A program made the position numbers and the translations under genes. A stretch of DNA of 60,380 bases, counting the filler, from Bonamia ostreae (Eukaryota): the NCBI GenBank assembly GCA_040357525.1. It is 11 parts of 11 records of this genome, joined end to end, with 100 filler letters (N's around TTAATTAATTAA, not from the genome) between each part and the next. Parts side by side here need not be neighbours in the genome. Positions count along the whole stretch, not along the records: positions 5,556 to 10,990 come from JBDODL010000195.1; 10 more parts are not named here. One strand, written 5' to 3'. Of this stretch, positions 1 to 60,380 are shown piece by piece. How positions within the stretch are numbered: position 1 is the stretch's first letter; each line of letters begins with the position of its first letter. Under the pieces are notes generated by a model. The model had not been told where the DNA came from, made no database searches, and saw nothing but the letters and a program-made list of their open reading frames with translations.

Positions 1-3000
1 TGATTTTATCATTTTTTTCCAAATTTTTTCTTCCTTTACAAATCAGTTGTACTACTTTTCCAACGATCAATGCCAGCGTCATCAAAAACAAAACCGACAA
101 TACAACCATCATTTTGTCTATTTTTAATATTTACAGAAGGGATATTAAATAAATGATCGCTACACTATTTTTTAAAGTGATTTTCTTCTGTTTACAAAAA
201 TATTACATCTGTCCAAAAATAAAAAAAAACTAAGACGGCAACCATTAAAATTATTCCAACCAACTTTGAGACATGTAATATTCTGAACACGAGAATTCCA
301 ATAAAACTTATTCGCTCTATAAAATCGATTACAACTGTACTGACAATTTTCACCAACTTTAATATTGTGGCATTTTTGGTCAAATTTTCCGTTTTTGATA
401 TTGAAAATTTCACAATCTTTCATTATAAAAAATTTAAAATTATTCAAATAAAAAAGTACAAAATTTAAAAAACATTTTTTTAAACAAGATGGTTCAAGAT
501 CAACTTTAACAACGCCGTTTTTACTTTTAACGCATTTGACATTTTTTATCTCGTCCAAATTTTTGCATTTGTATTCACATGTCATTCCAGGAAACAACAA
601 ATCATTCTGGCAAATTTTTTTTTCAAATTTCTGTATTTTTGTCATATTGATTAAATCACAAGCTTTTCTGCATTGTGTATTCATATCAAAGATACCTCTT
701 CCTCTAAAGTCGGGTACACATTTTGTTGTAATTCGTCTTTTAATCTCGAAATCGATATTTTTTGCACCATATCCATCTTTACAGTTAATTTGGATTTTAG
801 AGTCAATTTCGGCGAACAGTTTTTTGTCTTTGTTTTGTTCTAAAAAGTGCTCATTGATTAACCCATTTTTATATTTAATTTCGGTTGTATTTTTGTCGAT
901 CTGATTATATTTTTCTATAATTGAACACCCCTCGATGCATTTGACGAGAATAATCAAATTTTTTGGATGGCTACTTTGGCAGGTTATTTTGTAGTTGTTA
1001 CCGTTTATCCATTCCGAATCTTTTTGTCATTAAATTGTAACAACGATTTTAAGATACTGAAAAAGTAAGTTATTTAAGTGAAGTAAAAAATGTAAATTTT
1101 ACTTGAAAAAAATCCATTTTTGCATGAAAAAGTGCACGTCGTATTTTCTATCATCGTGTTTCCATTACAGTTATTAGTAGCGATGTTTTTTGGTTTTGAT
1201 ATCGTTATTTTACAGATTTTAATGCATTTTGCGTCATTGAAAAGGCACTTTAGTGAGCCTTTGTCTCTTGATTTAATAAAATCGAATGTTTTTTCTCCCA
1301 TTCTCTCAATTTTATCCAGATTTGGGACGTAACCGTCCTCGCAAGTATATTGGCAGACTTCTTCTTCTTGAAGTATTTTCTGGCAATCACTGAAATGTGA
1401 CGCAAAGGGTATATAAACGTCCCTTAAATCGCATACCCTGACGCATTTAGGAGTGATGTCAGGTTTCAATAGCGTATCACCGCTGTCTATGCAATTTACA
1501 ACTCCCTCTTTTTGTTGCAGATTATTATTAAGTACTGAAGATAATGGATATCTATTGTTTTCACATTCATAAGTGCATTTTTCGTCTATTTTGAGGATAT
1601 TAGAGCAAGTTTTTTTATTCAGGTTAGAAGGCTCCTCGAAGAGGTTTAATTGACAAACTTTTGTACACTTTGGTGTAACATAAACGTTTTTTTCGTCAAA
1701 CTCACAAGTAAAAGTTCCGTTTTTTACAAAGTCTGTCTCTGTTTTTTCGAACATGTGCCCTTCATTGCAAGTAAAAACACATACTTGTCCTTCCTTTAAA
1801 ATATTGTCGCATCCCTCTTCTATACCATTTTCACTCGATTTTCCTAAACTTCTCAGATCACAGATTTTTACACTGTTTTTGAATTGTTTTGTTGCCACCC
1901 ATTTGTTGTTATAAATACATTCGATTTTATCGTTTAACTGTATCGACACGATCGGTTCATCAGTAACAATTGTCCAACCTTCATCACATCTGTATTCACA
2001 ACTCTCCTGATCAGAAATAAGTGACTTGCAAGAATTCAAAATATTAGAAATGCTTGTGCACTTGGGCATTTCGGATTCGATTGTTAAATCACAGCCAGGC
2101 ATACAATTTGGTTCCATGTGCAAAATAGTATCTGTATTATGCAGAATGCACTTTGGTTTTCCAATAAACTTCCCTTCCGTTCGCTCTGAAAACAACGACA
2201 TGTCTTCATCGACAAAAAAGTCTATCGGGAAGTATCCTCGCTCGCACGAATATTCACAAAAATCGTTTAGTTGAATCAAACGATTGCAATTATTTGTTAC
2301 GACATTTTCAATAGAAATTTTCCTCAAGTCGCAAAATCTGACGCATAAGGGTTCAACAAAATGGGTTGTAACCAAATCTTCGACTTTTCTCTTTTCACAG
2401 ACTATTTGACCAACAGTTTCTCCTGATTGCATGGCGATTGAAGGAAGTGTATAAAAATTATTTTTACATACATAAATACATTCATTTTCTGTTACCGGCG
2501 ACAAATGCGTATTACAAAATAAAGAATCGATATTTCTAAGCTCGAGGCGATAATTTCTAAAGTCACAAACTGCCACACATTCCGGTTGCGAATTTATGCC
2601 GTTTGAGCACTCAAAGATTCCTTTTCTGGTAGGATCCTCTGTTTCCAGAGAAGATTTAGTTATATATCCTTCAACGCACTCGTATTCGCATGTCTCTCCT
2701 TCGACTAATATACTGTTGCACGTGTGTGTGTATTCGACTTTTTCTGTTGTAAGATCGCATGTTCTTTTGCATTCTGGATAAATAGTCTGTTCTACACCAT
2801 CGCATACAAATATTCCATTTCCAGGATCTATAAAAACGTAGTCAAAGCATTTTTCATTAAAATAAACAAAATTTTTATTTTTTATTAAACTTGGAACGAA
2901 TCCATCATCACATTCGAACTCACATTGATTCGATTCGATAAGAATTTTGTTATCACAAGAACTTTTTTTCGCATGGGATATTTTCAGATCGGAAAAATCA

Positions 3001-4043
3001 CAGAATTTGTGACAAGCAAGCGCGTTCGAAAGAAAATTTGTGTCGCAAACAATCTCATCATTGACTTTCAAATTGCCAGAAATAAATTGTGGTGTACATC
3101 TGAACGAGCACCGACTATTCTTCGTCAAAATCTTTCTGCAGTTTGTGTTCTCAACCCTTTCCGATTCTAAATATATATCCTCAATGATACAAAAGTTGTC
3201 GTGACAACTGGGAATATGGTCAAAAAGCCCCGAATCAGTACATCTAACAACACCTTTATTTGAAAGATCATTGTTTATGGCGGAATATATCGAAATACTG
3301 TTTTTATTTGTGCATAAATAGTCGCAACTATGACCGACTGACAAGAAACTGCCACACTTGTAAAGGATCGAGTTATTTTCAATTCTTTTTGTTATACAAA
3401 CTTTCCTACACAATGGAACAATATCCAGATGTATCGAGGATCCGGTTTCTATACATTCTGATTTGCCGGTTACACTTAACGTGTTGTGTTCTATAGAAGA
3501 CAAAGAGTAGTGCCCACTGCTGCAGGTGTACGTGCAGCTTCTTCCGAGATACAAAAATTCATCGCAGCTGTTTTCAGACATATTGGAGAGAGGGCTGCTT
3601 TCGGGCAAATCGCAATGTTTGGGGATGCACTCTGGAATCGGATTTAAAATGTTGTTCCGACACGTGGACTGACCTTTGCGGCTATCTTCATCGAATTGTT
3701 TACCGCTTGCTTCGCTTTCTTTGTTCTTGCTAATGTATCCCCTCTCGCACAGGTACTCACAACTTTCACCATCTTCTAAAAACAGTTTGTTTTGGCAAGC
3801 TTCGCCACCAGAATCCACAAAATTTTCATTTTTTTCCATATCTACTGCGCAAACAGTGCACTGATCCCCCCGAAGTTCGTAAACACCCGATTCGGAAAAG
3901 ACGCATGTTTCCGTGATGAGGCTATCTCCACAAGGATAAGAACATGTTGTTCCGACTGACGCTCCATTGCACTCAAATTGCTCACAGTCGCCGAGACAGT
4001 TTATATAGACCAGAAACGGAAACGTGAATAGAAGATGAAGCAT
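1..4043 (-). CDS. Large Cys-rich repeat (Sushi/CCP-like) type I membrane/surface protein, 3' end off window
   Basis: Hydrophobic N-terminus MLHLLFTFPFLVYINCLG. Many ~60-75 aa modules of the form C-x-L...C...L..GE.C.Y.C..GY...G...C...P.C. Inferred introns at ~1020-1102, a 57-nt in-frame one and ~118-230 lead into a TM segment MMVVLSVLFLMTLALIVG followed by a basic tail. Confidence 0.75.
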
Positions 4044-4170
4044 TTAGGGAATTTTAAATTTGTAATTGTTCGGTTATTTTAAGTTGCCGATTACACGATT
4101 ACTTATAGTGCGCTACAAGATAAAACTGGATTAAAGTGAACGGGGCAATTAATAAAATTTAATAAGGAAT

Positions 4171-5314
4171 CTATCCGTCTACTCTGAAGTAATCGCTCTT
4201 CGCGCCCCAAACGACTGGTGCGGAGATGCTGTCCTTTATATTGCTTTGAAGAAACAAGACAATATTCGAACAATTTTCTGATCGCGGTGTTCTTGTACCT
4301 CGACAACCCGGGAGCCTTTCATTTTTAGGTTTAAACTGCGGATTCGGTCAGAGACTTCATTTCTTCTTCGATTCTTTGCTTGGTATCGGCGAGCATTTCC
4401 GAGAGCACTTTTCCGGCTTCCTTCGCCGAAATGCCGAATTGCCGCTCCAAGACGACGATTACATTCCAGCCATCGCCTTCGGCGGCGCACTTCGAGTACC
4501 CGATCCCGTCCAAAGAAAGCGCGATGTGCAATTTGGTGTGCTCGATGAGAGCGTACGTCAGCTTGTTGTAGCCGACAAACTTTTCCGCGAACGCCTCGAA
4601 ATAGTGCATCTTCTGCCAGATGTTGGGCGAAAACCAAAGCTGCTCCTTCATCCTGCTCAGCAAAAACGACCTCAGGTCGATATTCGATTTGCACGCCTCT
4701 TTGCGGCGCAGCACGCAGACGAACTCGTGCAAATCCGCTTTGAGTTTTGCGAGGAATTTTCTCTTTTCCCTCTTATTGCCCAACAGCTGGCTCAGCCGCG
4801 TGAAAGTGAATCTTTTGGAAAAATTAAGTAATTGCAATAATGTCTTGTTGCTCACGCGCCATTTGAGGGTTAAAAGCCTTAAATATTCGACGAGGTAATT
4901 TAAATCTTCGTCCTCCGAAGCAGCGGCGAGACTGCGGCCCATCCCGAGAGCGGCGATGGCTCTGGTTATCCTGCCGACATTGCGCGGCTGTGCGGCGACG
5001 GCGGCGCGGATCAAGAAAACGGCGAGCGCGAAGAGGTTGTGGAACTTTATTTCGCCGATCGGCGAATTTTGGCGTCTGTGGACGCACGCCACCAAAAGCG
5101 AACAATCGAGTCGCTTCAGGAAATCGCGAGTCTTCTTGGCCCAGCCCGTGTTCTGCTTGAAAATGGGCTCGTTGTAAACGGACACGACGGCATTGATCGT
5201 TTCTTTGTTCCATTCGTCGGAACAAAGCTCTTCCGGCGGCATCACCGGACGAGATTCGATGGGGAGAGCGAAGTTTGCGGCTCTTGTGAGCCTCGAGTTA
5301 TCGACGTCTGACAA
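4171..5314 (-). CDS. Hypothetical protein, probably 5'-partial
   Basis: 327-codon GC3-rich ORF with no ATG at its start. It continues through the 21-nt intron GTTTAAACCTAAAAATGAAAG and probably a 22-nt intron to TAG at 4171 (alternative stop at 4103). No family recognised. Confidence 0.65.
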
Positions 5315-5336
5315 TTGTTAATGGCGTCAATAACGC

Positions 5337-5455
5337 GTTTTTTTAATAAAATGGCAAATTTTGTTTTTGCAATTGTTTTTTATAAAATGGCAAAATTTGT
5401 TTTTACGATTGTTTTTTAATAAAATGGCAAATTTTGTTTCTGCAATTGTTTTTTA
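5337..5455. repeat. ~36-bp tandem minisatellite (x3) at contig end
   Basis: Unit ttttaataaaatggcaaattttgtttttgcaattg repeated with variants. Confidence 0.8.
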
Positions 5456-5555
5456 NNNNNNNNNNNNNNNNNNNNNNNNNNNNNNNNNNNNNNNNNNNNT
5501 TAATTAATTAANNNNNNNNNNNNNNNNNNNNNNNNNNNNNNNNNNNNNNNNNNNN
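5456..5555. other. Artificial contig linker (N44-TTAATTAATTAA-N44); also at 10991-11090, 16521-16620, 22048-22147, 27556-27655, 33060-33159, 38553-38652, 44046-44145, 49518-49617, 54953-55052
   Basis: Identical 100-nt spacer carrying stops in all six frames. The flanked segments run in descending length from 5455 to 5328 bp. Confidence 0.97.
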
Positions 5556-5629
5556 TGTTAACAGATCGACTATAAAATTTTAGAACACAAAATTTTTGCA
5601 TCTCCAACAAAACACAAAATTGTCGTTTA

Positions 5630-6842
5630 CTACTTCGCCGAGGGCAACCCTTTCACAATCTGGATAACGTCTTCATCGAGCAACCTGTGGTTCTTCCCCA
5701 CCGTCTGCGGGTAATATTTGGCCGAAGTTCCCCAAACAAGCGCACTGTCAAATTTGAACTGGAACCTTTTAAAATCGCTCATGAGATCTTTGTGGATCGT
5801 CAAACAAAAATCTTTGACTGTGCGATATTTGCTGCGCAGGATCACCGGTTCCTCGAAATCCGGGAGAGACCCTTTAGGCTTCGCGTATCTACAAGTCAAA
5901 ACGAAACATTCTGATAAAATCGAGATATTCCCAAATCTTCTCTCTCAAAAAGTCGAAATTCCATTCTTTTTCGGCTGAAATCGGAACGACGTGGCCTATT
6001 TTGGAGATAATCGCCAATTCTTCCAACGCGATGGAGTCGACTTTGTTAAGAACGTAGAGAGCTGGCACGTAAACTCTTTGGTCGTTATCGGTGATGATCA
6101 GAGGTGATTAAAATACCTGTTTCCTTCGATGGCGTCGATCAAATCGTCGACGGAGGCATCGCACCGCAAAGCGACTTCGGCCGAAACCACTTTGAATTCT
6201 TTGCAGATTTCGGCGATTTGTCTGTCGGTCAAACTGCTCTGTGGCACCGTCTTCGTCACAGACAACCCCCCTCTTTCTCTCTTCGTCACCTTTATGTCCG
6301 GGGGAGACTTGTTTAGCCGAATCCCGAAGCCTTCCAACTCGTTTTCGATCAGTTTCTTCATCTGCATCGGTTTCTCCGCGTCCAAGATTAACAGCAGCAG
6401 ATCGCACGTGCGGGCCACTCCGATGACCTGCTTCCCTCTCCCCTTCCCGTCTTTGGCCCCTTCGATGATTCCCGGGAGGTCGAGCAGCTTCGGTTAACGA
6501 GGAAACCTGGATCTTGCAGCCCTTGTAGACCATCGAGCCGGGCACGCACGTCAAGGTGGTGAACTCGTAGTCGGCTGCTTTGGAGACGGTGTTGGTCAGT
6601 TTCGTCAGCAATGTCGACTTTCCGACCGACGGGAATCCGACGAAGCCGACGCGCGCGTTGCCCGACTTGGACACGTCGAATCCTTCGCCCGACTTTCCAG
6701 CTGAAGACGAGTTGAGCAGGAGCTCTCGTTTGAGTTTAGCGAGTCGGGCTTTCAAAAGCCCGATATGGCCCATGGTCGCTTTGTTCTTTTGGGTGCGATC
6801 CATTTCGGCTTTTATGTCGGCGATTTTTTGTTCGGTGGTCAT
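5630..6842 (-). CDS. DRG1: Developmentally regulated GTP-binding protein (DRG family)
   Basis: [34 protein letters not shown] and a C-terminal TGS domain. Introns at 6488-6506 (19 nt), 6076-6116 (41), 5889-5907 (19) and 5745-5765 (21). Confidence 0.93.
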
Positions 6843-6858
6843 TGTTGGCTAAATATAA

Positions 6859-9800
6859 ATGGGCGCGGATAAGGAAAGTTCCTCGCAAGCGGACAGGTTT
6901 TCTCAGACGATAAGCCAAAACATGGACGAGTTCGAAGACATTTTCTCGAGTGTCCCCGAAACCGCCGAATTCAGCCAAACCGATCCCAAAATCGGCGAAG
7001 CTGCGGAACACAAAAACAAGAAGCGGAAAAACAACAACAAAACTGCTCCTTTCGCAGACCAAACGACTCATTTTAACAACAAGGCCATTGACAAACAGCT
7101 TCGGATTTTAAAAATCCGCTATTATACTATCACGGACGTAAGAATAAGCTCTCAAAATATGGCTGAACAGTTGGAAATAACGGTCAAGGATAGAAACTCG
7201 GAGAGTTCAGCCACAGAAAAGCTGTTTTTGAGGGAAAATTGGGTTTCGACAAAATTCACAAAACAGGTCGACGCCATTTTCGCGAAGGGGGACAAGTTAA
7301 ATCTGGTGTCCATTGGCGACGGACCGACTCAGAATTACAACTGCGTCGACAACTCCAGCCCAAGCTTCGCCGTTCTGCACCCGGATCTGCTCATAAACAG
7401 CACCAGCATCTCGACGAGTTTTGACTGCGTCAGAAAAACGATCGTCTCCGAAACGTACAAGAACTACGGAATGACAAACAAAAACGCGTTGTTGGGATGC
7501 TTGGCGCACGAACTCTTCCAACAATGTCTCGAAAATAAGGTTTTCACCAAAAGCTTTGTTCTGCGGTCGCTTGAAGCAGTGATAACTCGGAACAGAATCG
7601 ACTTGTTTGATTTTGCAAAACTGAAAGATTTAGCCAAAATATAAATCGGGAGGAGGCCAACGCGTTTTTGCGGAAATACGTTGACCGGATTGCAAAATGG
7701 GGGCCTTTCTATTTTAGAGAGTCCCCGATTAAAAACAATTTGTGCATTGGGGATGTTTATGACATCGAAGAGCTGATACTCTCTCCGAATTTCGGTGTCA
7801 AAGGTGTTGCGATTTTTACTTTATTTCCCAATCGATTTTTACTTTATGCTTCCGACGGAAGTCAAAAAGTCGGAGCGCAATGTCGCCACCGAATATAATT
7901 TTTCCCAACGTGCGCTTCGGTTTGCGCCAGATAGCGCAGATATTCAAAGGCGCATGCGCAAGCTGGCAACGTCAAATAAAAAGCTCAATTTTTTTGAGAT
8001 TAACCTCAATTTTTTGGGATTTTTGAATGGCGAGATTAACCTCAGTTTTGAGCTCCAGTCATTAGCTGTGACATTTTGAGCTCCGGACATTAAATTTTTT
8101 TAGGTTAAGTTAATATTTTGTTTTTTGCGGTTGAAATTTTCAACGATTTGAAGCAAAACTGGACGCGTCCGTACAAATACACCACAACACGCGAAACCGC
8201 GGAAACTGCGTTGAAAAAACGAAACTGCTCGGACCGCTGGAAATTAAATCTGGTAGCGACTTTAGCAAGACATCCCATCGAGCACAAGTTCTCATTTACG
8301 GCCTCATTTTTTCTGACAAATATCAGGAGAGCCTGATTTCGTCTTCGCTTTTATACTATTTGTCGTCTGGAAATTTGGAGAAAATCAGTCCCAATATTCC
8401 GGAGCTAAATGCAATTTTTTGCAGNNNNNNNNNNNNNNNNNNNNNNNNNNNNNNNNNNNNNNNNNNNNNNNNNNNNNNNNNNNNNNNNNNNNNNNNNNNN
8501 NNNNNNNNNNNNNNNNNNNNNNNNAAAGATGAATTTTTTGCCTAAGATGATTAACAGAAAAAGTATTTGTGAACGCTGTTACGAAAACGATCGGTGTTTT
8601 ATCGCCAAAAAGGCTTTTGAAGACGAAGACGATTTTCTTCCGGAGCTTTTTAAAGAAAAAACAGCTTTGATTAACCAAAGTCTTTTTTACTAAATTTGGC
8701 TAAGAATCTTAAGCTTCGAATTTTTTTTATGTCGTTGGCGAAAATTTAATTTTATAGAATCGAAGGATTATATAAACAAATGGACAAAATTATTGCGATA
8801 CGAAAGCGCTGTCAACATTGCCAAAAACCGCAATTTAGCCAAGATTAATTTAGTTTTCTCAAAACTGGCCAAAACGCAATCCAATTCGAAAACAATTTTG
8901 AGATTTTCGACTATTAAAGATCAGCTAAAAAATTTTGATGAAACAACGATACAAAAAATATCGAAAGGCGACAAAGTGGTGATCAACATCCAAAATGGTC
9001 CGGTCTGTGTTGGGACCGGAACAGTTATAAAAAGAAGAGACGATTACGTTGAAGTGATGTCCGAGAACCGCATTAATGAAAAAATTCTAAACCGCTTCCA
9101 ACACAAAAATTTTGAGATTTGCCTGTCCGAAAACCGGGGCGCGTTTTCGTATTTACAAAATGTTCTTTTGTCCATTTTCGTCAACGATTCGTTTCACGAA
9201 CGCAAAAGGAAATTGATTGACAGAGTTTAAATTCGGGATTTTTAGATAATAAATCTCGAAATTCCAAAATTCCGCAAAATGGGAAAACAGAAAGTGGAAA
9301 GTTTGCTGAAAAAGTTGGATCTGTTTGGCGATTTCGCCAAATTAAACTTTAGCCAACAAAACGCAGTAACCAAATCTTTAGAAGTCGAGGATTATTGCCT
9401 CATTTTCGGAATGCCGGGCACCGGTTCTACTTTAGCGCTTTTTTCTAAATTTTAAAAATTTAGGGGCGACGGCTCAGTGGTTCGGTCCAAGTGCGCGCAT
9501 TCGTGCGTGCATGGGTTCGAATCTCGATGTTGTCGTTTCCAAACTGATCTCATTCAACTGACAATAACTAATATTCCCAACGACTATTTGCCTTAAAACT
9601 ATTTGAAAAAAATTAGGAAAATCGACGACAATAACTTTCTTATTGCAACTTTTAAACAAGTTGAAAAAGAAAGTGCTTGTAGCGACTTACACTCACAGCG
9701 CGTTGACCCATTTGCTGTTAAAACTCGCGGCCAAAAAAGTGCCGTTCGTTTACGCGGGCAAAATGACGCCGCAATGCGATTCTGTTGTAGCGGAAAATCA

Positions 9801-10937
9801 CATTAGAGCCATTTCTGATCGCTGCGATAAAGATCAGACTTTTTATCGCCGAATCGAAAACAATTTTGTTCGGACATTTAATTTTAAGCTTTGCAAATTT
9901 TTTGTATGCAAATTTGCTTTATTTAACAGATATTCGCAGCAACAAGTCTTTCTACGGGATCAAGTTTTCTCCAAAGTCAAAATTTCGATTATTGCATTAT
10001 CGACGAAGCCAGTCAAATGTCAGAAATCGCTTGTTTGGGCGGTCTGCGCTTAGCCGACAAATTCATTTTGGTTGGAGACCATTTCCAACTCTCGCCGTTG
10101 GTCAGAAGCGATGCTGCGAAACGCGCTGGGATGGAAATCAGTCTGTTCGAAAGACTTTTCGCCGAGCACAAAACAGTTTCGAATTTAAAGTTTAGTCGAC
10201 GATCGCTCTGACAAGTCAATACCGCATGAACTCCGACATTCTAAAATTGCCAAATAATCTTTTTTACCAAAATAAACTTTTCTGTGGAAGCGAAAAGGTC
10301 AAAACTGCCGTTCTATCAGTTGTTGCTTCTGAGACCAAAACAGCTTTGTTGCCGAAATGGCTAAAATCTGTTTTAAGCCCAAAAAATTCACTAATTTTTC
10401 TCAATACTGACAAAGTTTCGATTCTTAAAATCATTAAAGATGGAGGCGATAGAACGCAGAGAGAAGAACAGCGACAGGGAGATTATAATCAACAAAGGAG
10501 AACTTGTTGTGATCGAGAAGATTTTAGATCTTTTCGAAAGTGCTGGGCTCGCCAAAAGTCAAATTTCCGTTTTGTCGACTTACAAATCGCAGACGACTGT
10601 TTTCATTCTCACTCGATTTTGATATTTTTTATCAAGTGAAAATATTGGAACTAAAAAGTTTCTGCAAACCAAATTGTCAAAATACGGCGTAGAAATAAAA
10701 ACGATCGACAAATTCCAAGGCAGCGAGAACGACTGCGTTCTAGTTTCGCTAGTTCGCTCCAACGAAAAACAAAAATTGGGGAAATTGATTAAAAACAAAA
10801 AAAGACTCAACGTCGCAATTACAAGAGCAAAGAAAAAACTTATTCTAATTGGCTCTCTCAAAACTTTAAGAAGTGACCGCTTTTTGGAGAAAATGCTTCT
10901 TTTGTTACAAAAAGACAACAAGATTATCAATATTTAA
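6859..10937 (+). CDS. DNA2: DNA2 nuclease/helicase
   Basis: VLHPDLLINSTSIS..FDC, G.LAHELFQ, PLEIKSG, HRAQVLIY, GMPGTG^KST, DEASQ, LVGDHFQL, SLFERL, QYRMN, TIDKFQG, RLNVAITRAK. About 11 introns and one internal N gap. Confidence 0.95.
7869..8088. mobile_element. Possible MITE-like insert in a DNA2 intron
   Basis: Imperfect inverted ends gtcggagcgcaatgtcgc (7869-7886) and gtgacattttgagctccggac (8068-8088), inside an unusually long ~350-nt intron. Confidence 0.35.
9463..9547 (+). mobile_element. tRNA-derived SINE-like / Pol III element (most complete copy)
   Basis: A-box GGCTCAGTGG, B-box GGGTTCGAATC, hairpin GCGCGCA-TTCG-TGCGTGC. Homologous copies occur on other contigs. Confidence 0.75.
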
Positions 10938-11338
10938 ATTTTTTGCTTCTCAATTATACTTACAATAAATCTTATCTAGAAATGGCTAAANNNNNNNNNN
11001 NNNNNNNNNNNNNNNNNNNNNNNNNNNNNNNNNNTTAATTAATTAANNNNNNNNNNNNNNNNNNNNNNNNNNNNNNNNNNNNNNNNNNNNCCAAAAGAAG
11101 CAATATTTTGTACTATAAAAATTGTACTATTTTAATATTATTTCGCCCAACAGTGCGAGCCCTTACCACGTCATTTTACTTTTTAATTTGTAATGTTTTA
11201 CTCATTTGTAAATATTTTTAATTGTTGTCATTTCTCGACTGTTCGTCTCGAAAATGCTTTTTTTCTCGATTATTATATCTTAAACTGCAAAGACTAATAA
11301 AAGTTTAGACATTTTTGTTTTATCTTCAAGCGATAAAA

Positions 11339-12531
11339 ATGGTTTTACTTGAACATCAACTTAGAACTTCTTAACCGCCATCACAAACAACTTCATTTCC
11401 TCCATCGATCCACGAACGCCCTTCTCCCGAACTCTTTCCGCGCACCAATCAATGCAAACTGGGAGAGCAGGACCGTCGATCGAAGAAGGAGATAAAAGTA
11501 TTTTTTTCTTTATTAGATTTGTTTTCACAAAACAAAAAGTCGTTTTGCCGTCGTCATCGCTTCGCGATTTGACTGCTCGCAATATTCAGTATCCGATGAC
11601 GTTTGAACTTCGAAGTGTTTTGCGTCCTGACCTCCGCATCTGCTGTGGCGTGATGGAGTTTACTGCTCCCGAAGGACGCTGTTTATTGCCGAAATGGGTT
11701 TTTGCCGTTTTGTAAAAGAACAACATCAAATCATCTCATTCAAAGCAGATTTATCGACATAAACAAATCCAAAATTTAAAGATTTTAGAAACTTTAGATT
11801 TGAAAAACGGCGAATCTGTTTCGATAAAAAATGTGCGGTTGCCAAAAGGAACTTTTGTTTCCTTCAAACCGATCGACAAATCCTTTTTGAAACTTTCTAA
11901 TCCGCTAATTGTGTTTTCATTCCTCAAAAACCAAATTTTCTGAAATTTTTTTCAGTTTAGAGAAGAAATTGCGTGGATACACTTGTTTAACAAAGAACAG
12001 TGTCATCGTGGTAACCCATTTGGACATTCCGTACAGACTTGAAATCAAGTCGCTGAGCCCGGCGGACGCAGTGAATATAATCGAAACAGATTTGTTCATG
12101 GAGTTCGTGCAAACAGGCTGTTCAGGTGCGAAGAGAAAACACGAAGAGATCGATCTCAGTAACAAAGACTTTAAAGAAAAACTGGTTTTCGCCAAAGATT
12201 CAAAGTTTTTTGCTAAAAATTTTCGAATATTTGCGAAAAGTGGATTTTATAAACAACAAAAACTGATTTTTATTTACGAAAATTCGAATATTTAAGATTT
12301 TCGTAAATTGGTTATTAAAATTTGCGAATATTAAAAATTACGAATCGCTAAAATAGGAACGAAAAACAGAAAAAGAATAAAATCTTAAAAGATAGTTCGA
12401 TTCGTTGGAGTGAAGTAGTTGGAGATTTCAGATATTTTTACCAAGAAGACGCCGTTACTAAACAGAAAAGACTTTTGAAAAGGGAAAAGGTCGAAAAGAA
12501 ATATTTTCAAGGACAAGGACACAAACTGTAA
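11339..12531 (+). CDS. UFD1: Ubiquitin fusion degradation protein UFD1
   Basis: EEGDK^IVLPSS, YPMTFEL, CGVMEFTAPEG, LPKGTFV, YTCLT, AVNIIETD and C-terminal SHP box YFQGQGHKL. The first intron follows the ATG directly. Confidence 0.9.
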
Positions 12532-12733
12532 ATTTTTAACATCCAAATTTTTATCCATTGTAAGCTTAAAATTTTTAGAGACAATTAACACTTCGCATAT
12601 AATTACCAAAACAAAATGGCTTTCGTCCCAATTCATAAGCAGACATAAAACAAAATAACTAAATTTTGCTAACCCTATTTTTAAAATTATAGCCAAAGCG
12701 CTATTATTCAAACTTTGCTAAAACGCTCCACAA

Positions 12734-13901
12734 ATGCAGCGAGACGAAGTTATCTGGAACGTCATAGGAACAAAGCACTGTTCTTTCCGCGCAAAGTTCT
12801 CGCCATTTTAAAATTTAGACAAAGGTCCCAAAACTTCTGCAGACACAAAAAGAACGCGACCGGAATCTGCGACAGACTTTCGTGTCCTTTGGCCAACAGC
12901 CGCTACGCCACTGTCCTCCATGGACGCGACGGAATAAGTCTTCACATCAAAGTAGTCGAAAGAGCGCACTCGCCGAATAAGCTTTGGGAGCGAGTCTTAT
13001 TGCCTGAGAACGACGCGGAGGCTCTAAAAAAGATCGAAAAAGAACTTTTGTATTGGCCGGAGAAATCGGTCGAGCGATGCAAAAAGCGATTCGTAAGAAC
13101 CAGACAATACATGAAGCGAATCGAAAAACTGAAGCGCAAGAATAGAGCGCTGGTCTTCGGAGTGAAAAAGAAGATCGAGCGCAGAGAAAAGCGTCGAGAG
13201 GAAAAGGCCCAGTTGGCGGCCAAAATCACCAAAAATATTAAAAAGGAATTAATAGAGCGACTTAATTCTGTTTATTTTTGCTTTTTTTTCGTAAATTTTT
13301 TTTTGTAATCAAAATTTACAATTTTTTTTGTAAATTACAATTTTTTCAATTTTTTTTCAAAATCGAAAATTTGTTTTTTTGAAAATTACAATTTTTTCAA
13401 TATTTCAAAAATCGAAAAATTACAATTTTTTCAATTTTTTTCAAAATCGAAAATTTGTTTTTGTAAATTACAATTTTTTCAATTTTTTTCAAAATCGAAA
13501 ATTTGTTTTTTTTAAATTAACAATTTTTTCATTTTTTTCAAAATCGAAAATTTGTTTATTTGTAAATTGTCATTTTATTTTCATTTTTTAAATTTTTTCA
13601 AAAATCGACAATTTGTTTTTTTTGTAAATTACAATTTTTTCCAATTCTTTTCCAATTTTTTTGAAAATTTGTTAAATCCGGCTAAAATTAAAGAATATCT
13701 ACGACGAAGAAATCGTAAACATACCGGCGAGAGAATACGATCGTGTTTTGGATGAAATGGCGTTGCCAGAAAATGAGTTTGTCGCAGATTTCGAGTCAGA
13801 AAACGACCTCGAAGACCGTTTTATATTTGCAAAGTTTAGTTGACGAAATGTTCGATGATATCGAAGCTGCGCAGAATGAACAATTATTACAGAAAAATTA
13901 A
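12734..13901 (+). CDS. MAK16: Ribosome biogenesis protein MAK16
   Basis: MQRDEVIW...HCSF, NFCR..NATGICDRLSCPLANSRYATV, ERAHSPNKLWE, RREKRREEKA. Three introns. Confidence 0.95.
13270..13693. repeat. Minisatellite-expanded MAK16 intron
   Basis: Degenerate ~40-50 bp units ttgtaaattacaattttttcaatttttttcaaaatcgaaaatttgtttt. Confidence 0.8.
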
Positions 13902-13976
13902 ATTTGCCATTTTTAGCTTTTTTTGACATTTTAAAATTTTGCCAAAATTTAAAATTTAGCAAAATATTGAATCGGA

Positions 13977-15443
13977 TCATTCTTTTTCTCTTTTAGAATA
14001 ATATCCTCCCAGCAGATTATCGTTTATCGTCAATCCCGGCATTGCGCCCGCGAGTCCTTCACTGACTTTTCTGATCACTTCGGGGTCCTTGTAGTCTTTA
14101 ACTGCCGCGACGATCGCCCCCTTTAAAACAATTCAGGTTTAGAAACCGCAGTGTCTTTAGGACTTTCGCTCTTGAAAATTCCGGATCCGACGAAAACGCC
14201 GTCGACTCCGAGTTGCATTAGCAGCGCCGCGTCTGCCGGCGTTGCGATGCCGCCGGCGGCGAACGTGACAACTGGCAATCTCCCCAGATCACGAGTCTTT
14301 TGGACAAGAGCTGTTGACACTCTGATTTCTTTCGCGTATTTTTCCATTTCTTTTGCAAATTTTTTGAAATTTAATTGTGTTTTGGCAAAATATTTGCGTT
14401 TCGACATTTTTTGAAATTTTATTGTGTTTTGGCCAAATTTAATTGTGTTTTGGCAAAATTTTTGCGTTTCGACATTTTTTGAAATTTTATTGTGTTTTGG
14501 CCAAATTTNNNNNNNNNNNNNNNNNNNNNNNNNNNNNNNNNNNNNNNNNNNNNNNNNNNNNNNNNNNNNNNNNNNNNNNNNNNNNNNNNNNNNNNNNNNN
14601 NNNNNNNNAAATTTTTGCGTTTCGACATTTTTTGAAATTTTATTGTGTTTTGGCCAAATTTTTAATGTTTTGGCAAAATTTTTGCATTTCGACATTTTTT
14701 GAAATTTTATTGTGTTTTGGCAAAATATTTACGTTTCGACATTTTTGAAATTTTTTGGCCAAATTTTTTATGTTTTGGCAAATTTTTCTAATTTCAAAGA
14801 TTTCCTTTTAAACTAAATGAAAAAATAATTATCCCCAAAATCAGAAAAACCGTTAGAGCTCATCGTCTTAAGTTTCTTTATTTGCTCGAAAACCGCTTTT
14901 GTGTGACGGACAGCTTCAACGACATTTCCGGTGCCGGCCTCGCCCTAAGAGATAAAGTCCAAACCTTTGTTCTTATCATTGCGGCGCCTTCTTCTATTCT
15001 TCGAAGCGCTTCCCCCAAATTTCTGCAGCCGCAAACGAAGGGCTTCTTGAAGCTCTTTTTCTCGATATGGGCTTCTTCATCGGCGATCGTGAGCACCTCA
15101 CTTTCGTCTATAAAATAGACTCGCATGGTCTGCAATATTTGCGCTTCGACAAAGTGGCCGATGCGGCACTTGGCCATCACCGGAATTTGAACTGCTTCGA
15201 TGATTTCCTGAATCAGCTTCGGATTGGTCATTCTGGCGACGCCGCCGTCTTTTCTAATGTCTAATCGTTTCAACGGAATAAACCGGATGGAACTCGCTCA
15301 AGGGCCATTACAGAGCATGCGCCCGCGTCTTCGGCAATTTTGGCTTGTTCAGCGTTAACGACGTCCATAATGACCCCGCCCACCAACATTTTGGCCATTC
15401 CGTCTTTGAGGTCAATTTCGTTTTGTTCTGTTTTCGAAGACAT
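13977..15443 (-). CDS. PDX1: Pyridoxal 5'-phosphate synthase subunit PDX1/SNZ
   Basis: [50 protein letters not shown]^[36 protein letters not shown]. Four introns (23, 20, ~500 and 26 nt). Confidence 0.96.
14350..14850. repeat. Minisatellite-expanded PDX1 intron (contains an N gap)
   Basis: Repeated ttttggcaaaatttttgcgtttcgacattttttgaaattttattgtg units. Confidence 0.85.
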
Positions 15444-15499
15444 TTTTACAGAATTTTAGGTTAAAGTTTATGATTATTATATGAATTTCAATGAAGACA

Positions 15500-16330
15500 A
15501 TTTTACGTTTTCTAGTCGATGTTTGGATAAGATCTAAATCCTTTTGAGACTTTTGTTGTATTGTATGTGCAAAAGTCTAAATGCCAAAAGGGTAGAAATA
15601 TTATATTGCAAAGATTAATAAAAGTAGTCTTGTTATGGCGCCTCAAAGCAAAAAGTCTGCGCTGTTCTTTTTTTCTGGCTGTCTAGTTTTTTAGTTTTCA
15701 AGCAAGTTTTCGCTCGCTCTTTGGACGATATATTATTCTTACATCGATTCGATAGAAAACGATTATTTGGATTTGCAGTCCAAATATCTGTATCCCTGTT
15801 TTCTATGTGTTTTGGGAGTCATTTTGTTTTTCAAAAATTTGATTTTTTGTACTAAAATTTGATTTTGTAAAATATAAATTTTTTGTCAGTTTAAATTTTG
15901 GATACAAAACATATTGACATTTGCAAACTTAAATGCAAAAAATTTCAATTATCCAATTCGTGGAATTAAAATTTCAATATTGAATAAAGAGAGCCTTAAT
16001 TTACCTTCAAAAAGCTTAAAAATCAACACTTAAAAAGCAATTTTTTGTTTCAATCAAAAGACTAAAGATTTACAAATTTAAATATTTCAAATTTTTGTAA
16101 ATACGCAAATTATAAATCAAATGACAAACATGTTAATTTAAAAAATGTTAATTTAATCTGTTTAAAAAAATTGAACAATAAAAATTCTCTGTAGCTGTTT
16201 AAGCCTCAATTATTTTTTGTTTAAAATGAGTTTAAGTAAAGAGGACAGTTGTTCTTTGCGCAAAGACAAAGAGACAATTGAACATTTTTATTTAAATGTA
16301 AAAAATTTATGAGAATAAGTTAAAAAGAAA
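15500..16330 (+). pseudogene. Decayed non-LTR retrotransposon ORF2 C-terminal remnant
   Basis: Frameshifted motifs WIRSK..DFCCIV (cf. IRSKLDY.C.V) and CSL(C)KDKETIEHF(LFKC), a CCHC zf-RVT-like knuckle at ~16249-16305. Many stops. Confidence 0.45.
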
Positions 16331-16620
16331 GTTATCAACAATAAAAAAATTACAATTTAAATGTTAATTAATATAAAACCTTTCCCTGTGATCACTTTTT
16401 TGAAAGGCTTCAAAAATAAGATTTTTCTATTAATTGATCTATTAAAAAATTTTGATTTTGTACTAAAAAATTATTCTTCGACAGAAAAATTATTTTTTAA
16501 ACATTTCAATCTCCGAAAAANNNNNNNNNNNNNNNNNNNNNNNNNNNNNNNNNNNNNNNNNNNNTTAATTAATTAANNNNNNNNNNNNNNNNNNNNNNNN
16601 NNNNNNNNNNNNNNNNNNNN

Positions 16621-17221
16621 TAAAAACAAAACTTTGTTATCTTTAGATTTGACATCCTTTTTGTCACTTTTGCTTTCAAAATTTTCCTGCGATTTCACTT
16701 CTCGTTTTTTGTTACTTAAATTTATATTTTTAATTTCATCTCTCAAATTTTTATCGTTTCGACCAATTTTTCTGTTCTTCGGCAGATTTGATTTTCTCTT
16801 AATTATTTTTGTCCTTAATTCTTCAAAAGTTGCCATAAAATCGATTTTTGGGTTATTGGTCAACGATTCTTAAAATTTTAATATTGTTTGAACCAGAAAA
16901 TTTTTCCAAAAACGGCGAAAACTCTTCTCCGAATTTTAACAAAAATTCGTCAGAAATCGATTTTTTGACCGTGTTTACAAAGTCAACGATAAAATAAACG
17001 CCTTTTTCGTTGTCTTTCAGCCATTTCAGCACATAAATCCCGTGACTGTAACCAGTTTCCTATTTGGTCACAAATATTTTAATTACTTTTAACGAGTTCT
17101 CTTTTTCGCAGAGAACAACGTTTTTTATAAAATCATTCACAATTAAAATATCGCAAATAGCTACGCTTGTCGTCCACAACAAAGCGCCGCCATTACTAAA
17201 CACTGCAGCGTAATTTATCAT
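16621..17221 (-). CDS. SRPRA: SRP receptor alpha, N-terminal SRX/longin domain (3'-partial)
   Basis: MINYAAVFSNGGALLW...VNDFIKNVVLCEK...YVLKWLKDNEKGVYFIV. Introns of 27 and 25 nt. Confidence 0.75.
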
Positions 17222-17309
17222 CGTTAGAAAAACCCTATATAAAAAAAAGATTAAGCTTCTGAAATTGTTGTGCGCTTTGTTTATATAGACAAATACTGAA
17301 AACTAAAAA

Positions 17310-17877
17310 ATGCACGAATCCTCGAACATTGTAGAAAAACAGGGCTGGAGACATCCCAGCAAAATCCCCGCGGGCGGAAATGGCAATTCGCCGAATGGCC
17401 AAAATTGGGTCAATCCAACTGACGAGCAACTTATGAGGGCGTGCCGCAGAAAAGGAAAAAAACTCGACCATTCCGATAAATCGATGGTTGCAGCTATCCA
17501 CGGAGAGGTCCTAGAGAAAACCTGGCGCGCCATTATGGAATATGAAAATCTGCACATCGGCTGCATTCAACCGACGCTTTCCAGATTTGAAGGCAAATCT
17601 GAAGTACTTTCCCCAAAAGCAAAATTGTTAGTTTCGTTGGGGTAAATTTGCGTTAATCAAATTTTCAAAAAACAGTTATTCGAAACCGTTTGATCGACAT
17701 GATTGGGTGGTCGATCGATGTGGCAAAGAAGTGAGGTACATAATCGATTATTACGGCGGAGACTTCAATCCGTCTTCGCCTTTTAATGGAAAACTAATAG
17801 TCGATTGCAGGCCGGCTTTGACGCTGGGCGGTGTGTTTGACAGATTACATTTGAATTTCAAGAAAGCGTTCTTGTAA
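17310..17877 (+). CDS. HCCS: Holocytochrome c synthase (heme lyase)
   Basis: [57 protein letters not shown]. One 34-nt intron. Confidence 0.95.
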
Positions 17878-17957
17878 ATATTTTTGTCTTTTTTTTTGTG
17901 AGCAAATTTGAGTTTTAAGATTTTAATGAATTGTTGTTCTTGAGAAACAAGGTTTGC

Positions 17958-18205
17958 CAATTTTTAGTTAAAATTCAAATGGCGAATCTTTATAGATAAA
18001 AATGGTAGAAATTTCAAAGCGTCGCCCGTTTTTAAAGAGACGGGATTAAAAAGTGGAGAGATTTGATTAAAAAACGGTCAATTTTTAGTTAAAATTCAAA
18101 TGGCGAATCTTTAGCTAAAAATGACAGAAATTTCAAAGCGTCGCCCGTTTTTAAAGAGACGGGATTAAAAAGTGGAGAGATTTGATTAAAAACGGTCAAT
18201 TTTTA
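17958..18205. repeat. ~120-bp tandem duplication
   Basis: Two near-identical copies of caatttttagttaaaattcaaatggcgaatc...gtggagagatttgattaaaaacggt. Confidence 0.85.
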
Positions 18206-18550
18206 TTGGCAAATTAAAAAAAGGACGAAGTTTTGACCAAACGTTCGTTGCTTCAATGTTGATATTCATTAAATGACTTATTTTTCACTCTTTGTGAAAA
18301 TTGTTTTAGAAAGCGTAAATATTAACGATTTTTTAGTTTGCAACATTAGAAAGAATAATAAATTTTATCTCTTATTAAAAATTTGATATCATGAGAAAAC
18401 TTGAATATATACATTGATGACATCTGTTATAACAAAATAAAAAAATTTTATGCATTCCATTGGCCAATTTTCTACATTTTATTGAAACATGTGATTTATT
18501 TTTGAGAGTATATTCAAATTTATTTACACAAAAGTTGATGAACAATAAAA

Positions 18551-19102
18551 TTATTTATTTTTGTTTTGTCTTTTAAGTTTTCTTTGCACTTTTAATTCTT
18601 TTTTTCGCGTTTTCTTTTCGTCTTTGGATTCATTTTTGCTTCTTTTTGCGCCCAAGTTCTTTTTCTGTTTGTCTTTATCGTCTTCAATGTCATCTACGCG
18701 ATTTATTTGGGGTTTAAATTCTAGAAATGACGATTTTTTGAATTCAGGCTCCAAAATGTCGCCGTCTTTTGTGAATTCGCAACCAAATGTGTCGTTTTTA
18801 TTTTCTTTATTGGAACTGTCTTCGTGATCCATTTGATAATATTCATTTGTTTCAAATTCACTTTTGTTGTTGTTTTGGTTCGACAATTTTATAATTTCAG
18901 TTTTTGCTTGTTGTTCTGTTTCTTTGTTTTTAAGTCGCAATTTTTTTAGCTCTTCTTCAAAAAACATTAATTGTTCTTTTTGTTCTATTTTTGTTTGTTC
19001 GGTTTGTTTTGTTTCGGATTTTTGTTTTGTTTGAAAATTATATTCGTTTTCTAGCAATTTTTGGAGTTCGTTTTCGATATTACTTTCCTGATTATTCGCC
19101 AT
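18551..19102 (-). CDS. Hypothetical low-complexity coiled-coil protein
   Basis: 183-aa ATG-to-TAA ORF rich in E/K/N/Q, basic C-terminus. Confidence 0.6.
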   Translation of the reverse strand: MANNQESNIENELQKLLENEYNFQTKQKSETKQTEQTKIEQKEQLMFFEEELKKLRLKNKETEQQAKTEIIKLSNQNNNKSEFETNEYYQMDHEDSSNKENKNDTFGCEFTKDGDILEPEFKKSSFLEFKPQINRVDDIEDDKDKQKKNLGAKRSKNESKDEKKTRKKELKVQRKLKRQNKNK

Positions 19103-20468
19103 TTTATTGAAGTTTGTTATAATGTTATTTTTTAATTCATTATTCCAAAAAGGTTGAATTAAATAAAAATTATAATGGCAACGAAATATCGATTTTTTTT
19201 TAATTTGGTCCAGTTTCTGTTTTTAAATTAATCTGTAATTGTCTTTAATTGTTGTAATTTAACATTACAGCTAAATGGCGAAAATTTTAATTTGAAGTTT
19301 TAATGCAATAATAAATATCTGTAATAATAACATTGCACTAGAATCGGAGGTCAATTAAAATTTTTAATTGTGATTTTATCTTTGTTGACTTATTTGTAAT
19401 TGTGATTTTAGTTTGGAAGATTTATCCAGTATCTTCATGTCGATGATAACAATTATCGACGATTTATGTCCAATGAAAGTAGAATTGAACGAATTGAGGA
19501 TTTTTGGTTCTTGAGGATTTTTTTGTAAACTAAAGAGCGCAACTCTGCTTTTCAGATTTTAAAGTTATCACGCGTACGGTTGAAACGAACTTGGCTATTC
19601 TGAAACCAGCCTTGATGATCTTGTAAACCTTACAAGCCATAAAGATGCCTTTAAGTCTGTTTTGGAAGAAAATTGGATTTTTTTGCGATGGAAGAATCTA
19701 CTTGGCCGCATTATTTAAGAAATGTCAACAATGGAAATAATATCAAATGCAAAGAAACATTGGAAATTGGCCAAAGAGGAATATGAAGGAATTGGTACTG
19801 AAGAAAATCTCTCGTTATGATATTAAAATTAATCTTTTTAGTCAAGTTTTTGCAAGAAAAGATTTTTTGTACAAAATAAAAGAACAATTTTTTCTCACAC
19901 ACAAAAACATGAATACTGGTGCACCATCAATCATCCTTTTTCACAACAATCCCATATTTACCAACAACACATTAAAGTTATAGTCCTTTGAATCTGAAAG
20001 TTTGAAGCACTTGCCCTTTGTTTTTAAGTTCAACGCATCAAAATGGATAGTGAATTTTGCAAATGTTGCATAAACCCTTTTGCCGCCATTGTTATTTTTC
20101 GAAAACGTGCATTGTGATAACGACTTCTGTCGTAGTCACCCTCCCTCCCACCCATGCTCGTTTCAGTTGGGCCTAAAAGCTAGCTCTTCGCCAAAGAAAT
20201 TATATTTTTGGGCACTCTGAGAATTTTGGATATAATTCGCTTGAAAAGACATTTTCTCTCTTCCGGTTGTTTCACAGGTTGTTCACTCTCGGCAACCGTT
20301 TTCTTCTTTTTGCTGTCACTATCGCATGAACTCAACTCACTAGGCAACGACTTGATTTCCACTCCTCTAGCTTTAAGTAACTTCATTTGATTATTTTAGT
20401 ACAAATTAGGTACCAGGTTTTTTTACAAAAGATTTTGTTGAATATCAACAAATAATCACTGTTAAATT

Positions 20469-22047
20469 TTATGTAACCTTTCTTCTTTTTAAAAGCTTTT
20501 TACGCTTTATTTCTTTCAGTCTCATTTTCTTCTTTTGCTTTTCCTCCTTAGATTTTTTAGCCGCCTCGGCTATAACCTTTATTCTGTGAAGCTCCCATTT
20601 TTCGGCTTCAGCTATTTTCTGGCATGTTTTACAAATAATATCGTCTTTGCATTCGCAATTTTCATCCGATTTTTTACCATTCTGTTCTTCAATAGATTTT
20701 GGTCGTTTTTGTTTACTCTTAACGTTTCTGTTGGTTGAAGTACTCTCAGTTTTTAGACCACTTTTTTCGTTTGAAGTTTCTACTGCTTTTGAGGCACTTT
20801 CACTATTTCTTTGTTCATTTTGGATGATTTTTTCTTTCGCATGTAAAACTTTATCATTCTCATCTTTAAGTCGAAAAGTCACTTTCTCTATTTGAATTTC
20901 CATTGTTTTATCAGACAATTTAGAATGGTCAATATTTTTTGCTTTAAGATAAGGCCTGATGTCTACATAGATCGGAAGAATGTCGTAGTTGATGTAACAG
21001 ACATTATTTTTGAGCATTCTCTCTCTGTAAGCCAATTCTTTTTTGTAGTTGTTGGATTTGTTGATTTTAATTCTATTTGCAATTATTTTTTTGATACGCA
21101 AATCCATCTCTTCCTTCCTAAAAATATTGCGTTGAAACTTTTTTGCGATATTTTTATCAGGCTCTTTTGTTTCTTCTAGCAATTTCTGATAAGGATTTAT
21201 GTAAATTTCTTCTCTTTTTTTAAAATATTTTCGTTAGAATTAACTTAACTATTAAACTTTGACTCTTAAACAAAAATTTAAATATTCATATACAAAAGCC
21301 TCGTTAACACAATTTCCTTTTTTGTGCCCTTCAAGGACCTGAGGACTTCCCAGCGATAACGGTACTTTCCTTCTGTATAAAACGGTTCTTGCTTCGTAAT
21401 GAATTCAAAATATCTTTTCTTTGTTTTACTGGAAACGCGAATTCCTTTAAACCTCCCAAATACTTGCCTCAAATGAAGTTTCATCAAATAGTTATGCGGT
21501 ATTTCTAACTGTCTGGCTTCCATCGCATAATTTTTGTGGCATTCAATACACATGTCACCATTTATTTCATAAAATACAAATTTTTTCCCGTATAATTCTA
21601 GTGCAACCTTTTTTCTAGGGCGCTTTTCTTTCAAAGCGTTTTCTCTCAGGATTAAAATTTTTATAATTTCTTGCTTAACGATATTGCACATCGATTCTTT
21701 GCTTACAGTAATTTTACGTTTTTTGTTTTTTCTATCCGTTTCTTTATCTTTCTTTAATCCGTTACTATCTTCATTTTTAACGGTGACGTTTTTCGTCTTT
21801 TCGAATTTTTTGTTAACGTTGGTCGTTGTTATTATGTTTTTTGTTACAGAGGGATTGTTTGGATTAGTTTGCTCTTCTATTTTCTTGTTCATCGGTTTGT
21901 CGATATGTTCTTTTTCGCTTTTATTTTTTTCTGCTGATTGCGGTTGCTCCAACTTTTTGGTTTTCTTGTTCTTAATGACGGTTACACGATTTGTCTTCTT
22001 CACTAATGGTGATTGTTCTAAATTTTGTTCTATGTAATTTGCGTTTT
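20469..22047 (-). CDS. Lysine-rich hypothetical protein(s), 5'-partial
   Basis: Long ORFs 21278-22047 and 20469-21182 on the same strand; one spliced gene or two. Confidence 0.5.
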
Positions 22048-22147
22048 NNNNNNNNNNNNNNNNNNNNNNNNNNNNNNNNNNNNNNNNNNNNTTAATTAAT
22101 TAANNNNNNNNNNNNNNNNNNNNNNNNNNNNNNNNNNNNNNNNNNNN

Positions 22148-22188
22148 CGAATGCGCCCACTTGGTCCGAACCGCTGAGCCATCGCCCC
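22148..22188 (-). mobile_element. SINE-like element copy (cut by contig end)
   Basis: GGGGCGATGGCTCAGCGGTTCGGACCAAGTGGGCGCATTCG matches 9463-9503 with 4 differences. Confidence 0.8.
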
Positions 22189-22214
22189 TTTTACATTTTT
22201 ATTTGACATTAATT

Positions 22215-22723
22215 TTATTTGACAAATGATTTTTGTTTGACAACATTATTTTTATTTAACACTGCATTTTTTCTGCTTTGCACAAATATATCTCCCGCTT
22301 GAAATATAGCAATCCGGCCATGAACGCGAGCAGGATTGCGTAAATCCAAATCACAATACTTGTGAATAAGAGGTTTAGCCCGTAAGACAAAACCGTTGTC
22401 GAAAGACAAAGGGAATATCCGATTATCTTTTTTTACGTTTGATTTCTAACAAAACAACATAAAGAACTTTCGCGATGTTTTTCTGGTTAGTCAGAAATCT
22501 GTCTCCGAACAAAAACATGAGCGTGCAGGTTATATGCAACAAAATGCTCAAGACCAGGAATATCTTCGCGGGGTAAAAACTCGTTGCCGAAATTATTAAG
22601 ACGGCGATACCGAATAACTTGATTTGATTTATAAACATCGCAAAGAAGAACGATCGACGAAACCAAAATCGATTGTGACAGTTTAGTTAATGTTTTTTTA
22701 AAGAATGTTTGAAACGAAACCAT
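22215..22723 (-). CDS. Small membrane protein, paralog A (C-terminally truncated; possibly a pseudogene)
   Basis: Hydrophobic N-terminal half, introns of 19 and 22 nt, shares a 277-bp near-identical block with paralog B. Confidence 0.55.
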
Positions 22724-23570
22724 TTTAAGCAAAATTGGATTTTTTTTATTTTTTGATATTGCGTTTCTGTGTTTTGATTTTTGGGAATCTGTTTACACGG
22801 CGTTAATATTACATTAAATGAATTAAGTAAAAATGGCATTAATTCGTTAATCTTAAAAACCTAATATGTACAAGAAATTTTTCAGAATGAAGATTTTTAT
22901 ATTTAAAAACACATTTTGATGTTTTTACAAAAATTATCTTTTGATTTTTAGAATTTGAGCCGGTAAAATTATGTTTACAAGCTTAAATTGAAAAATTTGA
23001 ATTTCTGAGAAACTAAACTCTTCTGGTCTGCCATCAGTGTTGACCATTTGTCAGAACAATTTTTCGCGTTTTTTTATTTCTTTGTGTTATAATTTTATTT
23101 TTTTCGTCATTTGTTCTTATACAAAAAACTTTATGTTTTTGTATCAAAATTATTAATTCTATTTTTGTAATTTTTATTTTGTTATGTTTTTATTCGGCTC
23201 AAATTACCGGTCCCCAACCATCAATTCAAGCCGTTTTTTTATTTTTTTTAATTGATTTTATATATTTATTTTTATTCTTATTGTGTTTTTGTTATTTAAT
23301 TTTTTAAGAAAAATATTTTTTTGTTCACCGAATTTTTAAAATCGGCAAATTCCTTTTTTAAAAATAATTTCTTATTATTATTATTATTTTAATGATTGTT
23401 GAAAGCATTTTTCTAGTTTTGGCTTCAGAACTTTTTAAAATAGATTTTTTTAACATAAAATTTTCCGTTTAAACCATTTTTTAAATTTTTGGATGCTATT
23501 CGGTTAATTCATTAAAATTGGAAAACTGTATTCCAATATTGGTAATATAAAGTAAATACAAATTTTTGTT

Positions 23571-24248
23571 TTAATAAGATATTATTATGAAAAACAACTC
23601 ATAAATATTTAAAATATGTAACATATTCAAGTTGATTTGTATTAAAATTACTTTATAACAGTTATTCATAGCCACATTTGATACGAACATTGCTTTCGAG
23701 TTTTCAACCGAAACGCTTAAATCAAGGATTTTGGTACGACTGCTTAAATTTCTAATAAAAATCAGCAAATTATATTTGGAGAAGACAATTTTTGAAAAAA
23801 TCATGATTCTATTTTTTCTGCTTTGCACAAATATATCTCCCGCTTGAAATATAGCAATCCGGCCATGAACGCGAGCAGGATTGCGTAAATCCAAATCACA
23901 ATACTTGTGAATAAGAGGTTTAGCCCGTAAGACAAAACCGTTGTCGAAAGACAAAGGGAATATCCGATTATCTTTTTTTACGTTTGATTTCTAACAAAAC
24001 AACATAAAGAACTTTCGCGATGTTTTTCTGGTTAGTCAGAAATCTGTCTCCGAACAAAAACATGAGCGTGCAGGTTGTATGCAACAATATATTTATAATC
24101 AAGAAAATCTTCATACGATAAAACAATATCAATGAAATTATGAAAACTGCGATGCCGAACAACTAACTTTATTTGATTTATAAACATCGCAAAGAAGAAC
24201 GGCAGATGAAACTAGAATCGATTTTGAAATTGTTTGAAGGGAATCCAT
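23571..24248 (-). CDS. Small membrane protein, paralog B
   Basis: MDSLQTISKSILVSSAVLLCD^LFGIAVFII...; introns of 23 and 22 nt. Confidence 0.6.
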
Positions 24249-24730
24249 TTGGTTTAATTCAAGTTTAATTTTCTATATACAATAAAAAATTAAGTAAAGC
24301 TGTAATCTCAGTAAATTTCCGGCTGTAAATTAATGTGTAAATTTTCAGTTATAAATGTGGGTCAGTCATAATTTTTCAATTTAATGTAAGAACAACATTG
24401 CCCGAATTTTTGGACAACAATTGAAATGTCAATTTTATTGTCAAAATTTTGAAAGCTGCTTTTATTGTTACATGTTTGTTTAATCTTGCAACTTTTCTTC
24501 GATAAATATTTAATCAAATCTCTCAACTTTACATTTCATCCTCTGTGGACGCATCGTTTTTGCATTTTATCGATTAGAAGATAATTAATTGAAAGCAGTA
24601 AAATTTTTGTTAACAAAATTTTTTCTCATTGTTAACAAAAACGCAAACCGAAAAAGATATCACAATATTTTATTCGCGAGGAATATGGAATTTAGCAATT
24701 TTGGCAATATTATATTTTTGCCGAAGAAAA

Positions 24731-25091
24731 ATGAACAACTTTAGTAATTCTAATATATTCAGAAAGTCTTCGATAGGAAAGTGCCTCGAAGAAACATTGT
24801 CTTTAATGAATAGGAAAGAAGAATTGCCAGAAGACGTCAACTCTCTCATTTTGTCGCATTTTGAAAAAGTTTGTTTAAAAACTGAAAGTCCATTAGTTTT
24901 CACTTAAAGAACTCAGCAAAATTGCCATTTGTTGATTCGATAGTTTAAAAATTGTAACGTTTTAGGGTGGACTAAAACATTATCAACGCTGTGACAACGA
25001 CTGGAAACTGCAGCTTGAAAATGCCGAGTTTGTTACGGAAGGAGGCGAAATAGTTAGATCTTCTAAAATCGATGTTTTTGGTGTCAAATAA
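24731..25091 (+). CDS. TOA2: TFIIA gamma (small) subunit
   Basis: FRKSSIGKCLEETL...ILSHFEK^SI...^GGLKHYQRCDNDWKLQL. Introns of 20 and 23 nt. Confidence 0.85.
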
Positions 25092-25404
25092 ATACAGTTA
25101 TTTTTACAAAATGGCTATTTTAACTTTGTAATAAAATATTTAATCGCAATAAATAATTGAATGTCAATTTGTCTTAAAATTCGAAAATGACTCAATTTTC
25201 AAAAATTGAAAAGACTTTCGAATCAGTTTTTACATATTCTCTAGATTTCTTATGAAATATTGTCCACAAAGTTTCTAATCGAGTCATATTACAATAAAGC
25301 TTTAAAAACAATATATACAATACTCTTAACATTCTAAGTCAAAATTCAAAATTATATGTTAAAACGTTTAAAAATTTTGCTAAAAAGTAGTTACCGGCGC
25401 TTTA

Positions 25405-27555
25405 ATGGACAAATTGGATTTTCTAAAGTTTTATAAAAGACAACAAAAAGCCAATGCCGTTCTATAAAACGCCAATTGTCGCAAGACCATAAAACGAAGA
25501 AAATGAATTTCCCACTTCGTTCAGAGTTTCATTTAAACAATTAAACATCAAAAAATTGTCATTTTTAACAAAACCGCAAATTCCTAAAATACAAAAGAAT
25601 GGAAAGAAAGTATTGCTATTTGTTAAAAAATGACGCAGTTTTCGCAAACAAAAAAGAAATTTTGCAAAGTTTGTGGAAAATCTGTTTTTATGAAATAATT
25701 GATTATTATCGAAGAGGAATAGATCACGTTTTTAAAATTTATTTAGTTTTCGAAATCTCGCGATATCACGAAAAAGGAAAATTTGACCATTTCTTACAAA
25801 AAATGTAATTTTCGAATTAAAAATATTCGTCAAATTTAAAAACTAAATTTAAAATCAAATTTGTTAAAAAAGCCAAATTCAAAAATTAAACAAAACTTTT
25901 AAAGTTCTTCAAGATTCGTTATCCACTTTAAAAACATTGTTGAACGCATTTTTGGCCCAATCGAAATTGCGCCAAAATGACGAACATCTTTTAATCGACC
26001 AACTTTCCAATCCAAAATTTTTCAAGTTCCGGAAAATTTCCAAAGACAGAGCCAAAGTGCTCATTCACAGTCTTCATATCTGTTACCGTTTGTTCATCTA
26101 TATCGGCGACATCGGTTTTATCTTGTTACAAACCAGAGCGGTACAAAGAAATGTTGAAACCGGAAGAAAAAAGGAACTTTTCAAAGTCTTCGGATTATTA
26201 TGAGTGCGCCATTTTGACACTTCCTGATTCCGGGATGGCCTATAACCAACTAGCAGTTTTGTCCAAATTGGGAAAAAATGTTTTATCGTCAGTGTACCAT
26301 TACGCGAGAAGTCTATCGGCGCAAAGCAGATATTCTCCCACAGAAAACAACTTTTTTAATTTATTGAACGATAATTTTAAAAAGCTTCAATTTCTTTTTT
26401 ACGTTTTTAAATGCAATTTTTTGAATTCTGAACACAATTTTTGTACTAATAATCGCAAATCTAAACACAATTTTTGTACTAAAAATTGCAAATCTAATCA
26501 CAATTTTGTATTAAAAATCGCAAATCTAAAAATCTGAACAACATTTTTACTAAAATAAAGAAATCAAAAGAAAACAAAATGGAGATTTTTATAACAAAAA
26601 TAAAATCGATGAAAACTCTTTTTGTCTCAATACTTTATCTAGTTCAAATAATTGCTCGCAGTAACAACAAAATTTTTGTAAAAAGCGAATTTGAAAATTG
26701 CGAAAAAATTTCAAATGCCGTTCTCAAAATTTGTTGTTCTTATCTTTTTGGAGCTTTAGATCACAGCTCTATAACCGTTTTTGCTCATCCAAATTTTAAC
26801 AAAACCAAATTAAAACAAAATAGAAAAACGAAGAAAAAATAATAAAAAATATTTTGCTCGAAATAACAGTTATTTCGTTGTTCCTTTTTAGCCAATCGGT
26901 TTCAGAACGAAGCGGTTGTGACAGCACACAGAAAAACGCTTCTTTTTTGTGGATAATCGATTATTTAACGAACGGAATTTCAAGTTTAGACTGTTCGGAC
27001 TTTGTTTTGGTTTTATCCGTTTTTTCGGATTTTTGTTCAAATAATATCGAAATGGTTCGAATGCTGAAGAAAAACGACTTTAAAAATGATATTGTTTTTA
27101 ACATTTGTAAATTTTTGTCATTTTTTTTAATTTGGAAAAGTTGAAGAACAAAACAGAAACATTCAAAAACCTTTTTTTCGATAATTTGGAAAAACTCAAA
27201 TTATCCGAAAAGAAAATAGCGAATGAAGAAAAATTTAAATTCGGCGATTTTTTGTTACCGGAAGAAAGAGAATTGAGAGGATTTCATCCCCTTTCAATTG
27301 AATACGAGAAGAATTTTTTAGCGACCACTTTTCTCGAAAGAAGACAAAATTTCTCAAATTTGGAAAATCTGTTTATAGGTCAAAATCTTATTGCCGAAAA
27401 GGCTAAATTTGAGTGATTTAGCATTTAGCCAATCTGAAAATTTTTAATAAAAAGGTGAAAATTCTAAAATTTTGTACCAAGAATCGTATGAAAACAATTA
27501 TTATTTGTTGAAAAGAATAGAAAAAATTAAAAATTTTGCCAAATTGCTCAAAACA
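25405..27555 (+). CDS. EST1/SMG5-6-7 family protein (3'-partial)
   Basis: LWKICFYEII, LFIYIGDI^ERY, YYECAILTLPDSGMAYNQLAVL, VYHYARSL, LLPEERELRGFHPL. Confidence 0.85.
26430..26530. repeat. ~33-bp intronic minisatellite (x3)
   Basis: aacacaatttttgtactaaaaatcgcaaatct units. Confidence 0.75.
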
Positions 27556-27655
27556 NNNNNNNNNNNNNNNNNNNNNNNNNNNNNNNNNNNNNNNNNNNNT
27601 TAATTAATTAANNNNNNNNNNNNNNNNNNNNNNNNNNNNNNNNNNNNNNNNNNNN

Positions 27656-29265
27656 ATTTCAATTAAAATTTTCAATTTTTAGAATTAAAATTTTTTGTAA
27701 TTTTAAAAAAGTAAATTTGAAATTTTGAAACTCTCTTAAAAGATATTCAGTGAAAGCAATAGACTGAATTGTTTTGCCCAACCCCATTTCATCCGCCAAA
27801 ATGCAATTCACTTTTTTGTGCCAATTTTTGATCAGCCATCGCACGCCATGTTCTTGGTACGGCCTTTTCAACTCGTTTCCGTTTTTGTATTCCGGCGGTT
27901 GCCATTCGGAAAACGGCGTTCCGCCTTTCAAAGTGGGCGGTCTCGCGTTTCTAGGACTTTTCGGGTCGTGCCACGAAGTTGGAAGCGTTTTTAGGCCAAT
28001 CCGTTTGAGCTTTCTCTTCAAATCGCTCGATTTTTCGTAACGTTTCGCCGCCATTTTTAGCGATTTTTTCAGTTTTGTGGGATCGAGATATTGTTCGATC
28101 GCTTTTCTTTTGGCGTACTTTGTTATTAGATATTTTCCGCCATTTTCCGCACAACTTTGAGCCGAATTTTGACTGTTTTGTTGGACGTCGTTCGCGCCAA
28201 TTTCGGTTCCGACTTCGGAAAAGTCCTCCCAAGTGCACTCGGTCATCGGAAGAGAGCGCCATTTGACCAGATATTCTACGAAAACCAAATATTTTTTCGT
28301 TTTTCTGAAAACCGCGGTTTCGAAATATCGCTTGAGACAACCAGGAAGACCATCCCGCGTCTTTAGCTTGTTTACAAAATCGGTTTGACTTCGTCCATTT
28401 ACGCCCGAAGGGATTTTTACGCGAAAAAGCAAATCGTGTTCTGATCGATTTTCGTCGATTGGACCGATTTGGTCTTTACCGTCGATGACAAGATTTTCGT
28501 CGATTGGACCGATTTGGTCTTTACCGTCGATGACAAAATTTTCGTTGATTGGACCGATTTGGTCTTTACCGTCGATGACAAAATTTTCGTCGTCGGCGTC
28601 AAACTCTTCGACGTTGATGCGATGTCGAATGATCCTCTCCACTTGGAGAAAAAAGGGATCGAAAAGAAAGCGAGCTGAAAATTTTCTTTCCAACTCGATG
28701 GGATCCGGCGCAGCATGAGACTCTCTAATGAACTTGTTCAACCGCAGTTTTCCGATTTTGTCGAATTCAATATCCATTTTCGACATCCAGTCGCAACGAT
28801 GGTAAGACAGATTTTTGAATTTGACGAGAAACATGTTTTTCGAATCCTCCAAGTCGCTCCGCATTATTATTTTCGAGCTTTTATTTGGTTCGGAAAAAAC
28901 AGTGTTTTTGGAAAAGGGGGATCAAAAAGATCGCTTGTGTCTTCGACAACGGGGGCTATAAGGGTTTTGGTCGAAATTAACCTTTTTTGGTTTTCTTCGG
29001 TTTTCTATTTTCGGTTTCCGATTCCGAAGAAAAGGAATAGGATTCCGAGTCCGAAGCCGGCGCAGAGGGATTTTCGTTTTCAGATTCTTTTTCCGACGAA
29101 TTTTGGTAGGATGACTCTGATGGTTGTTTGGAAGCGAAATCGTTTATAAAGCTACTTCCCTGGGAATCGGAGTTTGGGGATTCTTGTATTGTTTAATAAG
29201 GAACCGGAGCTTAAAAAGTCTAATGGAGTTTTCTTTTTTGTGTCCAATCTCGCTGACCTTCTCAT
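27656..29265 (-). CDS. CHD6-9-like chromodomain helicase (3'-partial)
   Basis: Chromodomains [15 protein letters not shown] and [37 protein letters not shown]...[17 protein letters not shown]. Confidence 0.9.
28448..28592 (-). repeat. 45-bp tandem repeat (x3) in the CHD gene
   Basis: Encodes [14 protein letters not shown](N/D) three times. Each unit carries G^GTAAAG. Confidence 0.9.
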
Positions 29266-29497
29266 TTTTGCTAACGAGACTAAATTAATTTTATATTAAA
29301 AATCGCTAAGACCAGTAAAGCTTGCACAGCTATAATTTAGTTTCAGTCCAAAACGATTGGGACAAAATTAAAACCGTCTGAATTGTAAATAATGTAAAAA
29401 TCGTCTGAACTGTAAATTATGTAAAAATGTGAATGTTACCTTCTTCAATTATTTTGTAGTCGCAAAATTATTGCAATATTTAGCAAAATTTGCGGAA

Positions 29498-30763
29498 ATG
29501 AGCGGAAAAGATTTAAGTCACAGGACTATTGGGGAAAGCACGCTTTTGGCCTTAGCTGAATCCCTTTTAGTGCCGACGAAAAGTTTATCGGCGAAAACGG
29601 AATGTTCTCCGTCGAGAGGAAAATTTTCCTTTTACAGATTATATTCCAAAATCGTCAAACCTTGTCACAGATTTAATAGAGCGCAATTTTGGGCGGTTTT
29701 GAGGAAATCCCCCAATTTTCCGCATGTCGTCAATAAGATCAAATCTGATTCGCAAAATGATAAAATCGTTCGACTTGAGATTTGCAAGTAAAATTGCTTT
29801 TTTCTGCAATTTGAAGTTCAAGTTTCAAATAAAAATGCCAAGAAATTTGACGGAAAACAAAATAAGAATTGAACTAAGCGATATTATTAAAAAATACGAT
29901 TCTCTTTATTCTTTTGAGAAATGTCTGAATTTCGGGAGAATTGTCAAAAATGTCCATCGTTTTATAAAACGCTCTAATCGCGAAACGAAAAATCTCTCGA
30001 TTTATTTAAGTTCCGAAGAATTACTGAAATTCCAAAAAAAAAACAGAATTTGTTTTATAACTAAAAAAAGATATTTTCGCAATACAACAATAACAAAAAT
30101 TTGAATGAAATGGCTGAATTCAAAAGCAGCTTATTTAATTTTAGGCATTTTNNNNNNNNNNNNNNNNNNNNNNNNNNNNNNNNNNNNNNNNNNNNNNNNN
30201 NNNNNNNNNNNNNNNNNNNNNNNNNNNNNNNNNNNNNNNNNNNNNNNNNNNAAATTTGAATGAAATGGCTGAATTCAAAAGCAGCTTATTTAATTTTAGG
30301 CATTTTGACGAAGTTTTTGTTTTCCATTTTATCAAAGTTTTCAAGATTTAGAATAAGTGCGCGAATAACAAAAGAGAAAAATTTTCAAGATTTTAGATTT
30401 GGCGAATCTAGCCAAAATCGCATCGAATCCTGTGTTTATTTGGAAGGGAGGATTTCGAAATCGAAATCGGAAGCCGAGAAGGAACAAATCCGGTTTTATA
30501 GAGATGCGGAAAAATGCTCGCGCGAGGAGAGCCACCATCCAGCGCTTTGGGATTATCACATAAGAGAGACTTCTACCGACAAGTGCGTAGCGTGTGAGTA
30601 CTTTTGGCCTTCGACCCTTAAAAACAACTTTGTTATAAATAAAATAGACGAAGAAACCCCGATTTTAAGCTTTAATGGGAATTCTGAAATGTTTGCGATA
30701 AAGGGGAAGGATAAAACAATGCTGTTTGATATTTTGGAAGGTTCGATAGATTTTCTGGCATAA
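29498..30763 (+). CDS. Hypothetical protein
   Basis: Successive same-strand ORFs joinable by GT-AG introns; internal N gap; no family recognised. Confidence 0.5.
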
Positions 30764-30945
30764 ATTATATTTTTAGCGATAGAACATTTTAAAATCTCAA
30801 TTACAAGATTCAAAAACTACATTAACAGAGAGTTTTATTACAAAAACAATTTTCACAAAAAGCAGAAAAATGTGCATAGCCATATATTGATAATCGCAAA
30901 ATAAAAATCCTAAGAGCTGAAAATGGTGATGAAAACAAAAAGCGT

Positions 30946-31444
30946 TTAACAAAAAAGTCTTAGTCTAAAAGCATTGTTTCCGCCAATGTAAAAATTCGTC
31001 AAATGAGCGACTCTGCAAAATCCCATTTTCTTGTAGAAGGACATTGCAGCCAAATTTTTTTCGTCGGCTTCGAGATAAATCTTAAATAAAATAAAACAAC
31101 TTCACTTGCCCCAGAACTGATCATCGATTCGATAGCTGTTTTGACCAGTTTCGATCCTATTCCGTTTCGCCTGTAATTTTCGTCTACAGCCAACATCGCA
31201 AGATATCCTTCCTTCAGATTTTCGGTCGCGTACTCGCTTTTGCAGACCACAACGCCTATCAATTTTTCGCCGACTTTGGCCTATAATAGAAAAGGTAAAC
31301 CAGAACACACAATTCCGGCCAATTTCGGAGAAAATATCGATATGTGAAAATGGTGTAAGGTTCGTAAAGTTCTATGTCGATGAGCTTCATTATGTGCGGC
31401 AAATCAGACTCATCTTTATATTGCGAATATTTGATTGCGTCCAT
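30946..31444 (-). CDS. NAA30: N-alpha-acetyltransferase 30 (NatC catalytic subunit)
   Basis: ELYEPYTIFTYRYFLRNWPELC, GYLAMLAVDENYRRNGIG, IYLEA..N.AA..FY.KMGF. Two 20-nt introns. Confidence 0.93.
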
Positions 31445-31751
31445 TTGCGATTTTATGTTGAAAAGTTAATTGAAATACAAACTATATGAAACTTGTGTAT
31501 GTATGAAATATGTTGTGAGCTTTAATTTTTAAGATTTATGATTTTTTCGAAGACAGTTTCCAGAGAAAAAATAAAATCTTATATTTCCAGAGGAAAAATA
31601 AAATCTTTGCCAACCTTAAAAACGTTTCTGTTTTCAGGCCACAAATCTTTTTGGCGTACGATGATATTATTGAAAAATAAGCGACTGATTTAAAAAATAA
31701 AAAATAAGCAATGAAAGATTATTTTGTTTAAAAAAAATATAAAGATCTTTA

Positions 31752-32237
31752 TTATTTGATTTGTTTTTTGTCCATTAGTTGTTTTAAGAAGTTGAAATTT
31801 GATGACGGAAGAGTTTCATTTCCTCTTTGGATTTCTCGAAGCAAAGTGTGTTGCTTTAAATTGTTTTTCTGTCTTAATTCCTTCACTTTCAAAAACAAAT
31901 TTTTCTCGTCCTCGTCATATTTTCTTTTTTTAATTTTTTCTTCAAATAGCTTTATCAAAATAAGCGTATCACAGATTTTTGAATATGATTTTATCAAAAT
32001 AAAATCCACTTAAAAACATGTGTCTAATCTCTCTTTCGTAGATTATCTTCTTTATGTCTTCGTTTAAAGAAAAGTTTTTCAGCTCCAAATCTTTAATTTC
32101 GTTGCGATAATTTTCAATACTGCGCAAACGATTCAATGTACATTTTCGAACTGCCAAACGATTTCTCCGTCTTTAAACAATTTAAACAATCGAAACCTGC
32201 GCTTCTCTGCCTTTTCTGACGAGCTATTGACCTCCAT
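31752..32237 (-). CDS. bZIP transcription factor-like protein B
   Basis: Spliced MEVNSSSEKAEKRR^RRNRLAVRKCTLNRLRSIENYRNEIKDLELKNFSLNEDIKKI: basic region plus heptads. Confidence 0.7.
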
Positions 32238-32354
32238 TGATTAAATGGGTTTGTTTCTCTTGGTTTAAAACGATATTTATTAGCAAAAATTAATTAACGG
32301 TCAAACCGACATTTTAAAATCCAATTTGTAATATAAACTAAAATTGTTCAACAT

Positions 32355-32810
32355 TTAATGTCCCAGTCTAGCTGACCGTTCTTCTGCCAAAATTTCATCT
32401 AGCAATTGCAGATTAACCGCTTTGGAAAAATTTTTGTGGATCATTTGTCTGTTATATGTCCATTGCTCAAATACGCCTTTGTCGCTAAAAATAATTCGTT
32501 GTTTTTGTTGCCTTAATTTTTTGGAAACGTTGTCAAAAATTTGTTTTGGAATTTGCAAAATTGGCTATTCGAATTGGCGAATATAAACATATCGACATCT
32601 TTTTTCTGGAGATAAAGCGTTTTGAATTCTTCAACGAGCCTATGAGTCTCTTCACTAGACGTTTTTTTTCTATGCAACAATTCTTTTACCATTCTTTGGC
32701 GATTTAAAACACATTTTCTCACCGCTTGGCGATTTTTCTCTCTTGCAAAATAGTCGTTTGATAAATTACCGTTTTATAGCCTTTTCTTGCAGTTCTTTGG
32801 ATTTGTCCAT
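32355..32810 (-). CDS. bZIP transcription factor-like protein A
   Basis: Spliced MDKSKELQEKAIKR^EKNRQAVRKCVLNRQRMVKEL; same intron position as paralog B. Confidence 0.65.
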
Positions 32811-33504
32811 TATGTAACGATATTTTATTTTATTTTCCGATAAACAAAATTAGTATAAATTCCAAGTAAAACAGAAATTGCGTTTTGGAAATTAATATTT
32901 ATGTTTTCTAAGTATTTGGGATCTAAATCTTTGTTTTCCATTCTATTAATGTTCGCTTGTTCACTAATGATTATGGCAATTTAATTTTTGCTGAAAAAAT
33001 TGTCGATAAAGCAAAAAAATTATCGATAAAATCAGAAAAACTGTAGATAAAAATTTGTANNNNNNNNNNNNNNNNNNNNNNNNNNNNNNNNNNNNNNNNN
33101 NNNTTAATTAATTAANNNNNNNNNNNNNNNNNNNNNNNNNNNNNNNNNNNNNNNNNNNNAATCCCACCGAGGCAACAGAAACTATTAAAACAAAAACAGA
33201 AGCAATAAGTAGCCAAAAATAAACCGACATAGAAAATTTTATTTTGGTTTGTCTGATTGGCCAGCAATTAATTTAAGATAAAGACTAAAAAAATTTTATT
33301 AATTTTATTAATAAAATTTTTTTATTTGTTTCGCAAAATATCTTTATTGTACGTTGGTAAATGTGAGTTTTAAACATGCTTTGTCCTTTTTTTGGCAAAA
33401 ATATTTAATCAAATATCTAAGCCGTCTTCAAATATTTTTGTCTTTATTTGAAATCTCCCATCAAACAATTAATCACTGTAGAAAACAGTAATTAACTACT
33501 TTGA

Positions 33505-33529
33505 CTCGGTGTTGTCGTTTCCAAACTGA
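33505..33529 (+). mobile_element. SINE-like element 3' fragment
   Basis: ctcggtgttgtcgtttccaaactga is 24/25 identical to 9523-9547. Confidence 0.6.
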
Positions 33530-33757
33530 CGCAACATAAAAATATTTTATGTCGGTTTATCTGAACTCCCAATTTGACTGATATTGCTCCATAACTTGAA
33601 TGTCTGCGCTAGACAATGGACGGTTTAATAAACCGCCAGCTTGTTTTATTAATAAATCGCTCGCCACAACCTCTTTTCGAAGCGTTTGGCAATTTATTAT
33701 TGTTACAATTGTACATGTACATAAATATATATAATGTCTGATTCGGCAAAATTTGCT

Positions 33758-33790
33758 GCACTTAGTTCGAACCACTGAGCCACCGCGCCC
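33758..33790 (-). mobile_element. SINE-like element 5' fragment
   Basis: GGGCGCGGTGGCTCAGTGGTTCGAACTAAGTGC. Confidence 0.7.
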
Positions 33791-33889
33791 AAGAAGTAAA
33801 CATTTGTCTCCAACACGATTGCAACATCAAAAACGAAAAATAACGAAAAACGCTTGGAACTTGCAAATGAAAGCCAAATGGTTAATTTT

Positions 33890-35277
<1,388 letters not shown>

Positions 35278-35323
35278 GTTAAGCTAATTTATATATAATT
35301 AAACTATATTCGAAACTAATATT

Positions 35324-36287
35324 ATGACAATAAAATGGCACTACGTTACTGAAAACGGTTCTAAATAAAACATATTTGCAGATGAGACAGTCGGTCCCGT
35401 CGACGAAAACGAATTGAAATCTCTTTTTGCGAAAAAAACGATTTCAGATAAAAGCTATGTTTGGAACGGAAAAACTGTCAAAGAATGGACCCCAATTTCA
35501 AATATACCTTCATTGCTCTCATCAGTTCGTCCTTCTAGAAGAGCGCCACCACCGCCACCTAAAAGTTTTTAATTTTCCAAAATCAACTAAAAATTTCAAA
35601 CCGAAAAAATTTCAAATCGAAAAAAAATATTTAAATCATCAAAAAGATTTTCCTTCACGCTCAAATTTTGGTTCGATGCAGACACAAGGCAGCAACAGAG
35701 ACATCTACAGTTCAAATTCCCGGATTGCACCCCCTCCACATAGAACTGCACCCCATCGCGATCAAAGCAATTTCAGCTCATTTCAAAATAATTCAAACTC
35801 TTCGGATCTGAACAATCCCATCGTGGACACACCACGAAGTGGCGATTCAAGAAACGACCTTCTTTCGCAAATACGGCAAAAACCAAATTTGAGATCGAAA
35901 CCGATACAACGACCGGTCTCATCTCCGGTGGCAACTATGCGCACTCCAAATAGAAATCCGATAAGGAATGAGCCTAGACAAAAATCAATCTTAAATCCAG
36001 CGATGTTTCGACCGATGCAAGCCAAAAAATTTGGAAATCCGCAAAGGTAAATTTGAAAATTTTAATTAGGTCTAGCTCCAATAAGTCGACGCATTTGAAC
36101 AGTTCTGGGACCAGTTCTTTCCAAAATGTAAAATTGCTAAATTCGAATTAAGAGTTTTGCGCGATCGCGGGAAACGGAAAGTGGCAATGACGAAGCAAAA
36201 ATCGATAAAGAAAAAATAATAAAATCGATTAGAGAAATGGATTCCAAAAATCCGTTGCTATTCGCTATTCAAAAACTTTGTGAATAA
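35324..36287 (+). CDS. GYF_2 (DUF4339)-like + Pro-rich + WH2-like protein
   Basis: WHYVTEN^DETVGPVDENELKSLF...SYVWNGKTVKEWTPISNIPSL; APPPPPK; SRNDLLSQIRQKPNLR. Four introns. Confidence 0.7.
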
Positions 36288-36342
36288 TATTAAATGCGGA
36301 TAACAGAAATTAGTTATAATAACAATGACTTTAAATGTTCAG

Positions 36343-36650
36343 TGTACATTCTGAATAATCTCTTCTAGTACGTTGGCAGTAACTGAAATCATTGCAAGTG
36401 GTCTGTGATCGTCAATTCCTGTAGAGTCTTTTTAATTTCTATGATAGGCCCTTCTTTCCAGCTAACAGATATCATTCCTTCTCTAAGAATTTTATTAAAA
36501 ATTTTGCTTTCCATCGGGCCACCCTTTTTAACACAAAAGGAAATATTTCGTCTGATCCTGGCGCTTTATTAATTTGTGGATTCTCTATTAGTTCCAAAAA
36601 TCTAGATTTAAATTCTTGAGATTCAATAACTCTTTTCTGTAGTCAAATAT
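36343..36650 (-). pseudogene. Decayed non-LTR (LINE) reverse transcriptase fragment
   Basis: Frameshifted NKAPGSDEI..VLK, FNKILREG..SWKEG.II.IKK and DHRPLAMIS..VLEEII, the canonical LINE RT N-terminal motifs. Confidence 0.8.
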
Positions 36651-36746
36651 ATTCCCAGAACCAAAAATTCATCTTTAACTTTTTTTATTCAGTAATTCAA
36701 CAAGAAAAGTAGTTGCTGCGTCGTCCGAATCGATTTTTTAAAGAAA

Positions 36747-37105
36747 TGAGAAAGATTTTTAATCTTGGTGTTGTTGAAGGTAATTATAAAGTCTGGGCGC
36801 TGAAAAAAACCTTCCAAATGTGTTTTTGTTTCAAGTGCGTGGAAATTATTTTCGTTTTGTTTTCATATTTTAGACTTCTTTTTTTATGGCGGATCGATCC
36901 ATTCAGGTCAAATCAAAGAAGGAGATTGTGTGTCTCATGGTTTAAATTTGTAATTCTAAAAGAAATGTGGACTTATCACTATTTTTTAACGAGGCAAGAA
37001 AAATTACCGGAATCGATTGAAGGGAATATACAAACAGAGCAATTAAAATTTCTAGTCACTAGAAAATACGGAACCATTAATGTCCACGCCTATAAAGAAC
37101 CATAG
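36747..37105 (+). CDS. Possible small hypothetical protein
   Basis: Open exons linked by GTTT...AG micro-introns; start not resolved. Confidence 0.3.
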
Positions 37106-37317
37106 GAATATCAAATCTTATTGATATTAAATCTTATTGATATTAAACCTTTATTGATTTTAAAAATTGTACCTTGTATGTCTGGACGGTGAACGGTAGG
37201 CGGGTTCTTGATACGATGAACCGCAAATTCAAAATTAAAAAATCACAAAACGCCAAATCTCTAGTGCGCTTTAGTTAATTTTACACCGATAAATAAATTT
37301 AACAAACGCCACATTTA

Positions 37318-38232
37318 CTAATTGAGTCTATACCCTCTTCCTCTATTGAACCAAGAATCTCTAAAAACAGAAGATGGCGATTTACTAAAGAGCTTATAAA
37401 AAAATGATGGGCATCTCAGAATGTTCACCCCGTATACTTTCGGTACTATGTCTACCAAAAAGTGATAAATGTGGCCGATTCCTTTTTTAATTCGGAAATT
37501 TTTTGTAAGAAATAGAAAAAGCTCATTTTCATTCGAAAAAATAAAGTTAGAAAACCAATTCCCATAAAAGAATGAATTGGAGATTGTCCAGTTAAGATAT
37601 CCAAAAAAATGTACATGAACGGCAACTGCCAATTGGAGATAACGAACCCAAAAAGCGCTACTCGCGAAAAAGGCTCTTTTCTCGTTCGGATGTACAAAAT
37701 GGAACAAACCAAACTTTGACTTAAAAAATAGAGTCCCAAAAACGGGAACGAGAGAGCTATCGACTAATTTTTAAGTTTTATAAAAAAAACCAGGCAGATT
37801 GAAGCGCAAAAGAAAAGAACAAACAAATATTCAGGAACCCCGTTTTCTCCGTTAAAATAATTTAATTCAAGTGCCGACGAATGAGTATATCTGTTTAATG
37901 CAAAATTTTTAAATTAATTACAGAAACAAAGTTGTACTTAAATTTGTAAATTATTTGAACTGTTTTAGTTAACCAAAAAACAGTAAATAAATGTTAATCA
38001 ACCAGTTAAATCCAAATTTTCCGAAGAAGAAGAAATTTGTAATGATCCTCCAAAACTTTGTTTTAGAGAATGGTCAAACCTGGTAATTTTTGAAGACCAA
38101 ATCGTAATTCAAATAGATTTGTAACGGACTGATCAAATTTACAGAATCAGCAAAAGTGAATGCGAACACTGAAACCATATAAGTTTTTGTAATTGTTGGT
38201 ATTGATTTAAACCATTCTTGTGGTGAAGACAT
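37318..38232 (-). CDS. DER1: Derlin (DER1 family)
   Basis: WFKSIPTITK, YQ^FWRIITNFFFFG, LE..YF, LPF, GIGHIYHFL, C-terminal GRGYRL. Confidence 0.9.
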
Positions 38233-38652
38233 TTTTTAAAATTTAGTATTTTGTTTACAAAGCAAATCATATAACTTTTAAATCCTATTAAGTCATTTAT
38301 CGATCTTCTCTAAAGATTCTTTGAGACTTTTGAGCTTTTTTTCGTTTTTTCGTTGCTAACCCGAATTATTCATTATTTTGAAATCATTTGTATTTTTGTA
38401 AATAATATTTTAATGAATGTTTAAAAGTGGATTTGTTTTGCCAAAAATGTTTTGAAATTTAAAAAATTATTGTATTTATGTTAATAGTTTGTGATATTTT
38501 AAATTTTATCTAACACAGATGCCAGGCCAATTGGTTTTAATTTATTTTTTTGNNNNNNNNNNNNNNNNNNNNNNNNNNNNNNNNNNNNNNNNNNNNTTAA
38601 TTAATTAANNNNNNNNNNNNNNNNNNNNNNNNNNNNNNNNNNNNNNNNNNNN

Positions 38653-39884
38653 TAGTTTTCCAATTGGATTTTCTTAAATTTTTATTTTTTTCAAGATTGA
38701 TTAGATTTGATTAAATTTGTAAAAGAAACAAAAAATATTTAGTTTTTCTTGATTTGTCTTCGTTTGTAATATAAAATAATTTTGTCAGAATAGAGACTAA
38801 AAATTGGCTAAAGAACCAATACAAAAATATATTTAGCAATTTTGTTCTTATCTCAAAATCTGTTTTTGAAGAAGATAAATTTGGAAGCCATTTTATCGAA
38901 CTCAATTTTATTTTATTTGAAATTTCTGAAATCCTTATTTTGCCATCTTTTTTATTATAAAATTTTTTCCGTTTTAAATTTTATTTAAATAAAAACGCAA
39001 ATCCATTTTTATAAAAGACGAAACGGATTTCGTTAATTGGCGAAAATTTTTTTTGGAGCCCAAAAAATTTTTTGGGAAATTTCTAATTATTGGAAAATAA
39101 AAACTGTTTGATAATTCTGTAAATTAATCTTATAACAAATTTATGGCTAATTTTTAATTCTGTAGATTGGTTTTTATTAAAATTTAGCATTTGTTTTGCG
39201 ATTTTGCCGTAATTTATTTTTTTCGATTTTTCTTCAAATCGCTTTTTATAAAAATTTTGGAAATAATTTGCAAATTTTAACCTGATTAAATTTTTTTATG
39301 TGATTTAACCGTTTTTCGTTTTTAATAGAATCGATGAAAGAAGTAAATTTTGTTAATTTTTGAAAAACTGTTTTAAAGTACATTTTATCTCGTTCAATGA
39401 CAAGATTTTTCTTGTTTTTAGATTTAGTCGTTTTGCCAAATTCCAATTTCCCGGATAATTGCAAATAAAAAATCGATTTGTCGTTTTTTCCCAATTTTAA
39501 ATAAATATTGTTGTCCAGCAATAATTCTAAAAATTCCTTTTTCTGTTTTTATTAAATTTGAACTTTCATAAAAACAAATGTTAAATAAAAAACAAAAATA
39601 TCCAGAAAATAATCAAATTGCTTTATTTGGCAATTTTTCTGGAAAAAATTCCTTAAACGCGCAAACAAAATATTTTCGTCAAAATTTTTTTCTCCAAAAT
39701 TCTTGGGAACCAAAACAACAAAATCATCAAAACAGCCATTCAACAAGTCATTTTTATCTGACGATTTAATCGATTTTATATTAACTGAAGTTTTAAATTC
39801 TTCGTATTTTTTAGGATAAAGACGTTCAAAATGGTCGCCTAAAGTGCAAAACCTTTTGTTGCCAACAAAAATAGAGAAATCCAA
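38653..39884 (-). CDS. TERT: Telomerase reverse transcriptase, N-terminal TEN + TRBD (3'-partial; start unresolved)
   Basis: GQ-like IYLKL...YLQLSGKL; IERDKMYF; QFP-like VIRLIYRIIKQ^NFPKNFLGSKKNFRQL..SVSSFI; SSIKWL; T-motif FLYWFFSQFLVSILTKLFYITNEDKSRKTKYFL^KSNWK. Confidence 0.8.
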
Positions 39885-39988
39885 AATTGCGCTAAACCCG
39901 TAAACTAATAAAGTCGTTTTCTATATATACGAAAACCTAAGCTCGACGGGTTTTTAAAAAATAAAGTCTATCATATAAAAAAACAAAA

Positions 39989-40676
39989 ATGGTTTTATCT
40001 ATGATTATGCGCACAATAACGATCTTCGCAATTATAGCCAGAGCAGTGATTGCTACAATTTATTTCTCGTCAAGATACAGTTTGAACAATTTTGGCTGTT
40101 TTTATTAATTTTGAAAATTGCTCAATTTAAAAAAAAAGTAAATCTTTTATTTTACAAAAAGCTAAATTTTATATTTTTCAAAAAGCTAACTTTTAAAATT
40201 AGATGCATTCTTTAACGATGTCCTACTTAATGCGTATATTTATACGACATTGTTAGAAATATCAATGTTCTTGACAATGTTCTTTCCCATCGATCTCGTT
40301 CTTCGGTTCCTTCTCGCATTTTTATTGCCGCTAGCCATTTTAATGGCGAACATCGATCCAAGTTTTGAAAACTATTTAAAAAGTTATGTTCCTTCTAAAA
40401 TTGTGGGGGACGGACCATTCAAAAACTGACAGAACTTATACGTTAATACTTGTTCTCATCACAATTGGCATCATTGTCATTGGCATTATTTATGCTTTCT
40501 ATGGCGAAAAGGAAGCTAGTGTGGATTTGAGCGAGAAAACAGCTTCCTTCCCCGAAAGTTCCGAATCAGAAACTGAAACTAAAACTAAAACTGAAATTTC
40601 ACCTAAAAAGAAGAAACATCGGAGAAGAAAGCAAACGCAATCGCAAATCGAAAGTGGGTTCAGCAAAGTGAGTTGA
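39989..40676 (+). CDS. Hypothetical multi-pass membrane protein
   Basis: Three exons joined by GT-AG introns; several hydrophobic segments and a charged C-tail. Confidence 0.6.
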
Positions 40677-40878
40677 TTAAATCTTTGATATTATTAATTG
40701 CAATTTTTTTAATAAAAATGGCGAAAATTTTCAAACTTTCAAAACAAAAAATTGACCGTTGCAAGAATTCTTGCAACATTATTTTTAATGGTCAAATTTG
40801 AAAACAGATCTTCGAAAATTTACAAAAATTAAAAGAGACGGAAAATTGGTTTAGAACTGATCTTGAAAAATTGCAAAT

Positions 40879-43800
40879 TTACAAATAATCAATTCTTTTT
40901 GGTTGAAAATTGCATTTTTTGTGTTTAAGTCTCAACGCTCTTTTTTTAAATTCTTTTTTGTCCTCGAGAAAAATTTTTGTTTTCTTTAAACATTTGTGTT
41001 TTTCGATTTCTCTTAATTTTTCTCGGTTTTCGAGTTTTTGTTTCAGTTTTTCGATCCAATTTTGCTTCGAGTTTTGTTTTTTCGGCTGTTGTTTTTCTTC
41101 GTCTGTTGTTGTTTCAATAATTTTCTGTTTTTCATGTTTTACAATTTGGGCGTTCGAGTGAAAATACACAACACCATTTTCTGAATTTTGAGAATCTTTT
41201 AATCTGGATTTATATCTTTCGATTATTTTTTCTGTTTCGCATTTGTTTTCTGGCGAATATTCGAATATGTTCAATGCTCCGATCAGTTCTTCTTCTTTTT
41301 ACAAGTTTAATATTAAAACGTTTAAAATATCGTTTTTGCGAAGCTTCTGAATAGTAGCTGCCCGCCAATTGTTGTTTATCTATTTGTCTCTTGTACATCG
41401 CTTCTTCTACAGTGCCCACAGATATCAATCTATACACCAAAACGTCTTTCTTCTGGCCTATTCTGTAACATCTGTCCTGTGCTTGGAGGTCATGACCTGT
41501 TGATTTTTTGATATCAAACTTGGATTCCAGCTCAAATCAAAATTGATCACAACATTTGCTGAAGCCAAGTTCAGTCCAGTTCCTCCCGCTTTTGTCGATA
41601 TCAACAGAATCGATATCGTTGAATCTGTGTTGAACTTTCGAACTTTATCATATCTCTTTTTTGCAAAGATTTTTTTGGAATATCTTCCATTCAATAATCT
41701 CAAAAAGTTGTAAAAAAAAGTTTAATTTTGCACTAAATATAAAAAAGATATCAGAATATAAAAAAGATATTAGACATTACAAAAATAAAGAACAATAACA
41801 TTCTGCAAAACAATATTAACGAATTTGCATGTATTTATACTTTTGTATAAAAAGCTCAATGACAAGCATATAACAAAATTAACAAATCCGACAGATCTTT
41901 AATGCAAACAGATCTTTAATGCAACTTTAACGCATATTTTGGAGAACCAAAAAACTTTTTGCGAATCCAATTTGCCGTCAATTCGATCAAAATTGTGGCC
42001 TTCGCGCCTTAAAACGGACGAAAGAATGTCCAACATTTTCGTGCTTTGTTTTTGTTTAATTTACCTGTGACTAAACAGCAATACTTTGCTTTGATTTCTT
42101 ATCGACTTTTTTAAAATATTTTTGAGTTCCGACATTTTCCCACATTTTTCTTTCCTTAAATTTTTGAAAATTTTAACGATTCAATGTTTGTTTTGTAACC
42201 GATTTCTTTTAACAATTTTGCCGTCAACTTGTATATTTTTAAAAACGGTTCTCCCGATTTTCAAGAGATCGAGATGGTTTGCAATTTTTGCCAGAATATT
42301 GATACTTGGCAATATGAGACAATTCGGACACTTCTTGCAAGGATTCGTTTTCTCGTGTTTCTAAGATTTTCTGTAAAAACTTTTAATTTTATCAAATCAG
42401 ATTTTTCCATTTTTAAAGTTTCTGGTTCAACTTTCAGATTACTTTTAGCCATTCTTGCCAATTTTTTGATCTTATTTTTATACAAAAAAAAAAACCAGCT
42501 TAATTTCTGGAAGAGACAAGAAATTTTGGTAAACTGTTTTTTGTGTTTCCGTCATTTTGCAAAATAGCACTTTATCTTTTTTTACGGGAAGCTGGTCTTT
42601 TATGAGATTTTTCACTCTTCGCAAAAATATTTTTTTGGTACAATTTCTGAGCTCGTCAGTTCTGAATACTATCAGCATTAAAAACCTTTGATTCTTCAAA
42701 AAGTGTTCAAAACTTTGAGAATCAAATCGCGATCCTTTTCTTATCGGCTCAGAAAAATATCTTTTAAATCTGTTTTTATCCATTATTTCGCCTTTTTGTG
42801 GTTAAAAATGTTAAAAATTTTGATCAATTTTCGATTTTGTAAATAATCAACTTGGACAGCACAATTTGGCTAAAGCCCAAAATTCTTCTAAACTATTCTG
42901 GATTACAGTCCCCGAAAGACCGATTTTAACTTGCACACGCAAACTTTTGCAATATTTATAAAGTTTGTTTTTCGGATTTTTCACAATATGCACTTCGTCA
43001 AAGACGACAAAACTCCACTTTTTATAACAAATTTTTTTAAAAACGTTGATGGCGTCAATAAAATTAAAATTTGGAGATAAAAATTCGTAGGTTGTAACAA
43101 CGATATCAGTTAACCTCAAATTCAAAATATTTTTGATTTCAGTTTCTTTCTTTTTAATTAAATTGTTTAAAAACGGTTGAAGAAGAATGGAAAATGGTAA
43201 CTTTGAAATTACCCCATTTTTCATATTCTTCTTTCCATTGGAACAAAACCGATTTTGGACAGATTATTAAAATTGGAGATCTTTCAATTTTATAATTTAA
43301 ACTCATTTTTTATATTTTCGATACAACCAAATTTGTTTTTGTCCGGTTTGTTCAAAATTGCCATTGATAATCCAATTATTTGTATAGTTTTTCCCAAGCC
43401 CCTTTATTAATTATTAATTAAATATGAAGTTTTGACAGATTTTCAATAATTAAATTTATAAAAAATTGGATTTTCGACAGATTTGTAATAATAAAATTTC
43501 AATTAATTTTGGATAAAGTTTAATAACAACAATAAATCAAATTGCTGTATAGAAATAGTGTCTAAACAAAGATTTTTATTAAAAAAAATTTACAAAATTT
43601 TAATTTAAGCCATTGTTACAAATTTTAAAAAATTTAACATATCGTCTCCAAGAATACACCCCCGTTTGTTTGAATAACAATTATATAACCACTTTATTCC
43701 CTAAAATATTTAAAATCACGAAACTTCTTTTTGGTAATCTCTTAGTTTCTTTGACATTGAAGATGGTACAAAATGTTTTTCAGACAGTGTTAATACATTC

Positions 43801-44045
43801 TCATTCTTATTGTTTTCTTTCTTTTTCACTTTTCTCTGATTTTTGTTATCTTTTTAATCAATTTTTTCTCAAAATTTTTCAAATTAAATTTTGTTTGATA
43901 AAAATCAAATTGTTTTTTAAAGTTTTTCTGTAAGATTTAAAATTTAAATATAAAATTAACTATTTTTGGCAGTTTTTTCAATATCTTCCATTGCCAGTTT
44001 TATCTTATTTTCTGTAATCAAACATTTTTCCCTTTTAGAATCAAA
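40879..44045 (-). CDS. ERCC6L2: SNF2-family ATPase, ERCC6L2/RAD26L-like (5'-partial)
   Basis: GCILGDDM^GLGKT, DEVHIVKN, IGLSGTVIQN, FLRRVK..IKDQLP.KKD.V.FC, STKAGGTGLNL, QAQDRCYRIGQ, YKRQIDKQQL. Confidence 0.8.
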
Positions 44046-44145
44046 NNNNNNNNNNNNNNNNNNNNNNNNNNNNNNNNNNNNNNNNNNNNTTAATTAATTA
44101 ANNNNNNNNNNNNNNNNNNNNNNNNNNNNNNNNNNNNNNNNNNNN

Positions 44146-45591
44146 TACGCCAGTTCGAAGGCTCTTTTTTTCGAGTTTTTAGTAAAGTAAACAATAATTT
44201 CAAATCAAATTTCAAATCGATCAATTTTAAATCATTTTTTTGATCGATCGTTTTTAAAACAATTTTACGTCAAATCGATCAATTTTAAATCATTTTTTGA
44301 TCGATCGTTTTTAAAACAATTTTATTTCAAATCGATCAATTTTAAATCATTTTTTGATCAATCAATTTTATTTCAAATCGATCAATTTTAAATCAATTTT
44401 TTGATCGATCGTTTTTAAAACAATTTTACGTCAAATCGATCAATTTTATAACAATTTTATTTTAAATCGATCAATTTTAAATAATTTTTTGATCGATCAA
44501 TTTTATAACAATTTTATTTCAAATCGATCAATTATAAAATAATCTTCTATTAAAAAAACCGGAAACTTGATTTCTCTTATATTCCGAGGATTTTTGGGTA
44601 TATCGACAGCCGCCTCCCTCAACCTACTCGCCGCTTTAACTTCCATCTCTTCATTTTCATTTTCACGCAAAGCGATAAAAGTCAGATCGGTATAATCGTT
44701 CTCCATCACAACCTCTCCCGGAAAAGATTCGTTCAAGTGATTGACGATGGTCACCATTTTCTTTTTGTCCGCGGTCGTTAAGCAGTCCTTCACAGCATGG
44801 CCATTCGTCGCCACCATCACTGTTCCGTCCGACAAACGGAAACTGTAACCCGTCGAAGCTTTCTGCTGAAATTCCCCTTTTTGCCAAATGGGAGATCCGA
44901 CCGGTTTATCATAAAAATTGCACACGATCCGGACGATCATTTCACTCGGAGGAACGTAATCTTTTATTTCTGCGACAGAAACTGGTTCTTTTTGAGTGAG
45001 AGAAGGATCATTTTGTTTGGGAGCAGGATCATTTTGATTGGGAGCAGGAGAATCTGAATTGAGATCAACAACGACTTTTTGAGGAGGAGCATTGATAACT
45101 GAGGAAATTTTGTGAGGAGGAGCTACAACAGGAGCCTTCTTCATTTTGGGTTGGACAATTTTCTTTTCAAATTGTTGAAATTTGGTCGTTTTGGATGAAC
45201 TTTCATTTACAATTTTTCCAACGCGTTCTTTGGCCGACATTGTCAGATTTTGTTCTTTGGGCGAATAGTCGAGATTGTTCAGTTTTGGTCGCCCGGTAAT
45301 CGGTTTGTTTGAGAGTTTTAAGTTGATGTTCTTCTGCGAATTAACGAGATCGGTTTTTACGTTGATTTTGACGTTTTCGGTTTTTTGTGGTTCGAAGCCG
45401 TTATAATCAAAATTTTTTAAATAGTTGTTTTTTTGTGGTTCGGGAGCATTTTTAGGTTTAAAATCGTTTTGTTGTTTTTTAAGCTCTTCGGGGTTTTTTG
45501 ATTTCAAGTTTAAGGCTCTTTGGTTTTCCAAAACCTGGTTTTTTGAACCAGAAATATATTTGGAATTGGGGTCGTAATAATATAGCACCAT
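44146..45591 (-). CDS. Deg/HtrA-like trypsin serine protease, paralog 1 (3'-partial)
   Basis: STGYSF, ATNGHAV (His), ENDYTDLTFI (Asp); colinear with paralog 2; long N/K/P-rich N-terminal extension. Confidence 0.75.
44195..44535. repeat. GATC-rich minisatellite in the protease intron
   Basis: Repeated aaatcgatcaattttaaatcattttttgatcgatcgtttttaaaacaatttta units. Confidence 0.85.
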
Positions 45592-46123
45592 TTTTATAGC
45601 TTTTTTGATATAATAATTGTAACTGTTAAACCAATTTATTTTAACGATTTTGATATAATCGGTAATTGTTTTTTAGGGTTTTGGTTAAGCTTTTTTTTAT
45701 ATGTAGTTTGTTTAATGAAAGTGCAGATGTTTTATCGGTGTTTTTGATATATTTTTTGATCTAATGATTTTGTATAGAATAATATTCAAGCTTTAGAAAT
45801 TTTGTTTTTATAGTTGTTTGACATATAAAGCTATTGTGGCAAATTGGCTGATTTGATTTGACCAGCGATTTGCTAGTGACCATTTTATTCCAATAGCACT
45901 TCTGTCGTTGATTCAAAATAAAAATGGTTCACAAGATCAGTTTTATAATTTCTAAACGATNNNNNNNNNNTTCGAAAACGAAGCGTCGACATAACAACAA
46001 ATTTTTCTAAAAATGGTCAAATAGCTGAGACGACATATCTTCGAAAATGGAATGGAAAGTGAAGAGATTAAATCATTATCGACTATAAAATATTCATCAA
46101 TTTAATAAGACCATTTTTCGATT

Positions 46124-48319
46124 TTATTTGCTCGGTGAAACCATTGTTACATGATTATCTTTAAATTCCAGAGCTGCAACTTTCTTCTTGCAAATTGCAC
46201 ATGTAACAAATGTTTTGCTGATTTCGAATTCACACAAGTCTCCGTTACAAAGACAACGTTTTCTGCTCAAAAATTCAGAACATCTCAGCTGCAAAGTCAT
46301 TCCTGTTTCCAAAGCCATTTTAGCGTTTTCATCTTCAAATCTGTCTTCGTTTAAAACGATTAAATTTCCATTTGCGAATTTTATTCGTATAAATTTGCGT
46401 TTCTTGTTCTGAACGGGTTGTTTCAATGCGATCGCTGCTTCTGCCAAATTGCGAGGTTCAATGCCATTTATCTCTTTGATAATAGCGTTATGGTGTGGCA
46501 TATATTTGATCGCATTTGAGGTGTTGCCCGTTACGCGAAAAACTAACGCGGTTTCATTTTTGTATCTTTTCTTCCCCTCTACGAGCGCGTGGAGTTCGTC
46601 AACCGTAAAACTTTTTGTTTGAATGTCCTCCATAAACATTTCTAGCGACAATGGTCTTATTGTCTGCCCAAGTATGTCGATGTAGCTTTTATTATATGTT
46701 CATTGTTACCACAGCAATTTTACAAAATCAGCTTTGGGATAACTCTATTGACCAAAAACAGTTTATTGTTGCTAATACACAAAATAAAAACTCATTGTTA
46801 TCTTCATTGAAATACTTAGCCACAAGATCATTAGTAGAACCGCAACGATGTTTGATGTTGAATCTTTTCGTAATTCCCTTTTCTGTGCGCACTACAGTAA
46901 ATTCGAGATTCGGATTCATTTCAGTCAAAAGAATGCACAGCGCTCTAAAATCAAATGGAACTCGTTCAGTATTATCTTCGAAGGCATTGACGAGAACAAC
47001 ACCTCTTTCGTTCAATCCTAAACCTTCGACTTCGACAATTACGTCATCCGCCCTTAATTCTCGGCAATCTTTGACGACTCTCATTCCTTTTTCTTCCGGT
47101 TGCAAATGGTAGAATGAAGCTTCGTCCTCAGTTTCGACACCTTGTAAAGTCAGGTTGGTTTCAAGTTCGCCCATTCTTACGAAGGTGGACGTGTCGTTTC
47201 CTGAAAGATTGATATATCTGCAAATGCACACTTCTAAAACGACAAAGGGCTTTTTAAATTATTGATATTTTAAATTTCAAAGAAGACGCTTCTATAAAAA
47301 CGATGATAAAATAGTTAGATTCATATCCTTCGAAAACAATCCCGATAATTATCCCGTCTTCATCAAAAACTGGTCCACCACTGTTACCACTTGCCACAGC
47401 TATTTTCTAAAAAAATAAAACTGGCATCAATGCTAATAGTGATCCCAAAATAATCTTTGTGAACGTAAATGTTATCTGAAATCGATGTAATATTGCCATG
47501 TGTCACAGTCAGTTGTTTTTGACCGCAAGAGTAACCTTTTATTGTCACAGGCATCCCAATTTTCTTTATTTTGACAATGTCATTGTTGATTTTTGCAGAT
47601 TTGCAATTTTAATAAAAATTGACTGAGAATTTAATAAAAATCTTCAAAATTTTAAAGCAAATAACCGGAAACTTGATATCTCTAATCGACGGTATTCTTA
47701 ACGAATCGAGAGGAACCGCTACATCCTTTATTTTATTTAAAATCCTCAGAATACTTTTATCCTCCAAAGCAACCGGCCGAACGAATGCAATATCAATGTA
47801 ATCGTTTTCCATTACCACCTTCCCATCAAACTTCTCATCTTCATGCGTCATTACGGCAACTATTTTTTCTCCGTTATCTCTTGTTATGCAATCTTTTACT
47901 CCATGAGCATTCATAACAATAATCAATTCATGGTTTGGCAGTTTGACCGCAAATCCTGTTGATATTTTCTTTCCTTCGATCTTTTTTTCCCATACTTGGC
48001 CCTCTGGTGCTGTAACCAAAATAGGGCAGTCAACGCGTACTATTAAGTCGCTTGGCGGCATATAAGACTTTCTCATGACGCATTTTGTTGATTCTGTTTT
48101 TTTCGGAACATGTACATCGCTTTTTTCAATCAGTTTGTCAATAGGAGGTTTTAAGGCTGGAGCCTTGTTCATTTTGGTGTTTTTTAAGTGTTCATTTTTC
48201 TTTGAAATTGTGAAATCAGGTTGTTTGTTTTTTAAGTGTTCATTCTTTAATATTTTGTTGTCGTTTTCGCCATTTTGTGATCTAAATTTTGAGCTTGTAT
48301 TGTAAAAATAAGTGTGCAT
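46124..48319 (-). CDS. Deg/HtrA-like serine protease with PDZ-like region, paralog 2
   Basis: STGFAV, MNAHGV, DIAFV, GY..G...LTVTHG.I, IDA^TVASGNSGGPV, YFII^P, LRADDVIVEVEG, IKEING. Four introns. Confidence 0.85.
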
Positions 48320-48844
48320 TTTAATTATATTTTGGTTTGATTTTTTTAATATTATTTTCATATTATTTTTTTGCTTGTGGTTTATATAATGTTTAATCAA
48401 GATGTTTCATATAATTTTTAGTTAATTAAAGAATTAAAAGTATTTTATAAAATACCGGTTTGAAAATAGCGACATAAATAATTTGAACGTAAAAATTAAA
48501 CGCAAAATTATAAATCTAAAGAAGAACAAAAAAATTGAAAATTTAAATAATTTAAAAGATCTTCGAATTGAAGTCGTTTCCGTGAAGTGATGACGAAGAA
48601 TGAAATAGCAACTAAAAAAATATAATTTTTGCTTACTAAAAAATATAAAAGAGGCAACTTCGAATTTGTAAAAACAAAATGAAATTTTTCGCGAGTAAAA
48701 AAACCAAAATATTTCCAATAAAAAATTACAACAAAGAACTCGAAACATAAATTCGAAAATATAAAAAATAAAAAATAAAAAGAAAAAATCGAAAATAAAG
48801 TAAATTCGAAATCACAAAATTTTAAACAAATTTCATATACAATA

Positions 48845-49477
48845 ATGGATTTCAACAAATCAAATCCGAGTTATTATTGCCAATTGTACAATTCTACGTT
48901 GCAAGAATACGAAATCGAAAAGTCAAAATGCAAAAAACAAATAGAAATACGGACTAAACTTTCTAATAAAACAGAAATCGCTAGAAAAGAGCTTATTTCT
49001 GTCACATCTGACGTTTTAACACAATAAAATAATTAGCAGGAAATATTCAAATTAACTAGAGAATTCAAGTTGTCAAATAAAAAAAATGTTGAGCTCAAGA
49101 AACTCCGAGATAACAATAATAAACAGCTTAAAATCATTTTAGAAAACATTGAAAAACGCAAAAAAGAGATCGATTACACAACAAAAAAACTAGAATCGAT
49201 AAATTCTGAAATAGAATCGATTTTAGAAATTAATAAACAAAAAGTCTTTCAAATAACTGAGCTTAAAAAAGAATATTTAAAAACACAAAAATATGATTAT
49301 TTCAAAAAGCCGATTTTGGACATTGCAAAATGTAATTTGGATATATTGAAATTTATTGATCGAGCTATTGAAGAAAAAAAGATGAATGAAATGATAATAA
49401 AAGAATATTCGAATAAAAAAAGGCAAAATAAAATGGACTTTGTAAAAGCTTTTTACAATATTATTGCTGGTTTATAA
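48845..49477 (+). CDS. Hypothetical coiled-coil protein
   Basis: Two exons joined by a GTTTT...AG micro-intron; K/E-rich heptads. Confidence 0.55.
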
Positions 49478-49617
49478 TATTTAATGGCCAAAATTTCAAT
49501 TTAAACAAAATTATTTTNNNNNNNNNNNNNNNNNNNNNNNNNNNNNNNNNNNNNNNNNNNNTTAATTAATTAANNNNNNNNNNNNNNNNNNNNNNNNNNN
49601 NNNNNNNNNNNNNNNNN

Positions 49618-50858
49618 CTTCGAATTCACAGGTACAAAGGATCTGGCGTCGAAAACGATTTGTTCGACCAAATGGACGAAGTCGAGGAAAATGGTGAAAC
49701 AGAAATTTTTGAAAGATTTGATAGATTGTTGAATGACAAACCTTTTTTCGAAGAACAGATTAATGGCCGTTTGCAATTTTTTGACGATTTTTATTAAAAT
49801 GTTTGTTTATTTTATTATAAAATTATATTTTTTGCAGTTTTTTTTGAAGATTTTTATTAAAATTTTTTCAGAATTTTTATATTGTCCTTTTTTTAAGTTT
49901 TTTGCTGATTTTTATTAAGTTTCTGTTTTCATTCCTTTTGAAACTTTTTTAGTAAAATTTGCATTCTAAAAAAGTTTATTGTAAAATAAATTTAAAAAAA
50001 TAGAAAAAATCAGGAAGAAAAACCAATTTTTCACACTGGATTTCATGCGGAAATACATCGAATACGCCAAAACACAGTCCCATCCTGTCCTCTCCAAAGA
50101 AGCGACTGAAAAAATTTGCGCTGCTTATTGTCTTATCAGAAATAGAGAAGAAAACACAGTTTTTTTTTAAATTCGGTCGGAAAAAATAAAATTTAACAAC
50201 AAAAATCAGTCAAAAAAATGAAAAATTTTCAAAAAAAAACATTAAAGACACTTCCAATAACAGCGAGATACGTTGAAACAATGATACGCTTCGCAACAGC
50301 TCACGCAAAACTGCGCCTGAGCCAAATTGTCGAAGAAATCGACGTCGAAAAATCTCTGGAAATCCTTCTTTATTCGCTCGGCGGAGAAGCCGCGCTGAGC
50401 GCCAACGAAGAAAATGAAATGTCAGATAAAGAAAATGATGTTCAATCTACGCAAATCGAACCTGTCGATCCGGTCTCAAAAAAAAGCAAAAGCGCTTTAA
50501 AGAAAGCTCCAATGCGAAGAAAATTGAGTCACAAAAAAGACGAAAAAAAGTCGAAAAAATTGAAAAAAAGACAAAAAGTCGAAAGCGACGAAGAGAAAGA
50601 GAACAAACCGTCGGAAAGAATCGACGAAACACGAAAAAAGATTGTGATGACAGTGATTTCGAGATTGACGCGTCGATCGGGACTCGATATTACCGTAAGC
50701 GAGGTTTGTCTTGTTACATTACCATTTCAAAGGTGATGAACATTGTGAACAAACAGACGGAGAGGAAATTTGAGAAAAAGGAGTTTGATGAAATAATAAG
50801 ATCGTTGGAGGAATCGAATAAGATAATGGTCGCGGACAACATTATCCATCGAATTTGA
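49618..50858 (+). CDS. MCM3: MCM3, C-terminal part (5'-partial)
   Basis: LRIHRY, FMRKYIEYAK..HPVLS.EA, TLPITAR.VETMIRFATAHAKLRLS, C-terminal NKIMVADNIIHRI. Confidence 0.9.
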
Positions 50859-50934
50859 TTAAATTCTGTTGCTTCTGTTATTTTTGTATTTTAAGCGCGA
50901 CGATTTTGGTAACATAATTTTGTAAAACCGTGAA

Positions 50935-52198
50935 ATGGATAAAAACAAAAGCGATCAAATTAATTTGGAAAAAGCGGTTGATTTTCTTTCTTCCAATTTT
51001 GCAAAAAAAGACATTATTCATTTTTCGACTCGTTATTTTTATAAATATTCAACGATTTGGAAATAATTTTTATTGTAAATAATTTATAAAATAATTTTTA
51101 TAAATAATTTATTGTGGAATCAAAACTAATGACCAACATTTGATGAAAAACAAAGAAACAAAGAAAATGACAAAAAAAGAAAGCTTGGAAAGGGTTAAAC
51201 AAGGGACAACATTTATGCGGGTCGGGAAATTTTTGTCATTGGTTAAACCACGTCATTTTGAAGTAACAAACGATGAAACAACTTTAATTTGGTTTTCCAA
51301 ACAAAAGGAAATAAATGAAACAAGTATACCTTTAATCAAAATAATGAGCGTCAGCGTCGGTCAACGAGATTTCGGATTCGCTTTGCTTTCCGACTTTTTC
51401 CGTTCTGCGAAAATGCAAAACAGAAGCTTTAGCATTCACGTTTTTTTGCTAACATTTTTATTTTCGACGCGAATGATTTAAAAAAAAACTGTTTTCATGA
51501 AATATTTTAAAAAACGTTTTTTGTTATCGAAGTATCAAGGAAGTAACGAAAAAATAAGAAAAATAAACATTGTTACCAAATCATCCGCGGAATGTTTGCT
51601 TTGGAGTGGAATGATTTGCTATTTGGCACATCAAAGAAAAACAATAAACTGTTTATGTCACAATAAAGGAGTTGTTCCAATAGATAGTTTTGTCTATTAT
51701 CCTTCTCTTTATGACGGATATGAACCTGTTCTAAAATTTTGTGGCACCAATAATCACTCCAATTTTAACAGTGCTTTGTTTTTAATTTTTAATAGTGCAT
51801 AGTTTTGAAATTCTATTTTTTGGTTAAAATAAAAAATATCTTTTTAAATTTGATCGAACGATAAAATTTGAAATAAAGAAAAAATCACAAGACGAATATA
51901 AAAATCTTCGAGCAACTGGAAAACAACATGAAAAGATTACAAAAACTAAGCGAAGTGGAAGTACTGAAACAACTCGAAAAGAGAAGAGAGATAGATTTCT
52001 TAATAGAACAAGATCTAAAGTGTAGAACGCAGATCGAGATTTTAAAAAAAAAGGGCGTTAAGCGTTCGTAGCTATTTAGGAAGACCTGAATTGGAGAATA
52101 GTAGAAAATGTTTTGCTTTGACGGTTGTTTTGAAGGTGGACATAAAATTGTTAAAGGAGAAAATGGATGTTTTAACAAAGTTTTGTAACGATTGCTAA
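50935..52198 (+). CDS. PLC-type PH-domain protein
   Basis: VKQGTTFMRV..KPRHFEVTNDETTLIW.SK..SIPL.KI.SV.VGQ, RSFSI^Y, INIV.KS..E..LW; start approximate. Confidence 0.65.
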
Positions 52199-52288
52199 AA
52201 ATCTTGTAAGTTTTTTATGAAATGAGAATTACAAATTTTTAAGAATATTTTTACGTAATTTAAACAATAAATTTTTTAATAACAATAA

Positions 52289-52360
52289 GCGCATGTAGTC
52301 TAGTGGTTAGGATGTGCCCTTGCCATGGGTGTGACCCGGGTTCAAATCCCGGCATGCGCA
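52289..52360 (+). tRNA. tRNA-Gly(GCC)
   Basis: Acceptor stem GCGCATG/CATGCGC, D-loop TAGTGGTTAG, anticodon loop TTGCCAT, T-arm CCGGG-TTCAAAT-CCCGG, TTTTT terminator immediately after. Confidence 0.95.
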
Positions 52361-52415
52361 TTTTTGGTGAAAATTTTTTAAAAATTTAATAATTACTTTA
52401 CAAAAAACAAAAAAT

Positions 52416-54375
52416 TTAGTTCTCAATAAAAATTTTTGTTTCCACATCGATTTTTGTAGCAAAAACGCTTGTGCCCCCGTTATCTAAATTTATCTCTTCG
52501 CTGTAAAAACAAACCAAATTCAAAACTAAATCCATTAAAGCGTTAAGAATCGTCGCCATCAAAATATAAAGTGCAATTGTTACCAATAAATTTCTAGCCG
52601 ATTCTATTAAAGCATTCGTCTCATCTTCTAATTTGGAAACAACAAACTTACTGTCAAAATCTGTGATTGGTTTTGACTTTAAAGTTGTTTCACGATTCTT
52701 AAAATTTTTCATTTTCTTCGGCTAAATGAAAAAAATTAAAAAATGAAAAAAAACTTTATAAAAAATCAGAAAAGGAGCACAGTCAATCTTTAAATTTTCA
52801 CAAACTTGTTTGACATATCTGTTGAACATGGAAATTTTGATAATTTGTTTTCTTTCTTTAATTTCAAATTTAGTCCTTTCGATTTGATACCTTTTCATTG
52901 TTTCCATTTCAAATCTTCTTATATCGATTAAATGTTTCTTCTCTTTTCCAATTATTTTCGCGTTCCCTTTTTCCACCATTTTTTTAATGTCAAACGCCTT
53001 TTTGTTATTAATTTTATCTTATTTTGAACAATTTTTATTCCCAAAATTGAACAATTTTTAAAAGTGTTTTTTTCTAGAATAAAAACTTGCAGCTCTAAAA
53101 TTCTGCTTTTTCTGATATTTTCAAAATTTACAAAATGAAAAACAATATAAAAAAAGATCCAATAAAATAGAATTAAAATAAAAATTTTTGTTGCCAGTTT
53201 TTGCAGCAAAGAACAATTTACGAATTGGCAAAATCTAAATTTTTTGCTTTTTGTTTTGGATTCGTCTTTGCTTTTGTAAATTTTTCTTGTTTCTCCTTCA
53301 ATTTTTAGTGTTTATTGGAATAAAAGGTGTAACAATAGAACCTGGATAATCTTCAAACTTTCTATACAATTTGATAACATCGATTAAAATAGGAAAATAG
53401 AAAATCGGAAATTTTACAAATCTGATGTTCCCGGAATCGGTTGTTTTTGCAATTTCCACCATTATATTTTTGGTTTCTATAGATTTCAATTCGTTTTTTA
53501 TATTCTTTTCAAATTCCAATTCGTTTGTGATTTTTTCTTCGAATTTCAAATTATTCTCTTTCTCCAAATTTATAAACTTTCTCTTTGTTTCAATTAATAA
53601 ACCTTTTGAACAGCAAAAAATCGATTAAAACGGTATTCAAAATCCTCCAAAATTTTTATTTTAACTTCAAAATTAATTTTCTGTGACAAAATCGAATCAA
53701 TTTGTTTAAAATCTCGTTTTTTGGTGATATTGGCCAATCCGAAATAATTTTTCTCCATTTTTTCGTCAATTTCTGAAAAATTGTTTTCTTCAAAATTTGC
53801 CATTTTCATAAAAAATATTTTTTCTATTTCTGATTTAATCAATTTGGTCTTTATCTTTTGTCGCTTTGTTTCAGTTTGCACATGTTTATTAATTGTATAA
53901 AAAATTTGGTCGCGCCAATACAAAATTTTCGACCCATTCATCAAAACAATCAAATCTGATCTTCTTTTGTAAAATATAATTAATTGCCACATAATCAAAG
54001 TACTTGTCACACACCTGAGCATAAAGGATATCAGCCAAATAACTCCAATGACATTCTTTTTTCTGTAAAAATTAAAAATATCAAAATTTGATCAAAACAT
54101 TTTAATTTGTCGATCTGTCACTCCTTTTTTGTACTTATAAAATATCGATGTCTACAAAATAATAAAAAAAACCAAAAAATGATCAACAGAGGAAACATAA
54201 TCAAAACCAAAAAGTACTTTGAATTTTCTTGCAGTAACAAAAACACTTTTTGCTTTAAAGTCGCTTTCTCAAGACGAATTTTCAATTTTGTGTTGTTGAA
54301 AATAAATTTTTTAAAATTGTTCGAATTAATAAAATTCGAATTGAAAAATAACAAATTTAATAAAAAAATAGCCAT
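52416..54375 (-). CDS. Hypothetical multi-pass membrane protein
   Basis: Chain of same-strand ORFs with several hydrophobic segments; exon structure not fully resolved. Confidence 0.5.
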
Positions 54376-54460
54376 TTTATCGGTTTTTTTTCCAAAATTT
54401 TAAAAATTTAATAAAAAATTTTATTTTCTCGTTATTACGAATATATTAAAAACCCTTAAT

Positions 54461-54943
54461 ATGTTAAAGCTTATAAAATTTAGAGTTAATGGCGGAACAA
54501 ATGCGTTCAAAATACTCAACAACTCGGTTCGCTCCAAGACGAACCAGCGAATGCTCAAAGCGCGTCTGGACGCCAAAAAGCGCCTGAAACTTCGAGCGCG
54601 TCTGAACAGCAAAAAGAAGAAACAAAGTCGAATCGATAAACTTTCTTCAATCGTTTCCTCATTTTAAAAAATGCAATTGGCTCATCCGCCATTTTTTCTA
54701 AAAAAGAGACCGGATGAGATGACGATGCGGCAAATGTACAGAGAACTCGCTTATAAGAAGTGCTGGCCGATCAAAGGACTTCTCGACAAAGCACAGCTTT
54801 CCAATTTGGTCAAAAGCAGACGAATAACAGAGAAAAAAGAACAGGAGAAGCTTAAAATGCGACAAAACAAAAACGCTGAAAAACTTTTGAAAGAGCGAAA
54901 ATTAGGATATTATTTGTATTTGAAGAGAAAGAGAACAGTGTAA
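54461..54943 (+). CDS. Basic hypothetical protein (possible mitochondrial targeting)
   Basis: Two exons (ATC^GTTTCC...AAAG^AGA); R/K-rich N-terminus lacking acidic residues. Confidence 0.55.
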
Positions 54944-55059
54944 ATAAAGATGNNNNNNNNNNNNNNNNNNNNNNNNNNNNNNNNNNNNNNNNNNNNTTAA
55001 TTAATTAANNNNNNNNNNNNNNNNNNNNNNNNNNNNNNNNNNNNNNNNNNNNGTGATAT

Positions 55060-55560
55060 TTATTCGGTCAAACTAATGATAGCTTGGACGACATCGTTGA
55101 GATTCTCTCTCAGAGCTTTTACTGCTCCAGCTCTGTCGACTCCACCCTGATCCATTACCATCTCTATGTCTTCTGCATCTAGTCCCGTTTCGTCTACTTG
55201 TTCCTCCTCCGCATTAGTTGCACTGTTCTCCTTCTCCTCTGCGGATTTCTTCTCCGCGTACTCCTGCAACATCTTGGCGGCTTTCTTCTGTGCCTCCATC
55301 GTGACGTCGTCGATTACGGCGTCTCCGAAGACGACGACAGAATCCGTGTCGTTGACGTGGTAAACTTCGGGATGGTCGATGACGATGAGAATGCCGTGGC
55401 CCTTCTCAATCACCACTCGTTTTATGTCTGAAAGTTTACGAATGTTCTTTTTGAGTAGCGACTTTTTAAATTTGCGCGCCATTTTGTTCTGATATGCGAC
55501 CATTTTAGGGTTGACGGTGAACTGGTTCATCATGTTGGACATTGCGTCTTCGGCGGCCAT
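55060..55560 (-). CDS. NACA: Nascent polypeptide-associated complex alpha subunit
   Basis: IKRVVIEK..ILIVIDHPEVY..SVVVFGDA.IDD; UBA-like DIEMVMDQGGVDRAGAVKALRENLNDVVQAI; intronless. Confidence 0.93.
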   Translation of the reverse strand: MAAEDAMSNMMNQFTVNPKMVAYQNKMARKFKKSLLKKNIRKLSDIKRVVIEKGHGILIVIDHPEVYHVNDTDSVVVFGDAVIDDVTMEAQKKAAKMLQEYAEKKSAEEKENSATNAEEEQVDETGLDAEDIEMVMDQGGVDRAGAVKALRENLNDVVQAIISLTE

Positions 55561-55921
55561 TGCGATGAATTGTAAAATTTAGTGTTTTTGGTATAAAATG
55601 ACTAAATTTAAAATAAGAAAATTGCCGTTTTAATAAGTTTGCCAAAAGCTAAAATTTGTCTTCGGATGGTTAAAATGCTAAAACGACATATTTAAAAATT
55701 TGGTTGTTTTGATTCTCAACAAGATCAACGATCTTTTGGTTATCACAAAAACTGATTTATTTTGTTTACACAAGAGAAGATATTATTGTAAACAAAATTT
55801 TTGTGGGTGAGAAACAGCCTCAAAACATATTGAAACCATTTTTTGTTGGTTTTTGTCAGCCATTTGAAAATTATCACATATTTTAATAGGATGCCCAAGA
55901 CATTTTTAACAGTCAAAAATG

Positions 55922-57847
55922 TCATTTAATCAAAATTTCCGTTTCTTTCAAATCTGCAATTTGCTTTTTCAATCCTATTTTTTCTGTTGGGCTTTTGCTC
56001 TTCTTCAGATTCCTCTTGTGCAATCTGATTTTGGCGCTTAGAGGCCTGTTCAATCTGTATGCGCTGAAATTTCTGTCTCCGACTTTGGCACTAAACAAAA
56101 CGTCCCACTCCAACAAGCTGTCGCAAAATTTTGGATTCTGCGTCAAAACGAAAACTTCTCTGAACTCGACATTTTTTAAGAGAAATCGTTCAAACGAGGA
56201 CAGCAATCTGCTTCCATTCCCAAAATTTGGAAAAGTTGTTACGATAGCACATCTTTTGTGCTGAGATTTGTCAATTTCTGCTTTTACATTTTCCGACGCA
56301 ATTGAAAAATCTTTGTCGAGGAACATGAAATCTGTTTTCGTCGGGACTTTGTTGGCTTCGTCGATTTGCTCCCATCTGTCCACCGCTTCCTTCGCAAAAT
56401 TAAAATTTGTCGATTTGCAAATTTGGAAATTCAACTTTAATGTTCAAATCGCTTCCGAAAAATTGGATTTTTGCGTCTTTGCGTTCCTTCTTTTCCGATT
56501 TTTCGTTGATTTGCACTTTCCGTTTATCTTCCAAACTTTTGAGTGTTCCTGGAACGGGTTCTTCGAGTGTGTTTTTGGTATCCAAATGAGCCATTTTCTC
56601 AGCCGCGGTGGCCATTATTGTGCCGCGGCCACAGAAAGGGTCCCAAATGAAGTCGATTCCTCTCTTCTCCAGCATCATTACGTCGAAGAGAGCATTCGAA
56701 AGAGCGGTCAATCTGTTCGCCGCTTCGTTTCGTCGAAAGAGCACCCGAAAAGCTACGGACACAAATCCGTACGAAACCTGGCAAACCACTCGGACTTCTT
56801 CAGAAATTTGCCGCCGGCTCAAACTTTTGTTGTTTAAAGGGAGTTTCCCCGCCGCGAACTCGCCGAACCTTCTGATTTCCTGTAAAAAGCTTTCTTTGTT
56901 CGCCCTTTCCATTTCCATGCGCACATATCTGCGCCTCAGTTCGTCGAGTTTGCCCGTGAACTTCTTTCCCTTTTCACGCAGCGCTGCTCTCAATTGCTTT
57001 TTCTAACTTTGTCGATAAAACTGCCATTTTTTCAGATTTGTCGGTGAAGTGCGTTTTCTCCAAAATGAAGTTTGTGTACTTTTCTGGATTCGAGTTTCTT
57101 TTCCGGGGAGCAGAAATGGACTTTAACAGCAGATCCTTAATGGTCATTTCGGATGCGAAAAAATCTCCGTCTACGTGAATGTTGGCCAAAGGAGTGACCG
57201 CTGTTGGGATGAAGCGACGCCTTATCTTTAATGACCAAACCAGTCGATTTTGGTGAAAAGGGACGTCAATTTGTCTCTGTCTTCGACTTTCACGCGGGTC
57301 AATTGCAGGTGAACTTCAGAGCACGTCTTCAAGTTTCGCAGAGCGTCCAAATCGATTTTGTCGCAAACAAAGTGAATTTGGCGTTTTCTGCGTCGGATCT
57401 GTGTTAATCGGAAATGTTTTCAATATAACAGTTTTTGATTATTTTATGCAAAATGTTTGCGGAACAATCTGAATAGCAGATTTTGCTAAAAGAAACTCGG
57501 TGCGTGCGAGAAAGAAATGGAATGGATTCTATTTCTTTTTTGGCTATAGCTTCAATTCCGCTATTGCAAACGGCGAAGAAAAACAATTTTTCTCTTTTAT
57601 CCCAATTTCCATTCGGAATAATAAAACTATTTTCTGACTCGCTTTTCTCTGATTTTGCATCTACAATTATTCGTTTTTTCTTTTTTGCGTAGATTTTATT
57701 ATTTACTAATAGTTCTGATTTCGGACTTCTATTCCGATCAACATTTTTTGGGGCTTTCAGTTTGTTGTGAGAGTTTGTTTTTTTATATGCTCTAGAAAGA
57801 ACAGATGATCTTGTTTTGTTGCTTTGCAGTTTCCGCAAAATCAACAT
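55922..57847 (-). CDS. THUMP-type RNA methyltransferase (UPF0020/RlmL/THUMPD-like) with SAP-like insert
   Basis: FFAVCNSGIEAIAKKEI, WDPFCGRGTI, FFGSDLN, AIVTTFPNFG; micro-introns of 19 and 20 nt. Confidence 0.7.
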
Positions 57848-58469
57848 TTTTATGATTTGCGATCTTAATAAAGTTTTGAGTAAATGGATTAAGCGAGTTG
57901 TTCAAATAGATTTTCCCAAATTTTTTTGTTTTGTATCATCAATTTTGTACTCCATTTTTGGGTAGCGGAAATCTCTCAAGACATTAAAAGCGGGACACAA
58001 CTTAAGTTGTTTTGGAGTGCACGAACCGATGCTCAACCATCGCCTCGCGCAAGGATGGCATTTAGTGGGTCAGGTTTCAATTATAGTCGCGCAATTAGCC
58101 ACAGGGCTTTTTGCCACTCTGCCGTTAATTAGAGAGACAAAACTTACTTTTAAACCACAATTTTTTTAATAGAAAACAAATTTAAAAAATATTAAACGAG
58201 TTCGAATCAACGGAAACATCCGTCATCCCTCCTCTAGCGGATGTATAAGAAAAAATTGCGGTATAAATAGATTTGAAACATTAAAATTTTAAACATTGGT
58301 ATTTTAAACATTTTAAACATTGACATTTAATTAAAAATATTTCTTATATCTTGAGGGAGCGAACATGGAGGGCGGGTTCTCCCTAGCACACAAAACAAAA
58401 TAAATTAAAGAAAGAATAAATAAATGAAAAAAAGAATTAGACGAACAATTCAGAGAAAATTTTAAAAAT

Positions 58470-58856
58470 TTATTGTTCTGAAAAAATTAATTTGATCGGA
58501 AGTTTTTTCTTTGCAATCTTTATCGCCCTCCGCGATGGCTCCATTCCATCAATGCGCAACAATCGATGCCCAACGCGCACCCCCGAATCGAAAGCCAAAC
58601 TGGGCATTCCAACGGCTCTGACTCTCATATCGTCCCCGAAGCGTATTCGATAAGGCAATGTGTCTATGAGCACTGCGTAGACCAATCTGGTGCGCTCCGC
58701 GTAGCTGGATATCAGATTTATTCGTTCCAAGCCCTCCAAGAAATAGTCCGCCATTTCTCTTATGTGCCGCGAGAGACTTTTATGAGTGTCCTCTTTGAGA
58801 TTTTCACCCATGTTCCACTTTTTAGAGTTTTCGATAATAATGGGCTCGTAAAACAT
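58470..58856 (-). CDS. Small PDZ-like domain protein
   Basis: VRAVGMPSLAFDSGVRVGHRLLRIDG matches the PDZ core pattern. Confidence 0.6.
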   Translation of the reverse strand: MFYEPIIIENSKKWNMGENLKEDTHKSLSRHIREMADYFLEGLERINLISSYAERTRLVYAVLIDTLPYRIRFGDDMRVRAVGMPSLAFDSGVRVGHRLLRIDGMEPSRRAIKIAKKKLPIKLIFSEQ

Positions 58857-58990
58857 GAATTGTATTGGTTAGGTTAAGTTATTAAAAATCGTTTTATTAA
58901 AGATGTGTTGACACAAAAAATCGGTATTCGATCATATCCACAAACTGGCAATGTTAAACGGAAAGACTATAACCTAAAACACTGCTGCCG

Positions 58991-59355
58991 ATGCTAATAA
59001 GGTCGATAAATAAAAATCTGTGTCGGAACAAGACCAGAAATCCGTTCACCAAGTTACGAACTCGCGAGTTTTCTACTTTAGCCAACTCCACTGTCTTCCG
59101 CATATACAAGCGGTACATCGCGTCAAGCAGCGTTGTCTTCGCAGGCACTATTTTGAGCTTGACGGTGTTGTATATGACCGGCGCGAGGGGCTTTTCGAAT
59201 TGGGTGTGGAACCAATACAACAAAGACGTTTTTAAGGCAAAAAGTAGAAAAGTTTTGAGGGGATCATCGGGCGATTTCCGGAGAAGATCCCGTACGAACC
59301 TTTCGGCGCGGAAGAGGAGGAGGAAGAAGACGAATTTGAAGACGATGAAGAATAA
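58991..59355 (+). CDS. Cytochrome bc1 subunit 9 (QCR9/UQCR10)-like
   Basis: Presequence-like N-terminus; IYKRYIASSSVVFAGTIL...WVWNQYNKD^KSFEGI; 20-nt intron; acidic tail EEEEEEDEFEDDEE. Confidence 0.6.
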
Positions 59356-59642
59356 ATATTTAAAAAATTTCAATAATCTGAAATAAAAACGAGATTACTC
59401 TCCGTGACAACGACAATAACAATTATTGTTTCAAAAATAAATACTTATTTAGTTAATTTTATTAATTTCGACAAAGATGCGCTTATAATAGAATTAATAA
59501 GCTTTCATCTTTGGCGTTTACTAATCGAAAACGCATTTTTTAATTTGGAAAATGAGGCTAACGACCCTGAACTGACCGTGCATCGTCAAGCGCAGAAATT
59601 CAATTTTTAGGGGGAAACTCAGAAAATTTATCAGTTCAAAAA

Positions 59643-59724
59643 TCTGGTAACGACAGTACCGGGATTTGAACATATGCAAGCACGAAGGCGCATACTTAGT
59701 TCGAACGACTGAGCCTTTGCACCC
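59643..59724 (-). mobile_element. SINE-like element, diverged near-full copy
   Basis: GGGTGCAAAGGCTCAGTCGTTCGAACTAAGTATGCGCCTTCGTGCTTGCATATGTTCAAATCCCGGTACTGTCGTTACCA is colinear with the 9463 copy. Confidence 0.7.
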
Positions 59725-59791
59725 GAAAGCGCAATTTGGCAAAAGAATTTTAGTTTGTAATTAATCGATTTTAACAACAAACGGATAAATT

Positions 59792-60380
59792 TTAATGGTC
59801 TTCAAAATAATCTTGGCTCCATTTCTGATACAGACTCATAAATTTGGCTACGAAAGCTTCAAGGTGGTAAATCGGCTTTGAACCTTTAGCCATTCTCAAC
59901 TCCTTTTAAATTTTAATAAAAAGTTATTATAGCTTACATGAAAAGCCGCGAATCGCACCACTTCGCGTTGGAGTTCAAAATCGCACTTCTCCATCAATTC
60001 GAGGACGAGTTCTTTCAGAATAACCCCCGGCGGAATCAACCTGTTCAAAAGCTCGTAAAGCTTCGACCGCACGACAAGCAGCCTCTTCGAAGATTGCTCT
60101 TCGCAGATAAGAAGAGCGACTTCGCCGATGAATTTTTTCCACGCCAATTTAGCTATTTCGTCGGACCTTTAAACTCGCAAACAAAACCCGTTTGCCATCG
60201 AAAGCTCCAATGCGAGAATAGCTCTCCTCACATTGCCCTCCGACTCTGCGACGACCTTTTCAAGTTTAACTTGCCGTTTTGAACCAAAACTTTCAGGAAC
60301 GCTTATTTCTTCTTTTGTGCAAATATCCTTTAAGACTCGTTTAATCGCATTTCCGTCTGGTGCCGGCACTCTCAGACAGA
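59792..60380 (-). CDS. RFC3: Replication factor C subunit 3 (yeast RFC5 orthologue), 5'-partial
   Basis: GNVRRAILALE, EEQS..RLL.VRSKLYELL...IPP..ILK.L, H^ELRMAKGSKPIYHLEAFVAKFM. Confidence 0.92.

Follow-up and report, generated by a model that had tools for sequence, protein, structure and literature searches.

What is the short, tRNA-like sequence that sits in an intron of the Dna2 gene of Bonamia ostreae, and why do relatives of it recur on unlinked contigs? We address this in a window of 60,380 nucleotides (the whole stretch of DNA analysed, filler included), which consists of 11 contigs joined by N linkers, and across all of which the family was searched. The element is probably a new short, non-autonomous family of the SINE type in the nuclear genome of this haplosporidian, for which we infer RNA polymerase III (Pol III) transcription and retroposition. 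In all likelihood it is a commonplace mobile repeat of the Pol III type, scattered through non-coding DNA, and not the gene for a new functional RNA.

The best-preserved head, copy 1 (9463-9547, plus strand), reads as the first-pass annotation had described it, with an A-box-like motif (GGCTCAGTGG), a B-box-like motif (GGTTCGAATC) and the tail TGTCGTTTCCA. The hairpin GCGCGCA-TTCG-TGCGTGC is found between the boxes at 9493-9510, where it forms a 9-bp stem with a TTCG cap, and an 11-bp terminal stem is followed by CCA-like letters. The 22-base 5' motif GGCTCAGNNGTTCGNNCNAAGT has four matches in the window (at 9471 and, on the minus strand, at 22159, 33760 and 59694) against an expectation of zero from 100 shuffles. 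A profile search with nhmmer, using a profile of the copies, returns 9463-9545 (E 1e-25), 59724-59642 (E 8e-25), 33790-33746 (E 6e-10), 22188-22148 (E 3e-9) and 33505-33526 (E 0.004). The profile and motif matches together bear out the claim that related copies lie on four unlinked contigs.

These copies are divergent and in part truncated. Copy 2 (22148-22189, minus strand) comprises only the first 41 nt of a head, 37 of which are identical to copy 1, and is ended by the contig end; only one of the 22 contig ends falls inside an element. Copy 3 (33746-33790, minus strand) carries the GAACTAAGT variant and is decayed beyond about 45 nt. Convergent with it is a 5'-truncated copy (33505-33624, plus strand) that begins at about head position 61 and consists of the last 25 nt of the head (24/25 identical), a 25-nt insert and then a body. 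Copy 4 (59575-59724, minus strand) is decayed, with a head at 59724-59642 that is identical to copy 1 at 60 of 79 positions, a T5 run and a body that extends to ...ACGGT. TTCG is kept in copies 1, 2 and 4, in agreement with the three copies first reported. A shared 3' tail had also been proposed, and TGTCGTTWCCA indeed has three exact matches, at 9531, 33513 and 59645 (minus strand); with one mismatch permitted there are five matches against 2.1 expected, and at least five occur in 7 of 100 shuffles. A further candidate at about 47135-47215 (plus strand) appears to be a degenerate copy with internal deletions (nhmmer E 0.79), with a collinear tail TGTCGTTTCCT at 47192 and a local alignment of 19/24 that is equalled by 7 of 1000 shuffles. 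Another possible degenerate copy, suggested at 58021-58046 on the minus strand, is rejected: it has no nhmmer match at E<=10, and its local alignment is equalled by 89 of 1000 shuffles. Profile search and shuffles together give a family of four heads, a single 5'-truncated copy and a degenerate one, spread over 5 of the 11 contigs, or about one copy per 10-12 kb across 59 kb. As in the SINEBase description of short (<1 kb) interspersed repeats, the five to six copies measure 25-150 nt, lie on 5 separate contigs and are not in tandem.

Public contig sets agree with the earlier view that the family is abundant as well as dispersed. The DNA contig set X1 holds 87 matching records (6, 17, 32 and 32 records at >=99, 95-99, 90-95 and <90% likeness), with summed depths of 188 and 144 across 9438-9603, compared with about 9-12 in the adjacent sequence, a pile-up 15- to 30-fold above the flanks in which summed contig depth is not equivalent to copy number. 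The RNA contig set X3 holds 43 matching records and reaches 10173 over the element against 1229 beside it; in RNA contigs the element appears only as part of longer transcripts, an 1809-nt record among them, and a discrete small RNA is never seen. Loose ends at 9547-9552 in the contig sets lead into unlike flanks, and such a pile-up of contigs with unlike flanks indicates a real dispersed family. At least two subfamilies had been proposed, and two head variants are indeed present: copies 3 and 4 have the A/T form at 9485/9488, and in X1 5 contigs show the change 9485 G>A and 10 show 9488 C>T, with summed depths of 51.5 and 116.1, respectively, out of 176.1. Set X7 contributes one further element copy and otherwise only the 3' end of Dna2, and the raw-read DNA run X13, which bears the same organism label as X1, yields a single matching read from 1.38 billion letters read; that read lies off the element, and the run thus gives no depth-based estimate of copy number. 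As supposed, a compact protist is the host: the best match of the PDX1 ORF in the window is filed as Bonamia ostreae, whereas a CHD fragment searched as protein does not usefully place the organism. Searches farther afield return no relatives: 45 loci in JGI metagenome contigs carry the 5' motif, none of the 45 is alike beyond it, and all are GC-richer and look unrelated; viral contigs give one motif match that is unrelated beyond the motif, and prokaryote genome contigs give no match to the 3' motif.

The unit of about 85 nt that was first proposed is too short. A body of about 64 nt (64 alignment columns) follows the head in both copy 4 and the 5'-truncated copy, and other copies mostly run past 9552. 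Consensuses of the loose ends in X1, X3 and X7 show a common continuation after AACTGATC, and at 9548 and 9552 other copies continue differently from copy 1. The body profile matches the 33505 copy at E 5.5e-26, though that copy is itself part of the profile. In copy 1 a three-way alignment places a probable shortened body remnant at 9548-9587 (plus strand), with a weak body-profile match (E 0.26). On our best reading of the sequence the full unit would measure about 150-200 nt and would comprise a GC-rich head of about 85 nt, a variable linker and a body of about 64 nt of unassigned origin, with a 3' end that is defined from two copies only.

Copy 1 lies in sense within a 193-nt GT..AG intron (9424-9616, plus strand) of a gene with Pfam matches to Dna2, AAA_11 and AAA_12. 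The Walker-A exon breaks at GMPGTG and resumes with KSTTI across this intron, and an X3 RNA contig skips from 9422 to 9616, so that one copy of the element lies in a spliced intron. Other introns of the gene measure 20-78 nt, and a length of 193 nt fits an ordinary intron that has gained between 85 nt, for the head by itself, and about 125 nt, if the weakly supported remnant at 9548-9587 is counted too. The element resembles introner-like elements and MITEs in being short, numerous, hairpin-forming and located in introns of a compact protist genome. We nevertheless reject an introner: the element begins 40 nt into the intron and so is not the source of the splice sites.

The head looks like a worn tRNA, with acceptor-like ends, boxes A and B, and a TTCG-loop hairpin of 7-9 bp in the place of the anticodon arm. 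The textbook consensus is TRGCNNAGTGG for box A and GGTTCGANNCC for box B. Box A matches this consensus at 11 of 11 positions once 9470 is read as T, as it is in copy 2 and in six X1 contigs (depth 61.3 of 99.2), and box B matches at 10 of 11, with the box starts 44 nt apart, a tRNA-like spacing. In three copies of the window, and in one X7 contig, the acceptor-like 3' strand is immediately followed by CCA-like letters. In this the element is like the squid and salmonid SINEs, which, as Ohshima et al. are said to have found in 1993, keep CCA after their tRNA-related region. Since the first C of CCA can also pair with G1, these letters may have an origin other than the end of a mature tRNA. Boxes A and B are themselves taken only as an indication in SINEBase (PMC3531059).

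The first-pass annotation had named a match to a functional tRNA or to a known Rfam family as contrary evidence, and neither ARAGORN nor Rfam returns one. ARAGORN finds only a tRNA-Gly at 52289 in the window and nothing at the element down to the 80% threshold; its calls at 70% ('tRNA-???' with 2- or 4-letter anticodons) were discarded as meaningless. Rfam at gathering scores likewise returns only the tRNA-Gly in the window, with no match at the element. A cmscan of 9400-9620 at E<=10 gives only SAM-II (E 0.49) and tRNA-Sec (E 3.7), with neither vault nor Y RNA among the results, and no 5S or SRP model matches the element at this level. The best score of the Rfam tRNA clan on the head is 13.8 bits (E 3.7), with nothing in copies 3 and 4. 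We regard these weak matches, together with T-box (E 0.49) and group II (E 3.4), as chance, and snoR20a (E 0.2, at a search edge) is gone once the region is searched whole. The head does not have the 5-bp anticodon stem, the 7-nt loop or the model acceptance of a functional tRNA; its loop has 4 nt. Aligned to the single tRNA gene of the window, it is identical in 36 of 54 columns (67%), a stretch under 60 nt; SINEBase assigns an origin at >=60% identity to tRNA, 5S or 7SL RNA over >=60 nt (PMC3531059).

Could the copies simply be pseudogenes that go back to a single, unusual tRNA (or tRNA-like) gene of the cell, and not a self-propagating SINE lineage? We judge this very improbable. It would explain the tRNA-like layout and the acceptor-like pairing followed by CCA-like letters, as well as the T-arm of copy 4, which is identical to the window tRNA-Gly over 13 nt. 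The copies, however, have features in common that are foreign to a tRNA: a hairpin replaces the anticodon arm, the 3' acceptor strand is preceded by five additional bases, and there is a shared body. Such features separate SINEs from RNA pseudogenes in the SINEBase scheme (PMC3531059). Copies of the element are also far more numerous than tRNA genes, of which the 59 kb yield just one.

The fold of the head sets it further apart from a tRNA. The 79-nt head of copy 1 is predicted to form a rod in which 30 of 30 positions pair, nine of them as G·U, at -40.1 kcal/mol (z -4.9 to -5.2), whereas the opposite strand reaches only -19.2 kcal/mol. A fold on one strand only, with nine G·U among 30 pairs, points to an origin at the RNA level and not to a DNA palindrome. 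Copy 4 keeps 19 of the 30 rod pairs and has lost 11, with no compensated pair and a z of -0.27; retention of only 19 pairs indicates that individual copies decay. Two points are unusual in what is otherwise a routine find for repeat biology: a hairpin replaces the anticodon arm, and the rod fold strongly favours one strand.

A rival reading is a structured Pol III RNA gene family (panhandle, vault- or Y-like) with retro-pseudogenes, in which a few loci of the copy 1 type would encode a functional rod RNA some 85 nt long, with the decayed copies as by-products. We consider this unlikely; in its favour are the complete pairing of copy 1 (z about -5) and the strand-specific folding through G·U pairs. 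The head is like vault and Y RNAs in its length of about 80-100 nt and in the pairing of its 5' and 3' ends in a long terminal stem, and vault RNA carries box A in its 5' strand and box B in its 3' strand. It is unlike them in that Rfam families, those of vault and Y RNA among them, give no match at E<=10, in that copy 1 is intronic and its stem is not followed by a T-run terminator, and in that tens of decaying, truncated copies share a body downstream of the head. The loss of 11 of 30 pairs in copy 4 is likewise at odds with a functional RNA. Hairpin variants listed from X1 and X3 are mostly pair-keeping: C>T lies opposite G at 9494, 9496 and 9506, 9495 G>A and 9508 T>C strike one G·U pair and 9512 T>C another, 9507 G>A occurs in three X1 contigs, as many as show C>T at its partner 9496, and one X3 contig retains a hairpin with another loop (loose end 9503). 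These pair-keeping changes, however, sit at CpG sites, and no neutral changes are commoner at such sites than C>T and G>A; the variant counts are unlinked within molecules and so provide no covariation test.

A related proposal, to which we give a rather slim chance, is that the head descends from an undescribed rod-shaped haplosporidian Pol III RNA and not from a tRNA, and that this RNA was the seed of what may be the first SINE family to be described from Rhizaria. The 11-bp G·U-rich terminal stem, the pairing of box A with box B and the UUCG-capped hairpin may be features of such an ancestor, and a few loci of the copy 1 type that are intact may continue to produce the RNA.

We next consider the SINE-type reading in the light of signs of mobilisation. 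LINE reverse transcriptase relics had been reported in the window, and we find none: among 231 stop-to-stop ORFs of >=70 aa (226 scanned as such and the other 5 as ATG-ORFs), Pfam identifies no reverse transcriptase, endonuclease or transposase family, and the sole match related to reverse transcriptases is a telomerase RNA-binding domain at 38714-38980 (minus strand). Target site duplications, for which a check had been advised, are not significant, with flank alignments equalled by 166, 391 and 1478 of 2000 shuffles, and the best candidate overlaps a motif that is common across the window (19 matches against 5.1 expected). No window copy has a poly(A) or simple-repeat tail. The truncation of copy 3 on its 3' side argues against a SINE, as it is not a direct product of target-primed reverse transcription. 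The missing 5' part of the 33505 copy is the kind of loss that incomplete reverse transcription would give.

These absences leave some room for a MITE-like non-autonomous DNA element, or a repeat spread by recombination, in which the likeness to tRNA boxes is incidental; we assign this a low probability. The lack of poly(A), of a demonstrable retroposon-type duplication and of a LINE in the window fits it, as do the near-palindromic head and the two copies that converge head-to-body at 33505-33790. The palindrome, though, works only as RNA and only for one of the two strands, at -40.1 kcal/mol compared with -19.2 kcal/mol for the other, and pairwise BLAST finds no inverted match of the copy 4 head at its own 3' end. 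MITEs are defined by terminal inverted repeats at both ends and a fixed target site duplication; no terminal inverted repeats are seen at the ends of the full unit, and the candidate duplications are not significant. No transposase domain is found in the window by Pfam, and a 5'-truncated copy is unlike the leftovers of cut-and-paste transposition.

The SINE-type reading thus stands in part as first proposed. The dispersed and abundant family, its two variants and its protist host hold; the LINE relics and the 85-nt unit do not. Under this reading RNA polymerase III would start from the internal boxes, the transcript would fold into a rod with many G·U pairs, and a reverse transcriptase encoded elsewhere in the genome would copy it back into DNA. 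New copies would insert into the scarce non-coding DNA of a compact genome (introns, UTRs and spacers) and then decay neutrally. The element shares with tRNA-derived SINEs its short, interspersed and numerous copies, a head in which boxes A and B are spaced as in a tRNA, an unrelated body behind that head, the presence of subfamilies and of truncated and decayed copies, and a location in introns and UTRs. SINEs derived from tRNA with a body of unknown origin have the commonest layout, at 41% of SINEBase families (PMC3531059). The element differs from tRNA-derived SINEs in lacking a simple-repeat or A-rich tail and, within the window, a significant target site duplication or LINE reverse transcriptase; its head also falls below the tRNA-model threshold, has a GC-rich tetraloop hairpin for an anticodon arm and forms as a whole a rod and not a cloverleaf, and its host is a rhizarian parasite.

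A full-text literature search finds no paper that pairs SINEs with Bonamia, Haplosporidia, Ascetosporea or Rhizaria. The main text of an ascetosporean comparative-genomics paper has no occurrence of SINE, tRNA, retrotransposon or polymerase III, and SINE, LINE and reverse-transcriptase terms are absent from four of its supplement files. Should the family be confirmed, a very compact parasite genome would gain a retroposon of the Pol III type, and some assembly breaks, as well as one oversized intron, would have an explanation. Sensitive detection would then have a target that is parasite-specific and present in many copies, and presence/absence markers would be to hand with which to type isolates of an economically important oyster pathogen.

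The 11 contigs that make up the 60,380 bases, about 5.3-5.5 kb in length, with a few internal gaps, and joined by linkers of the form N44-TTAATTAATTAA-N44, are eukaryotic and densely packed with genes according to a Pfam scan of their ORFs, and their GC content is 33.5%. Genes identified include Dna2, a CHD-type remodeller, Mak16, PDX1/SNZ, UFD1, MCM, RFC, a kinase and a telomerase RNA-binding domain. The top protein match of the PDX1 ORF (14881-15297, minus strand) is a protein entered at NCBI as Bonamia ostreae Snz1, and a study of ascetosporean genomes gives, for one B. ostreae assembly, 33.3% GC and 4.3% repeats (PMC11069148). The host is therefore correctly described as a compact protist. 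The telomerase domain lies at a contig start (38714-38980, minus strand; Pfam E 3.6e-14), and the reverse-transcriptase part of that gene would fall beyond the contig edge. Just one tRNA gene is called in the window, Gly-GCC (52289-52360(+), 62.9 bits); a T5 run comes immediately after it, which suggests that Pol III terminators of the conventional kind are used, and 13 of its T-arm bases are identical to those of the repeat copy at 59575-59724(-).

The sequence at 9463-9547 reads as the first-pass annotation described it. Its 5' motif GGCTCAGNNGTTCGNNCNAAGT has four matches in the window and none in any of 100 shuffles. A profile search of the window places heads at 9463-9545(+) (copy 1), 22188-22148(-) (copy 2, cut by a contig end), 33790-33746(-) (copy 3) and 59724-59642(-) (copy 4), along with a 25-nt 3' head piece at 33505(+), and the tail TGTCGTTWCCA is matched exactly in three copies. 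A possible degenerate copy proposed at 58021 finds no support, being equalled by 89 of 1000 shuffles. Judged by sequence match, another degenerate copy likely lies at about 47135-47215, with a collinear tail (7 of 1000 shuffles match equally well). We also note that a 5'-truncated copy (+) and a head-only copy (-) converge within 290 nt at 33505-33790, 3' of a kinase gene; these could be two insertions into one small spacer or a single rearranged insertion.

The element proves longer than first annotated. Copy 4 and the 5'-truncated copy (33505-33624) share a body of 64 columns, set off from the head by a variable linker, that spans TGAACT to ACGGT, and a three-way alignment places a probable shortened version of this body in copy 1. 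One continuation after AACTGATC is also common to the loose-end consensuses of a public DNA contig set (X1), a public RNA contig set (X3) and a further public run (X7). The shared body and common continuation point to a full unit of about 150-200 nt, whose 3' end is set by two copies.

A 2466-base stretch around copy 1 is present at least partly in nine public runs, with at least half of its sampled words found in four of the nine; four public runs were aligned to it at 80% likeness. In X1, 87 records fall on the stretch and summed depth reaches 188 and 144 in two element bins vs 9-12 in the flanks, while 43 X3 records give 10173 and 9563 over the element vs 1229; by the tool's own warning such sums are not copy numbers, and we take from them no more than that tens of distinct copies exist at a likeness of at least 80%. 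The X1 likeness classes (6, 17, 32 and 32 records at >=99, 95-99, 90-95 and <90%) are spread, which indicates that copies differ in age. This pile-up of depth in both sets, together with loose ends at 9547-9552 that lead into dissimilar flanks, bears out the abundant, dispersed family first proposed. Contigs bearing the window copies also carry parasite genes; a raw-read DNA run with the organism label of X1 has 0 reads on the element. We conclude that the repeat family is real, numerous and parasite-borne.

Compared by their letters with the textbook consensus, boxes A and B of the head fit it at tRNA-like spacing. Several family-majority letters are unlike those of copy 1, such as A for T at 9486 (15 X1 contigs; depth 163.7 of 176.1) and T for C at 9470 (6 contigs; 61.3 of 99.2), which regains the usual box A T. 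Two head variants, claimed as subfamilies, are genuine (9485 G>A in 5 X1 contigs; 9488 C>T in 10). The head is accepted by no tRNA model (ARAGORN; Rfam including its tRNA models), consistent with its not being a functional tRNA, and plain tRNA pseudogenes are a highly improbable explanation that leaves the non-tRNA features common to the copies unaccounted for.

The predicted fold of the copy 1 head is a rod and not a cloverleaf, with an 11-bp terminal stem, box A paired with box B, and a 9-bp hairpin capped by TTCG (-40.1 kcal/mol, z ~ -5); 30 of 30 pairs form, nine of them G·U. For the opposite strand the energy is just -19.2 kcal/mol (z -1.8), and on this folding model the symmetry of the head would belong to an RNA, not to DNA. 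Copy 4 is identical to copy 1 at 60 of 79 positions, keeps 19 of the 30 pairs with none compensated and folds no better than shuffles, which argues that single loci are probably not maintained by selection on the fold. A functional panhandle RNA accompanied by pseudogenes, suggested by the perfect fold of copy 1 and by the majority of hairpin variants in the contig sets that preserve pairing, is unlikely: the pair-keeping variants occur at CpG sites and are unlinked within molecules and therefore carry little weight, copy 1 sits within an intron and has no terminator, and the Rfam check matches the head to no model or known family.

We consider the family most likely a new SINE, and a SINE-type retroposon is the moderately favored assignment, which fits its scatter through non-coding DNA, its numerous copies of graded divergence, its subfamilies, head-plus-body layout, 5'-truncated copy, one-stranded structure and neutral decay. 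It is short and interspersed, as the written criteria of SINEBase require; these also cover copy number and tRNA identity over 60 nt, and SINEBase counts boxes A and B as an indication only (PMC3531059). Other observations weaken this assignment. Among 231 ORFs of at least 70 aa in the window, Pfam finds no reverse transcriptase, endonuclease or transposase domain, and the LINE RT relics reported at first pass, which may have been the telomerase domain, are not recovered. The window copies have no A-rich or simple-repeat tail, their flank alignments yield no target-site duplication above chance, the best candidate overlapping a motif over-represented in the window (19 matches vs 5.1 expected), and in RNA contigs the element appears within longer transcripts only. 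A missing tail, duplication and LINE would also suit a MITE-like DNA element, but this is improbable, contradicted by the strand asymmetry, the 5'-truncated copy and a full unit without terminal inverted repeats.

The over-represented motif, TTTTGCCAAATT with at most one mismatch, reaches its 19 sites in 0 of 100 shuffles. Its sites include 27534, 39431, 59733(-) and a cluster at 14428-14784; a tandem array at ~14.36-14.79 kb accounts for part of the excess, and the motif may be regulatory or satellite. Local duplications and tandem repeats also occur at 17958-18205, 13282-13673, 44209-44546 and, the largest, 22266-22678 and 23811-24227 (417 nt, 90% identity, 1.5 kb apart on one contig). A distinct, more abundant repeat seems to begin at 10932-10990(+) and end the second contig: summed depth climbs from ~9 in the adjoining sequence to 1288 in X1 and is 11483 in X3, ten loose ends fall at 10958, and the window contains no second copy.

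Copy 1 lies in sense orientation in a 193-nt GT..AG intron of Dna2 (9424-9616), spliced in X3, that splits the Walker A motif between GMPGTG and KSTTI. Without the 85-nt head the intron would be 108 nt long; without ~125 nt, the head plus a weakly supported body remnant (9548-9587), it would be ~70 nt, an unremarkable length for Dna2, whose remaining five introns measure 78, 62, 60, 25 and 20 nt. The two shortest, 10176-10195 and 10415-10439(+), are absent from the spliced X3 contig, start with GTTTCGA and finish with AG, and their excision restores the helicase frame. Both resemble spliceosomal introns of ultra-short length, alongside ordinary ones of 60-78 nt, and gene predictors may overlook such lengths.

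A full-text search found no paper connecting Bonamia, Haplosporidia, Ascetosporea or Rhizaria with SINEs. SINEs, retrotransposons and Pol III go unmentioned in the main text and four supplement files of the ascetosporean genomics paper (PMC11069148), as distinct from its repeat library, which may already hold the family as an unclassified repeat. In general terms the family holds modest interest; as a multi-copy marker it has some practical value.
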